From contig RHPI01001037.1 of the NCBI GenBank assembly GCA_009103225.1, forward strand, positions 1 to 64,000: a stretch of DNA of 64,000 bases, in the 5' to 3' direction. The notes under the pieces were generated by a model. That model searched no databases. It worked only from the letters and a program-made list of their open reading frames with translations, and was not told the origin of the DNA. The position numbers and the translations under genes are program-made. The stretch is from Chlorokybus atmophyticus (taxonomy: Eukaryota > Plantae > Mesostigma and Chlorokybus algae). Within the stretch, counting starts at the first letter, position 1, and every line of letters starts with the position of its first letter. Of this stretch, positions 1-64,000 are shown piece after piece.

Positions 1-964
1 CCGCAATGTCGGCTTGACTGTAGGGTGGGTATGGGTGAATAGTGGAGGCCTGCAGCCACGCTACATATATCACATGGACTGCGCTGAAAAACAAATTGCT
101 CTTGCAAGGAAATGCATGTGACTATTGAGCGTACCTCTGCATTCTTTTGTGCTTGTTCCCACAGCCGCAACTGGTCCCGCATGGTTCTGACAAGGGGCTC
201 CAAGGACTGCAGCTCCTGATCCACTCCCTATTGCAGAAAGCGAGCCACCAAGCAGCTCTCTGTGTGAAGATGGTCTTTAATGGCTTGCCTGCTGGTTTGT
301 CCAATGTTGGTGATGCATGTTGGACAGCCCCATTGCTGACGCCTGCCATGATCCATGACGTGGCGACCGGTAGTAGCTGGCTTCGCTGCTTGAACTCTTA
401 CGACCACAACTTCTCGCAAGATGTGCCACGCCGCCGCCGCCGCCGCCGCCGCCTCCNTAAACTCCTCCGACTCCTGGTCCCCCGCCTCCTAGTCGAACCC
501 AGGCCCATCAAGCCTGACATTCGACCCGTCATCGACCTGGTGCCCCTGCGTGCCATCATCCGGCCATCAATGAAGCGTGTTTGGGTGAGTGCATGCTAAC
601 TCCCATTTGGGCTGATCGAGCAATGCCTCTGTCGTACCATGGATGGTACGACAGAGCCATTGTACGGCAATCGCTGGGGTTGGACGAGAGATGCCTCTGT
701 CGTACCATAAATGTTACGACACAACCATTGGTAACAATGGTTGTACGAAGCATGCATGGCACGAATGCATAAGTCGTACCATCAACCATAGGAGCAAGGA
801 CGCACTACAAGTGCGACTCTAGTGCGGGACTCTAGACGTTCAAAACCGCCTCATTTTCGTTTTCGCGCCTCATACATTCGGGCGGGCCAACCGGCGGCGG
901 CAGCGTTGGAGGCGGCAGCGCCACTTACAGCTAAACAGGCGGCACCCGACTATCAGTTGGAGAG

Positions 965-2792
965 ATGCCTCGTGGTCCATCCGTAAGTGCACCTCGTCGT
1001 GGAGGTCGGCGCCAGTTGTCCACATTGCCCCCAGTGTTCAACCAGGCAACCGTCGCCAACCAATCGCAGCAAGACCCCGCGCTAACGCCCAGCACATCAC
1101 AACAACTCCACCTGACACCGCAGTCGCAAGGGCAAGCTAGACTGCATGCGTTCTTGATGCACTGTGCACGTTGCTTCTTGCTCAACTTCTAACTTGGATG
1201 CTTGCTTCTATCATGACTAGCACAGTGACTCACTGCATGCGTTCTGGATACACTGTGCACGTTGTTCTTCTTTTGCAACTGTGAGGGTTGCATCTTTCAT
1301 GGCTGGCAGCATGACTCATGTGGTTGTGCTTGCAGAGGGTCGATTGGAACCCCCAACCCAAACGCATTTGGCCGTGACGTGGCAACCTCGGCCGTCAGCA
1401 ACCCTTCCCCAAGCAAGTGGAAGATTGGCAACGAGGTAAGCACTGTGCGACACTGTGACACTGTGTGTATGTGTGTAACGGATTGTTCTTCTGTGGACAG
1501 CATTTGCGAGATGCCGTCGTTGAAATCATAAACGGCCACTGGGTAGAGAGCCACGTTTATCCCAAGGAGGACACTATTCGTAACGTCATGTGTCAGGTGC
1601 TGTGAATGCTTCATGACCGCACTGCACCGTGACACTGACCAACCTGCCCGTGACAGGTAGTTGGCTTCGACCATGACGACGAGGCCGATGCGGCCAAGTT
1701 CTATGAGGTGTACTGGACTCCCAAGGAGTGCCCCTTCCACTGGAGTGTCGCCCTGAAGAAAGCTACGCAGGTCCGGTCTGAGAACGTCACCAAGATCAAG
1801 CATGTCCTTGAGAAGGAGTACAAGTGGACACTGTTTAACAGCAACAAGCGCAAGTGAGTTGGGTCCCTCACCACCATGTCTGCTATGCAACACTGCCTTC
1901 TTACTCAGCCTCCATACACACGTACTCATCTCGCCTATTGTAACCGATTCAATCAGGCACATCGACGCCCTAATGGACCCCGAGACCCAAAAAGCCCAGA
2001 TGCGCAACGCGCTCCAAAGTAAGTCACAGGCACTATTCTAGCCTGGTGCAGGCTCAACTTGAACTATCTATTTCGTGACTAATGCCTTGTCGGTATGACT
2101 GTCGCAGACAAGTCATGGCGGAGATTTGAGGTGACCGACACTGCAGACCCGGAGCGGAGGAGATACATCCATGAATGGGGCAATCCCATAATCTGGCAAA
2201 TGATCGTGCAATGCTGGTCTTACGCCGTCACTACACCTGGTCGCCGGCAGCTGACAGTCAACCACCTCGCATACCTGTTGCTTACGGTGAGCACTCTGAA
2301 CTCCATCATTAGCAATTCAGGAATGCTGTAGCCCCAAACTACAGGCTTGCAGACGCGTTGCAGTGAATAGTGGCTTTCGATGCCACTAAGACATGCCTGT
2401 AAACTACGCAGGTGGAGCGCATCCTAAAGGGCAAGGATGGAGACCCTCTCCTAGCTGCCAGCATAGACACACATGAAGAGTACCTCAGCGAAATCAACAC
2501 CATGATCATGTCAATGAAGCGGGAGATGAGGCAACGGTACGCAGCCCTCCAGCCATTCACCCTTGTGAAACGCCGCACTGCATCTTGTGTCGAATACCTG
2601 AAAGATCCCAATCGGCGCCGGCCGCAAGAGACAGCAGCTCGTGACCCACTCGCTGAGGCAGAAGCGGCATTTGATTGGCTGGCACAACCGTTTGAGGAGG
2701 AAGAGCAAGCTCCGGCGTCTCCTCCACAGGCCCCAGCGCGTGGTGCTTTGTTCCGTAATGACGAGACCAGCGATGATGGAGAGGAGCTGTAG
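965..2792 (+). CDS. Orphan multi-exon gene of unknown function, possibly transposon-associated
   Basis: About 7 exon-like blocks bounded by GT-AG sites with coherent translation (e.g. VVGFDHDDEADAAKFYEVYWTPKECPFHWSVALKKA; DKSWRRFEVTDTADPERRRYIHEWGNPIIWQMIVQCW; VERILKGKDGDPLLAASIDTHEEYLSEINTMIMSMK...EEL*). Start codon and first splice donor uncertain. Confidence 0.55.
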
Positions 2793-3135
2793 CGCAGTTG
2801 GTAGTCCGTTTAGCTGGTAGTGTACATAGCTACAAGGCTCTTGTGACTGAGTGTTGTGCATCTTAAACCAGCTCAGTCAATCGTCATTATGCTCATGCAC
2901 ATCAATACGTGCATCCCTATGATATACAACAGAACTGCATTCGAGTCACATAATCTAACTACAAGCCTTGGCAAGTGACTGAGAGACACTGCACACATTT
3001 CAGGTACATGTACACAGCACAGGCACATAACAATGCTGGAAGTCAGTGACAGTCGCGTGTAGTCAAGCTATGCAAATACATATGACGACAGTTAGGCATT
3101 GGTCACCTTCAGTTGTTAAAGAATGCCTTATTTTG

Positions 3136-3470
3136 TCGATAATTACCTAGTTGGTGCTTGTGAATTAGGCTTAGTCGCCTGCGCTGGACTGGTGTGTAAC
3201 CTGCAGGTGCCTGTCACATAGGCTGAGTCACCTAGGTAAGACTGATGTGTAACTTACAGGTGCCCGTTGATTAGTTGTAGTCACCTAATAAGGCCTGATG
3301 TGTAACTAACAGTTGCCTGTAAATTACACAAAGTCATTTGTTAAGGCCTGGTGTGTGACTAACAGGTGCCTGTTAATTATTTCAAGTCACCTGTTAAGGC
3401 CTGATAGGTAACTAACAGGCGCCTGTTAGTTAGATATAGTTAACTGTTAAAGACTAATTGTAACAAAAAG
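3136..3470. repeat. Degenerate 53-bp tandem repeat (5 clear units plus partial flanking units)
   Basis: Units start at 3189, 3242, 3295, 3348, 3401; consensus about CTGATGTGTAACTAACAGGTGCCTGTTAATTA....AGTCACCTGTTAAGGC. Confidence 0.85.
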
Positions 3471-4261
3471 GGCCTTATAGTAACGAAAGTTACTATTAGA
3501 TCCCTGTATCAAGATTACAGGCGGCCTGAGCCACGACAGTCTAAATTAGCGTCCTCAGGTGCACGGCCGTTGCCAATATTTAGTCGGCCGGCAGGGAAAA
3601 CATATTGCGACGTATTAGTCGGTGGCTAGTAACAACTACATTGTTCATTGGCATAATTAGTAATTACATTAAATCTGGTATAGTAATATGTTTTGCCTGC
3701 TAGGAGCGTTTACAAAAACTACATTGTAAACTACTTCAACCATGGTGGCCCACTTGCCCATTTCTTCTCCCTTTACGTGTAGCTCATCACCTTAAGCTTT
3801 TTACCATATTTGTGACGGGAGCAATAATAGTAGGGGTATTATTGCTACCTAAATAACACATTATGTATGAATAAGTATCTAAATATGCTTATTTATACCT
3901 CTTTTCTACGGTTCCTCGCTTATTAAAGGCTATAATGCTTTATCATAGCTTATTCAATGGGTGTGGAACCGCTTATTCAAGCCTATTTAGTGTCACATTT
4001 GATAAATTGTAATCACTATCTCGTTAGGTACCTTACGATAGGTATCTTTCAATAGGTACCTCATCGATAGGTACCTTATCTGAGCTGTAATTGGGTCACG
4101 CTAGATTTCCTAACTACCCTATCTGTAGGGTCGATGTCTAATTGTGGGTTAATTATCGAGAGGTATATATTTGGTATACTCTTGATATTAAAGGTCACAT
4201 CAAACTGATGTGACCTCACTTTCAGTTCTCGACTCGCTGGCGGCCACGCCGCTGAAAGGCT

Positions 4262-4710
4262 TGTCATAGGCGGTGTTGGTGTTGGGGTAGAGGATTGAAG
4301 GGGCATCACCGGCGACGGTGGTGCTGTTACATTGGTCATCGGAGCTTGAGACCCGGGTTCGATTCCTGCCTTGCACACGGATTCCGCGGTCGTTGTTTCT
4401 CAATCCAGTAACATCGTAAATGGTCATAAGTGCCATCATCGATGGGTCGCGACTTGCCTAATGGCAGTCGCGCCGGCGTTCAATCGGCGCGGCAAGACGC
4501 GACCTGCCTGTCGCGATGCGACCTGTGGGGTCGGCAGCGGCGCGATGTGCGCGCGTTGACCGGTATGGGCCTAAATTAGCCGGTCCTTGGGCGGTGGGGC
4601 CGGTGATTGACCCTAATCAGACCCCCGGGATGATTCCCCAGCTGATGCGAGCCAGCTGCCAAGGACGTCAGCGTTCTTAAGTGGGGGGGAATGTAATGGG
4701 AAGGTACATT
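4262..4710 (+). mobile_element. Chimeric TRIM: different 5' LTR-like segment (4262-4331), family-A PBS/internal/PPT, 19-bp stub of family-A LTR
   Basis: TGTCA...GTTACA, then TTGGTCATCGGAGC (4332-4345), internal region homologous to 4794-5146, PPT GGGGGGGAA (4683-4691), then TGTAATGGGAAGGTACATT. Confidence 0.65.
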
Positions 4711-4714
4711 AGAC

Positions 4715-5225
4715 TGTCACAGCCCACTCGACCACAAAAGACTTGGTGCTTTTATAATCAATTTGTGGTAATTCAATGTACCTTCCCGTTGCATTCCCCC
4801 CCACTTAAGAACGCTGACGTCCTCAGCAGGTGGCTCGCATCAGCTGGGGAATCATCCCAGGGGTCTAATTAGGGTCGGTCACCGGCCCCACCGCCCAAGG
4901 ACCGGCTAATTTAGGCCCATACCGGTCAACGCGCGCACATCGCGCCGCTGCCGGCCCCACAGGTCGTGCCCTGCCGCACCGACTAAACTGGTTAGTTCGG
5001 CGCGATTGCCATTAGACAAGTCGCGACCCATCAATGATGGCATTTATAAAGTGACCATTTACGATGTTATTGGATCGAGAAACAACAATCGCGGAATTCG
5101 TGTGCAAGGCAGGAATCGAACCCGGGTCTCAAGCTCCGATGACCAATGTCACAGCCCACTCGACCACAAAAGACTTGGTACTTTTATGGTCGATTTGTGG
5201 TAATTTAATGTACTTTCCCGTTACA
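4715..5225 (-). mobile_element. TRIM family A, full-length copy (two 79-bp LTRs, PBS, 353-bp non-coding internal region, PPT)
   Basis: LTRs 5147-5225 and 4715-4793 are direct repeats with TG...CA ends; PBS-like TTGGTCATCGGAGC after the 5' LTR; purine tract GGGGGGGAA before the 3' LTR. No matching TSD seen. Confidence 0.8.
5112..5166 (-). promoter_or_regulatory. tRNA-type (Pol III type 2) A and B boxes spanning the LTR/PBS junction of TRIM-A
   Basis: A box TGGTCGAGTGG (5166-5156), B box GGTTCGATTCC (5122-5112), 33 nt apart. Confidence 0.7.
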
Positions 5226-6493
5226 TTGGTGTTGGGGTAGAGGATTGAAGGGGCATCACCGGCGACGGTGGTGCTGTTACATTGGTATTCAGGAGCTGGG
5301 GGGTGACGTGGGTACTTATAGGGGGCGGCGACCTGCTCTCGGCCAATTAGATAGCGGCGGCAGCGGCCTCCTATTTGTCCACGCAGCCCAAGCTTCAAGT
5401 TAGCTTCCCTGCGCTACTTAAACGTTGAAGCCACCCATCAAAGAGGCGGCCTCTCCACATGTGAGGTACCATCACACACATTGGTGACTTGCCTGCTTGC
5501 CAGGTTTGCGTGTGTATTTTCATGCACATCATTCAGTGACTTGCCAGTGCATGAGTGCGGCTTGCTAGTGTGCCATCACTGCTTGTCACTTAGTGCACTA
5601 TCATTGCTTGCAGTGGCTGCCTGTCATTGCATGCGGTGATTGCTTGTCATTGTGCTTGCCACTGCATGTCACAATTGGTCACTGTACGGCTTGCCTGTTG
5701 CATGCCTGTGGCTTGCCTGTTGCATGCATGTGACGTACCTGTGACCTGCCAATTGCTTTTTTGAGTCTTGACCCGGGTCCGCAAGTTCGAACCAAGCTGT
5801 TCTCAAACCCTCCCCCTCTGGCTTCGGCCTGAAGATCGGGACTTGGTTAGCCTAGTTTTGGGGAAGTTCTAAGGCATTTGGTTCTCAAACTCGGTTAGTT
5901 TAAAACCCTGCCCCTCTGGCTTCGGCCTGGAGATTGGGACCTGGTTGAGGACAACATAGGGTTAGGACATTTTAGTCCCATTCAGATTTATTCTGTTTGA
6001 TGACTCTCCAGATTCAACGTTTCTTGATTTGGGACTGGTTTGGACTCTGGTTGGGGCTTTTACAACCTGGGGTTAGTTTAATCCTCTTGTTGAACCTGGT
6101 CCACAGGAGAGGTTCTCACCATTCCATTTTGCCTCTTTTGCAGACAAATGGAAGAGAACTCGGTGCTCAAAGGGGGAAAGCTCGTAAAAAGAGCAACTAT
6201 CCCGTGAGGAGGAGTTTCCATCTATGGAGGATATTTCCAACTCGGATGATGCACCTGATGAGTCTCATGCTGCTAAGGATGTGGATGCCGTGGTGGAACC
6301 AGACGGGCCGCCACCACCACCATCATTCGTCAAGCCTGAAATCTCAATTCGCCTGACGAAACATGAGCTGATTGACCACTTTCTTGGCACCTATAATGAG
6401 GAGCCTCGTGAGGCGATTGTCTCGCTCGTCAACTTCGTCTTGCATGTGGCAGAAAACGATCTCAAAGCTCACCACCTGTATGGGGTGAGATTG
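5226..6493 (+). mobile_element. Remnant of a larger LTR-type element: LTR 3' end (5226-5281), PBS-like TTGGTATTCAGGAGC, repeat-rich internal region
   Basis: 5226-5281 repeats 4276-4331 and ends GTTACA; followed by a near tRNA-iMet PBS; internal direct repeat 5805-5848/5903-5946. Confidence 0.45.
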
Positions 6494-6897
6494 CTGGGGA
6501 AGCTTCCCAGGGGTCTGATTTAGGGTCGGTCACCGGCCCCACCACTCAAGGACCGGCCAATTTAGGCCCATACCGGTCAACGCGCGCATAGCGCGCCGCT
6601 GCCGGCCCCACAGGTCGCGTCGCCGCGATAGGCAGGTCGCGCCCTGCCGCGCCGACTGAACTGGTCAGATCGGCGCGACTGCCATTAGGCAAGTCGCGAC
6701 CCATCGATGATGGCACTTATAAAGTGATCATTTACGATGTTATTGGATCGAGTAACAACGACCGCGGAATTCGTGTGCAAGGCAGGAATCGAACCCGGGT
6801 CTCAAGCTCCGATGACCAACGTCACAGCCCACTCGACCACAAAAGACTTGGTGCTTTATGGTCGATTTGTGGTTATATAATGTACCTTCCCGTTACA
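6494..6897 (-). mobile_element. TRIM family A, 3'-truncated copy
   Basis: 5' LTR 6820-6897, PBS, B box 6785-6795, internal homology to the 4794-5146 copy down to about 6494; no PPT or 3' LTR. Confidence 0.75.
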
Positions 6898-6999
6898 GCC
6901 TGGCACTGCTCAGTGCCGCCGCCTGCTGCCGTCACTCGCTGCCGCTGCTCCTGCCAACGCCAGAGCCATCGCCGCCCCCACAGCTTTTCACGCCCTCCC

Positions 7000-7185
7000 T
7001 CTGATACAAAATGTAAGAGAAAGGGTGTGCTACCGCCCCCTTTAATCCCCTACCCCAACACCGCCACCAGCCACGCCGCCGCTGCCACAGCGTAGATCCT
7101 CTGCCTATGGCTGCTGCGTTTGCAGCGCCGTCATGCGGTTAATATCGACATGAGACTCATGTCGCATATCAATATCAGTGTTACA
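7000..7185 (-). mobile_element. Putative LTR (7012-7185) followed by PBS-like TTTTGTATCAGAG
   Basis: TGTAAC...CTTACA ends on the minus strand; shares GGCGGTGTTGGGGTAG.GGATT.AAGGGG with the 4262-4331 segment; contains hairpin CGACATGAG-A-CTCATGTCG. Confidence 0.4.
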
Positions 7186-7532
7186 GGTAAGCAACACTAC
7201 ATTAGGGCCTTAACACTAAGTTAATGGCCTTAATCTAGCTGGGGGTGGGTGGGTATTGGCTGTATATACCCGTTAGGACCCTTATTAATTCTAAATAAAG
7301 GCGGGGAAACTCTATGGAGGTAGCACACCGTTACACATAAGCTTTGAATTTGAGGGGAACAGTTTACGCACATGTATCGCCACTATCACGCTTGAGGCTA
7401 TATGCGTGCAAGTGCGTGCAGTACTAGGTGGGATGTGAAAGTGTATATTATACTAACAGTGCAGCAGCAGCAGCATTAGAGGACAACTTGCAGGAGAAGA
7501 GGAGTACCACCAACATACATTCATACGCACAT

Positions 7533-8067
7533 TGTAACAATTGGGGCATGACCACTAGGCTGTGGTAGTAAAAGACACTGCCATAAGTGAAGTCTGTCAC
7601 AATTTATCCCAATTCGTGACATTCCTCCCCATTTTAACCCATGAGTTCCTCATAATCCAATGAGGCACTAGCTCACGTCGCCGTGTTCGCGACCGTACCA
7701 CGATCGGTCTGCCCGCGGCCTGTTGGATCCGGCCCACGAACGGTCCTGGCCGACCGAATGGCCATCTTCACCGCGCGACCTGCTATCGCAGCGCGACCGC
7801 TCACGCGGCCTTAGGTTGAACTGGCTTGGCGCGCACGTCGTGATCCCGCGCCCAGCCTAGGGCAAGCCGCCCCAAACGTTGTTGTTCTTTTGCCTTGGAT
7901 CTGCCTCAGTTGCCTACGGGAATTGAACCTGAGACGTCAAGCTTCGTTACCAATGTAACAATTGGGGCCTGACCACTAGGCTATGGTAGTGTCTTTTACT
8001 ACCAAAAGACTTACTACCAAAGACACTACCATAAGTGAAGTGTCACGAAATGGGATAAATTGTGACA
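7533..8067 (-). mobile_element. TRIM family B, intact with 5-bp TSD CACAT
   Basis: LTRs 7954-8067 and 7533-7621 with TG...CA ends; PBS-like TTGGTAACGAAGC; PPT ATGGGGAGGAA next to the 3' LTR; CACAT at 7528-7532 and 8068-8072. Confidence 0.9.
7919..7983 (-). promoter_or_regulatory. tRNA-type A and B boxes spanning the LTR/PBS junction of TRIM-B
   Basis: A box TAGCCTAGTGG (7983-7973) inside a D-arm-like stem GCCT-AGTGGTC-AGGC; B box GGTTCAATTCC (7929-7919); 43 nt apart. Confidence 0.7.
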
Positions 8068-8467
8068 CACATGTGCACAATGCGGATTGGTGACAGTGAT
8101 GTTGATGTAGCGGGTGTTGTACTGGTATGACAACAATGACTGCGAGAGATATAATAGTCATGTTGCAGTGTTCATTAGATGTAACTTTGTATGTGCGTCC
8201 TGCGGATATTAGTGGATATGTGTCCTTCCAAATCACCATTACACGGGTTGTGCAATTCAGCCACGATGCATGTTGTGCAGCTCAACACATGCAATTGACC
8301 TTGCGGCGGCATGGCTGCGAGCGGTTGGCGTAATAACACGTATCATAATGAACGATAACATATTAATACTTATCATAAACATTGCATACTCTGCATTGCA
8401 CACTTTACACACATGCGCATGCATACTATGTGCACGTTCATATAGTACCTGACATTGAATGCCCCCC

Positions 8468-8490
8468 NNNNNNNNNNNNNNNNNNNNNNN
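8468..8490. other. Assembly gap (N run) in a poly-C tract
   Basis: 23 N bases flanked by C runs. Confidence 0.95.
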
Positions 8491-9284
8491 CCCCTCTCGG
8501 ATATTGCAATGTGAAAGTCGTATAAACAATCACCGTGTTTGTGATAACCCGTGGTTGTGCCACGGGTATCACAAACAAGTATCACAAACAAGCTAGGCAA
8601 ACCATCGGGTCTGCGGATTTACAAGGCATTTATGTTTACAACGACGACACTTATAACCCGAGTAGACTGTACTAGAGTTCATTAAGCAATCAAACAGTCC
8701 AGAAGGGGGGCGGGGGGCTTATGCGGCTCATATTGGGTCGAGCCGGCCGGCAGGGATACCTTGCTGTCGGTCGGCTTAGTACTTAGCTTCCAGCCGTATG
8801 GTCGGTGAAAATTGGTTGAGGCCAGCTGTCGGTCGCGAACCCCCTCAGCAGAACCGGCTCGCGAGCGAGCGCCGGACGGGCTAGCCGTTACAATAGTGTC
8901 GCGCTGTGCGGCCAGCAAGAATCGGCGCTGGTGGGCATCGTAAGCAAGTGTCCGTTAGAATTGGCAAGCCGATGCCGCCACTACAAAGCACACAAAATAC
9001 GAAGTCACTTTCACTCACGGCACTGCTCTGTTTGGCTCAGCTGCCGCCGCCGCCGCCGCCGCCCATCTCCGCAAGGGTGTCTGTCAGCACAGCAGCATTC
9101 GTGGCTGTAGCAGCGTTGGTTAGCTTGTTTTCATTTTCACACAAGCCGCAGTTCAGAAAAAGTCAGCTTGACCAAGCGCCCCCACCCTGCAGGTAACCTT
9201 GGCTGATCATGCATGCAGCATTTTGAAGGCTGGCTTGATTGGTGCACAAGCCAGCGATTATGTGTTTGTGTGTAGGCAGTTGTC

Positions 9285-11451
9285 ATGGCACGCAGGCGAG
9301 TGGCTGACGGCGCACCTCCCTTGTCGGTTCCAGTTGGGGCTTTGGTCTTCTTCCTCCTTTGCTGTGCGCAGTCAGTCAGTGCACGGCTGCTGGTGCAGAA
9401 TGGTTTGATACAGCAGCAAACACACTCCGCCTCAGGTAGTTTTCTGCTGTGCATGCGCTGTTTTGCATGACACTCGCCCACTCGCCTTGGAGAAATAGAC
9501 GGTGAGATGTATTTGGTATTAGGTATTAGAATTGCATGACTCATGCTGCCGCATGGAGACCATTGCCTTCTACTGTTGTGCAAGACATCTCAAACAGGTT
9601 CAACCAGCCGGCGCTGTGCTTAGCTCAGCTACACAGCACACACCATCATCATGAGCATCATCACCCGCTTGGCTACTTGCTGGTTTGATGCATGCATGTG
9701 CTTTGCGCTGAGAGATTTGTTCCACGATGTTTGATGTGCTGTTACTCATGTGTCTGTTCTGGGTCGCCAGGCGCTCGCTCTCTGCTAGCAGAACCTGAAT
9801 TCGAATCTGGTGGTAAGGTCTTTGCTGCGATGAACACAGTGTTGAAGCCGCAGATTGGCTGTGCATGCATGTTGGTTTGAAGTGACATCTGACTGTGTTC
9901 GCTGCAGCCTGCAACTTCATGTTTGGGAGCTTCCCATTCTATGCGGAGTCCTTCGTAGTGTACAGACCGAACGAGACGGTAATCAGCTACACTCTCGGAA
10001 GGATTGACGAGAGCGTAAAGCTGATTTCACTTGGCATCTTTGTTGGCGACTGCTTCTCTGACCCCAGCAACAACATCACCGGGTAAGTACTGATGTATCA
10101 CTGTTGTTCGGTCTGTTGTCATGATGCAACAGCTACCAACTGCTGGCTATTTACGTGCAGGTTTGAGTCTATCCCGGGGCGGTCGCCCACACTCACAAAA
10201 GTAGGTGCGTCCGACATCCTCATGTGGAATGTGAATTTTGGCGACAGCACCACAACAACCTACGAGTACACGGTCCCCGGACGCGTCAGCACGGGGCAGA
10301 CTCCCATTCAACTGGTGGATGCTGCAGGGTACATTGGCATGTCTGTATCATTGCTACCTTTGCATGCAAGGGCTTGTTCTTTACAATGTGTGTGTTTACA
10401 CGCCAATCCTGTGCAGATACAACATTCTTGGCCTCATTTGTGGGATGGTATGCAACGGCATCAACAACGCGCCTCCACTGCCGCCCACCACAGCCCCTCC
10501 CCCACTTGCACCTCCTCCAACACCACCCCCATCCCCACCCCCATCCCCAGCGCCTTTACCTGTGCCACCTGTGGCTCCTCCCACTCCTTCACCCTCACCC
10601 ATTGAGCCCAACCCTGGTATGCAACCCTCCAACTTGTGTTACCATGCTGTCAGTGTGCTTGCAACTTTGTAGCTGTGTTGAACCCAGGAGCTTAGCTATT
10701 TGTGTTCGGTGCGTGTCTCTACGTGGTGCAGTTTGCAACCCGCACTTCGGTACCGACGATGGAGTCTTCGTGTCTACCCTTAGCTTAACTACCGACAATG
10801 CAACCATTATTTCGTGGAGGGCCACAGCACTGGAAAGCAGCAGCGGAGCAACGGCATTCCGGGTAAGTAACATTTCCAACCCAACCCAACCGAACCAAAC
10901 CCAAGTTGTGCTGCTATTGCTTTGCTTGAGCGGTGTAACAAACATGCTATGTGGATGGTATATGTGGATGGTATATGTGTATCCTGGGTGTTGGGTGACT
11001 CAACGCGCACACCAGTGTGGGTGACACTTCTCACGCTTGTGTAATTGTATGTAGATGACCGGGTTTTTACTTGCAGGTGCAACTTCCGTCTTGCGTTGGC
11101 ACAACTTTGGCAGAGATCAGTTGGAGTGCAGAAGCATCTGATGGGAGCGAGCCTTATGCATCGGTGATATCTTTTAACGGGCAGCCCTTCTTGAGCTTTG
11201 ACATTGGTGTGAGCAGCGGTGGGTATGCGCAGTACCAGCTCGTGTATCCGGGCAATGTTCGGATATCGGCAACGCAAGCTCAGCTACAGCTCGCGTCTGG
11301 CATCATCGTGCCAATGCTTATTTGCGGAGGGTCGTGTTCGTCCGACGACAACTCCAGTCCGCCGGGTGATGGTGGTGGCAGCTATCCTCCTCCCCCGCCT
11401 CCACCACCTCCTGAATGGAGCACTATTCCTATGGAGACCCTTTCATTCTGA
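9285..11451 (+). CDS. Secreted chimeric proline-rich (HRGP-like) protein, about 6-7 exons
   Basis: Hydrophobic N-terminus (VPVGALVFFLLCCAQSVSAR), Cys-containing globular exons, Pro tract APPLPPTTAPPPLAPPPTPPPSPPPSPAP, C-terminal SYPPPPPPPPP; GT-AG junctions. Confidence 0.65.
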
Positions 11452-13650
11452 GAGTTGTTGCACCGGCGTGATCTGCATAACAGGGTAAGGGCGTTTGTGA
11501 GCGCAAAGTGGGCGTGTGCCTGGGCGTGCGTGTGTTTATGCATGCATGCGGTTGTGTGCTGCCTGGGCTGACACTGTCAGTTTGCTTTGTAGGTTGCGCT
11601 GTCTGGTCGTCTTAAAAAGCCACCCAGGCTGTTGCGCTATTTTGCGATCGCAAGTGAATAAGAAGGCCTGGTAATGAAGAAAAAATCTCAGGCGGGAAGT
11701 GATGTGCATGGCAGTCCATGTTTGCGGCAATGGCTTATTGCCTGTCAGCAGTGGCGCTACTTGGAGCTATATATGTGATATGGGTACAGTAAATGTGACA
11801 TTTTTGGCGTGTTGCAATTGTTGGCTGCACAGCAGCACAGAGCAGGGGGAGTTTGCTAGATGTAGTAGAGACATTGTGCATAGGTGTACAAAGTTGTATG
11901 TTTGTGGGGCTTGTAATTCTTGTGTACCTCAAGGAAGCTGCAAAGGATAAAAAACGCAGTTTAGTGTGTGGGCATCAAGGTGTGTTGCGGACATGCTTGT
12001 GCCTTGCGAGGAAGCATACTTGCAACACCTTCATGATTGTGTCTGCACGACTTTGAGCAGTCAATCAACAGTATGCGCGTGGCCTGTTAGATAATCCTAT
12101 TAATTGTTGAATGGCTAGTGTGTGTGTATGATCAGGTGGTTTCATTGTGTGAATGTTGGCTGTTAGCATGATCCCTGTGTATGGTAATTGCACTTTGTAA
12201 ACTATCTTTGCCCATGTAGTGGCTGTGTCTAGCTGTTGTAGGCGTTAGAGCGCTAATTTGGGCCCCTCTTCTTAAGCATCATTGCTGCTTGTTGGGTATG
12301 CGTGTGTGTGCGCGTGCGCGCAATGCATAAGGTATCAGTCATAGGGCAAACAAGCAGTCCAAATGCACCACAAGCAGCACCACAGACAACAACTAAACTA
12401 GCCACAAAGACAAAAACAGGCAACAGCAGCACTTCAATTAGCACAGGGGCTTTACAACTATGTGCACTACATGCAATATATGTGCTCTAGGCGAGGCAGT
12501 AGGATGCAGAGGCAAGCAGCAAGGCAGAAGCAACCTGACCACACAGGCATGCATGCAAGTCCTAGTCTGTAGCTCTGTATTACATGGCTTGGGACACAAC
12601 ACGCAGCATGTCGTGGCCTTGCACTGCTGCCACCCCCCGTGCTCACATGCAGGGTATAGCAACAGGTCACAGACCAAGTAGATAAGCAACAAGCATGTAG
12701 ACTCTTGCGTGGCGGCATGCAGCACCAACTATAGTTGCCATCATAAATACAATCCACTTATTAGGGGGCTTATTGCTTTGTGCAATGCTGTAGGCAGGGG
12801 CCTGCAAGACTGCTGGCTGGAAGTCACTGCCAGGTATAACATCATATAGCAATCTCATTCACAAAGTGTATGCTTGCATTACAAGCAGCATTAAGTTAAG
12901 TACAACCAACAAGTACTACACACGGGTTGAGCCAAACCCCTAAGCATGAACAACATCAAACAATATCACCATCTAACGGGCGAGAGCTCGCAGCGCACAG
13001 CCCACCATCACCACACCACAGTCCCCACCTGTGCCAAGAGCGCCACAGTGAGACAGTTGCTTTGCGGGTATATATTTACATAGGAGCAGGGCAGAGGTAG
13101 AGGTGAGCATGCAGCACAGGGGTGGTGGCGGCGACTGCGTCAATGCTCTACAGCCCCACGTGTGCTGCCCAAACACTACATGGTAGGCACCTGTATAGCG
13201 TATGCGCCGTTCTACATGTTTGTGCAGCGCATGTGAGAGAGTTCTCTCACAACATTGGAGACATGCTAACATGTCTCCAAGTCAGTTGGGCAACCGACAT
13301 AACGCGCAGCATCTGGTCAATCGATCTGCATCGCAGATATTCATCATCTGGACTGCACTTTGGTAGGAATCGTACGGTGTACTCTGCGCACAATAGCTAT
13401 GCACCAGAAAAACAAATCACTCACAAGGTAGGAACACATCCAGTCTGACCTGTGCACATGGAGACATTCGTGAATGCCCCAACCCGGGCCCACGCGATAT
13501 GCTACCAACAGTATAGTTCACTAGACACCACCTAACCACCCACAGCCAGCGCGACGGAACCTATAGCTCCATGCAGTTCGAACTAATCAGATATGCCTGA
13601 TGACCCTTCTCAAACTTGGCATAGTAACCTAGACTAGCAGTCCGACACGA

Positions 13651-16600
13651 TCAACTCGCATCGCCTTTCTTGGCTCTGAACCCTTCCCGCAAGTCCGAGA
13701 ACCGCTTGAAACACTGTGCCTTGGTCTTGCCCGGCACGGCCTGCGCGATGCGATCCCACCTCTGTGGCGTTTCTTTGGGGAACGCCTTGATGGCCTTCAC
13801 AAGTGCGAGCTCTTGAGCTTCTGACCAATCGCTGACTGGCGCAGATGCCGTGGCCTTGCTGCTGGGTTCAGGGGTTGAAGTCGGCTGTTCCTCCTGTGCC
13901 ATGCTTGCCACCTCAACTTCCACCCGTTCGGAGAGTGGGGATGCTATCGGCGCTGCTGCGCCAGGCTTGCGGTCTTGCAAGAATTTGTCAAAGGCACTGG
14001 CATCAGTCGGCTTTATATCCGCAATTCCGAGCTTGACCATGGCCAGCACCTCGTCGACACTGCGAAGAAGAAAACTTACTGTCAGCGACACATTGAATCC
14101 ATTTGTCCACAAGCCTGCTGTGATGTCAGCAGACTTTGCATTGAGAGAACCCACCCTCTGCTAATGTATTGAGCCACAACTTCCCATCGCTGGCGGGTGC
14201 CGCGTGGAAACTTCAACATGGCTTTGTGTAGTAGCATGTGGTCCTCGCGGGTCCACGGTTTCGTGTGCGCGGTGTCCCCATTTGCTTGAGCTTCTGAAAG
14301 CGACGGTTCAGCCGGTTGCGGCACATCTGAGCTGGGAACCTCCCTCCCATTTTCTTTCGGGCCAGCTGCTGCGGTTGTGCCTGCGGCTGCTGCCGCTGCT
14401 TCCGCGCTGCTGGATGGTGGTGGTTGCTGAGGATTTTCAATAGCGGACTGTATCAATGTCAGCGTCTGCTGAGGGTTGGTTGTGGCGCTGTCGCATAGCC
14501 ACCGCAACCCATCAATGTCCATGGCAGTACATAGGTCTTCGAGAGCTTCAAGCGATACTGATGGGCCAGAGTTCTGTGACAAACATGCGTTAATCAAGCT
14601 TTACAAAACGGCCAACAGCAGTGAAGTGCATTGCATATCGCGTAATTTGCTGCAAGAACTGCATATGAGCAACATGAATGTGCCAACGTATGAGCAAAAA
14701 CTACAACGCACCTGGGGTGCTTCAGCATGCAGCGACCGCAACCTTGCACGCTCTCTTCTGAGCGCCTTCTTGTCCTTCTCTCTCTGCTTCTTGTTTGCTG
14801 CTGCCTCCAACGCTCTCAAGCGTTCAGCCTCGTCTCTCCGCTCCTGTTCTTCGCGCTCGGCGCGCACTAGCTCCTCGGCTGCCTTTCGCTTGGCGTCAAC
14901 CTTCGCTTGCTTCTTGCGGAGCCGCTCGGCCTTCTCCTCGTCTTTGCGCCGCTGTATTCTGGGATCCAGACGGTATGCAGTTTCCACCAGACTGCGCAAT
15001 CGCGCATACTCCTCCTTTTTCGCCTTCTCACGCAACTTTGCATTCTGCCTCTCCATCCAACGCTTGTGCTCTCTGCTCTCAGCCTGCTCCAGATCAAAGT
15101 CCTCTTCGTTGGGGAATTCCCGCCAAGACTTGAACGCATACCAGAAGTCATAAAACCTGCGACAAAGAGAAACAAGATGAGGAACACATGCTGAGAAGCA
15201 GCTGCGAACATTATGCCACAACGGCAACAAACTCAGACAACTGCCACATCAGTCACAAATGCATACTTGTCAACGTCGTCATAAGAAGAAGCCTCTTCTC
15301 CCAGTTCGGGAACGGGCTGCACATTCGACCAGCGAGCATTTCTGTGGAAAGCAGGCACAAAAACGCGGAAAAAGTCGCCAGGTGCGCAGTCCACAGGAAC
15401 ATCATCGTCAAACTCATCGGTGGAGTCATATACCCTCCGCCGGACCGGGTCAGACAAAACCTCGTAAGCTGTTTGCACAGCTTTGAACAGTGTCTCAGCC
15501 TCCTCTTTGGCCGCCTCACCAGCTTCAGCCAAAGCAGCGGCCTAATAGCACACACAGCATGCTAAGGCTTTGAAACAACTGTGTCGGCCAATCAGCATTC
15601 CCACCCAGCTGTTGCAAAAACGCATGAAGACCATGTTACGATGGTCCTGCCCACAGAACTGACGCCAACAATGCGATGCTGGGAAGCACTACGCAAATTG
15701 CGCACAGCATATAAATATATGAAGTACCGAGTACTGAGTAACTTGCACATGCTGTACAAAGTATGAAGTGAATGCTGCTGCAATCTTGTTCGACCCACAA
15801 GCTTCTGGAACACACTGGTTCAGTTCGCTTGATCAAGCCTGCCGCAAAACACAGCAATCACCTGCTTGTCCGGATGGTGCTTTAGAGCTGCCTCTCGGTA
15901 TGCTTTACGAATCTGGTCGTCAGTAGCCAAGTAGCGCAGATGGCTCAAACCCAATAGCGCGTAGTAGTCTTCGACTTCCCCCCCCTTCTCACCATCCTTC
16001 TTCTTTCGCCTGCCCCTCTGGCCTTCCCACCTAACATCGCTCTCCTTCTCTGCTTTGTCTTCTGAAACCTTCTCCTCAACCTGTCAACACACAATAAGCA
16101 TTCAGCTCAGCACATGGATGCTGGTCATGCTCGCGTCTTCACAGGGAAGTGAATCAGCTGCATGCTATTACAGCCGTTGCTGTGTGACAAACACGCTATA
16201 ACTACTATGAATATCTACAACAGCGCAACTGCTGACTACTTGCTCACACTTCCAATGTGAAGGACTGAAAGCAATGCCGCCAATCAGCATACATGAGAAC
16301 TAGTCAATACTAGCAATCGCAACATGTAATGCCAAGGTGCGGGGTAAGAATAGCGCTGGACCTGCTGGCGGACACATAAGGCATGGCATGGTGTTCCGCA
16401 ACAGCATAGCGCGCAGCCATGCTGCTATTGTTAATCCCAGACCTAGCTGGTAACAGCTTTCTCGTGCATTACCAGTCAACAATGCAGGGCCTGTAGTTCT
16501 TGCAGCACACAAGATACCCTTACAGCTCCTACAACTGCATGCTGAAACACCATACAGCGCTCACTGAGCATGCCTAAACACAGCATGAGCAGCAAGCACC

Positions 16601-17067
16601 AGTTGGACTTGCACAGCTTGCGTCTCAGCAGGACAGATTGCAACTGCCAGAATGCATGCTTCACACAGCAGTCGCTGCAGTTGCCTACACCATCTGCCCT
16701 GAGCGTATGCGTGTGAAGAGTAGTGCTTGGCTATGATGATCGCAAGGTCATGCAAAACAACTGCACAGCATGCTTTGGGGCGTTGCAGGCACACTGCCTT
16801 AGCCCATAAGCACAACAGGCAATCCTCCTGGAGTGAGAGCCACGAAAAGTCAAGCAAATAAACGTATTATCCGTCAGATCTAATCCCTTCAGTCACCTCT
16901 TGCTTGAGGAAGCCACTCTGGGCGAGAGCAGCTTCGTGGAAGCGAATGCCAGCCGGCTCGGCTTTGTGCAGCTGCGCGAGGGGCGCGTTGCCGGCGACCA
17001 CCTCCAGGCCGCCCTCCGGCACGAGGGCTGGGTCGTACGCGATCACCCGCACCCGCCGGCGAGACAT
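13651..17067 (-). CDS. DNAJC2: DnaJ homolog subfamily C member 2 (zuotin/MPP11/ZRF1-type), 6 exons
   Basis: J domain DYYALLGL...HHPDKQ...AYEVLSDPVRRRVYDS; zuotin region FYDFWYAFKSWREF...AESREHKRWMERQN; two SANT domains (WTREDHMLLHKAMLKFPRGTRQRWE; WSEAQELALVKAIKAFPKETPQRWDRIA). Confidence 0.95.
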
Positions 17068-19210
17068 ACTCGCGGCCAGACCGGCACCGGCGCCGCCGCC
17101 ACCGCCGCCTCGAACGCCGCCGCCGCCGCCGCCGCCACCGGGCGACAGTCTCACATTGCCCACTGCACTGCTGCGTATGCGCGGAAGCAGTGGGGTGCGT
17201 TCGTGTGCTGGGCATCCGGTCCATCGCTCCTTCCGTCGACCTGTCGGAACTTCCGCTGTGGCGGCCGCCGTTGCACTTTCCTTCGTTCATTACGCCTTTG
17301 ACCAAGTACAACAACACTCCATTACATGATCACATTGCAAGTGTTTATATATGCTGCCAACCATGCCTAACATAGCACATTACTACAACGTGACCAAGTA
17401 CCGTAGTGCCACAAATTCGGTACATCACGATTTACACTCATTATGTGGAGGTAATTTGCATTTCAACCTTTTACTGCCATAACCATGCATGGATTCATTG
17501 ATTGATGTTAGCGTTACCGAGGCCTTTGTTAATGTACTTATTATACAACTCAACTCACTCTGATGTATCTTGAGGTCGTGATATATGTATCACTATGTTA
17601 AAACGCTAGTATATCAACGTACGGCAGTGCTCTGTGGTATTCAAGTATGATTCGTGATTTAGATAAAAAAAGCAATGTAATGAGTATGTAATAACAATAT
17701 GGCTCGCAACGCATGGCATAGATTGACAATATGCAATATTATTATACTAATCTGTAATAAACGAATGTTGCCCATAATAAGAGAGTTGTTAAAATATACT
17801 CGCATGAAGTCATTACAAAGATCCATTGTGCATATAAAAGTACGATTAGAAAAGGGGGAGGGGGAATAGCATTGAGTCATGCAATCTAAACATTGATATG
17901 CTTTGTTTTTTGAAATAATCTTTTTACGATTTATGTGAAGCGCATTGGGTGTTCAAACTTACATGTGGTGAAATCTTCAATTTTATATATTTACGCGAGT
18001 TGCGTTTATATTTGCCAATTATGGTATATAGTACATGCTGGTTATGATAAATGCAATGCACTATTTCGTAAAGGTATAGTGCGCGTATTGAGTAGTAGAA
18101 GGTAAAGAATTATGCAGTGTAGTGCTTTTTTGGAGCAATCTTTGATAGGGTACGGTAAAAAACTATGCAATGTGGTGTCTATGTGATATAACGTGACTGT
18201 TTTAGCATAATAATGACAATTACTGTCATCATCATCATTCAACAGTGTGTTCGCTAATACATGTATATATTACATATTTCAACACTATAATATACTATTG
18301 ACATGTTATTCGTAACGTTCATCAACACATATTATGATGTAGGGATAGTATGAAAGAGCATACACTGTACGGCTTCTTACTTTTGATTCTAGCAACTTGC
18401 TAATGTAACGAATGATAATGTTTATATAGAAGTAATGAATCCCGATGCTAAAAAAGTATGTGCTAGCTACTATCCGACCGCACATGTTTTAATAAGCATA
18501 AAAGATATCGAGCGCCTATAACAATACGCTACAAGTTTCTTCAGCATGTGCGCAAGCAACAATGTAGCGCATGTATTGACAATGAACTCGAGCGCACTCG
18601 GTGCAAAGTCGATTCTTACTCGCCAAGAATAGGGCACCCCCACCAGCGCACAAAGTATTCATCAATTGACGCAAACACAAACATGTGTGTTCAGTTGCCA
18701 TGTAACCTTAAGAATCGACGTAATAGTTCTTCGTAGCGAAGTCCACCATACAAGGGCACAGAACTACGCAGGCTGAGCTTACATGTTATTGATGGCATCA
18801 TCGTCGTTGTCGTTGTCGTTGTCGGGTGTGTGAACAGAAAGCTCAAGGCATGTGCCATGTTCGGAGAGCATGCATGGCATATTGTGTGTACAAGTGGGTT
18901 GCATTGCACACGTGTGATGCATGCAAAAGTTGATGAACGTCTGCATTTTGCTGTTTGCAGTTCAGACATCAGCATGCTGCGTGTTGCTGCCGGCTACATC
19001 AACCATGGTGGAGCAGAATCAGATTATATTATATATATAATAGATGTAGCCTACAGGTTCCTATGTTGTTGCGCATGCGTGTTTTCCCCCCCATGAAAGG
19101 TGCAAATGCGGGTTCAGACATGTGCATAGCAATCCTTGTTCACGAGCAAGTGAGCACTCCACATCAACCAGCAACTAGTTCTACCTCTGCATAAAAAAAG
19201 CATGTGAGCA

Positions 19211-22200
19211 CTACCGATTTCTACCAAAATCAAAGGATGGTAGCCTTTCTGCACTTTGGGCTTGTGTGAATATGAGTGCAGCAGCCATGGCTGCGAAGGG
19301 TAGAATCAACAGCCACTTCAGCGCCCGATAGAAGTGCATGTGAAAGGAAACCGTGAAGGAGTCCGTAAACACGGTGCGGTGTTCGTCTTCCATCTCCAGC
19401 ATGATGGTTGCATACGCCCTGTGCTTGGGGCACTCTAGCTTTACAGTGTACACCCCTGGCGTCTTATACACATAATGCGTGCGCTCTGAATGCCAGCGTC
19501 CACCAAGCACAGAGATCTATTGAAGTAACACAAGCTAGTGTCAATGGTTTGTGCGATGCAGCACACACAGCTTGCAGACGCATACAACACTTCGCGGTCA
19601 ACTCACTGTCACAGAGTAGATGCCGTCGGCTTTAGTTGAATAGATAGTCTTCACCACTGATGGCCGCTTGTCCACAATTTCAAACTGCACGGTCATTGTC
19701 TCACCGGCTATGTCACGGTGGTTGCGACTGCCTTTCAGCGCAAAGATGCCTTCCCTGCCATACCTAACAGCAAAGCCATGCCCAGCAGGTACCTGCAGAT
19801 TACTGCATATAAGACCATGCAACGCACAAGGATGTGCGGCTGATGTGTGATGACCATGCAGCCAGCATCAAGCGCTTTGCGACAACTGACCCTGTCAGTA
19901 CCAACAAGAGCAAACAAAGCAAGCAGGCAGCACCCATCACCGTTGAGCTGCACTCGGACCTGAGCTGGCCATGCTTTGAGGGGATGATACTTTGCAGGCG
20001 TTTCAAAGCACAGAACGTTGCCGTTCATGGTGGTAACTATCAGGTCCAGGTAGCCGTTGTTGTCGACGTCATCGGCAAGGACCATGCTGTACGCTGTCTC
20101 ACCAACATCAAGGGTATCTGCGCATGCTTCTGCACCATCCACGAGGTAAACATACCTGCATGCGCACAGAAACACAGTCGATACCATAGACAAAATGTAC
20201 TTGTAATACAGGTACGTTTTCGGTGCAAAGGTCTGACCTTGCACGAGTAGTATACAGCAGCAATATATGCAGAACTTACCCATCAAAAGATGGAACGACA
20301 AGATGCGATTGTGGGCGATCATTCAGCAGCTTTACTATCAGCACTTGTGCCATCACCCTCCCATGCGTCTTGTACGGGAAAGGAGCAACTGTCGTCCCAT
20401 CCTGCAGGACATCCCATATTAACCATACCAAGCAGGAACGCGTACTTTACTGGACATGCACAACTGTTGTCACGTGCTCCCACCTTGCCGCGCAACACAT
20501 ATATGTGGCCGGAAGAAGTGCCAAACACCACCTCCACCTCACCATCTCCATTGACATCACCAAAGGTGGCGCCTTGAGCTATGAGACTGCCAACGTGACG
20601 CTCCCAAATCTCCTGACCTCTCCAATTGAACGCAGCAACGTTGCCTAGAATGTCGCATGCCACAATCTCCAGATACCCGTCATCGTTGATATCAGCCACG
20701 GCCACCTGCAACACACAAATGGCTTCAGTGCCAACGTTTGCCACATGATCGCCTATATGTAAGTAGCAGGCATCACATATGCTGCAGCTTAACACCCTCC
20801 GTATCATTTCATCCACTTACTTGGCCCTGTATCTCGCCCATCTGAATGGGGAAGTTTTCACGAGGCTTGCCGTCTGAATTGAGCACATAGATGAAACCAA
20901 CTGAGGTGCCGACAATGATTTCATACAAGCCATCACCATCCAGATCCGCAACGGTAGGCGCGGAGTAGATGTAAGCGCGGAAGCGAGTCTGATCAGTTGT
21001 GAGGTCCAAGTGTATGCTCCATTTGATGGACTTGCGAACCATATCGAAGACAACTACGCCTCCAGCAACATACTTGGTCTTATCAATGTCTGCCGGAAGC
21101 TCTGAGGAATGCTCTTTTTCGCTGTAATATTCGCGATCGTAGAAGTAAGACACAGCAACCACAAGCTCGTCAACATCATCGCCGTCGATGTTGGCAATGA
21201 CAGGCGTGCAAAGAATATGCGCATCCACCGACACATAATTGTCTGGCGCTTGGTGAGAATCTTCCTGGAACTCCTCATCCCCCCAATACTTCTCCCAGTC
21301 GACATAGTGATCGTGCTCGTCATACCCGTTGTCAAAGTTATAGACTTCATCGTGTGTCTGAGAATTCCAAGGCTCATCCTCCCAAAGCTCCTCAAACCTG
21401 CTCCACACATGGCTGTCAAAACCACAACCACAACAAGTACAGTATATGCAGTGAAGCTGCTACAAAAGTGGTAGCCCACTTTTCATCCCCGTTGCCGTAT
21501 TGAGGGTCTGTATACTGCTCAACGTCCTCATCAGCATCCTCCATCGACTCAAGGAAATTGTCATCGGCGTGCCAGAGGCGATCAGCATCATCATTCATAG
21601 TCTCCCACTTCTCATCATCGAGCTGCTCTTCAACATTCGCATCGACCATGTCCTCGTCAGCCATCAACCTGCGCCTTGCACTGCCGACAGCAGCAGTCGC
21701 ATTCACCTCTTCGGCAACAGTGCCATTGCTCACCACTTCACTTGTTACTGTTGTATTGCTCTCCAAACTAGCTGAAACAACCTGTGGACTCTCCGCGGGT
21801 GCTTCGATTCCGGTATCATTATTGGCTACCTGCTTTGTTGCTTCGCTCTCAGTGTCACGATCTATTGTGTTGCCGATCGCAACTGTTGAAGGTGTGTCCG
21901 CTGAAGGCTTATGTGCTGATGTCTCGTTTGCCATAGGCTTATCTGCTACTGTCTCTTTTGCCACAGGCTTATCGACTGCGGGCTTGTCAGTCAAGAGTTT
22001 GTCTTTTTCTGATGCATGCAGTATCTGATCTATCAAAGGGGCGCCAACGTCGGGATGGCTGTGATCCACATGGTCTTTGTTCAGGCCCACGTACCAGTCC
22101 TTGCGCACTTGAAGCCTTGGGACCTCAAGCTTGTGAGAAAATTGTATCCCAGTCTCGCTGTCAGCGGGCGTCAGAAGAGCTTGTGAGTAGGCCAGCGGCT

Positions 22201-23288
22201 ACAACAATGGATGCACAAGTTGTCTAACAGCACTAACCTGTACACAAGTATTTCTCCAGCATAAGTGGCTAACAGCACATCCAGCGTGCCATCTCCGTCG
22301 TAGTCGTACAGCAAGGGGCTAGCATGCGCATGGGACTTGTGGAAGGCTGGCCATCCTGTGTCAATGCAGAATGACACAAAGAGACCATAACGCACACACA
22401 GGCAGCAATGCAGCACAGCGAAAGTCCACATCTAGCCACCACTTTTTGTCAGACTGACCTGCGAGTTTGGCGCCATCACTGCCGTCCATGACGTCAATGT
22501 AGTGTACAAAAGTAGGCACAATGACATCCTTCTGGCCCTCGCTGGTGAGATCCGCGATGACCGGCGTGGCATATATGCTTGAACTCGCCTCAGCTGCCCA
22601 CCGCAGCTGCGCGTTGACGGGGCATGTCGTGTCCCCGAAAGGAGGCACCTCATCACTGCAAACAGAGCGAAACATCAACCCAGCTCAGAGCATATTGCCG
22701 CATTGCAAAGAACTACGACTACTACTAACAATGATAATGATGTCATTAATAATGTTATTCTCAACAAGTGGCATGTTATATGCGAGGTCATACTTCCAGT
22801 CTACAAGCCTTGACCTGGACTTGCTCACACACGTGCATAACAAACTGGTAAAATTGATGTAGACAGGTCTGTCAGACATCTCGGGGAGAACCCACTCATA
22901 CACATATGCGTGTATACACAAAAACGACCATTTGAACTGGCAAATTGGGTGACATGCATTGATGATAGCAATGGTTCAGCAAATTGGGTGACATAGTTTG
23001 ATTACAGCGCTAATTGTTCGCCTTGACCAGCTAGTATTGCACTTTGTTTGATGCACGTATTGCATGCAACAATTCGCCAACGTACGGGGTGTCAGCCTCC
23101 GAGTCGGTAGCTTTGCGTTGGAGGAATTTGTTGTCGGAGGCGTTGACAGCGTCGTCGTGGGCGACGGAGGACAGCTGAGCGGCCGCCTGCCAACAGTTGC
23201 GGTGAGCGCCGTGTTCTAGCAGGAGCAGCCACGCCAGCACCCAGGCGACAGCTGCCCTGCGGCCTGCCGCCCGCCCGTTCATCACCAT
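19211..23288 (-). CDS. DEX1: DEFECTIVE IN EXINE FORMATION 1-like FG-GAP repeat membrane protein, multi-exon
   Basis: Signal peptide; [12 protein letters not shown]; [23 protein letters not shown]; [20 protein letters not shown]; [16 protein letters not shown]; [18 protein letters not shown]; C-terminal [19 protein letters not shown]. Confidence 0.93.
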
Positions 23289-23382
23289 CGCCGCCGCCTG
23301 CTCCTCCCCATCCGCCTGCCAGCCCCTAGACAAACACACAAACTTGCAGGTTGATGTTGTCGTCGTTGTTGCTGTTGTCAGC

Positions 23383-24284
23383 ATGGAGTTGGCTGAGACG
23401 GCGGCTCCAGAGGGGCTCACTTCTGTCGCCGCCGCGCAGTCTGCTGGCAGGACGGTGGATCAGCTTCTGGCCGACCCTTTGCTCAGCGATCTGCCCAAGA
23501 ATGTAACCTTGGAGGTGCATGCACGAACTGCTTGCTGCATGCTGGCCGCAACAACTACTTACGCTGTGAGCTAGCTGTGTGCCTGCATTGCATGTGGCTT
23601 ATGCGAAGCTAATCACCAACCATGCACCTCACACTTTGTGTGCAGGAAGTGGAGGCATTGATTGCGCTGGAGTCCGGGTCGGGCATGCAGCTGACCATCC
23701 GCAAGCTCGACGGCTCCTCCTTTAGTAAGCTTGCTGTCGCGTTTCATGTGCATTGTTTACAAGCAACAAGTGTTGACTGTTTCAGCAGTAACGCACACAC
23801 GCATGCACAACGTCAGATTCAGGTGACACGTCCTGTTAAAGCTTGCTTTTGTTGAGAGGCAGTATGCTCCTAGTGGCATGTGAATGTTATGCCAGGTGCT
23901 GTCCTTTCTGAAAGCATGGTTGAACCAGACATATCATGATACATGGCTGTGCTTGATACGCGCAATCCATGCATTGCGCTTATCAGCTTGTCCCCGCAGT
24001 CATTGTTGTCACACAATCGGCAAGACTGGGCGACATCAAGCAGGCCATACGGCGGCATTATGAGCGCCAGGAGCAGCAGCATATGGGCAAGCGCCACATT
24101 TCATGGTGCGCAGATTGTGTATAAACTGCTGCATTCATCGATTGGCTGCAGGTAGTGGCTGTGTTGTTCAAGTTGTTGCGTATAGGAAGTACGTCTGGCG
24201 AAAGAACTGTCTGACCTTTGACAGCAAGCGACTGCTTCAAGATGATGAGCGTGCTCACGATTGTGGCGTGCGCAACAACAGTGA
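23383..24284 (+). CDS. SNRNP25: U11/U12 snRNP 25-kDa protein (ubiquitin-like); last exon not resolved
   Basis: Exons give DPLLSDLPKNVTLE|EVEALIALESGSGMQLTIRKLDGSSF|VIVVTQSARLGDIKQAIRRHYERQEQQHMGKRHISW|KYVWRKNCLTFDSKRLLQDDERAHDCGVRNNSE. Confidence 0.85.
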
Positions 24285-26774
24285 GGTGAGCACATCACAT
24301 CGTTGCAGTGGGTTCTGTAGGCAACCATCGTCCGCACAGGAACATTGTCTCAACAATGATGATCTCTCATCATTTCTCGTATTGAATTGCTGCCAAGGCA
24401 CAGTGCAAGCTGCTGCTGTCAACATGTTATCCTTGCATAATAGCCCGAGCAGGCTAATTAATGTGTTTGAATGGATTGCGCATGCAGCTTGCATTTGCCC
24501 GGTTGCAAGTAACCAAGCAGCGGGGGAGGCACACCAAAGCACGGCGGTGGTAGCATGCTGCAGACGTATGCAGGTGATGCTGATTGCCTCAACACTGGAC
24601 GGCAAACTTCTGCGTGTGTATAACTGACTATTGAATACAAATGCACGCGGCAAAAGTTCGTGTTGCCTGTTAGCTTCGCAGTGTCCTTGCTGCGACAGCA
24701 ATCTTGCTGGGGAGGCCGTACATCTTTCAGCAAGTACGAAGTAAGTGCTTGCAAGCTCAGACTTTGGGTTAGTATGTGGCTATTGGTTTACGCACACTGC
24801 TCTTGGTTCATCTAGATGTTAAGCTGCTTGTGTCCTAGTCAACATTGCCTGTCCATCCACCAGGACTGTGCTGAAGGAGGTGCAGCACACATCATATTTA
24901 CTTTTTCCTACAGCAGGGTGTTGAAGTGGACAGAACGCACAGATGCTTGCCATCAACTGTGGATTGGCATCTGGAGCAAGGCCTTGCTACATGATGCTGA
25001 CTCGCGTTTTGCAACCAGCACACGCACTGTCTACGAGGAGGTATGGCTTCTCCGTCTTAGTCACTGGAGTAGCGCACTGCGCTTCACGACGATTGTCAGT
25101 TGAGTGTCTGTGCTGCTCACGCGCTGAACGGCAGGCCAGCGGTCACCATGCGCATCCAAGCCCGTAGGTCATTTTGTCACACTGGACTCTGCTTGGTTGT
25201 AGACACACATGTACTTTGAAGCAGCTGAGAACATCGCCCAGAAACTGCGATGACCTTGCTAAGCCAGAATGCACTGTTGCCGCTGTGCCTGCCTCACAAA
25301 TTGTCAGCATGCTGGCTCGCTACCGCAATGGCTACGGAAAGCAGTGTTGATGTAGGTGGCTTGTGCCAGGTCGCTGTGTGTAGCGCAATGGGTTTCACAT
25401 TGAAATACTACAAACATTGATCATCATAATTAAGATGATGGCTACTGGTACCGGGCAACACTGGGTAGTCATGCAGTGCATGCTTGAACACGCAATCCAC
25501 TTTCTGGTAGTAGACACTCGAGACATCACGCAGCACACGTCCAACATGTCGTTGCTTACACCCTCACAAATACATGCATGCTTCCTTACAAGTCAGCAAT
25601 GGTTCTTACACAAAGGCATATTGCTCTGGTGCCCTGCGCTATGGTGCAAGCCATAGCTCATCATCTCCAACATGGCAGCATTGCCCTTTATCTTCCGTTC
25701 CTGCTTGCTGCAAGCCTGCGTGTGCAGCTCCAGCTTGTGGTTGTACGTACGGGAGGCAGGGGTGGGGATGTTGACTGGATGAACTACAGCAAGCGGACTT
25801 GGGATAAACTGAGCCATGCATGTAGTGCCCCAAACGCTTACTTAGATAATTGTGTGTTCGTTCGTAAGGATGTTCTTTATCGTTGTTCAAAGCCCCGAGG
25901 CGTGCAATGCAGCCTCAACTGCATGGTGGAATCTGCAGAAGAGCATCTGCCAACAGGTTAGCACGGTTATGTGTCACACCCCAACTCAAGCGTGACTGTG
26001 TTGTGTCCCATCTGGAACAACCAGCCTTCTGTACGACTCAGCCCAGCACATACTGCAATTGACATTCAGAAAGAGCACATAGACATAAGTGCGTCTCACA
26101 GGCTTGCAATGCTTGTATACAACTACAACGTCTCCGCCTCTAGGCCTCTGCGTCATACACAGACGGCCTGTGGTGGGCATCTCCTGTGCACGAGTGACTT
26201 TGTGCAGCAAAGCTGGCCTGTCCCATCAGCTGCTCCAAAGCGCTTGAGGAGGAGGATACAGCGCAGCTCAGGCAGTCACGTGCTTGCTGCCTGTGTCCCA
26301 ACTAGCATCACTCAAGCTAGTACACAGGAAGTAGAGTTGCCTTCACTGTGTTGTGTCCTGTACGTGTGGGCCACAGGCGATCCCGAATTCCCCATCAACA
26401 CACCGTCAACAGACACACAGAGGCGGCACAGTGCATGAGGGTGTCTGATTGAAGCGTGGTTGCAGGTGAGGCAGTTACATGAACTCGACGTTCATAGAAT
26501 TCATCAATCGATTTATCCAGCAAAGTTGATTGACCACCCAAGTAGTGCGCCCAGTATTACTTAAAGGCCTAGCAGCGGATCAAACACTCTCACGTGATCG
26601 TCGTGTTACGCCGCGTGCCTCCCCGCGTGCGTATCGCGTGAGGCATAACAAGCGCAAGTTACGCGTTACGTAGCGTAACGCCCCGCAACGCGCTTTCGAG
26701 GCTTTCTCGAATTTCTTTCCCGGTTTCTGCTTTGCCGCATGCAAAGTTTTGGCTTTCAGCTATATAACCTAGCC

Positions 26775-27549
26775 ATGTCCACGGCGTCAGCGTCAGCGGC
26801 GGCGACGGCGAGCGGGTCGGTGGGGACAGCGTCAGGGTCGAGGGCGGCCGAGCATCCATCTGCAGTAGAGGCGCTCTTTGCGCTGCACGCCGAACAAGCG
26901 GCGACTGTGGAGGCCAAGAAGATTGACTTGCAGAAAGGTGTGCTGCTGTTGCTTTGGGTCCATGCTAATTGCCTGCCTGTGGTTTTCATGCCAGCCTACT
27001 GTTACGTGCCTGTCAAGCGCTGTATTCGTGGTTGGTGGTTGTGTTGTGTTGAGGTTGCTGTGGTGAGATGGTTTCTTGCTGCTGTAGCTGCTGCGGGCTT
27101 GCACAACGCCACTCTTCCAGGTGGCCTTACCGCCTTCAAGCTGGTTGCTCGCATGCCACAACCGTTTGCTTAGCAAGGGGCATGGGAGAGTAGTACTGTG
27201 AGCCAGCACTGGTCTTGCTGCAGCCTTTGCATAACAACTTTGTTTGCACACTCAATGTAGTCACGTGCTAAGAGAGTTGCACACAAACCTCCCCCGCACG
27301 CAGTACCACTGTACAACTCCGCAATTGCGGTGTCGGTTGCATTACTCGCGGTTCTTTTGCTCTCATGCACGCACAAGGTTGCAAGTGTGACTGTGTACAC
27401 GTGATGCTTGTGCCTAGCTAGTGCTTACACTTGTGTTGTTGGTTCGAGCAGCTGTTGAGCAAGAAGTGCTGGCAAACTTGCGTGCCAAAGCGAAAGAGAT
27501 CCAAGAAGACAATTGGATGTACGAAACGCCGTTGAGTAAAAATCTGTAG
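26775..27549 (+). CDS. SAMBA/APC16-like small APC/C regulator (87 aa, 2 exons: 26775-26937, 27452-27549)
   Basis: Phase-1 GT-AG splice yields ...EAKKIDLQKAVEQEVLANLRAKAKEIQEDNWMYETPLSKNL*, resembling the SAMBA motif E-D-[SN]-W-M-F-E-G-P after a Ser/Ala/Gly-rich N-terminus (recalled motif). Confidence 0.65.
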
Positions 27550-27637
27550 TTGCACGAGACTCCGGTTGTGGAAGGCAGTCAAAGAAAGCAAGCCTGCGTC
27601 TTTGTTCCTCGTGCTCAGCGTTTGGCGGGTTGAAATC

Positions 27638-29025
27638 ATGGAGGTCCTTGAACGTGGATCTCTCGCACAGAGCACCCTTTGGCGCGATGTTGAGCCTTTG
27701 CCTCAGGTATAACCACTTGTCGCTGCAGGAGCTTTCTGCTGCATATGGTGGTCATATGGTGGTCATACAACTAGAGATTAAACTGTTCTTTCCCAGGATG
27801 ATGGACCACACCCAGTTGTGTCCATTGCTTACACAGAAGAGTTTCAACAGACCATGGACTACTTCAGAGCCATTGTTGCACGCGAGGAGTTTAGCGAGCG
27901 TGCTTTGCAGCTGACTGCCCGCGTCATCAGCCTCAACGCCGCCAACTACACGGTATGACATGTAGCCTGAGAGGTGCTGTGTTGTTGTAGCAGAACGTGC
28001 TGTTTGTACAACTTCGTTGTCTGGTTATGGTTTGCTAACATCTGTTTGCAGGGTTGGTGGTATCGTCGTCGCTGCTTGGAAGAACTGAACGCCAATCTAG
28101 AAGACGAGCTGAACTACATTGACTCGTTGGTGCAGGACAACCAGAAGAACTACCAGCTCTGGTAGGCACTGCGCAGCTAGCATGGTTATGGAGTGTGCCG
28201 AGGCTCACCAGCAACTTGGCTGTGCAGGTACCACAGACGCGTCATAGCCAGCAGGGTTGGTCCCTCAGTTGGCCATCGTGAGTTGGAACTGACGGAGGCT
28301 GTTCTTGATTTGGACAGCAAGAACTACCACGCCTGGTCACACAGACAGGTACTACTACCAGCCAGTTGCAGCCCATTAAGAGTTAAGCATCAGAAACAAT
28401 AGCATTTTAGCTTTTGTCTCTTGTGTGAGCAGTGGGCAGTCAAGGAGTTTGGTCTTTGGGAAGGGGAACTGAACTTTTGCGACCATCTGCTGAAGGTCGT
28501 CGTGCGCAACAATTCTGCCTGGAATCATGTAAGTACTGACCACCACCTTGCATGACTGGGTGCTTCCAGGGTAGCTTATCGCTTTTTCTGACATGTTTCC
28601 AACACTTGCAGAGGCACTTTGTAATTACAAATGGACCAGTTGAGAGAAGGATGCATGCTGTTCGCGATGCGGAGCTCGCCTACGCCGCGGACTGCATACG
28701 GCAGGCGCCCAACAACGAGAGCGCGTGGAACTACTTGCGTGGCGTGATGATGAGCTCTGGCGCCCGCTTTGGTGATGAGCCGGTGGTCAGACTGCTGTGT
28801 GCGGAAATCATAGCGGCTGGCGTGGAGTGCCCTCAAGCATGGGGCATGCAGCTTGAGGTATGTTTGGATCAGATGGCCCTCGCCTCTGGTGACATCACCA
28901 GTCAGGAGCGTAACGCCATCATAGCCACGGCGCAGCAGATTTGCGATCGCTTGGCGCTCGTTGACCCCACACGTGTTAGGTACTGGAAGTACCGCCAAAG
29001 GCAGATTACTGGCCTCATGGCTTGA
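27638..29025 (+). CDS. FNTA: Protein farnesyltransferase/geranylgeranyltransferase-I alpha subunit, 6 exons
   Basis: WRDVEPLPQ|[25 protein letters not shown]; LNAANYT; KNYQLW; [10 protein letters not shown]; RNNSAWNH; [13 protein letters not shown]; DPTRVRYW. Confidence 0.95.
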
Positions 29026-29373
29026 TGCTGTGCTTTCCGCTTGTGTCATGAGCGTTGTAAGCTATATTGTAGTTTAGGTGCACACACTGTTGGCCTGCCA
29101 TTGCTATTAGCCCAGCGGCCATCCTGCAATAATAGCACCGTTGTGCTCCCCTGTATTGTATTGCCGGCGTGCCATCCCTCGTGCGCATGACATGCTTAGC
29201 GTAAAGGACCTGCTGGCAAACAGCATGCAGCCATTTGTCACCTGACCTTCAGCAAGGCCCAAAAGCTTGGGGCAGATGTTCTGCAGGTAACTAAGTGTCA
29301 AGCTTATCGCATGCCAGCATCTGCAAGTCTTGCTTGCAACCTTGTTGTATGTGTACATAAGTCACAAGCACTA

Positions 29374-29877
29374 CCGTATTTCGTCGAATACACCCCCCCC
29401 TAACAAGCAAAGCTCTCCCCTATATTCTAGGGGCGGTTGTTATATTAGAGGGGGGGGGGGGGGGGGGGGGGGGNNNNNNNNNNNNNNNNNNNNNNNNNNN
29501 NNNNNNNNNNNNNNGGGGGGGAAGTACTTATTCGCGGCGTTACGTTGCGTCACGTCAATTACACGACGTAACAAAGCCGGCGCCGTAATCGGCACCTACC
29601 GCGAGGCGGCAGTCGCGAAATACGGCACGGTAGCCTGCGCAGAAGCCTGCGGCGGCGGCGGTGGCGCCCACGGCCGTGGCAATGCCATGGTCATGAGCAT
29701 ATTCTAGCCTTATAATGTATGAGGGATGCTAGACATGCAATGCTTTCATCCATTTATACACCCCCCGCACTCCCTTGCGGGTGTATTAGGGCAGGGGGGT
29801 TTTTACAATAAACAAACCCCCCCGTAGATATTTTTGGGGGGGTGTAATAGAGGGGGGATGCATTCGACAAAATATGG
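29374..29877. mobile_element. MITE with Tc1/mariner-pogo (Tc2-like) termini; spans an N gap
   Basis: Left TA|CCGTATTTCGTCGAAT; right ATTCGACAAAATATGG|TT (reverse complement CCATATTTTGTCGAAT); internal TACACCCCCC/GGGGGGTGTA subterminal motifs. Confidence 0.6.
29474..29513. other. Assembly gap (N run) in a poly-G tract
   Basis: 40 N bases flanked by G runs. Confidence 0.95.
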
Positions 29878-32664
29878 TTCTCTAGGCATGCAATTGATGA
29901 TTAGCACACATTAGACATGCTTCGCAAGCATACATTTAGGGTAGTGGGTTGGATAGGTTGTGAGCTTGATATCTACACCTCCCAGCCAAAATTGTGAGTG
30001 TCATGCTTTGCTTGCTGTGCTTATCCTATCGTATTTAGCATTGCTTCGTCTTTTGCATCTTCTCTCATACCGTATACATCAACATTTGCTGCATATATAC
30101 ATACACGGCTGCGTGGCAAGTACTACAACAGCTGCGGGTTGATGTGCGGGCCGTGCATGCTAGGGGTAGTGGAGTTAGCATAGGCACATAGCCTAGCGGT
30201 GTAATATATATGTGCTGATGGCGTCCATGCATAGAATATAAGTCATATATTATACATGCTCACATTCCGCATGCATGTATATGTAGCAATGAAGTGCGCA
30301 TCTCCACATGCCATGTTGGTGATCATGTAGACGCACGCACGCATGCTTGAGCATATAATCTTTTGTACACACAGCTCAAAAATTGTCACCACCAAGGCAG
30401 CACTACTTGCTTGACATCAATTTTACAACTACCTCACCCTGGTAGATGTATGCGTATGTAGTTATTGTTACCTGCTCAACGTGCAGCTAGTTAGGCGTGA
30501 ATCTTTGCTGCAGTACTCAGCAACAACATCAATGTGTTTTATACACGTACGATGTCAGCACTTTGTTGGTGTGCATAAAACCCACGTGCCACGTATGCTT
30601 GCATTGCACATAGCTAGCCCCGCATTAGCTAGGCCCTTACGTTCAGTTGTAGTCTGTAGAACATTGCGTAGGAGTTGGTCTATTTGTGTATAAGAATGCA
30701 ATGCGTTGTTGTGGTAATCGTGACACGTGCATGACCAACATTAGCATAGCATAGTCCGCAACACCACCACCTGGCCAATTCAACTAAATGACTATCCATC
30801 CACCTTAATTACTGCCCTCAACATTATTGAACATATATGCATGCGGTTTGTACTACATGTGCAATGTATTCGCGTGTGCGGGTGCACTGCATGCTATATT
30901 GTGGATGCTCTACAAATGCGTGTTATGATGCTTTGTTTGTGCGTGTGTTGTGTGGAACATGCATACAGCATTATTCTACACATGCAATATGTGTGCACGG
31001 CATAACGTGCAATTAACATCATACTTTGAGCTTGTGTTCAATGACTTCATTGTTGTGCATGCGATTGATTATTGGATGTGCCGTCGCAACATCATGCATG
31101 CGTATCGTGAATTTAAATATACATTTTGATTATGATGCAAACGTGTAAAATTCTATGAAATGTCATAAAAAAGAATAGAGCAACTTATGCAACCGCAAGT
31201 TGTAAAAATGCCATCGTATGCTAATGTACATAATGTAAAATGTCATACATTTATTACTCGGGCACATAATAATAAACACAATGCTGGCAAGCCTTATAGA
31301 TGAATGGATTGCGCACGCAGCATGAAGCGCTTTGGATGGATGATGGACACATGAACAAGAATTACAGATTGTACTATAGTATAAAGTGCACCAGATAGTT
31401 TGTGACACACTAAGATGGCTTGTGATTCAGAAAGCCATTCACCTTGCATTATGCAAAATGCGTCGCAGAGTCTGCAAGCAGACTGCAACTTGCTCTGCAT
31501 TTGCAGTTCGAACTGACTCAATCTTAGGTTTCTACCAGTAAGTGACAAGCAACTTGCGATGTGTCATGATTCAATCAGCAAATATTTGGCCATGTTCTTC
31601 GTTCAGAGGGACCGGCAGTTGACCGGCTAGCAGACGGTCAGAACTGACCAATCGTCCAGATGCTCGTCAGGAAGTTGGCGCGCGGATCTAACCATGTTCA
31701 AGCATGCCTGGACAGTTACCGATCGTGCGATAACCGCTCGAGAATAGTCTGACGGCGGGAGTCTACCCGCTGATTTTATCCAGCCAGTTACCTAAGTGCC
31801 GCGCACGGTCGATAGCAAACCGGCTACGGCCTCTACGCCATAGCCGCTGTTTATCACTCGCTTTCGCCGCCGGCCAGCTGTGGCGTTGGTGTGGGTATTG
31901 GCTGCGGCGGCGGGGGTGGCGGAGGCGGCAGCGGAGCTGGTGACGTGGGCGAAGGTGTCGCTGGCCGGTGAGGTGGCTAGCTGTGGGCTGGGCGGAGACG
32001 TCGCGGACGTGGTGGCTGCCTGAGCGGCGGACGTCTCTTGACAGTTGGCGGTGAGCGACGGTGGCACTTGAGCTGGGTTAGGTTTTTGGGCGGCGGGAGC
32101 CAGCGGCGGCGGTGGACGGACGGAGTGGTTCGAAGCGGAGCTGTGGTGTGGCAGGTGTGGATCAGGGCTGGAGAGCGCATTTTTGGAGGACGCCGACGGT
32201 GTAGGGCGCCGCGCTGGAGTAGAGTTGAGTTAGGGTTTCAGGTGGACCAGCATATCCTGCGCGGTTTTGTGAGAAGAGAGTTTGTGGGAGTGTTGAGGGT
32301 GTTTGGTGGGATGTGGTAGTTGCTGTAGCGCTGTGAGGAGTGGAGAGAACCGCTGCTTCAGAGGAGGATAGCGAGGAGGGTGCGTCACGCACATTGCGTT
32401 TAAGTTGTGCTGGACACGTAGGCGCAGCTGCCAGCAGAAGGCTTGCACGTGAGACAGGGTCTTAATGTTGTTTTGTAGTTGTTGATCCGGCGAGTAGTGG
32501 TGCAGCATATCCTGTTGCTCTCAGTGGTGCATCACAGTGCCCATCTGCGTGCAAGAAGTTGCGAGTTGGTCATTGTTTAATTATTTACGCTAGTGAAGAA
32601 ACTGCGTCCGGCCGCGTTCAACGTGCGGGCGGGCGCAGAGGGCGTATGATGGTCTTGGCGTCGA

Positions 32665-35532
32665 ATGGCGAAGAGTGAGCCAACACTGGTTCCCGAATGG
32701 CTCAAGGGAGCCGCGGGCCAGCATAGCAGTACCAGCTCGGGAATTTTTTCTCATACAGGTCAGTTTGGAGCAAAACCTGCTGCTTGATACCTGCTAGTTT
32801 GGCAGTCTGACTGCTGAAAACACAGCATGGAAAACGTTGCTTACACATGTCGTGTATGGTAGCATTGCAGCTTACATGCATTATACGGTGCAAGGCAGCA
32901 TTTTGCGCTTTCAAGACATGATACAAGCACTTTCAAGCAGTCACTTCGCTGCTTGTTGCAACAGCTCATGTCTGTTACCATAGCACTGCAGTCGAGTTGC
33001 TATGGGTAGGGTACATGATTGTCTCTGCACGCAAATTGCACCTGAGTTGCAAATGGATGATGGAGCTGCTTCACCTGCATTGATCATGCAGATAACGGAT
33101 ACTCGCGAAGGGACTTCCGCGATTATCGCGACCAAGAGCCCTCTCAGCGGCAATCATATGGTCCGCTTGGGCGGCGAACATCAGGTGATCGTGGCCCTTC
33201 CAATGTGTATCCCAGCTTTGGACGAGGGCACGGTCGAGGAGAGGAGTGGAGTCACGATGAGCGGGAGAGAGACCGCGATCACTGGGGTGAACGGCGTGGA
33301 GGTGGTCGAGGAGGCAGCGTAGAGCGGTCTTTTCGTGATGTTGATCGGGACAGGGATATCCAGCGCACCTTCACTGGCTATGCACATGGTCATGAGCGCG
33401 ATCAGCATCGTGACTATGCACGCGATACGGACCGCAGTCGACTGGACAGGTCTGTGAGTGAGCGTGTGGATCGAGAGCACAAGGAGTTGGACCGCAGTTT
33501 ACAGAGGACCATCTCGAACCGCCATGAGGTTGAGCCGGTGCATCGCCGACACTCTGTGTCAGCTGGTGTCAGCCGCATTCTGGAAGAGGTTGCTGACAGG
33601 AAGTCAGATATGGCTGCGATACCCACTGCCATGCCGGCCTCGTCCGGCAGCTTAGCCAGTACCATGCAGAAGGCAGCTTTCGAGCGCAATTTTCCATCCC
33701 TTGGTGGTCAGGAGCGAATGTACAGTCATGCTGTGACAACAACAGTTTCCTCACCTGCCACCTCAAATGGATTACCGCGCGCCCTGTGGCAATCAACACC
33801 CAGGTCTTTATCCAATGGCAAGAGTCTGGGCATACTTGCAGGTGGCCTTGGTAGTGGAGAATGGAATTCCAAGTTGGCAGATGTTCCCCCTGCTCTGGCT
33901 GCTGACTTGCAGCAGAGTGCCGCTGTCTCCTCACCGTCAACTGTGAGCCAGATACCCTCTACTTCTACAACTTCAGTGCCAAAAATGGCAGATGCATTGC
34001 AGATGAGTGTTGAGAAGACCAGCAATGGCCAGGTATGTCTTTTGCAGATGATTGTGTTGAGTGTCAACTGCACTTTGCGCAAGCGCCATCTCTCAGGTCA
34101 ATGTCCAACCAGTTGCTTTCACAGCAATCGGCTGCAGACTTGCATCGGCTTGAGGAGCTCGCATTGCGCCAGTCAAGGCAACTGATTCCAATGAAGCCAT
34201 CGTTGCCCAAGAACTTGGTACGCAGCCGCTGGATGGCAACATGAGACTGTGCATCAATCTACAATGGGATAAATTGTGATGTCATGTTTCTCGCAGAGTC
34301 AGGGTTTGCTGCGCGACAAAGGGAAAAGCAAGACATTGCGGCCTGCCGATGATAATTCCATCCCAAGCAGCCATCGTACCACTACAAGCACCTCTACTGC
34401 ACGAAGTGTTACAGACTCAAGCAGGTTTGGTGCCAAACCGTTGACGCGCGCAAGGTCTGGCAAAGAGTTGGTGGGCTCCTTTTCCCTCAACGGGATGCGT
34501 CGAGACGACACCATCTTCATAGCTGCAAAGCAGGCACCAGCTTCCACAGGCACGTTTCGTGGTGCACCAGTTCTTCAGTCGCGGCCAGTGTCTGTTACTG
34601 TAGTGGCAGATGACAAGGATCGGGCTGTTGCTTTGGACCGAAGCGCATTTTTCAATAGTCTCAGGCGGAAATCGCTGACATCACCGCCTTCTCCCCATCA
34701 GCAAGTATCTTTGTCAAATGGTGGGATAGAGCAAAGTATATACGATTCTGGTGGTGAAACCTTGTTGTCCCCAGTTGGTGAGGCGAATGGCGGTTGTGAA
34801 GTATTTTCAGGCGAAGAACTTGCTGCAGAGGGTGAAGACGCGCAACAGACTTTCCTGTCGGCTGCGTTGGCACAGAACCCTCGGAGTTTGAGTAGTGTAG
34901 ATGAGCTGCAAGCATTAGCTGATGCATTGCCTTCATCAGAAGGCAATGGCGCAGCCGGTAGCATGGTATCGCCTGCAGTAGGCGTCACTTGCAATGGCCC
35001 TGTTCTTGCAAACGGCACTGGGAGCTTTCCTACTGCAAATGGCGACGGTGGGTATGGCCCGCAGCTGATATTGGGTAATGGGACGGTATCTGGTCTGCTT
35101 AACAAACGCGGTGAAGAGGAAGAGGCAGCTTTCTTGCGTTCGCTGGGTTGGAATGAGGACGATGATGAGGACGAGAATGGTGAGGGTGGTCTGACGGAGG
35201 AGGAAATCAAACAGTTTCACAAGGAGAAACTCAAGGTATGTTGGCGATGACTTTCTATGTGTAGCCCATGGTGAAGTTATGTGCTTTTGTCTTTATCCTC
35301 TGAATCCCACCCTGATTATATGTTTGACCAGGCCGTACAGTCCATGCCTAGCCTGAGCAAAGGTCGACCCTCCTTGTCGTTTTCCAACTTTGGAACTGGC
35401 CGCGTTGGCATACCTCGTGCGCCCGTCCGCGCAAGCAAGAGTTTTGTAATGGGAGCGCGAAAGGACATGCCTATCGGCAGCGTTGGGAGCGTTTCATCTG
35501 GACTGTCCACCTCTGACAGTGATTCAGATTGA
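32665..35532 (+). CDS. Conserved plant protein of the At1g36990 type (vasculin/GPBP1-like N-terminus), 4 exons
   Basis: MAKSEPTLVPEWLK N-terminal motif; RD-rich region; NFPSLG; DRSAFFNSLRRK; EEEEAAFLRSLGW...GGLTEEEIKQF; C-terminal SDSDSD*. Confidence 0.75.
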
Positions 35533-37489
35533 AGTTGCGAAGCTTTCTCCAGAGTCGCCCTTTCTGCTTTCAACAAGTCTGCCATCCTGCTGCAGTTGTT
35601 CATAGACAACTGAGTTGGTTTTGCGTATATCTTACACATCTGGTCTGTTTACTTGTGGGGTCCAACAAAATAGAGGACGGCTGGCTTCGTCGTCTGTAGC
35701 CCAGTCCAAGTTTTATCTGAATACAATCTCAATGCATGCAAGATTGCAGCATGCAATCAGCATATCTGCTGCTTGTGCCTCTTGAAGTCGAACTTCCTCT
35801 GTTGCGGCAACTGATTGCGTGCTACCTGCAAGCGTGTCACTTTGGAGATGTGATTGGTACTGTTTGAGTACATGTGCTGGCATTCTTGCATCCGAACTAC
35901 TGCTGGAAAGCCTATGTACACCCAGTTGCTGTGTTGATGTTGGGTGCTAGCACTACACCCTCTACTTGCTGAAATAGCTTGAGCCTGAAAGGTGGTTTAC
36001 CAATCGTTGCTTTTAATCATGCATAACTGTTTCACAACCACTGGCTATCATTATCCCTATCGTCACTATTGCCATCCCCATGATGAAGCGAGCCAAGAGC
36101 ACGCAAGGACATCATTATTGCTATTGCTGTCGCGTGAATGCATAGCGATTCTGGGACGTACAATCGCATAGTCAAGTTTTTTTGTTTTTTTTGTTTTTTG
36201 TGCATAGTCATTTTGTGCATAGTCAAGTGGACCATGATGTGCAGCAGGGCAACAACCAATAGGCCCAATTGTGCATGGTCGACACATAAATGAACACTTG
36301 TGTACGCATTCACTGCATTGCACATAAGAGCATCAAGTTTAGTGGTGCCATTATAATGTAATTGTGCCTGCCAGTTTCCTTGCCTGTAGTTTGGTTGCCT
36401 TGTATGTAACATGAGTGTGCACAGTCTGCCTGTGAACTACGACTTATACCCTACATAATATGCACACCACTATATACATATGCGTGCAAGAGTTGCACGC
36501 ATATGGGTATATTCGTTACGCCTTTGCCTGTGATCTTGACCATACGCCGATACGATCATATACACATAGTGTGCATATTGCCTATCATATTTTCTGTGTG
36601 TGGTTTGTTGTGCATGTATGTCCAGCCTACATAGGTCAAGCCCTCATATCGTTATTTGTTGCCTTTGTGTGTGATAGAAATGTGCTTGCGTTTCTTGTGT
36701 AACTTACTATGACAAATGGCCCTCGGCCTTGAGACAATTCTACCATATGTATGCAAGCACACATCTTCACACCATTCGTTTTCGATACGTTGCGCACAAC
36801 GTGTGCAAAGCATTTTTGTGCATGCTAAAAATTGTGCTTCGAGATTGTGTAAAACATTGTTACGTACGCGCCGGCTGGTAGCCTTGCTATCATAGCTAAC
36901 AGCAGGGGCAAGTAGCAGCTTTTAGCGTGCTTTATGTCTATGGAACAAAGTATGTTACATGTGACGTGAAAGTTGCAATGTGTAATTTGCTTTAAGAAAG
37001 ATCTCTAAAGTATGTCATAGCAAAGGCTTTGCGAGAGGGAGAGAGAAAGAAAAAGCATAATGCATGGTTGTTTAAATATGTATGGATAACAGTGCACATT
37101 CCATACTCTTTCAATTGACATTCTCAGACACTCTACGCCAACACTGTACACTTGTGATTTGTCACTCGTTTTTTCTTGTAGACAATCACAATATGTGGGA
37201 TTGTTACCTAAATTGTGCATTAATTTGCTACTATGTCCATCGTGGCTTCTCAAGTTGCGCTACACATCAATGCACTAAGATAAGCATCGTTTAATAATTG
37301 CATTTTATAAGCTTATCAAGTATTCTCGTATTGCTTGTAAACAAGGGCGAATTTATGGCAGATACAATAGCAATTTTGATCGCAAAAAACTGCACCCGCA
37401 TTATGACTGAATGAGGTACCTTGCGGACGATAATTAAGTCAATACAGTAATGGTCGTTTGTTTATAAAACAAAAAGAACGCGCTAAGAT

Positions 37490-37887
37490 ACCTGTCAGCA
37501 AAATGTGTTTGAGGTGAAGATAGATACTGAGAAGTACGACGCTTTGACAACCAAATACCGCGTTGCAGCTTTGCCCACACTAGTGCTGTTCGTCCGAGGC
37601 AAACCCATTGATCGAATAGTAAGTTTTGCCGCTTTACTCAATCAAAGCCTACACATCTGATGCTGTATGGCAGCACCTTGCCCGTGCCAATGGAACATGT
37701 GTTCAAAGTTGGCATCAGTTGCTAGTGCTCCACTTGTTGGGCCGTACATTCAGTAGTGCCTACAGCTCAAGCTCCCAGCTGACTGCTCTGTGCACTGCAG
37801 GAAGGCGTCCTGCCGGCTGATGCATTGATTGAGCGCATAGAGTCTGTGCTCTCGCAGGGAGCAACCGTATTACGCCAAAGTGAATGA
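37490..37887 (+). pseudogene. C-terminal half of a thioredoxin (Trx y-like); active-site exon not found
   Basis: Two exons joined by a GT-AG intron (37619-37800): EVKIDTEKYDALTTKYRVAALPTLVLFVRGKPIDRI|EGVLPADALIERIES; in-frame stop shortly upstream and no WCGPC seen nearby. Confidence 0.6.
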
Positions 37888-38862
37888 ATGTTTTCTTTAT
37901 TTTTTTTATGGTTTGTTATGCAATGGTAATTGCTAGTCAATTGAATTATGTGTCATAATGATAATCACATCATACGAGAGCCGAAATTGAATGTGCATAC
38001 TATGTCTCGATGTGAATACTGCAGATGTGTTGAGCAGCCAGGGATCTTCACACTTATCGCATAATAGTAAGTGAAATTGTTCAATTCAAGTTGATGTAAA
38101 CTGACTTACAATTCTTTGATGCCAACAAACAATTATAGTTCATGCATACGAGTCTATACGTCCAGGGGGTGTATGATCTCAACAAGTATTGCGCAAAGCT
38201 ATTAACCGCGATTCGGCCACAAAATGGCTTATATGAAGTAAATCACGCAAGTATACATGCATAACGATACCCTTATAACATATTAACATATCGATTAATA
38301 CATAATCGTTAATGGTAGCAACAAATATAGACTCAATTTTCAGCTACCGGTATGCTACAATGCAAGCGTTATTGTCGAACGCCGTTGCGTTCAGGCATGT
38401 TGATTGTTTGCACACCGATTGAAAAAGCACTCGACTTGTCACTCATAAAATGTGAAGCTGCTCATGAACGATAAGGTGTTTATTGGAACAGGCCACCTGG
38501 CGCTTCCAAGGTCGTCGGATACTTGTGGTGAAGATCGATTGAACCTCGCCACTTCGCAGGCAAGATGCGGCATCTCATCGATCACGGCTGCCCTGCCGCG
38601 CCACCCTGCCGTCCAACGCAACGCGCAACACTGTTGCAACCATTGTTATTGTTATTTCGCAATATTCTTCGAGTCAGTGTCAGCGACGCTGGCGGTGGCG
38701 GCGGCGGCGGTGTGGTCTGCCTGGCTGTAGACATCCCGTTCGTATCTGCATGCAGAGCGCCGGCGTGCACGATCCCCCTTGGAGTTTCCGTCGGCGGTGG
38801 GGAGAGTGCAGCAGCGGACCTGCAGGAGGAAGAAGAAGCAGAGCAGGGGCAGGTGGGGAGGT

Positions 38863-40013
38863 ATGCCAGCGCTGGTGGTGAGAGAGTCAAAGACGCAGGC
38901 GTGGGTGAGGCGGCGGCGACTGTGGTGGGAGCATCAGCGGACGCAGGTAGCTGCGGACGAGTCGGCGCTACTGCCGTGGTGGGAGCGGGAGCAGTGCGCG
39001 TCCCTTCCAGGCGGCCGTCCCTGGCAGCCGTACTACCCCCGCCTCGCCTCGCACACAGGTCTCAGAGCCTTTCTGTGCCGACTCTTTCCCCGCTACGGCC
39101 GGTCAGTCTCGCTGCCGGCACGTGTATGCTACCAATCTGTGACTTGCATGTGGTCACTACAACGTTACTGACTGTTCAGTGTTATGCACTTCTGAAGGAG
39201 CAGGACATGACCTTGCTTGCTGACTCAAGAGTAATTCATGCTTTCGGACAGTGTGTTTTCGGTTCATCGCAGGGAACCTCACTTGTGTATTGGCCGTGTT
39301 GTTACAAGCACTCATCAGGCTTACATGCAGGTACTGTGGGCCAAACTGGTCAAGTGGGCAGAGTGGGGATGGTGTATGGAAGCTGCCGCCAGTGTCATGG
39401 GTAGACCACTGCTGCTACATCCATGATGCTGGCTACGACACCCACGTCCAGCACGCCCTCCTCCAGGTGCGCATGTATTATAACAACAACAACACTTCAC
39501 ACCTCGCTGCTCCTCGTCGCACCCTCCACCTCCACTGCCACTAGCGTGCATTAAGGGAGTTACCTGACAACGACCATGTGCCTGTGTGCTTGCGCATCCT
39601 TCACAGGCGGATCTGCTATTTCTTTCTTTACTTAAGCGCAGACCCTTGCGGCGAGATGGCAAACCCTGCAGAGAAACTGTTTGGGGAGAAGCGTATCGGT
39701 TGTTCTGCATTGCAGGTAGTTTCTAGCCAAGGCTACTGTGTGTGTGTGTGCGTGGGCGTGTGCATATTTTTGTGTGCTGGCCGTTGTATACCTGTGTGTG
39801 TGTCTGCACGCGTGTGTGACATGATTTCCATGCGATGTTGCAGGTTTGACGGTGGTTCTGGTGCCCTACCGGCGGTTTGTGCTGGCGCAGCAGGCGCGCA
39901 AAACGCCAGCATTCCGCTTGCACGATCTCAAGCTTCTGCCGGATATCCGCAAGCCGGATCTGAGCCTGGCCTGGACCAGAGACTCTACTGCAGCGGACCA
40001 GCAGAAGCATTAG
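38863..40013 (+). CDS. Phospholipase A2-family protein (At4g29070 type), 4 exons; start uncertain
   Basis: HTGLRAFLCRLFPRYGR|YCGPNWSSG...WVDHCCYIHDAGYDTH|ADLLFL...AYRLFCIA|GLTVVLVPYRR. Confidence 0.85.
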
Positions 40014-41283
40014 GTTTGCTGAGTAAAGGCCTACACAGCCATGTCTTGTACCATATTTCTACATACCAACACTGCAGCAGCTGCGGTGCTGTAGAGACAT
40101 ATCCCCACTTCAGCTATGCTGGCGCAGCCGCATTGCAGTGCGTGCTTGGTCTGTCATTTTCCCCCTTGTATATACTTTAGGTTGAAGTCGTGAATATTTT
40201 ATTCTCACATGTACAGTCGAGGCCTTGTAGTGAATATCTCTTGTGCAAAGCTGAGAAAAGCGGCGAGCTTTTGCCTGGTGCAAACTCTGTGCGGCGTGTG
40301 TACACGACTCATATGTGCATGTGTGCAAGGACACGCGTAACGTATTCTGACCGAGTGTGCATGCCAACACAGGCAGCGTCAGTACCATGGCTTAGGGACA
40401 GGTGCGTGCATGCGTGCGAGGGCTAAGCGCATGCCCTCGCACGCATGCGCTTAGGCGCATGTGCATATGAAGTGAAGATTGTTTGCAAATGCTCCACACT
40501 GCGGCAAGAGCTTGCTGATACTGCGTCTGCTTTGTTCAGTTCATGTCATTGGAGGCTAAACACGCCCCAGCCAGGGTGAGAAAAGTAAGAGTCAGTACAT
40601 GTCATTGGAGGTTGAACATGCCCCAGCCAGGATGAGAAAGGTACGAGTCATGTAGGCCAGGTTATGTGTGATCAGGCATGCTCGCAAGAACGGACACACA
40701 ACAGAACCTTTCAGCTAGCTTATGCACGCCCGGCCTGTGTGCACCCGCGCATGCTGTGTGCGGTGGCCCAATAGTTGGACCATGCAGGAGCATGCGTCAT
40801 AACGCATGTCGTGCAGCACACGTTGGGTATGAGCACACAGCCCTCTTGCATTCTTTATACACTGTTACGCACAGGCAGTACAACACTCACATCATTCCAC
40901 ACAACAATTTACTGGGCTGTGCGCTGCTGTCCACACATGCACAGGTGCACCGCATGTCCCAACCCAGTTAGTTAGTCGCAAGTATGCCGCGCTGCACGCG
41001 CGTGCATGTGCTTGGCATGCCGCGCGGCACAGCATTGGCATTGCCAGTTCCGGCTAAGCTGTGCTGTGCAAGTTGGTCGCATGCTAACTTCGTGTGATCG
41101 CTTCACCAGGCTCGTGCTTGTGTCTCCCTCCCCCCTGCCTGATGTTGCTGCTGCTTGCCAGCGTTAAGCAGCTGTGCACACTGGACAAGCAGAGGAGACC
41201 GGCGGTGTAGGTGGAGGCGGAGGCGGAGGTCAGCTGGGGGATCGCCGCCTCCTCCACGTCCTCCTCTTGCTAAGCAGCAGTGG

Positions 41284-44034
41284 ATGGCGGCAGCATTGCT
41301 GCTCAGGCGGCAGCGAGTCGTGAGCAGCAGGTCCGTCAGCAAGGCGGCGGCAGGGCTGGGAGGCGCGGGGAGCTGGAGCTCTTGCCTCGCAGCAGTGGGA
41401 TCGCCACAGCAAGCAAGGTACGCTGTGCCTGGCAAGCGCTTACCACCGTAGTCAAGCCGTAGCTTACAAGATATGTTGCATGCAATAGTCAAGCATGTAG
41501 GTTACATACGCCGTCCATCATCCGAAGTACCTTGTGTTTTCTCCTCACCTTTGCACACTCGTGTCAGTGAGTATGGTCGCATGGCACCGAGTGCGTGTAA
41601 AGCATTCTGTGCTGCTTCTGGCCTACAACAGCGCCAAGCCAATGTGCAAGCAGCTATTACAGCTCTGCGTGTATGCATGAGTGATTGATTGGTGACGGTC
41701 TGCTAAGCTGCTATCACAGCTGATAACCGAAGCACAATTACTGTCGTGCTGGCAGCGGTGAGTGCTTTGTGTCCATCATGATAGTCATGGTTGCTGTTGT
41801 GCACATGGCAAGTCTGATGGTCACAGCCTGCTGCTCATCTTCTGCAACACAATCTCTGGCACTGTCTATCATCATGGTAGGTTCGGTATCGCCTTTGACA
41901 TCGATGGCGTGCTGCTACGAGGAGATGCGACGCCCATTCCCGGCGCGAAGCAAGCACTAAGACAGCTGTACAGCAACGACGCACAGCTTGCTGTGCCCTT
42001 TGCATTGCTCACCAACGGTACACGCTGTTGTTTGAGCAATGCGCAGCTCAGCTGCTTGCCTGACATTGGTCCTGTAGCTGAACCTTGCACGCTTGGTACC
42101 AGGTGGTGGTGTGCCGGAAGCCAAACGTGCAGCAGTGCTAACAGAATTGCTTGAAGTCCCCTTGCGCGCTGAGCAGGTTCAAACTGTCACACACGCGTAC
42201 ACGCATACATGCGCGCTCACTTGAAAGTAGTAGATTGGCGTGTGTACTATGCACATACATTGCAGTTGCAATATATGTGCATAGTACCCATCAAGCTCAA
42301 AGTAGGGAGTCTAAATAGTAACTTCTTTGCCTCTCAGGTCATTCTTGGGCACACCCCGTTTCGTGAAGTTGCGGACAGGTATGCACCCACAGTGTTCTGT
42401 GTTCAACGCTCATCAGTTGCAGCACCACAGGATTGGATGCGCGTTACAAAACAGACAGCATGACAGCGTCTCATGGTGCTATTCATGCCAACCGCCAGCA
42501 TGCTGCCACTGACAGCGTTCGACAGGTTTGCGCAGCAGCACGTCCTGGCGGTGGGGAAGCACGAGCCGAAGGCTGTATTGGCTTCGTATGGCTTTCGGTG
42601 AGAGGTGCTTGATTGCTATAGCAGTACTAGTGCGGCACTCCAGAGTTTTATTATCTGGCCATATGCATTGTTCATTGTAGTGATGTAACGTTGAGGGTTG
42701 AGCACTGATGGTGCAAGCCACCCAATTGTTTGTTTCAAATGCTGGTTGGGCAAAATTTGCAGAAGCATGCAGACGCTTAGATTGCTTGTCACCGATCAGT
42801 CTGATGCCAGTTGTTAACGCTGCCTTGGCACAGTTGTTGTTGTACAGCTCACGTTAGTTCCGAGAATGCAGTGGCAAAGTGACCTGTCTACTGTGCAGGA
42901 GTGTAGACACGAGTGAAGCCTATCACGCGAGGCATCCCACCTTGTGGCCGCATTCCAAGCCAGCAGCCGCGCTGCACAATGCAGAGGCGGTTGACAAAGA
43001 TGCTCCATTCAAAGCGGTGTTTGTCCTCAGCGATCCGACCGATTGGGGCAGAGACTTGCAGGTGTGACAATTGATCGCACGCACAGGTGAACGCCATTGT
43101 ACATTGTTGCTCTGCAGTGTTACAGATAGTACTGTGATACATTTGTTTATGAAGTCAGGTTGTGCTGTCTGTGCACAGATCGTGTTGGATGTTCTGCTGA
43201 GCAACGGGCGTCCGGGTGGGACCAGAGCATATGACGGGCGTCAACATGTTCCTGTGTTTTTTGCGGCAGACGATCTTGAGTTTCAGGTTTGTGATGCATA
43301 AGTTGAAACGGGCCGATTTGGGTCCTATTGAGTAACCAGCAACACTGGTGCACTGTGTTGTGACCATGAGCAATGCGCAGGCAGCATTTGCGACCCCACG
43401 GTTAGGGTTGGGTGCTTTTCACCTGTTGGTAGACTCTGTGCACAAAAGGTGAGTTGAAAGTGTGACAGCACTAGTCTTTTCGTGACAGACGGACATGCAG
43501 TACTGCATTGCTGTCCGATGAACTGTTTGATGCCAAGTGTTTGCTGCTTCTGTACTGATAGTGTCAGTGCTATTGGTGTGTATAGGTACACAGGAAGGCA
43601 TCTTCAGGCTACAATCTATGGCAAGCCTCGTCAAGTGGCATTCGATTATGCGCGTTCAGCATTAAACTCCCTCTCACACGGGCCGCTCCAGAGGTACTAC
43701 ATGATTGGTGACAACCCCTTGACGGACATTCGTGGTGCCAATCAGGCAAGTGAATTGCTACTATCCATTCTCATGCGCTGCATGCATGATACTTCAACAG
43801 CTTGTAATGCTTGCAGGCTGGTGCTGAGTGGACCTCTATACTTGTGCGCACCGGATGCTTCAGAGGCGCACACAACGACAAAACGAACCCGGCCAAGCAG
43901 GTCCGCGGGCTATTGCTGAGTTAAACATATAAGCTGGGGGTTGATTGAAGCTGATGGAGCGTCTTGTTTTGTGTCAGGTGGTTGCAGACGTGCAAGAAGC
44001 TGTCAGGTGGATATTGAGGAAAGAACTACATTAG
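41284..44034 (+). CDS. HAD-superfamily IIA hydrolase, CECR5/HDHD5 type, with transit peptide-like first exon
   Basis: FGIAFDIDGVLLRG; LLTNGGG; VILGHTPF; SDPTDWGRDLQ; PRLGLGAF; YGKP; YMIGDNPLTDIRGANQ; SILVRTG. Confidence 0.92.
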
Positions 44035-46129
44035 TGCCATTTGCTGTTGTGACATTGCACTTGACTCAAAACATCGAGAGCCTCTCCAGTGTGCAGCTCA
44101 ATGCCAAGTATTGCCATGCCTCGAGGCCACACTGACCGGTCTGATGCTCGGGTTCTGTACCAAAGGATTTAATCAATAGTAGCTGCAACGCCAATTTGTA
44201 TGATGCTAACAACAGCTGTGTTTGCGCTGTGGTTGCAATACCCCACAATGCGGTACGCATCATACATGGCTCTCAATTACAACCCGGCTCATCCACTTAT
44301 GCACTAGAGGTGATAAACCAGTTTCTGCGTCGCACCATCAATCGACTTGTACGAATGAACATTTATGCGCAAGGGCCATGCTTAATAGGCGATGCATCAA
44401 CTTCGGGTAATAAACGCGTTCGTAAGACGCTCGGATTGCGTCAAGGCTAAATGTACCTTGTGACAAGCGGCATGTACGTACTTTTGCTAACAAAAGTGCA
44501 AATAACAGGTAACAAATCTCCATGCATGCCACCTTTTGCAATTGTACATAGCATACAACTCATACTTTATCATGAATCAACGAACTACAATACGCTTGCC
44601 TGCTTTAAAACTCATGTGCAACTCGCATGCATGGCGGTAACTTGGTGCGTACGTCATGGTATCTTTGCATACCAAGCATTTATCCAATAGCTGTGCCACA
44701 CATGCGCAACGATGCTGATGCATTTGCACACCCAAATCAATTCAGCAAACAAGCAATGAAATATACAATTATATATACCCAAGGGCAAACCAAGGAATCA
44801 AATCAAAGCAAAGTAAATGCAACCGCTGCGGCAGCATGGCAGCGTTGACTGACTAACCACGACGACGACAACGACACGGCATCAGGACATGTGTTGACAT
44901 CATCGAATGGGCTACCTACATGGCAGCCGAGCATAATACTGGTGCTAGCCGAGTGTGTGGTGAAGCCAAGATTACGCGCACACTTAAACACGGTTACAAG
45001 CCAACAAGCAGGCCGCCTGCTTTCCTTGGGCCAAGAAAATCGATCGAGGCAAGGGCAACAACCAATGCCTATGTGCATTACTTGTGTGTATGGAATGGGC
45101 GGAGGGGCGGGCAGGCAAGCAGGCATGCAAGGAACAGCCAAGCCTAATATGCCTGCTCAAGTCTGCGCAGATTAAAGCAAGTAGGCGCGTACATAATACA
45201 CGAGACACACACGACAACAGCATGCACCTTTTATACACTTGTCTCTACCGTATGTGTACCGTATGCGCGTAATTCCCCTTGATACGCTTTGCATGATTGC
45301 AATATTAGTGATGCATGCCAAGTGCGCGCGTTCACGAGCACACACAATAGCAGATACTCAGTTTAACACTACACTAGCCATGTGCATGTAGAGGGGTAGC
45401 AGGCATACAGCAGCGTAGAGTATGCAACATGGCAAACCAACAGAATTGCAGCAATAAAGCTTATGATAGGCTTGTCAAATGATGTAGCATTTACTCAGTT
45501 ATAATCATGTTGTATGACAACCATTATATCAAGGTGAACGATCTGGTGTTGTGTACACGGTTTTTAAGGTGCTTTAGGCATATTAAGTCAACATGCAAGA
45601 TAAGTTGTTTATGAGCAAGTTGCATGACACACTTCTTTGTCTTTTGTATACCATGGCGTTAAGTTGGCGGTAAGAGACCCTCTCAGCAGCCAAGTCAACT
45701 GCCGGTAGGCCAGCCTGAGACTTACATGACGAGAGTACCAGGTAGCACAGGCCTTGATGACATCAAGTGATGTGCTGCGTACTGGTAGTCTACCAGTGGT
45801 ACCAGTGGTAGATGGCGGTAGATACTAAGGTACATTGGCGCGGCGCACAAGCAGTGCGCTGTGTCAGAGCCTAGGCCAAGCTGGCCGCCTGTGATTGGCC
45901 AAAGTAATCGCAACAATCCGGCTGCGCCGCCGCTGATTCGTCCAAGGACAGACTCGAAGTACGCACAGAATACGCCGCTTTCTGCTTGCGATACGCTCTT
46001 CCAGGGCCGCCGTATCGCGCATTGTGCACAGCGACGGCGGCGGGGTAAAGCTGGGCATAGCTGCGGGTGGCGTTGTTGTTGGCGGTGACGAGGGAAGCAC
46101 AGGACACGTGTGCTTGTTGGGTGGAAGAG

Positions 46130-48384
46130 ATGGCTTCTTCTACTTTGGCTGGCGCGGCGTTGGCCGGGAGTCAATGCGCCTCAACGCCTGGTTTGCAGAC
46201 AGCCAGCACAGCGCAGCGTCGCTCCACCGCCGCAGTCAGGGGCAGCTTCAGCGGGGCTGAGCAGAGCAAAACAGCGGTTCTAAGGACGGCAAGAAGCAGT
46301 AAAGCTGCTACGCTATCTGCGGCCACACCCTCACGCACTGCTGTCGTTGCTGCTGCTGCTGCTGCTGCTGCCGTCAACGTCGCCGTCGTGGAGAAGTCTC
46401 TGGACCAGGAGGCGGCTGCGGTCGCGTCCAACATCCCGGGATGGCATAACGCCAAGGCAAGAGATTGCACGACTGCGTGTCCAGGCAGGCTAATATCGTA
46501 CAGTAACATATTGCAGTTGATCGACTGCATTGCAACCAAACATTGTGGAACCAGGCTGTCAACTAAGCATACCACTGGGTCAATACAAGTTGTCGTTGCA
46601 CGTCATCATATACTGCACACAAGCAACTTTTGGTTTTGGATCTACTAGCTATTTGGCGCGAGGCTTGGAAGTCTTGCGGCGTTGTCATGGCTGTGCTGTA
46701 TGTGTCAACATGCTACTTTTCAAGCGACTCCGTTCGTCACCTTTGTAACCTTTCTACGTAGGTGCTCCGCGTGGAGGAGGCTTCGGCGGCTGGCGTGCGC
46801 AATGTTGTTCTGGAGGTCGAGACCAGCAGGGAGCTGGTGGCGCTGGAGGACGCTTATACCTGCCCTGGCCAGACAGCCTCGGTCAAGGTCGGTCCATTTA
46901 TCTGGTCTGGTGGAACAGCAAGCTTGGTCGGATCAGTGCCTCAGCATGCAATGCAGCACCGGCTGCTCTTAACTAAGTCGAGAGCCTTTGCCCATCGGGG
47001 TCATGCATGATCCTTGCACTGTACATGTAGCAAGGTTTGCTCGGGCTCAGCTTTGGCGTCGAGTATCAGTTACCAGCTGCTGCAAGCCTGTGCAGCCTTA
47101 ACCAGCACTCTCACTGCTGTGAATACACAGCTACTCACTTGATGCACTGTAAGTACTACAATGACACCAGTGATAATCACAGTCACACTTCGAATGCCTG
47201 ACATTGGGCCAGCTGGCTAGTGCACTGACAACATGCTGTCTTCTACAGTTAAGCAGCGATGATGCAGAGATTCCAGCGCTGGTGGCTAGCGCCCCCTTTC
47301 CTCACGAGATCAACAAGTCTGTGTTGTACAAGCTGCGAGGCGACATCCCTGCTGGCACCACCAAGCTGGCACAGTACACGCTCTCAGCACGCTCGGAGCT
47401 GCACCTGTATGTGCAGGAAGACCAGCCGCAATTGTACAGTCTTCGCGAAGGTATTGGCGCGGCGCTGTACTGTCATCATCCAAGCAGTCGATTCTGCATT
47501 AGAGCTGTTGTAATTGCATGGCTTCATGGTGCACAACTCGTTGACACTGTTGTTTGCGAGGCTGCTTGCTGCAATCTTAGCATGCATTCAGCATTGCGGA
47601 AGGTTTTGCCTGCTGACTGATTTGGATTTGCAGGTGATGAGATTTTCACGGGCCCATTCAAGGGTGACGCAATGTCGCTCAAGCCTGTGTATTTCCTGGC
47701 GCGCAACAAGACAATTCTTATATTTGCACGCGGTTCTGGCATTGCGACGGCACGCGCGGTGCTGGAGGCAACTAGTGTGGGTGGTCTCCAGCTGCATCTG
47801 AGGAACGACACAAGACTCTACTACTCTTCCGCTGCACCAGATCAAGTGGCTTATCAGGTACTGCACTCCATGCGCTACAGTTTGCAAAGCGGATGATCAC
47901 ATGATGACATCCATGCGTGTACTGCACTTGTTCGCATGCATAGCATCAGCCGTAATGCACGCGGCGCTGTCCGCATCTGTATATCTAGCACACAACAGCC
48001 TCAAAAGGTTCCATATATATATATATATTGTCAGATAGTCATCTTGGTGGCCAGCGGCATGTTACAACAGTGCGGCAGTCGTTGCAGTCATCAAGGTTTT
48101 TCAACCATGAGTGATGGGCATGCTGAGACTTGTTGCGCTTGCAGGACCGCTTTGGAGATTGGGAGTCGAGGAAGTGTGTTGTGCGCGCAACTGTGGATGA
48201 TGCGGCTGGTTCTTCATGGAGCGGTAGTGTAGGTAGCCTGGCGGATCTTTTTGATGCAGATGATGTTGAGTACGACCCCGATACCACGAGTGCCATTGTC
48301 TGCGGAGAGGAGGCCATCAATGCTGGCGTGTTGGACTTGTTGCAGCAAGCCGGCATTCCGGAGGAGAAGATAGTTAGGTTGTAA
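46130..48384 (+). CDS. Plastid FAD/NAD(P)-binding FNR-like oxidoreductase (pKIWI502/At1g15140 type), 5 exons
   Basis: Ala/Ser-rich transit peptide; AYTCPGQ; ASAP; GPFKGDAM; LIFARGSGIATARAVLE; RLYY; DPDTTSAIVCG; GIPEEKI. Confidence 0.82.
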
Positions 48385-49424
48385 GAGGAGTTGCGAGGGA
48401 GGGAGTTGCGAGGGAGGGTCTGCACAGGGTAGCATGAGCGCGCGCGAGAAGGGCCTGCAACATCCAGCCGTGTTGCAGGTGTTGTCTGTACAGGGAAAAG
48501 TGGCACATGCAAGCAAGCGGGTGTTGCCGTTCAAAAGTGCCCTAGGATATATGTTTTATGCGATGTTTTGTGGGATAGTGTACTGAGACGCTGCGAGGTG
48601 TGTTGTTTATCAAATGCAATGTTGGGGTGGTTGCGCACTAGTCCTGACTCTCGTGCACTGAGCATAGTTGATTGCAGCCTCCGTCAGGCACATATATTCC
48701 ATCTCATTGCCACGCATGCCTGCGCACCATTGAAATTGAAGATAATTGTGCCACTGCATTGTGGTTCTCGGAAAAGCTAACATCCAAGGTCTACAATGCC
48801 GCCACACAGGATACACCAGGCAAACCGCTGTCTTCACCATGTTCTACCATTGGCTGCTACCACTGTAACTACAAAACCACACCTCAGCAAAGCCCTGCGC
48901 TAACAAGCTGGTTTGCAACAAAGGACAGTGCTGTTCTAAGCCCTGAATTTATGTGTGGCAGGCGCAGTGCCAAAGAGGCCGACTCATGGCTCGCGAATCA
49001 GCGCATGAGTAGGAATACAGTCAAGGCGAAGTTTGTGGTAGAAGCGTGGCAATAGCTGCCGCATCTCACATAACTGATCTGCTGTCAGCGCCGCAGCTCA
49101 AAAGACTCATCCAGGAACACCAGGTATGCAAGATAAGTATTGTAATGGGATGCATTGGAGGCTCATGCCGAAGATCACAACCAAAGGAGGCACAGTTATA
49201 ATCATTAACGTACAACAGTTGGCTATTAGTGAGTGACTGCTTGTTGGCCGGTGTAGCCACACATCTGCACAGTGCACAGCCCTACACGCCATGTCACGTT
49301 CAGCTGACATGTCAAAGCAGCACAGCCATACTACACACGCCCTTGCCCAGTGCAACCCGCATGGTATTGACTGCCGTGAACCAGGACCTACTGAATCAGT
49401 CTAGACATCAGCATTTGCGCCTTG

Positions 49425-52400
49425 TCACTGCCACAACCTCCGTTGAGCTTTGCACTGAAGATTTGCTGGTGTAGCAAACTCCCGCGGCCTGCCCTTGTAC
49501 TCTTTTACAGTCGGGTCTTGTTCACAGCACCACCAAGAGCCCGAGAACAACTGCCGCATCCTGTCCTTGTACGTGGCGTCAATCTGCAGGTTGAAGTTGG
49601 TGAGACAAAGGAAGAGCCAAACTGCGCAGTGGCCGAGCGTGTAGCAGAGACAAGCTCAGCTTGGGATTTGTATCCCTAGGCTGGTCAACAGGTGGCCTCA
49701 ACAGTTTAAAAGGTCTTTCAGGTGCTCACCTGGTTATCTTCAAACCCGCAGAATGCATTGTTCATGCTACCGAACTGAAGCACTCGTGCATCGTCAAGCC
49801 CCGCAGTCTTGACAAACTCTGCCGCCTGAACATCGTTCATGATGCGCGGCCACTGCACGTTCCCTTTCTCCTGCCCTCCGTCCAAATGCGCTGGAGTTGA
49901 GGCCACCTGGGAAGTCCATGGCAACATCGAAGCATTATCATGTTGCTCAAAAAGGTTGTTTAGATGTGCAGTGTTCACGTCCACTCAGCACAATCAGACT
50001 TGCGATAGCAAACACAAGCGAAGCATAGCCTCTGACCTACACAGTCCACTATAACTGCCTGTGCGATGCTCTTACACCATGGCCTGCACCATACTCCATA
50101 CTCAGATCAATCACCTCAATGAAGCGCATCGACTCTTTCACAGCTTTTGACCGTGGGTTGTCCAGAAACCCTGTTTCCCTGAAGGGAATCTTGATGTTGA
50201 ACAGTCGCGAAGTGTCCAGAAGGTGGTCTAATGGGCAGGTAAAGGGCAGTTCCAAGTCTGAGTAGCCCATTCGGCACTCGGGCGTAACTATCGTCCAGTG
50301 CGTGTCGCAATAGCAGCGCAGCTTTGGGATAATCACTAACCTACCAAGGGCCTGGAAGCATGCAATATCAACGTGAGTACCGCTTCAGAACACGGATGGT
50401 GGATATACAACCTGTCAAATTCTGATAGCAACTGATTCAAGCACCTGTGCCAGGCCGAAAGCAGTGTGCAAGTCCTCGAAGTAGCGCTTCACAAGAGTCA
50501 TATGTTGCTCCACGAGGGGTTCAGAGTCAGCCAACCCTTCTGGACGAGTTGGCGCCATCCATGTGAGATACTTGCCGTTGTAGTATTCATCACCATCTGC
50601 AAGCCACAGCCCTGCTTCGCGAAAGCGATTGCGCTTCCCTGCAAGGCACATACGTGTTCAGCGCTTGTCGTACGCCAAGTCTGTTGGCAATGCTAGCGGC
50701 TTCATACCTGCGTAGCCCCCAAACTGGTATGTGGCATGTACGCAGTACACGGTGAGATTGAGCTGCTGCGGAATCTTTGCCACAAAGTACATGTGGCCGT
50801 GGGCGAACTGTGCCACTGGAAGCAGACCGAACTTCACAACATGTCCCCAAACTACAGCCCCCGGGTCCCTGCTTGCCATTAACGTGTTAGACGCTCATGC
50901 GTGCCGTGGTGACCAGCAGAAACTACAACCAACGCACATGCAGCGCACCTAATGGGCGTCGTGTCAACGGATCGCAGAGGCCAAAGCTCACGCGAATCCT
51001 TGCCTCGAATGAGCTGGTTCAAGACGCCTTGCTCTTGCATGTAGCCAACATGGCCCTCTTTCCTCAAGCTCTGAAGCCACTCCTCTGTACACTTGAGGTG
51101 AGTCTGAAATGGTTTGAGCAATAAACAACGCAGCTTGTCAGCATTGCGCAAAGTCACCTGCGAGTGTGATGCTCCTGTTTGTGCTCCTCCACAGCATGAT
51201 ACCAATATTGAACGAGCTGTGCCAGCCATCACCCTGCTGAAAGATTTTGTGCCCTGGGCAGTCCGTAGAGAGCTGAAGAGGAACAGATTAATCAGGCAAT
51301 TAATGAAGTTACAAGAGGAGTGCCACATAACCACGACAAAGCAACAACGCAACCATTGGTGCTCACCAGCACATCCGCTGCTTTGCGTGAGGGTGTCGAT
51401 TCAAAGAAAGGGAAGGGGTCTTTGAGCCAAACAACATCCACGTCGCTCATGAGCACATGGTATCCCTGAACAAGCAGCATCTTGAGCAGTGGCACTTGCG
51501 CACCGAAGCCAAAGGATTCAATGTTGTCCTGCGAACACAGAGGCTTGAGTATGGCGTGAACAACACATGGCAGGGCAATTATGGTCCCATGCCTATACCA
51601 ACGCACTCATGCAAGTGTCTGTGAACACCGTAAAGTGTCTGCATCAGCCATCATGGGACCAAACAAGTGTTTTGATACCTTCATGTGAAAGCACCGAGCA
51701 CCCTCGCGCTGGCAAATGGATGCCACAGTGTCATCCATGGCACCCACAACAAGCCGGTTGAGGATGCCTGAGTTGCGCGCGTGTGCAAGGAAGTTGCGAA
51801 GCATGTCCTCAAACCGTGCATCCGCAAAGGTCACGACAATCGCTGAGCCCCGTGCAAGGCCCTTCAGCGCATCTTCGAGACTCCCAACCGCCGGCTGCGT
51901 TGCAATAGCATCGCCTCCAGGCAGCAAGATAGTGTTTTGCAGCTTGTCTGCCTGTCGCTCCTTGGTTTCCTGTACTGCAATCCTGTGCACGAAAGCTCAG
52001 CAGCCATGCATGCGATGGTCTAGCTACCAAAGCTGTCGAGCTGAGCATTGAGCTTTCTTGTGAACCTCAAACACAACACGCACGGATAGCGCTGCAAGCT
52101 ACATGCTCTATGCCCTCGTGGACTATAAGTCGCTTACTCTGTTGTTGCTTGGCTGGCCTCGCCAGCTTTCTCCTCAGGTTCCGCGGTTTGTTGTTGCACA
52201 ACACCAGCCGTCTGCGTTTCGACCGGGTTCGCTGACTCGTCCGCTGTCTTGTCTGTCAACTCGTGTGCAGCGGATGGTACGATTATATTGTCACCTCCCT
52301 CAAGTAACTTCTCTTTGGTCACAAGAGACTTCTCAGCATTGACAGACGTGCCCTGAGGTTTCGCAAGCACACATAGCAGTCAAATGCCACGCTGATGAGT

Positions 52401-53140
52401 TGCCGCCATCCGAATCGTTGGCAAATTAACACCTCATGAACATACCAAAGTACCATGCGTCCAACATCAGTCTGGAAGCAAGTGCACCCTGGATGTATAA
52501 GCTGCATGCATTCACAAAGTACGCCATATGCATTACAGAAAGTTGTGACCACATAATGAGTGGATGGTGTTGCCATGAACACCACAGGGGTCACCTCGGC
52601 TGTCTTGGTGGCGAGCAAAGCAGCAAGGCTCTCGTGCATGCCTTGCAGCGTGCTCTCCATGCGCGAAATTCGGTACCCCATTGATGCGAGTTGGGCGCTG
52701 TGCTGGGCATGTGCAGCCTCCAATTCCTGCACACACAGAACATTGACAGTGTCATACTCAAACTCGCAACAGACATGACTGAATGGTAAGTAACTAGGCA
52801 GGGACGGTTTTACAGCGGCCACACTGCTCTGAACGGGACGACTTATGCAAAGCATCACCCATGCACTTACATCCATGCACTGTCTCACGAGTTTGCACAA
52901 TGGACAAGAGCAATGTGCAAGTTATTTACGATTGCATGCATGTCGATCAACTAAATCACGTACCTGAATGCGAGCGTTGGTGGGAACTTTGAGCGCGGAG
53001 GCATACTCGTAGCCTCGAGCAAGTAGAAACACAGCTATCAGCCCAAACAGAAGGACAAAGCACAGCTGGCGTACACGGAAACCCTTGCGAGGAGCAGCGG
53101 GCTGCATCCTTTCCTCACTGAACATTGGCGAGGCGTGCAT
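49425..53140 (-). CDS. GT77 nucleotide-diphospho-sugar transferase, XEG113-like arabinosyltransferase
   Basis: Type II TM anchor (QLCFVLLFGLIAVFLLA); IVVTFAD...NFLAH; LVVGAMD; MSDVDVVWLKDPF (DxD); LPVAQFAHGHMYF; VHATYQFGG; KRNRFREAGLW; FTCPLDH; WWCC near the C-terminus. Confidence 0.85.
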
Positions 53141-54179
53141 TGAAAACCCAGCACTATTCTGCTACTCATCTACCATTAGCACACCCTACTGCTATCGGGA
53201 AATTGTGCTGAACGATATTGTTTTTGAACATGCATGAGTCGCTTTTGAAACTGTGCTAAGCTACGCTGGACTGAGGAGTCTCAATGTCGCCTTCATTGCG
53301 AGCGTGCCCTCTCAACACCAACAACGAGTCCTGCAACGCAGCGAGTCACACTGACGTTCGCACAGGATGTACAAGCTCATTGTGTATCAAGTGCCAAATC
53401 TCCCACTGTATTGACCTCAAGTACTTGTGAGAGTGCATTCTTGACAACGTGTAACGACATGCCACAATAAGCAGTGCGATCATCACAGAGTTCAACTGTC
53501 ACTGAGCGAAAGACGCCGAGACAGAGTAGGTAGTTGAAGACGTTTACTGCGCGATATGATTATCTTGCATGCCGACAACGACTACCAATACCCAGGCACC
53601 CGCTGAGGCCCCGGGAACCAGCCTAACCAGCGCAAGCAATGCTAGCAGTTAGCAGCAGCCAGAACAACAGTGCATGGGTCAAAAAAGGCAAGAATTACGT
53701 CTTAATACTACTGAAAAGTTTTTGATTGGTAAGGCAAGTTGCACCGACTGACAACCTCAATCTCGCCGCTGGACACACCGCCAACACCGCTGCCGCTGCC
53801 GTCACGCAGGACAGTTACACCTGCAGGGTCGTCGACCACCGACAGTGGTCCCTGGTTGTCAGCGGCGGTATACAAAACTCAGCTGCGTCGACAGATTCTG
53901 CGTCGACAAAAAGTGCGTCGTCGGCGCATCTCGCCTGCCGACGATCTCTGATGAACAGGACCACGTGGACCGCATGTTTACCCGCATATATCTCCGACTG
54001 AGCGAAACCCTAATGCGTGCCGTTAGGGAGGCAGAGATTCTTCGCCGTCCCCGTTATATGATGCCAGGGAGGTACACTGTCACCTGTGCTTTCTGACAGA
54101 ACGGTCTCAAACGGTGTCTGAAAGGTGAAACAGCGATGCTGGGCAGTGCCCTGAACAACTGGGGTAGTTGCGGGACATC

Positions 54180-56852
54180 ATGGCGGCGGTGGCGGCGGCG
54201 GGTTCTGTGGCTCTGCGGGTGTCCTCCGTGTCCACATTGCGTCCGTCCAAGTCCAAGAAGCAGAAGGCAGGGTCGCGACAGCTACCCGTGAGAGCTTGCA
54301 AAGCAGAAGAGCCATGCTCAAGCCAAGGAGAGGTCAGTGCCGTGTGTGCTTAAGCTCCACGCAGGTGCATGACCATCAAGCTGAGCTGTTGCAAGCAGTC
54401 ACGTTGTGCTTGTCTCACTCTTGCTTCTGACGCTTAAGCGTCAATGTGGCAAGTTATCTTCAACTTTGTCATCCTGTCTTGCAGCCTGCGGGCGTCAGCA
54501 GGCGTGCTCTGTTCTCTGGGGCAGCAGCCTTGGCTGCAGCTGCATCAGTTGCAACTTCGCTGCCCGCAGAGGCGTCGCCTGCGTTTGCGCCCAACCAGGC
54601 CATTCCAGACCTTGGCGTGCTGATTGCAGGTGAGAGCATTACCTCACAGCCTCTCCCTCCCCTGTGCGCTTCTACGGCTGTCGTGACCCCGCAATGTCAT
54701 GTCAACGAAGCCTCAGCAATGTTCTGGCTTCTCTTGATGAAGTTCATTTGTCATGGCATCATGATTGAATCGGACTGCACATGGTGTCCCCGATAGACAC
54801 GTAAGCAATGCGGGTCAACGGTCGTTGCATTTTGTTTCAAGAGAGGGTTCCAAGCTCTTTCTTCTTTAATAATGATTGGTGCAACCTCTTCATTGTCTCT
54901 GTACGACAGCCTGATTCGTGCCTCTTGACATTGTGCATGTGCATGTGCATGTGCATGTGCATGTGCATGTGCATGTGCATGCAAGAAAGCCTAACACGCA
55001 TGCATGAGTTTGTCTGCAACTGGTATTGCCTTCATGTCACTGACGCATAAGCGCTTTGCATGGCTCTCTGGCAGGACTGTGTCCTTCATCCGTGGTGATA
55101 AGCTTGCTGCATGTCACAATTTGTTTAACATGGTTGCATTCTTGATCCTGGATATGTGCCTGTTGCAGGTGCGCCGCAGAAAGATGCACGAGCGCTCCTG
55201 CGGCTGGCATTGCCAATCACCAATAAACCCATTAGGGAGATTCAAGAAGAGTTGGAGTCAATCACAGAAAGCCTGAAAGGCGCCGGGATTGGCTTTGGCG
55301 GTGCTGACAGGGTACGAGACTTCCCACCAGCAGTTGCAAACAACAACGTTACTGCTTGAGGTGTTGTTGAACACTTGAAGGTGTCCAAAGTTGTTGTCTC
55401 TTTGTGCAGTCTGTCCGCAAGAGCTTGTCTCTTCTGAAGTCGGCTCGAAACACGATATTGGCTGACGTAGCACCTGCTAAGAAGAATGAGGCCAGCCAGT
55501 CGTTGGATGCTTTGACTCAGTCCTGTCAGAACCTGTTGAGCGTCCTTGAGACCAAGAACAAGGAAAAGGTGCTGGCGGCGCAAAACCAGGCGCTTTTAAT
55601 TGTCGGCAGGTTGGTGTTAAATGCATGCTTCTTGACAACCGGGGTGTGGTGATGCCTCTCAGTGCAACAACACTTTCAATGCTGGTTCCGTGTTGTTGTT
55701 GCCCGCAGCATTGAGGATGACATGGTCAAGGGAGCGCCATTTGAGGTGCCGCCTCAGTATGTCAATATGCCAATCTTGAAAGGACGGGCTACGATGGAGA
55801 TGGTCTTGAGGCTGAACTCGAATCCCGAGAACCCTGGTACAAAAGCCACGTTGACAATTATCGTGGACGGTTACAATGCACCCTTGACAGCTGGCAATTT
55901 TGTCGACCTTGTTGAAAAGCACTTTTATGACGGCATGGAGATTCAGCGCTGTAAGTGCCCTCGATCATTTATAAGCCGATGTTAACAACTGTTTCAATGC
56001 TTACACCGACACTTGTCTGGAACTGACACGCTCTTGGTTGGCAGCTGATGGCTTTGTGGTGCAAACTGGCAAGCCTGACGGAGATGCTGAAGGCTACGTA
56101 GACCCAAAGAGTGGCAGCATGAGGACCATACCCCTGGAGTTTGCGGTTCGTGGAGACAAGGAGTTGATCTACAGTGACACCTTGGAGGTACTTGTCATGC
56201 CCAATTTACGCATGCAGCTTGTAACTTTCAGCAGCAACACACCTGCATTGATTTTCTTCTGTAACCGAGACACACTGGTTGCAGGATCTTGGTAGATACA
56301 AAGCACAACCCATTCTGCCCTTCAACGCTTTTGGCACCATGGCTATGGCTCGGGAGGTACGGGTCGTTGCATTGGCATTGCACTCCAGTTGTTTACACTC
56401 AGCAGTGCGTCCTTGCTATTAACATGCATATGCATGCATCAGTACAAGCTTCTGATAGCTCGTTGGTTGCTGTGTTCACACAGGAGTTCAATAACGACTC
56501 TGCTTCTAGCCAATTCTTCTGGTTGCTCAAGGAGAGTGAATTGACACCAACGGGCGCTAACATCCTGGACGGAAGGTATTGACTAGCAAGAGTGCATTGT
56601 CGATAAGGCAGTTAACTTGCACACAATCACAGTGCGGCAATCAGAGTACTGCGTTGTGACTGTGTGCAATTGTCTCTGTCATCATGGGTCATCGCCTGTT
56701 CTGCATCTGACTTGTGTTGACTGTCTGCCAGGTATGCTGTCTTTGGTTATATTGTGGACAACGCTGACGTACTTGCAAGCGTGCGCGTTGGTGATGTCAT
56801 CGAAAGTGTGAAGGTACTTGATGGTGCAGAGAACCTCGTCAACAAGACTTGA
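54180..56852 (+). CDS. CYP38: Thylakoid lumen cyclophilin CYP38/TLP40-like
   Basis: Bipartite transit peptide; [13 protein letters not shown]; MPILKGRA; [28 protein letters not shown]; DGFVVQTG; [13 protein letters not shown]; [15 protein letters not shown]; LDGRYAVFGY. Confidence 0.92.
54932..54982. repeat. (TGTGCA)n microsatellite, about 8 units, in a CYP38 intron
   Basis: Direct reading of the sequence. Confidence 0.95.
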
Positions 56853-59405
56853 GCAGGTTGGTGTTGTCCAAGTGTGCGTCGTGTGTAGTGAAGTGGAGTA
56901 TGCTGCATGCTAATCACCGATGGAACAGATGCTATCCATAAACGGAGGGGAAGCGGGTAGTAGCACTGCACTGACGCAATATTTTTGATTGTACTCATAT
57001 CAATACCCCATCTGTTGTTGGTGAGGTACACCTTGTTTAACAACATTGTTCAGCTCCCTTGAGAGCTGCTTACGTTGGAATTGGAATGACAGAAGGACCG
57101 GTGCATCAACCTTGGGTAGTTGCAAATGCATGCAATCCACAAACATCTGGTCAGATTTATAGCTTGGTTGCTTCGTCCATGCAATGTGCACTTTAATGAT
57201 AATGCCATCACTCCAAGTTGAAAAACTCTTTTACGACATTACCCGCGAAAGAGTAGCGCAAGCACAGGCATTGATTGCCACTTGAGGTATGACATACTTG
57301 TGTTGGTCATTATCAAGGTTGTCTTCCACGTGAAGGGTTTAATACACACCAGGCTGAGAATCTCATGCAAGTATAATTACAATGTCAATACATCAAAAGT
57401 TGAGTACGTTACGACATAGCCATAAATGCATTGGTATCCCTTTCGCAACGACACTTTGAAATGAATTTGGGTATGGCGTCACAACCAACATAAAACTAAG
57501 TTAACTAACTTGCTGAATCACACTTTTAATTTTACTTTATCAATTCAAGTATGGTTATGAATCGAGTGTATATAAGGGGTATGGTACGGTGTGCATTGCG
57601 CGCATGTTATGCATTGTTCGTAACAATGTCCTCATCATTGTAAACATTAATGAAAAGTTTATTCAAACCGTTGTCAAATCGATGATAATAATATTATTCG
57701 ATGCTTACAAGTTCGTAAGCAACATCCTGCAGCCTACTACGATAAACAAGTGGAGGTAAGTGAGGCGATAGGAAGTGCGGGGAGCAGTGCATGAATGCCT
57801 GCATGGATGGCTGATACAGCATAGTTAAGCCTCACGTGCATGGTTTAGTGGTGCTGCATGAGGACAGAGTGTGCTGCAATGTGACTGCATTTATGGCCGT
57901 TGCTTCTTGACTTTGTGGCATTCGCACTTTGCTGTTCTAATGCCTGCAGCCATGACACAAGCGCTGCTACTATGGCTGTGCAGTTGTAAGTGCACAGGTA
58001 AGACCCAGGACCTTTCGCGGCGCAACTTCTGTTGGCAGTTGCGGGGTGGATGCTGCGGGGGGCAAGTTGTTGCTGTTGGTCGAAGCGTCCGTCCAATTAG
58101 TCTTGCCATCCTGACTGCTTAAGGCCGGACCTGACCTCTGCACCCTCTCCCTCTCCCTACGCTCTGCAAGTGGTGCTCACTGCTATCTCCCTCTCGCCCA
58201 TCCCTCACACTTGTTCGTTGCTGCTTGAGGGTCGTACTTAGTGTTGTGTCTAGTTACAATAGAGTATGCTACAACTCGGCCTTGGCCCCCAAAGATTTTG
58301 TATGCTTGTGCGGTGTGTTGCTTGTTCGAAATTGACCCTTTTTCCGCTTGAGTTGCTAGCTTGCAACTCTTATGATTGCTATGTTGTTGCTGTCGAACTT
58401 GACAGCTCGAGCTTCCACAATTCCAACATAAAACTTTAAATATTGACAACTTTAAATATTATGTCATATCTTATAACACATACATAGAGCTGCTTATCAA
58501 GTGCACGAATTTATACATGTGATGCACATAGTGTTTATGTGTGGATACCAAGTTTTGCTATAATTATACATGAAACTTTGTAAAACCATGTGATGTGACA
58601 ACATTAAGATCCATGTGCGTGTTATAGTATGCGTTCCTATACTTATCACTATCAAACTGCAGGTTGCGTTGGATTTAATACAATGCCCTTGAAATTTGTT
58701 GTTGTTCTACAAAGTATCATATTTCAAAGCTTTTATCTCAAAGTTAACATGCATTTCATAGTTTTGTGACTTTGTTGACCATGCCGTTGGTGTCGTAAAA
58801 CACGTTGCATGTGATGTCTTACCAGCATGTTAACACTGATACCAAAGAGGCCTTCGTAAAGAGTTTTGCATGACAGAATCCTGCGACACTCACCGGCAGG
58901 GTACCAGCAGCCGGAGTTTGACTCGTTTGAATTGGGCTTGGCAAGGTTGACCAACGCGCGACGAGTTTCGCTAACCGCAGTTAATGCGGATATCCGCCAG
59001 CCGCAGCGGTATCTGCATCGTTTCAGCGGCAGCAACGGGCGCAGCGCGACGATCTTGACGGGGACAACCTCAACCGCGGTTCAGTTTAACCGTTGTTTCG
59101 GAGTCACATCGCAAATGCCGCACTCCTGGGCTGGCTTAGGTGGGACAGCTGGCGGCCAGGCCACGGTGCCTGCGGAGGTGGCGGAGGCGGCAGTGGTGGA
59201 AGTGAGGAGCAGAGCCTCCTGGGGGCAACTGTGTGGCTTGCTTGTGGAAGCCGGCTTGAGGCGGTCGGCGAAGAGCAAGACGGTATTGGTTGTGCGTGCC
59301 AGGCATTGTGTTGAGCGAGGGTGGGCCCAGACAGCCAGACAGCCAGCCGGTCCGTAGCCTGAGCTACGCCGTGCTGCCGCCGACTTCGCCGCCGGGCGGG
59401 CTGCC

Positions 59406-61519
59406 ATGAGCGGCTACCTAGGCGACCTCAATCAAGCTCAGGATGATGCGCTCGTCACCTTTCGCAAGGTGGGAGTGGTTCATTTGGTTCACTGCACAAC
59501 ATCGGCTGCCTGCTTTGATTATGTTGGAGGTTGCTTAGGACAGCACAACGAACTGTATGTGCCAGTGCAGCTGCAAGAGTGCTTGCCAGAGTGTAAACGC
59601 CGTGGAATGAGCCAATTGCCTTGATTGCGGTGAAATGCCCAGCTCGGGCCGGTCTTGCCCCATGCCAACCTGCGCGCATTTGTGGCAGTCTTGCACCAGC
59701 CTGGTTGCTGAGTTGCCAGCTATGACGGAGCTCGGTCATATATGTAGACTGAATAGCTATGCGCTCAGACACGTGCACATTAGAGGAGCGCCACCTTTTG
59801 ATGTTAGACAATTATAGTAACTTGCACGGCAGTAGCGCCTGCTGTCCCGACAGTTGCGAGACTATCGTTGCTGATGTTCTACTATTGTATTCACGACACC
59901 ACAGCTCGTAGACGATTGCTGTGCTGGTTGATCAATCAGTTGTGGGCGCTCGGCGAGGGTCGTTGAAAGTACACGGGTTAGAGATTTTGCTGTTTGCAAG
60001 AAGCGCTTTAGCACAAGGCAAACGGCTGTCACTGCCTAGCAGGCTTGTGTGGAGGCGTTTTTGTGCAGTACAGCCAACACTGTTACATGAGCCATTCACA
60101 GCCAATCAAAAGACACTTGACAAAATCAAGTGCGGTCTGTAGGCAGTACTTTTATGCAACCGCCTGCGAGACCCACTGCAGTGCTGTTTACAGATTACCT
60201 GCAGCAGTATTGTAATGTACTGGATGCCTTTGACATGTTTCCTCCACAATGCCAACATTGGTTTCTTCTCTTCAGGTGTTGGGGCAAACCCTTGCTGGCA
60301 CAAAGACACCCGTCCCCGTTGATGTCGACCTCTTGCGCTTTCTGCGAGCGCGACAGTTTTCCCCAGAAAAAGCGCGTGACATGTACCTAGATATGCTTGC
60401 ATGGCGGAAAGCTTTTGGCGCAGATACAATACGGCAGGTGTGCATTATGACTCTTGTACTGCGGGTGTGATCAAGTGCGCACCAACTGTCCAGCTAGCGT
60501 GCTATGGCCACAGCTGGTATAACCCTGAATCTGTCGGCTGTTGCATCCAGGACTTTTCTTTCCCAGAACTGCCGCGGGTGAAGGAGGTTTACCAGCATGC
60601 ACATCATAAGATTGACAAGCAAGGTGGGCCCTTGACTGACCACATGTGCCAAGCACGCATGTCGTGCCTCCTCCTTGTGCCTAACTGTACGCTGCCCTCT
60701 ATTGCCTGCAGGGCGGCCTCTCTATATTGAACGTGTGGGAGTGTTGGACACCGACAAGTTGTTAGAGCTCACAACTATTGAGAGATTGCTGAAGTACCAC
60801 GTGCGGGAGTGGGAGAATCTCGTCAACCACAAGTTTCCCGCATGCAGCAAGAAGGCCGGCAAGTACATCGGCCAGTCCCTGACCATCATCGACTTGAAAG
60901 GCCTGGTGAGTGGTGGGACTGGATGCATGGGTGTGTTGCACTTGTATTGTGCCCATCTAGGCAGTATGATAATCTGTGGCAGCACCAAGCTGAACATTGT
61001 CTGTACTGCAGAGCATAAGACAGTTCAACACCAAAACCAAAAGTTTCGTGCAAACCATTTCCAACGTCGATCAGAACAATTATCCGGAGCACCTGGGGCA
61101 GATGCTGATTGTGAACGCCCCGCTCCTGTTCAAAGGGGTGTGGAAAGTCATCCAGCCATGGCTGGACAAGCGAACGCAAAAGAAAATACAGGTGCGCGTA
61201 GAAGCACATTGGCAGCGTCATTATGATGACGTACTTGTGTCCCATATGTACCAAGCCGGTGACAAATATCAACCACCAAAACCACTAAGGTCTTGAAGAG
61301 CGAGAACAGTGGAATTCAAGGTCTGTTCTGATTGTGCCATTGCAGGTGCTGGGGTCTGACTACCAGGGCAAATTGCTCGAGCTGGTGGATGCAGAAAATC
61401 TGCCAGACTTTCTCGGTGGGAAGTGCACATGTGCGGGCTCTGGAGGATGCATGTTCTCTGATGATGGTCCTTGGCAAGACTCACGATATGCGCAATGCGC
61501 ATCTGATGGCTCCAACTAG
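59406..61519 (+). CDS. SEC14/CRAL-TRIO lipid transfer protein, 6 exons
   Basis: LLRFLRARQF; DKQGRPLYIER; FPACSKKAG; TIIDLKG; DQNNYPEHLGQMLIVNAP; WLDKRTQKKIQVLG; LPDFLGGKC; SDDGPW. Confidence 0.93.
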
Positions 61520-64000
61520 CCAGTGTAGCGATATATACCATTATGTCTTGGATTAGCACTTTGCCATTGCGTGCTGCGAATAAGCTGCTCGGCATCATGC
61601 CCACCTCGGGCAGATGTAGGGCTGCTGGAGCAATACGGAAAGCCCTACATGTAGCTGCAGTTCCTTCCGCTGGGCTGTAGACGGGCAGCACCATTCATTG
61701 CTGGTGGTAGCTGCGGGAGCACTCAGGAGCGTGTCCGCAGTCAGTTGCCGCTGAGCAGCATACCATTGGGCATCGAAGTTGTTGTTAATTGTGTAGAATA
61801 TGTAGGTAATAGATATACCATGAATGAAGCGCTGTGCTATGCCTAGTGACACATCTGCCACAGCCGAGATTACACCAATCTGTTTGCCTGTTGCAACAAG
61901 CATGTAGCAACTGCAAACAACACTGCTTGCATCCAATGTCATGTTCAGCGGTGGCCACAGCTCAACAGCTGAACAAGCTGCCAGTAGTATACTACAGACA
62001 TCACTGGTTCTGGTCTCATTTGGTTTTGTGTGAAATGTCGAATCATAGCGAGAACAAGGTACGAGAGTGACAAGATAGTGTGGCAGCAAGTTTGTGCACA
62101 CACCGCGTTGCGCATAGATGCTTCGTAATAAAATTCTGGTTGTTACTGACGTACGTGGTTGTGTTAGGTGCTATGTGCAGGCCTTTTGCACAAACCTGTA
62201 CGAGCCGCATGCTTTGCTTGTATGTGCTTGTGTGCTCATCGCGCTTTCCACGCATTCCATTTCGACAAATCGGCAAATGAAAGATTCAACCGAAGTTATG
62301 CACTTGATTATGCTCGGTTTGCGATTGAGCATGTGTTTTTGTCAGCAAACGTGCGTATGTAGTTCAATAACAAATGGACTGCCGTATGAGGAAAGGTTGG
62401 GTGGGTTAAACGCAGAGATGCATAGGGCAAACGAAGCAGGCACAACAAGCAAAGGCAATTGCATCTACACCCGGGGCCACCTACTCGATACTTTAATTGC
62501 TGTGCAATGCTATTGCACACTACCATTGGCAATGGTAGTGGGGCAAGCTGTTGGCAGCAAATAGCAGTGGCTCAACCAACCAACTTAAAGATACAAGGCA
62601 GGGAGTTAAGTCTGGGCTTGGGCGTTTGTAGGACGAAGATAGGAGTGGAGCTGTGCAAAGATCTAGACCCCTGCCCCCGGCCATCATCACGTAGTATGAT
62701 AAGCATATGCTTGACGATTCATTGCTAGTAATTATGGTGTTGTATCTTAAGGCACACAATTGCATACTCCCTCAATCTGTATGTGTCACACAATGCAAAT
62801 CGCTGCTACCACATCATGCGTTATGGGCCACAAATGTACAAAAGATGCAAGAGGAAGTTCGTATGCAAGCGTACGTGCACATGCAATGCCACAAACACCA
62901 CACACCCACCACATTGACCACCGGGGCAAGGCCTCTACATGCTACCTATTGACTACCTAAAACTCTACCACTACTGCCCCCCTGTATATACACCGCACAT
63001 CACGCCACAGCCGTTTAACAACATACAGCCGCTGGCTCCCACGCTCAACTATGCACCGCAGTGGCCTCTATGTTGAGAGGCTGAGGTCATCAACATTCAA
63101 TCGGAGATTGATGTCACCGCTGTTGCTCCCCGTGTGATGATGACCATAGCATATGCTCGCTGCAAGGCTGTAATTGGTATTCTCCGACGACTCGTCGCAA
63201 TCTACCCGCCTCCACCGCCCGCACCGCCACGCCCACTTTATTTCCACACGCCGTCGTGCTGGTGTCTGACATCAACTTCGCATGACCAGGCTTCACTGCA
63301 ACCAAGTTTAGATAGAGGCCTGCTGTGCGACTTTCGTGTCCTTCTCAGATGAGCATAAAATCCAGCTGCCCGCGGCTCATGACGCAGACGTTTGTGATTA
63401 TAATAAACACATCGTTGCGCACCGCATCGTGCACGTGGGTGGTGATCCGCTCCCAGCAACAGGTGTGTACCCTTCGGTAGCAACGACGCTTCTTTCCAAC
63501 ATGTTAACACCGAACAACTCATGCAAGTTGTATGCATGATCACTAATTTCATATGGACCATGGCTAATTTGAGATTCAACCACCTGCACGATGTCGTGCC
63601 ATATCCCGTCGTTGCTTGATGACGTCGTCCATCAGCTTGTCATAGCTCTACAATGCTGCACCTTCTTCATCTTCACATGTTGTCGTAGCTTCCTCCGTAC
63701 ATGTATGCTAGCTCAGGAATCTCCTCCAGCTGCCCCACTAATGTACATACTCACACACATGATACGACACTCAACAAGCGCGCATCACAGCATATCCAGG
63801 CATGTGCACGCTCAAGGCAAGCACACAACCAAGGCAACGACCAACCAAGTCTTGAAGCCTCTACATGTAGCTGTATGCTCATAATAAAGCAAAGAACTTG
63901 CGCTCAACTAGCTGCAACACAAATCAAGAACACTTACATACCCTCCTACCACGCCTATACAACCGTTTTAACCACTTTAGCTGCCACAACTACCATACAA

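Follow-up and report, generated by a model that had tools for sequence, protein, structure and literature searches.

Can an LTR retroelement place the end of its LTR, and its PBS, inside an internal Pol III promoter? The question is raised by a short repeat in the 64-kb stretch of streptophyte algal DNA that we analysed (the window, meaning the whole stretch). In this repeat a box A lies inside the LTR and a box B lies on the far side of the PBS, and a first reading of the locus, made from the sequence only, proposed that a complete promoter exists only where the 5' LTR is joined to the internal domain. The features that bear on this proposal are collected in Table 1, where the repeat and its other copies are called family A and a second group of elements is called family B.

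Table 1. Coordinates of the two TRIM families and of the features discussed in the text
Feature	Position	Strand	Remarks
Family A TRIM	4715..5225	-	511 bp; sole copy in the 64-kb window with both LTRs
5' LTR, 79 bp, TGTAAC...GTGACA	5147..5225	-	direct repeat of 4715-4793
3' LTR	4715..4793	-	box A at 4724-4734, box B absent behind it; repeat comparison and motif coordinates
PBS-like TGGTCATCGGAGC	5133..5145	-	adjoins the LTR end after one T; initiator-Met type, one extra C
Polypurine tract AAGTGGGGGGGAA	4794..4806	-	abuts the 3' LTR on its upstream side
Box A TGGTCGAGTGG	5156..5166	-	inside the LTR, start 20 nt before the LTR end (5147)
Box B GGTTCGATTCC	5112..5122	-	internal domain, context GAGACCCGGGTTCGATTCC, 11 nt behind the PBS
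Degenerate tRNA-Gly(GCC)-like unit	5103..5181	-	spans LTR end, PBS and leader; local alignment
TTTT	5168..5171	-	1 nt before box A, in the 8-nt insertion; 3' LTR counterpart 4736-4739
Junction hairpin GTGAC-A/TTG-GTCAT, 5 bp (slash, LTR end)	5139..5152	-	at the anticodon-arm position; the LTR ends inside the loop
13-bp hairpin TCGACCATAAAAG / CTTTTGTGGTCGA	5160..5193	-	3' arm includes the TTTT and the first 7 nt of box A
Family A copy 3	6493..6897	-	5' LTR, PBS, box B, internal domain; cut before the polypurine tract
Copy 3 boxes	box A 6829-6839, box B 6785-6795	-	motif search
Family A copy 1	4318..4714	+	begins exactly at the PBS; box B 4356-4366; 3' LTR cut after 21 nt
Family B TRIM	7533..8067	-	split box layout as in family A; LTRs 114 and 89 bp
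Family B box A TAGCCTAGTGG	7983..7973	-	inside the LTR
Family B PBS-like TGGTAACGAAGC	7952..7941	-	motif coordinates
Family B box B GGTTCAATTCC	7929..7919	-	behind the PBS, 54 nt start to start
Family B polypurine tract AAAATGGGGAGGAA	7635..7622	-	motif coordinates
Family B TSD ATGTG, perfect 5 bp	8072..8068 and 7532..7528	-	flank comparison

Anatomy of the element and its tRNA-like unit

Sequence and repeat comparison identify the minus strand at 5225..4715 as a non-coding TRIM of 511 bp. It is bounded by short TG..CA direct repeats, measures less than 1 kb in total and is without coding capacity. In addition, a PBS is adjacent to the 5' LTR and a polypurine tract is adjacent to the 3' LTR. 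The two 79-bp LTRs are 91% identical. The longest ORF encodes 65 aa and spans the LTR/PBS junction, and a search of a protein collection returned zero homologues for it. The LTRs, the PBS, the polypurine tract (PPT) and the shortness of the ORFs bear out the earlier identification of 4715-5225 as a TRIM. Because both ends of this copy abut rearranged repeats, its flanks (ACCAA and GTCTA, which differ) cannot be read for a target-site duplication (TSD). The PBS is read as the initiator-Met type because it nearly matches the PBS of the Selaginella element Helenus-1_SMo (TGGTATCGGAGC); its complementarity was judged against that Selaginella PBS.

At the sequence level, a type-2 Pol III promoter consists of a box A (TRGYNNARNNGG-like) and a box B (GGTTCRANNCC) in the same orientation and 30-60 nt apart, and this is what the LTR/PBS junction of family A contains. 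Our coordinates agree with the first reading on box A near the LTR end, on box B past the PBS and on the gap of 33 nt that separates them. The tRNA-type spacing that it had claimed is canonical, at 44 nt from start to start. Could this layout have arisen by chance? Across the 64 kb, with both strands counted, the expression GGTTCRANNCC has only four matches. Each of them (4/4) lies within these TRIMs, and three have a box A 44 or 54 nt upstream. Simple arithmetic for the same expression in 128 kb gives about 0.24 chance matches, and shuffles give an expectation of 0 for the 20- and 23-nt motifs. The split arrangement of the boxes is not due to chance.

The boxes belong to a longer unit that resembles tRNA-Gly. 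We used as reference the plant tRNA-Gly(GCC) sequence printed in PMC6037947. In local alignments, tRNA positions 7-71 are covered by the full copy (5225..4715; score 46) and positions 1-71 by copy 3 (score 47), as compared with 17.8 +/- 3.4 for shuffles, none of which (0/1000) reached the observed score. Over the variable loop and T arm the identity is complete (18/18 nt, AGACCCGGGTTCGATTCC), which exceeds what the box-B consensus requires by 7 nt. The box A/D region is matched by GTGGTCGAGTGG at 11/12 positions, the 5' acceptor by GCACCA in copy 3, and the unit terminates in TGCA. In the full copy the acceptor reads GTACCA; every Logan contig at 5180 has the G>A counterpart that restores GCACCA. 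This end-to-end alignment substantiates the tRNA derivation that had been proposed for the boxes.

The unit departs from tRNA-Gly at two places. Between the acceptor and box A there is an 8-nt insertion, AGTCTTTT, which carries a TTTT, and this is the sole run of at least four T on the sense strand of the LTR (5168..5171). Further along, the 24 nt of tRNA that lie between box A and the T-arm match, including the anticodon arm, correspond to 26 nt of LTR terminus and PBS, so that the tRNA spacing of the boxes is kept. The tRNA fold itself is not recovered: ARAGORN found 0 tRNA genes in the window, the best tRNA-clan score in Rfam was 14.9 bits against a gathering score of 47, with nothing at threshold, and the 76-nt tRNA-like unit folds no better than shuffles (z = +0.6). 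The unit is tRNA-derived, judged by alignment, and is not a tRNA gene, judged by ARAGORN and Rfam. Rfam scans with E up to 10 gave no 5S rRNA match. The 136-nt stretch with the 13-bp hairpin folds at z = -2.4. As a separate matter, the unit's own 3' end was considered as a primer and rejected, as it is without complementarity to the PBS.

A sister family, other copies and local rearrangement

The split layout recurs in family B, where the start-to-start distance between the boxes is 54 nt, as compared with 44 nt in family A. The perfect 5-bp TSD of this element fixes its LTR end between the boxes, and the split layout is therefore no artefact of a misdrawn boundary. The same boundary upholds the earlier placement of box B outside the LTR.

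The claim that family B is unrelated to family A did not survive. The two families have in common a 43-nt module that covers the LTR end, the PBS and box B (TGT(G/T)ACA-TTGGT..AGCTTGA..GGTTC(G/A)ATTCC), with a local alignment score of 37 against 14 +/- 2 for shuffles. The internal domains of the two families, when aligned, score no higher than shuffles. For the comparison of the LTRs a MAFFT alignment was unreliable, and local alignment with shuffles was used instead. Aligned with tRNA-Gly, family B scores 32, above every shuffle. All differences between the boxes of the two families (TGGTCGAGTGG vs TAGCCTAGTGG for box A, GGTTCGATTCC vs GGTTCAATTCC for box B) fall at degenerate positions of the consensus, and the junction hairpin has one compensatory change (GTGAC/GTCAT in family A, GTTAC/GTAAC in family B).

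The first 27 nt of the two family B LTRs (7533-7621 and 7954-8067) are mutually inverted and bounded by TGTCAC/GTGACA. In the 5' LTR about 26 nt are also inserted, and they give rise to a perfect palindrome of 12 bp, GGTAGTGTCTTT...AAAGACACTACC. Because its two LTRs disagree around the TTTT, that copy yields no R, and family B speaks neither for nor against the hairpin and TTTT details described below for family A.

Two further copies of family A lie near the full one. In copy 3 (6897..6493) the box layout matches, as had been reported from the sequence alone, with one change, at the last base of the LTR. The PBS with which copy 1 begins sits behind a foreign LTR end without a box A. The boxes are invariant across the three copies; other 30-nt stretches are equally invariant, so the three-copy comparison cannot tell whether the boxes are preferentially conserved. 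The Logan contigs have 237 variant sites, and none of the 40 that were listed lies between 5088 and 5179. Scans of genome contigs and viral contigs returned 0 further copies, and a PBS-anchored pattern matched 120 loci in metagenomes, all of them chance matches without similarity to family A or B.

The surroundings of these copies are rearranged. A 61-nt stretch, which consists of an unrelated LTR end (...GGTGGTGCTGTTACA) followed by TTGGT, occurs twice with 100% identity, at 4276-4336 and 5226-5286. This pair flanks an 889-bp block in which copy 1 stands head to head with the full copy (5225..4715), and the TTGGT shared at the start of the PBS looks like the point where template switching or recombination produced the block. 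Further along there is a minus-strand LTR of about 325 bp (TGTAACGGTGTGCTACC...TCTCTTACA) at 7011-7335, followed by an initiator-Met-like PBS, TTTTGTATCAGAGGG. From 7335 onward, contigs of other copies carry the complement of a PPT. Copy 3 is located about 115 bp downstream of this LTR, and is probably a nested insertion.

Short Logan contigs from two DNA-like data sets are 85-99% alike over nearly all of 4200-7340; they mark the region as repeated DNA and carry no sign of transcription. A search for RNA runs that contain the stretch returned none. The part at 5287-6492, which separates the TRIM copies and includes a 99-aa ORF at 6224-6523, has many contigs of 85-99% similarity in two public data sets. 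By this contig evidence it is repeated DNA rather than a single-copy gene, and it may belong to the interior of a larger non-autonomous element. Within it a 44-nt unit occurs twice, at 5805-5848 and 5903-5946.

Neighbouring LTR elements and both TRIM families (5283-5297 and 7941-7952) have the same TGT(G/T)ACA termini, TTGGT and variants of an initiator-Met-like PBS. These common features suggest one group of autonomous partners. A reverse transcriptase or integrase element with such ends was not found in the window.

How a split promoter could work, and the rival readings

We hold with moderate confidence that the tRNA-Gly-derived unit acts as a type-2 Pol III promoter, and that family A represents a split-promoter variant of the TRIMp3/Helenus kind. 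In this arrangement the 5' acceptor and box A occupy the final 35 nt of the LTR. The LTR terminus and the initiator-Met-like PBS stand in for the anticodon arm, at the same length, and the internal domain holds the T arm, including box B, as well as the 3' acceptor. The complete promoter would then be formed only where a 5' LTR meets the leader. Why might an element adopt such a design? At only 79-114 bp, the LTRs of families A and B offer little room for a Pol II promoter together with a poly(A) signal. An LTR too small to hold a U3 promoter, R and U5 poses a problem that an internal promoter, composed of U5, PBS and leader, would solve.

Type-2 promoters place the Pol III start 10-20 nt upstream of box A. 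If TFIIIC were bound to both boxes of family A, the same distance of about 10-20 nt would put the start at or just past GCACCA. Pol III would transcribe a body of roughly 440 nt and would stop at the TTTT of the 3' LTR. From box B to the 3' LTR no TTTT occurs in sense orientation, although this is not significant as a Pol III signature, given that 37%-70% of shuffles are also without TTTT. With the TTTT placed between the predicted start and box A, about 10-15 nt would be repeated at the two RNA ends as a terminal redundancy (R).

The same geometry counts against a Pol III reading. In the 5' LTR, too, a TTTT lies downstream of the predicted start, and read-through would be required there. The 13-bp hairpin offers a possible way around this. 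Its 5' arm, which pairs with the TTTT, would be upstream of the predicted start, so the arm would be present in the RNA only at the 3' LTR. This difference might allow Pol III to read past the 5' TTTT and yet stop at the 3' TTTT. It has been proposed that Pol III is aided in stopping at short T-runs by RNA structure upstream of them. Reverse transcription and integration would be provided in trans by an autonomous LTR element. A scan for bacterial-type promoters and terminators found nothing, and is irrelevant here.

More tentatively, though as a serious candidate, we propose that family A is a self-limiting Pol III retrotransposon. Its LTR boundary and PBS would lie inside the tRNA-Gly unit and its 3' and solo LTRs would be silent, and the inserted terminator together with the U3-only arm of the hairpin would set a minimal R. 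It would then represent a third Pol III solution, arranged independently, beside Cassandra and Helenus, and the first in a streptophyte alga.

Are the boxes simply inert? They could be a relic of the element's origin, kept only through the youth of the family; a Helenus-like ancestor in which the PBS shifted into the tRNA-like part is one conceivable source. The RNA could then be made by Pol II from the LTR or come from read-through of host genes. The tRNA-like fold is lost according to ARAGORN, Rfam and folding, the boxes are conserved no better than other internal stretches in the three copies, and the LTR contains a TATA-like motif (TATAAAAG/CATAAAAG); a TTTT just past the predicted start is also awkward for Pol III. 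Nevertheless, we consider an inert relic unlikely. Two families with unrelated internal domains keep the boxes, the consensus positions and the tRNA-like spacing, where the rest has diverged beyond recognition. A Pol II origin of the RNA also has difficulties of its own. A 79-bp LTR has almost no space for a U3 promoter, R and U5, and the TATA-like motif is the complement of the hairpin's TTTT arm, 22-29 nt before box A. A start directed by this motif would land in box A and would leave an R-U5 of about 10-15 nt.

An improbable reading is that the unit works at the level of RNA, where structure around the PBS (tRNA mimicry or a U5-PBS stem) would serve primer annealing, packaging by the Gag of the partner element, or processing. 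Precedents can be found among other retroelements: HIV-1 is known to have tRNA-like elements beside its PBS, and Ty1 to have additional boxes complementary to tRNA. The junction hairpin, present in both families with its compensatory change, fits such a role, as does the fact that both PBSs deviate from the initiator-Met type exactly at the positions that pair in the hairpin. The whole unit is, however, no more stable than shuffles, its acceptor and T stems are broken, and the positions that are conserved are those of the DNA box consensus and not the pairing partners. A promoter role is also compatible with a function at the RNA level.

The sequence-only reading had named a SINE simply inserted into an LTR as the finding that would speak against it. 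The unit is clearly tRNA-derived, and a published model derives Helenus, Ajax and Cassandra from SINEs that inserted into LTRs (Kojima 2024, PMC10886601). That a tRNA-derived SINE or a tRNA pseudogene accounts for family A as it now stands is nonetheless very improbable. The LTR boundary crosses the middle of the unit and the PBS lies inside it, only the 5' half of the unit is found in the 3' LTR, the unit has neither a SINE tail nor a TSD on its flanks, and the TSD of family B puts the LTR end between the boxes. Such an insertion is contradicted for the present structure, and could still be its remote origin.

It is scarcely credible that the box likeness is accidental or that primer tRNA was copied beyond the PBS in plus-strand synthesis: the palindromic B-box core TTCGAA would let an antisense T arm mimic a box B, but primer read-through would give an antisense T loop 17-23 nt after the TGG where the observed box is in sense at 24-34, the full-length alignment with tRNA-Gly is also in sense orientation, and all matches lie 11-12 nt behind a TRIM PBS despite the small number expected by chance. 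Orientation and distance thus speak against a derivation of box B from the T arm of the primer tRNA, copied in antisense, and this reading was rejected.

Significance and relation to known elements

We return to the split Pol III promoter as our preferred reading. If it works, an LTR retroelement can put its LTR boundary and PBS inside an internal Pol III promoter, and would avoid the cost of an active promoter in each 3' and solo LTR. The recently proposed TRIMp3 class would also become wider, both through a different architecture and through a new kind of host, an early-diverging streptophyte alga. There is a practical point for annotation as well, as tRNA-like units of TRIMs can inflate or confuse the annotation of tRNAs and SINEs. 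Both families look abundant in the genome, and may provide good markers and a tractable system for studying how Pol III transcripts enter LTR-retrotransposon replication. New in this work are the identity of the unit as tRNA-Gly, the finding that the LTR end and PBS stand where its anticodon arm would be, the inserted terminator with its parallel in Cassandra, the module common to families A and B, and the TSD of family B.

How do these elements compare with known systems? Like a tRNA-derived SINE (SINE2), family A has a tRNA head with boxes A and B, is a few hundred bp long and is non-coding and non-autonomous. SINEs, however, are without LTRs, PBS and PPT, depend on LINE machinery and end in a LINE-like or A-rich tail, whereas family A has LTRs, a PBS and a PPT and no tail, and family B has a TSD of 5 bp. 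Canonical TRIMs (the type of Witte et al. 2001, 'TRIMp2') are closer in size, in the order LTR-PBS-PPT-LTR, in their TG..CA ends and in an initiator-Met-like PBS. They differ in having no promoter unit derived from a small RNA, and their LTRs are usually 100-250 bp.

TRIMs with a small-RNA Pol III promoter have been grouped as TRIMp3, which comprises Helenus, Ajax and Cassandra (PMC10886601). Cassandra has a 5S rRNA-derived Pol III promoter in its LTR (Kalendar et al. 2008, as cited in PMC10886601 and PMC12486564). According to the same two accounts, its 5S domain contains a terminator that is absent from real 5S genes, and its RNA ends have an R of 18 bp. As Cassandra is described there, both are TRIMs in which an internal Pol III promoter, putative in family A, derives from the gene of a small RNA. 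They also have in common an inserted terminator that the cellular gene is missing, and an RNA whose terminal redundancy is very short, at 18 bp for Cassandra and a predicted length of about 10-15 nt for family A. The same descriptions set the two apart in promoter type (type 1 in Cassandra, with the 5S box A, IE and box C; type 2 boxes in family A) and in position, as the promoter of Cassandra is wholly within the LTR and the boxes of family A straddle the LTR end. Transcription of Cassandra has been shown experimentally, in those accounts, whereas the promoter of family A is read from its sequence. The 5S rRNA-derived LTR domain that characterises Cassandra and Ajax is absent from family A.

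The closest relatives in design are found in Helenus, a group of TRIMs with tRNA-derived sequence in their LTRs (Kojima 2024, Biology 13:119, PMC10886601). The first reading had presented the element as an undescribed tRNA counterpart of Cassandra. In part this had been anticipated, as tRNA-type TRIMs are published as Helenus/TRIMp3 in that paper; the split layout stands as new, and a unit that crosses the LTR/PBS boundary is described neither in Kojima 2024 (PMC10886601) nor in a 2026 sugar-beet survey that cites it. Hosts of Helenus are fungi, animals and one plant, Selaginella (PMC10886601).

Family A and Helenus are both short non-coding LTR elements with a PBS and a PPT that are, or in family A would be, mobilised in trans. 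In both, a degenerate tRNA-like unit retains boxes A and B without being a functional tRNA. The TSD of Helenus is 5 bp in plants and fungi, as it is in family B, and the PBS of Selaginella Helenus-1_SMo differs from TGGTCATCGGAGC of family A by the one extra C found here. The differences concern the architecture. In Helenus the whole unit and a T-run lie inside the LTR, so that both LTRs and solo LTRs have the full promoter. The LTR of family A, in contrast, ends at the anticodon-arm position of the unit, the PBS is part of the unit, box B is internal, the 3' LTR has no box B behind it and the TTTT is upstream of box A. The LTR is also shorter, at 79 bp as compared with at least 120 bp in the Helenus examples compared, and the host is a streptophyte alga, where Selaginella is the only plant in PMC10886601. 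Family A thus has the tRNA-derived boxes of a Helenus TRIM and departs from Helenus in the feature of tRNA-derived sequence held in the LTRs, which makes its split layout a variant that stands beside Helenus and Cassandra.
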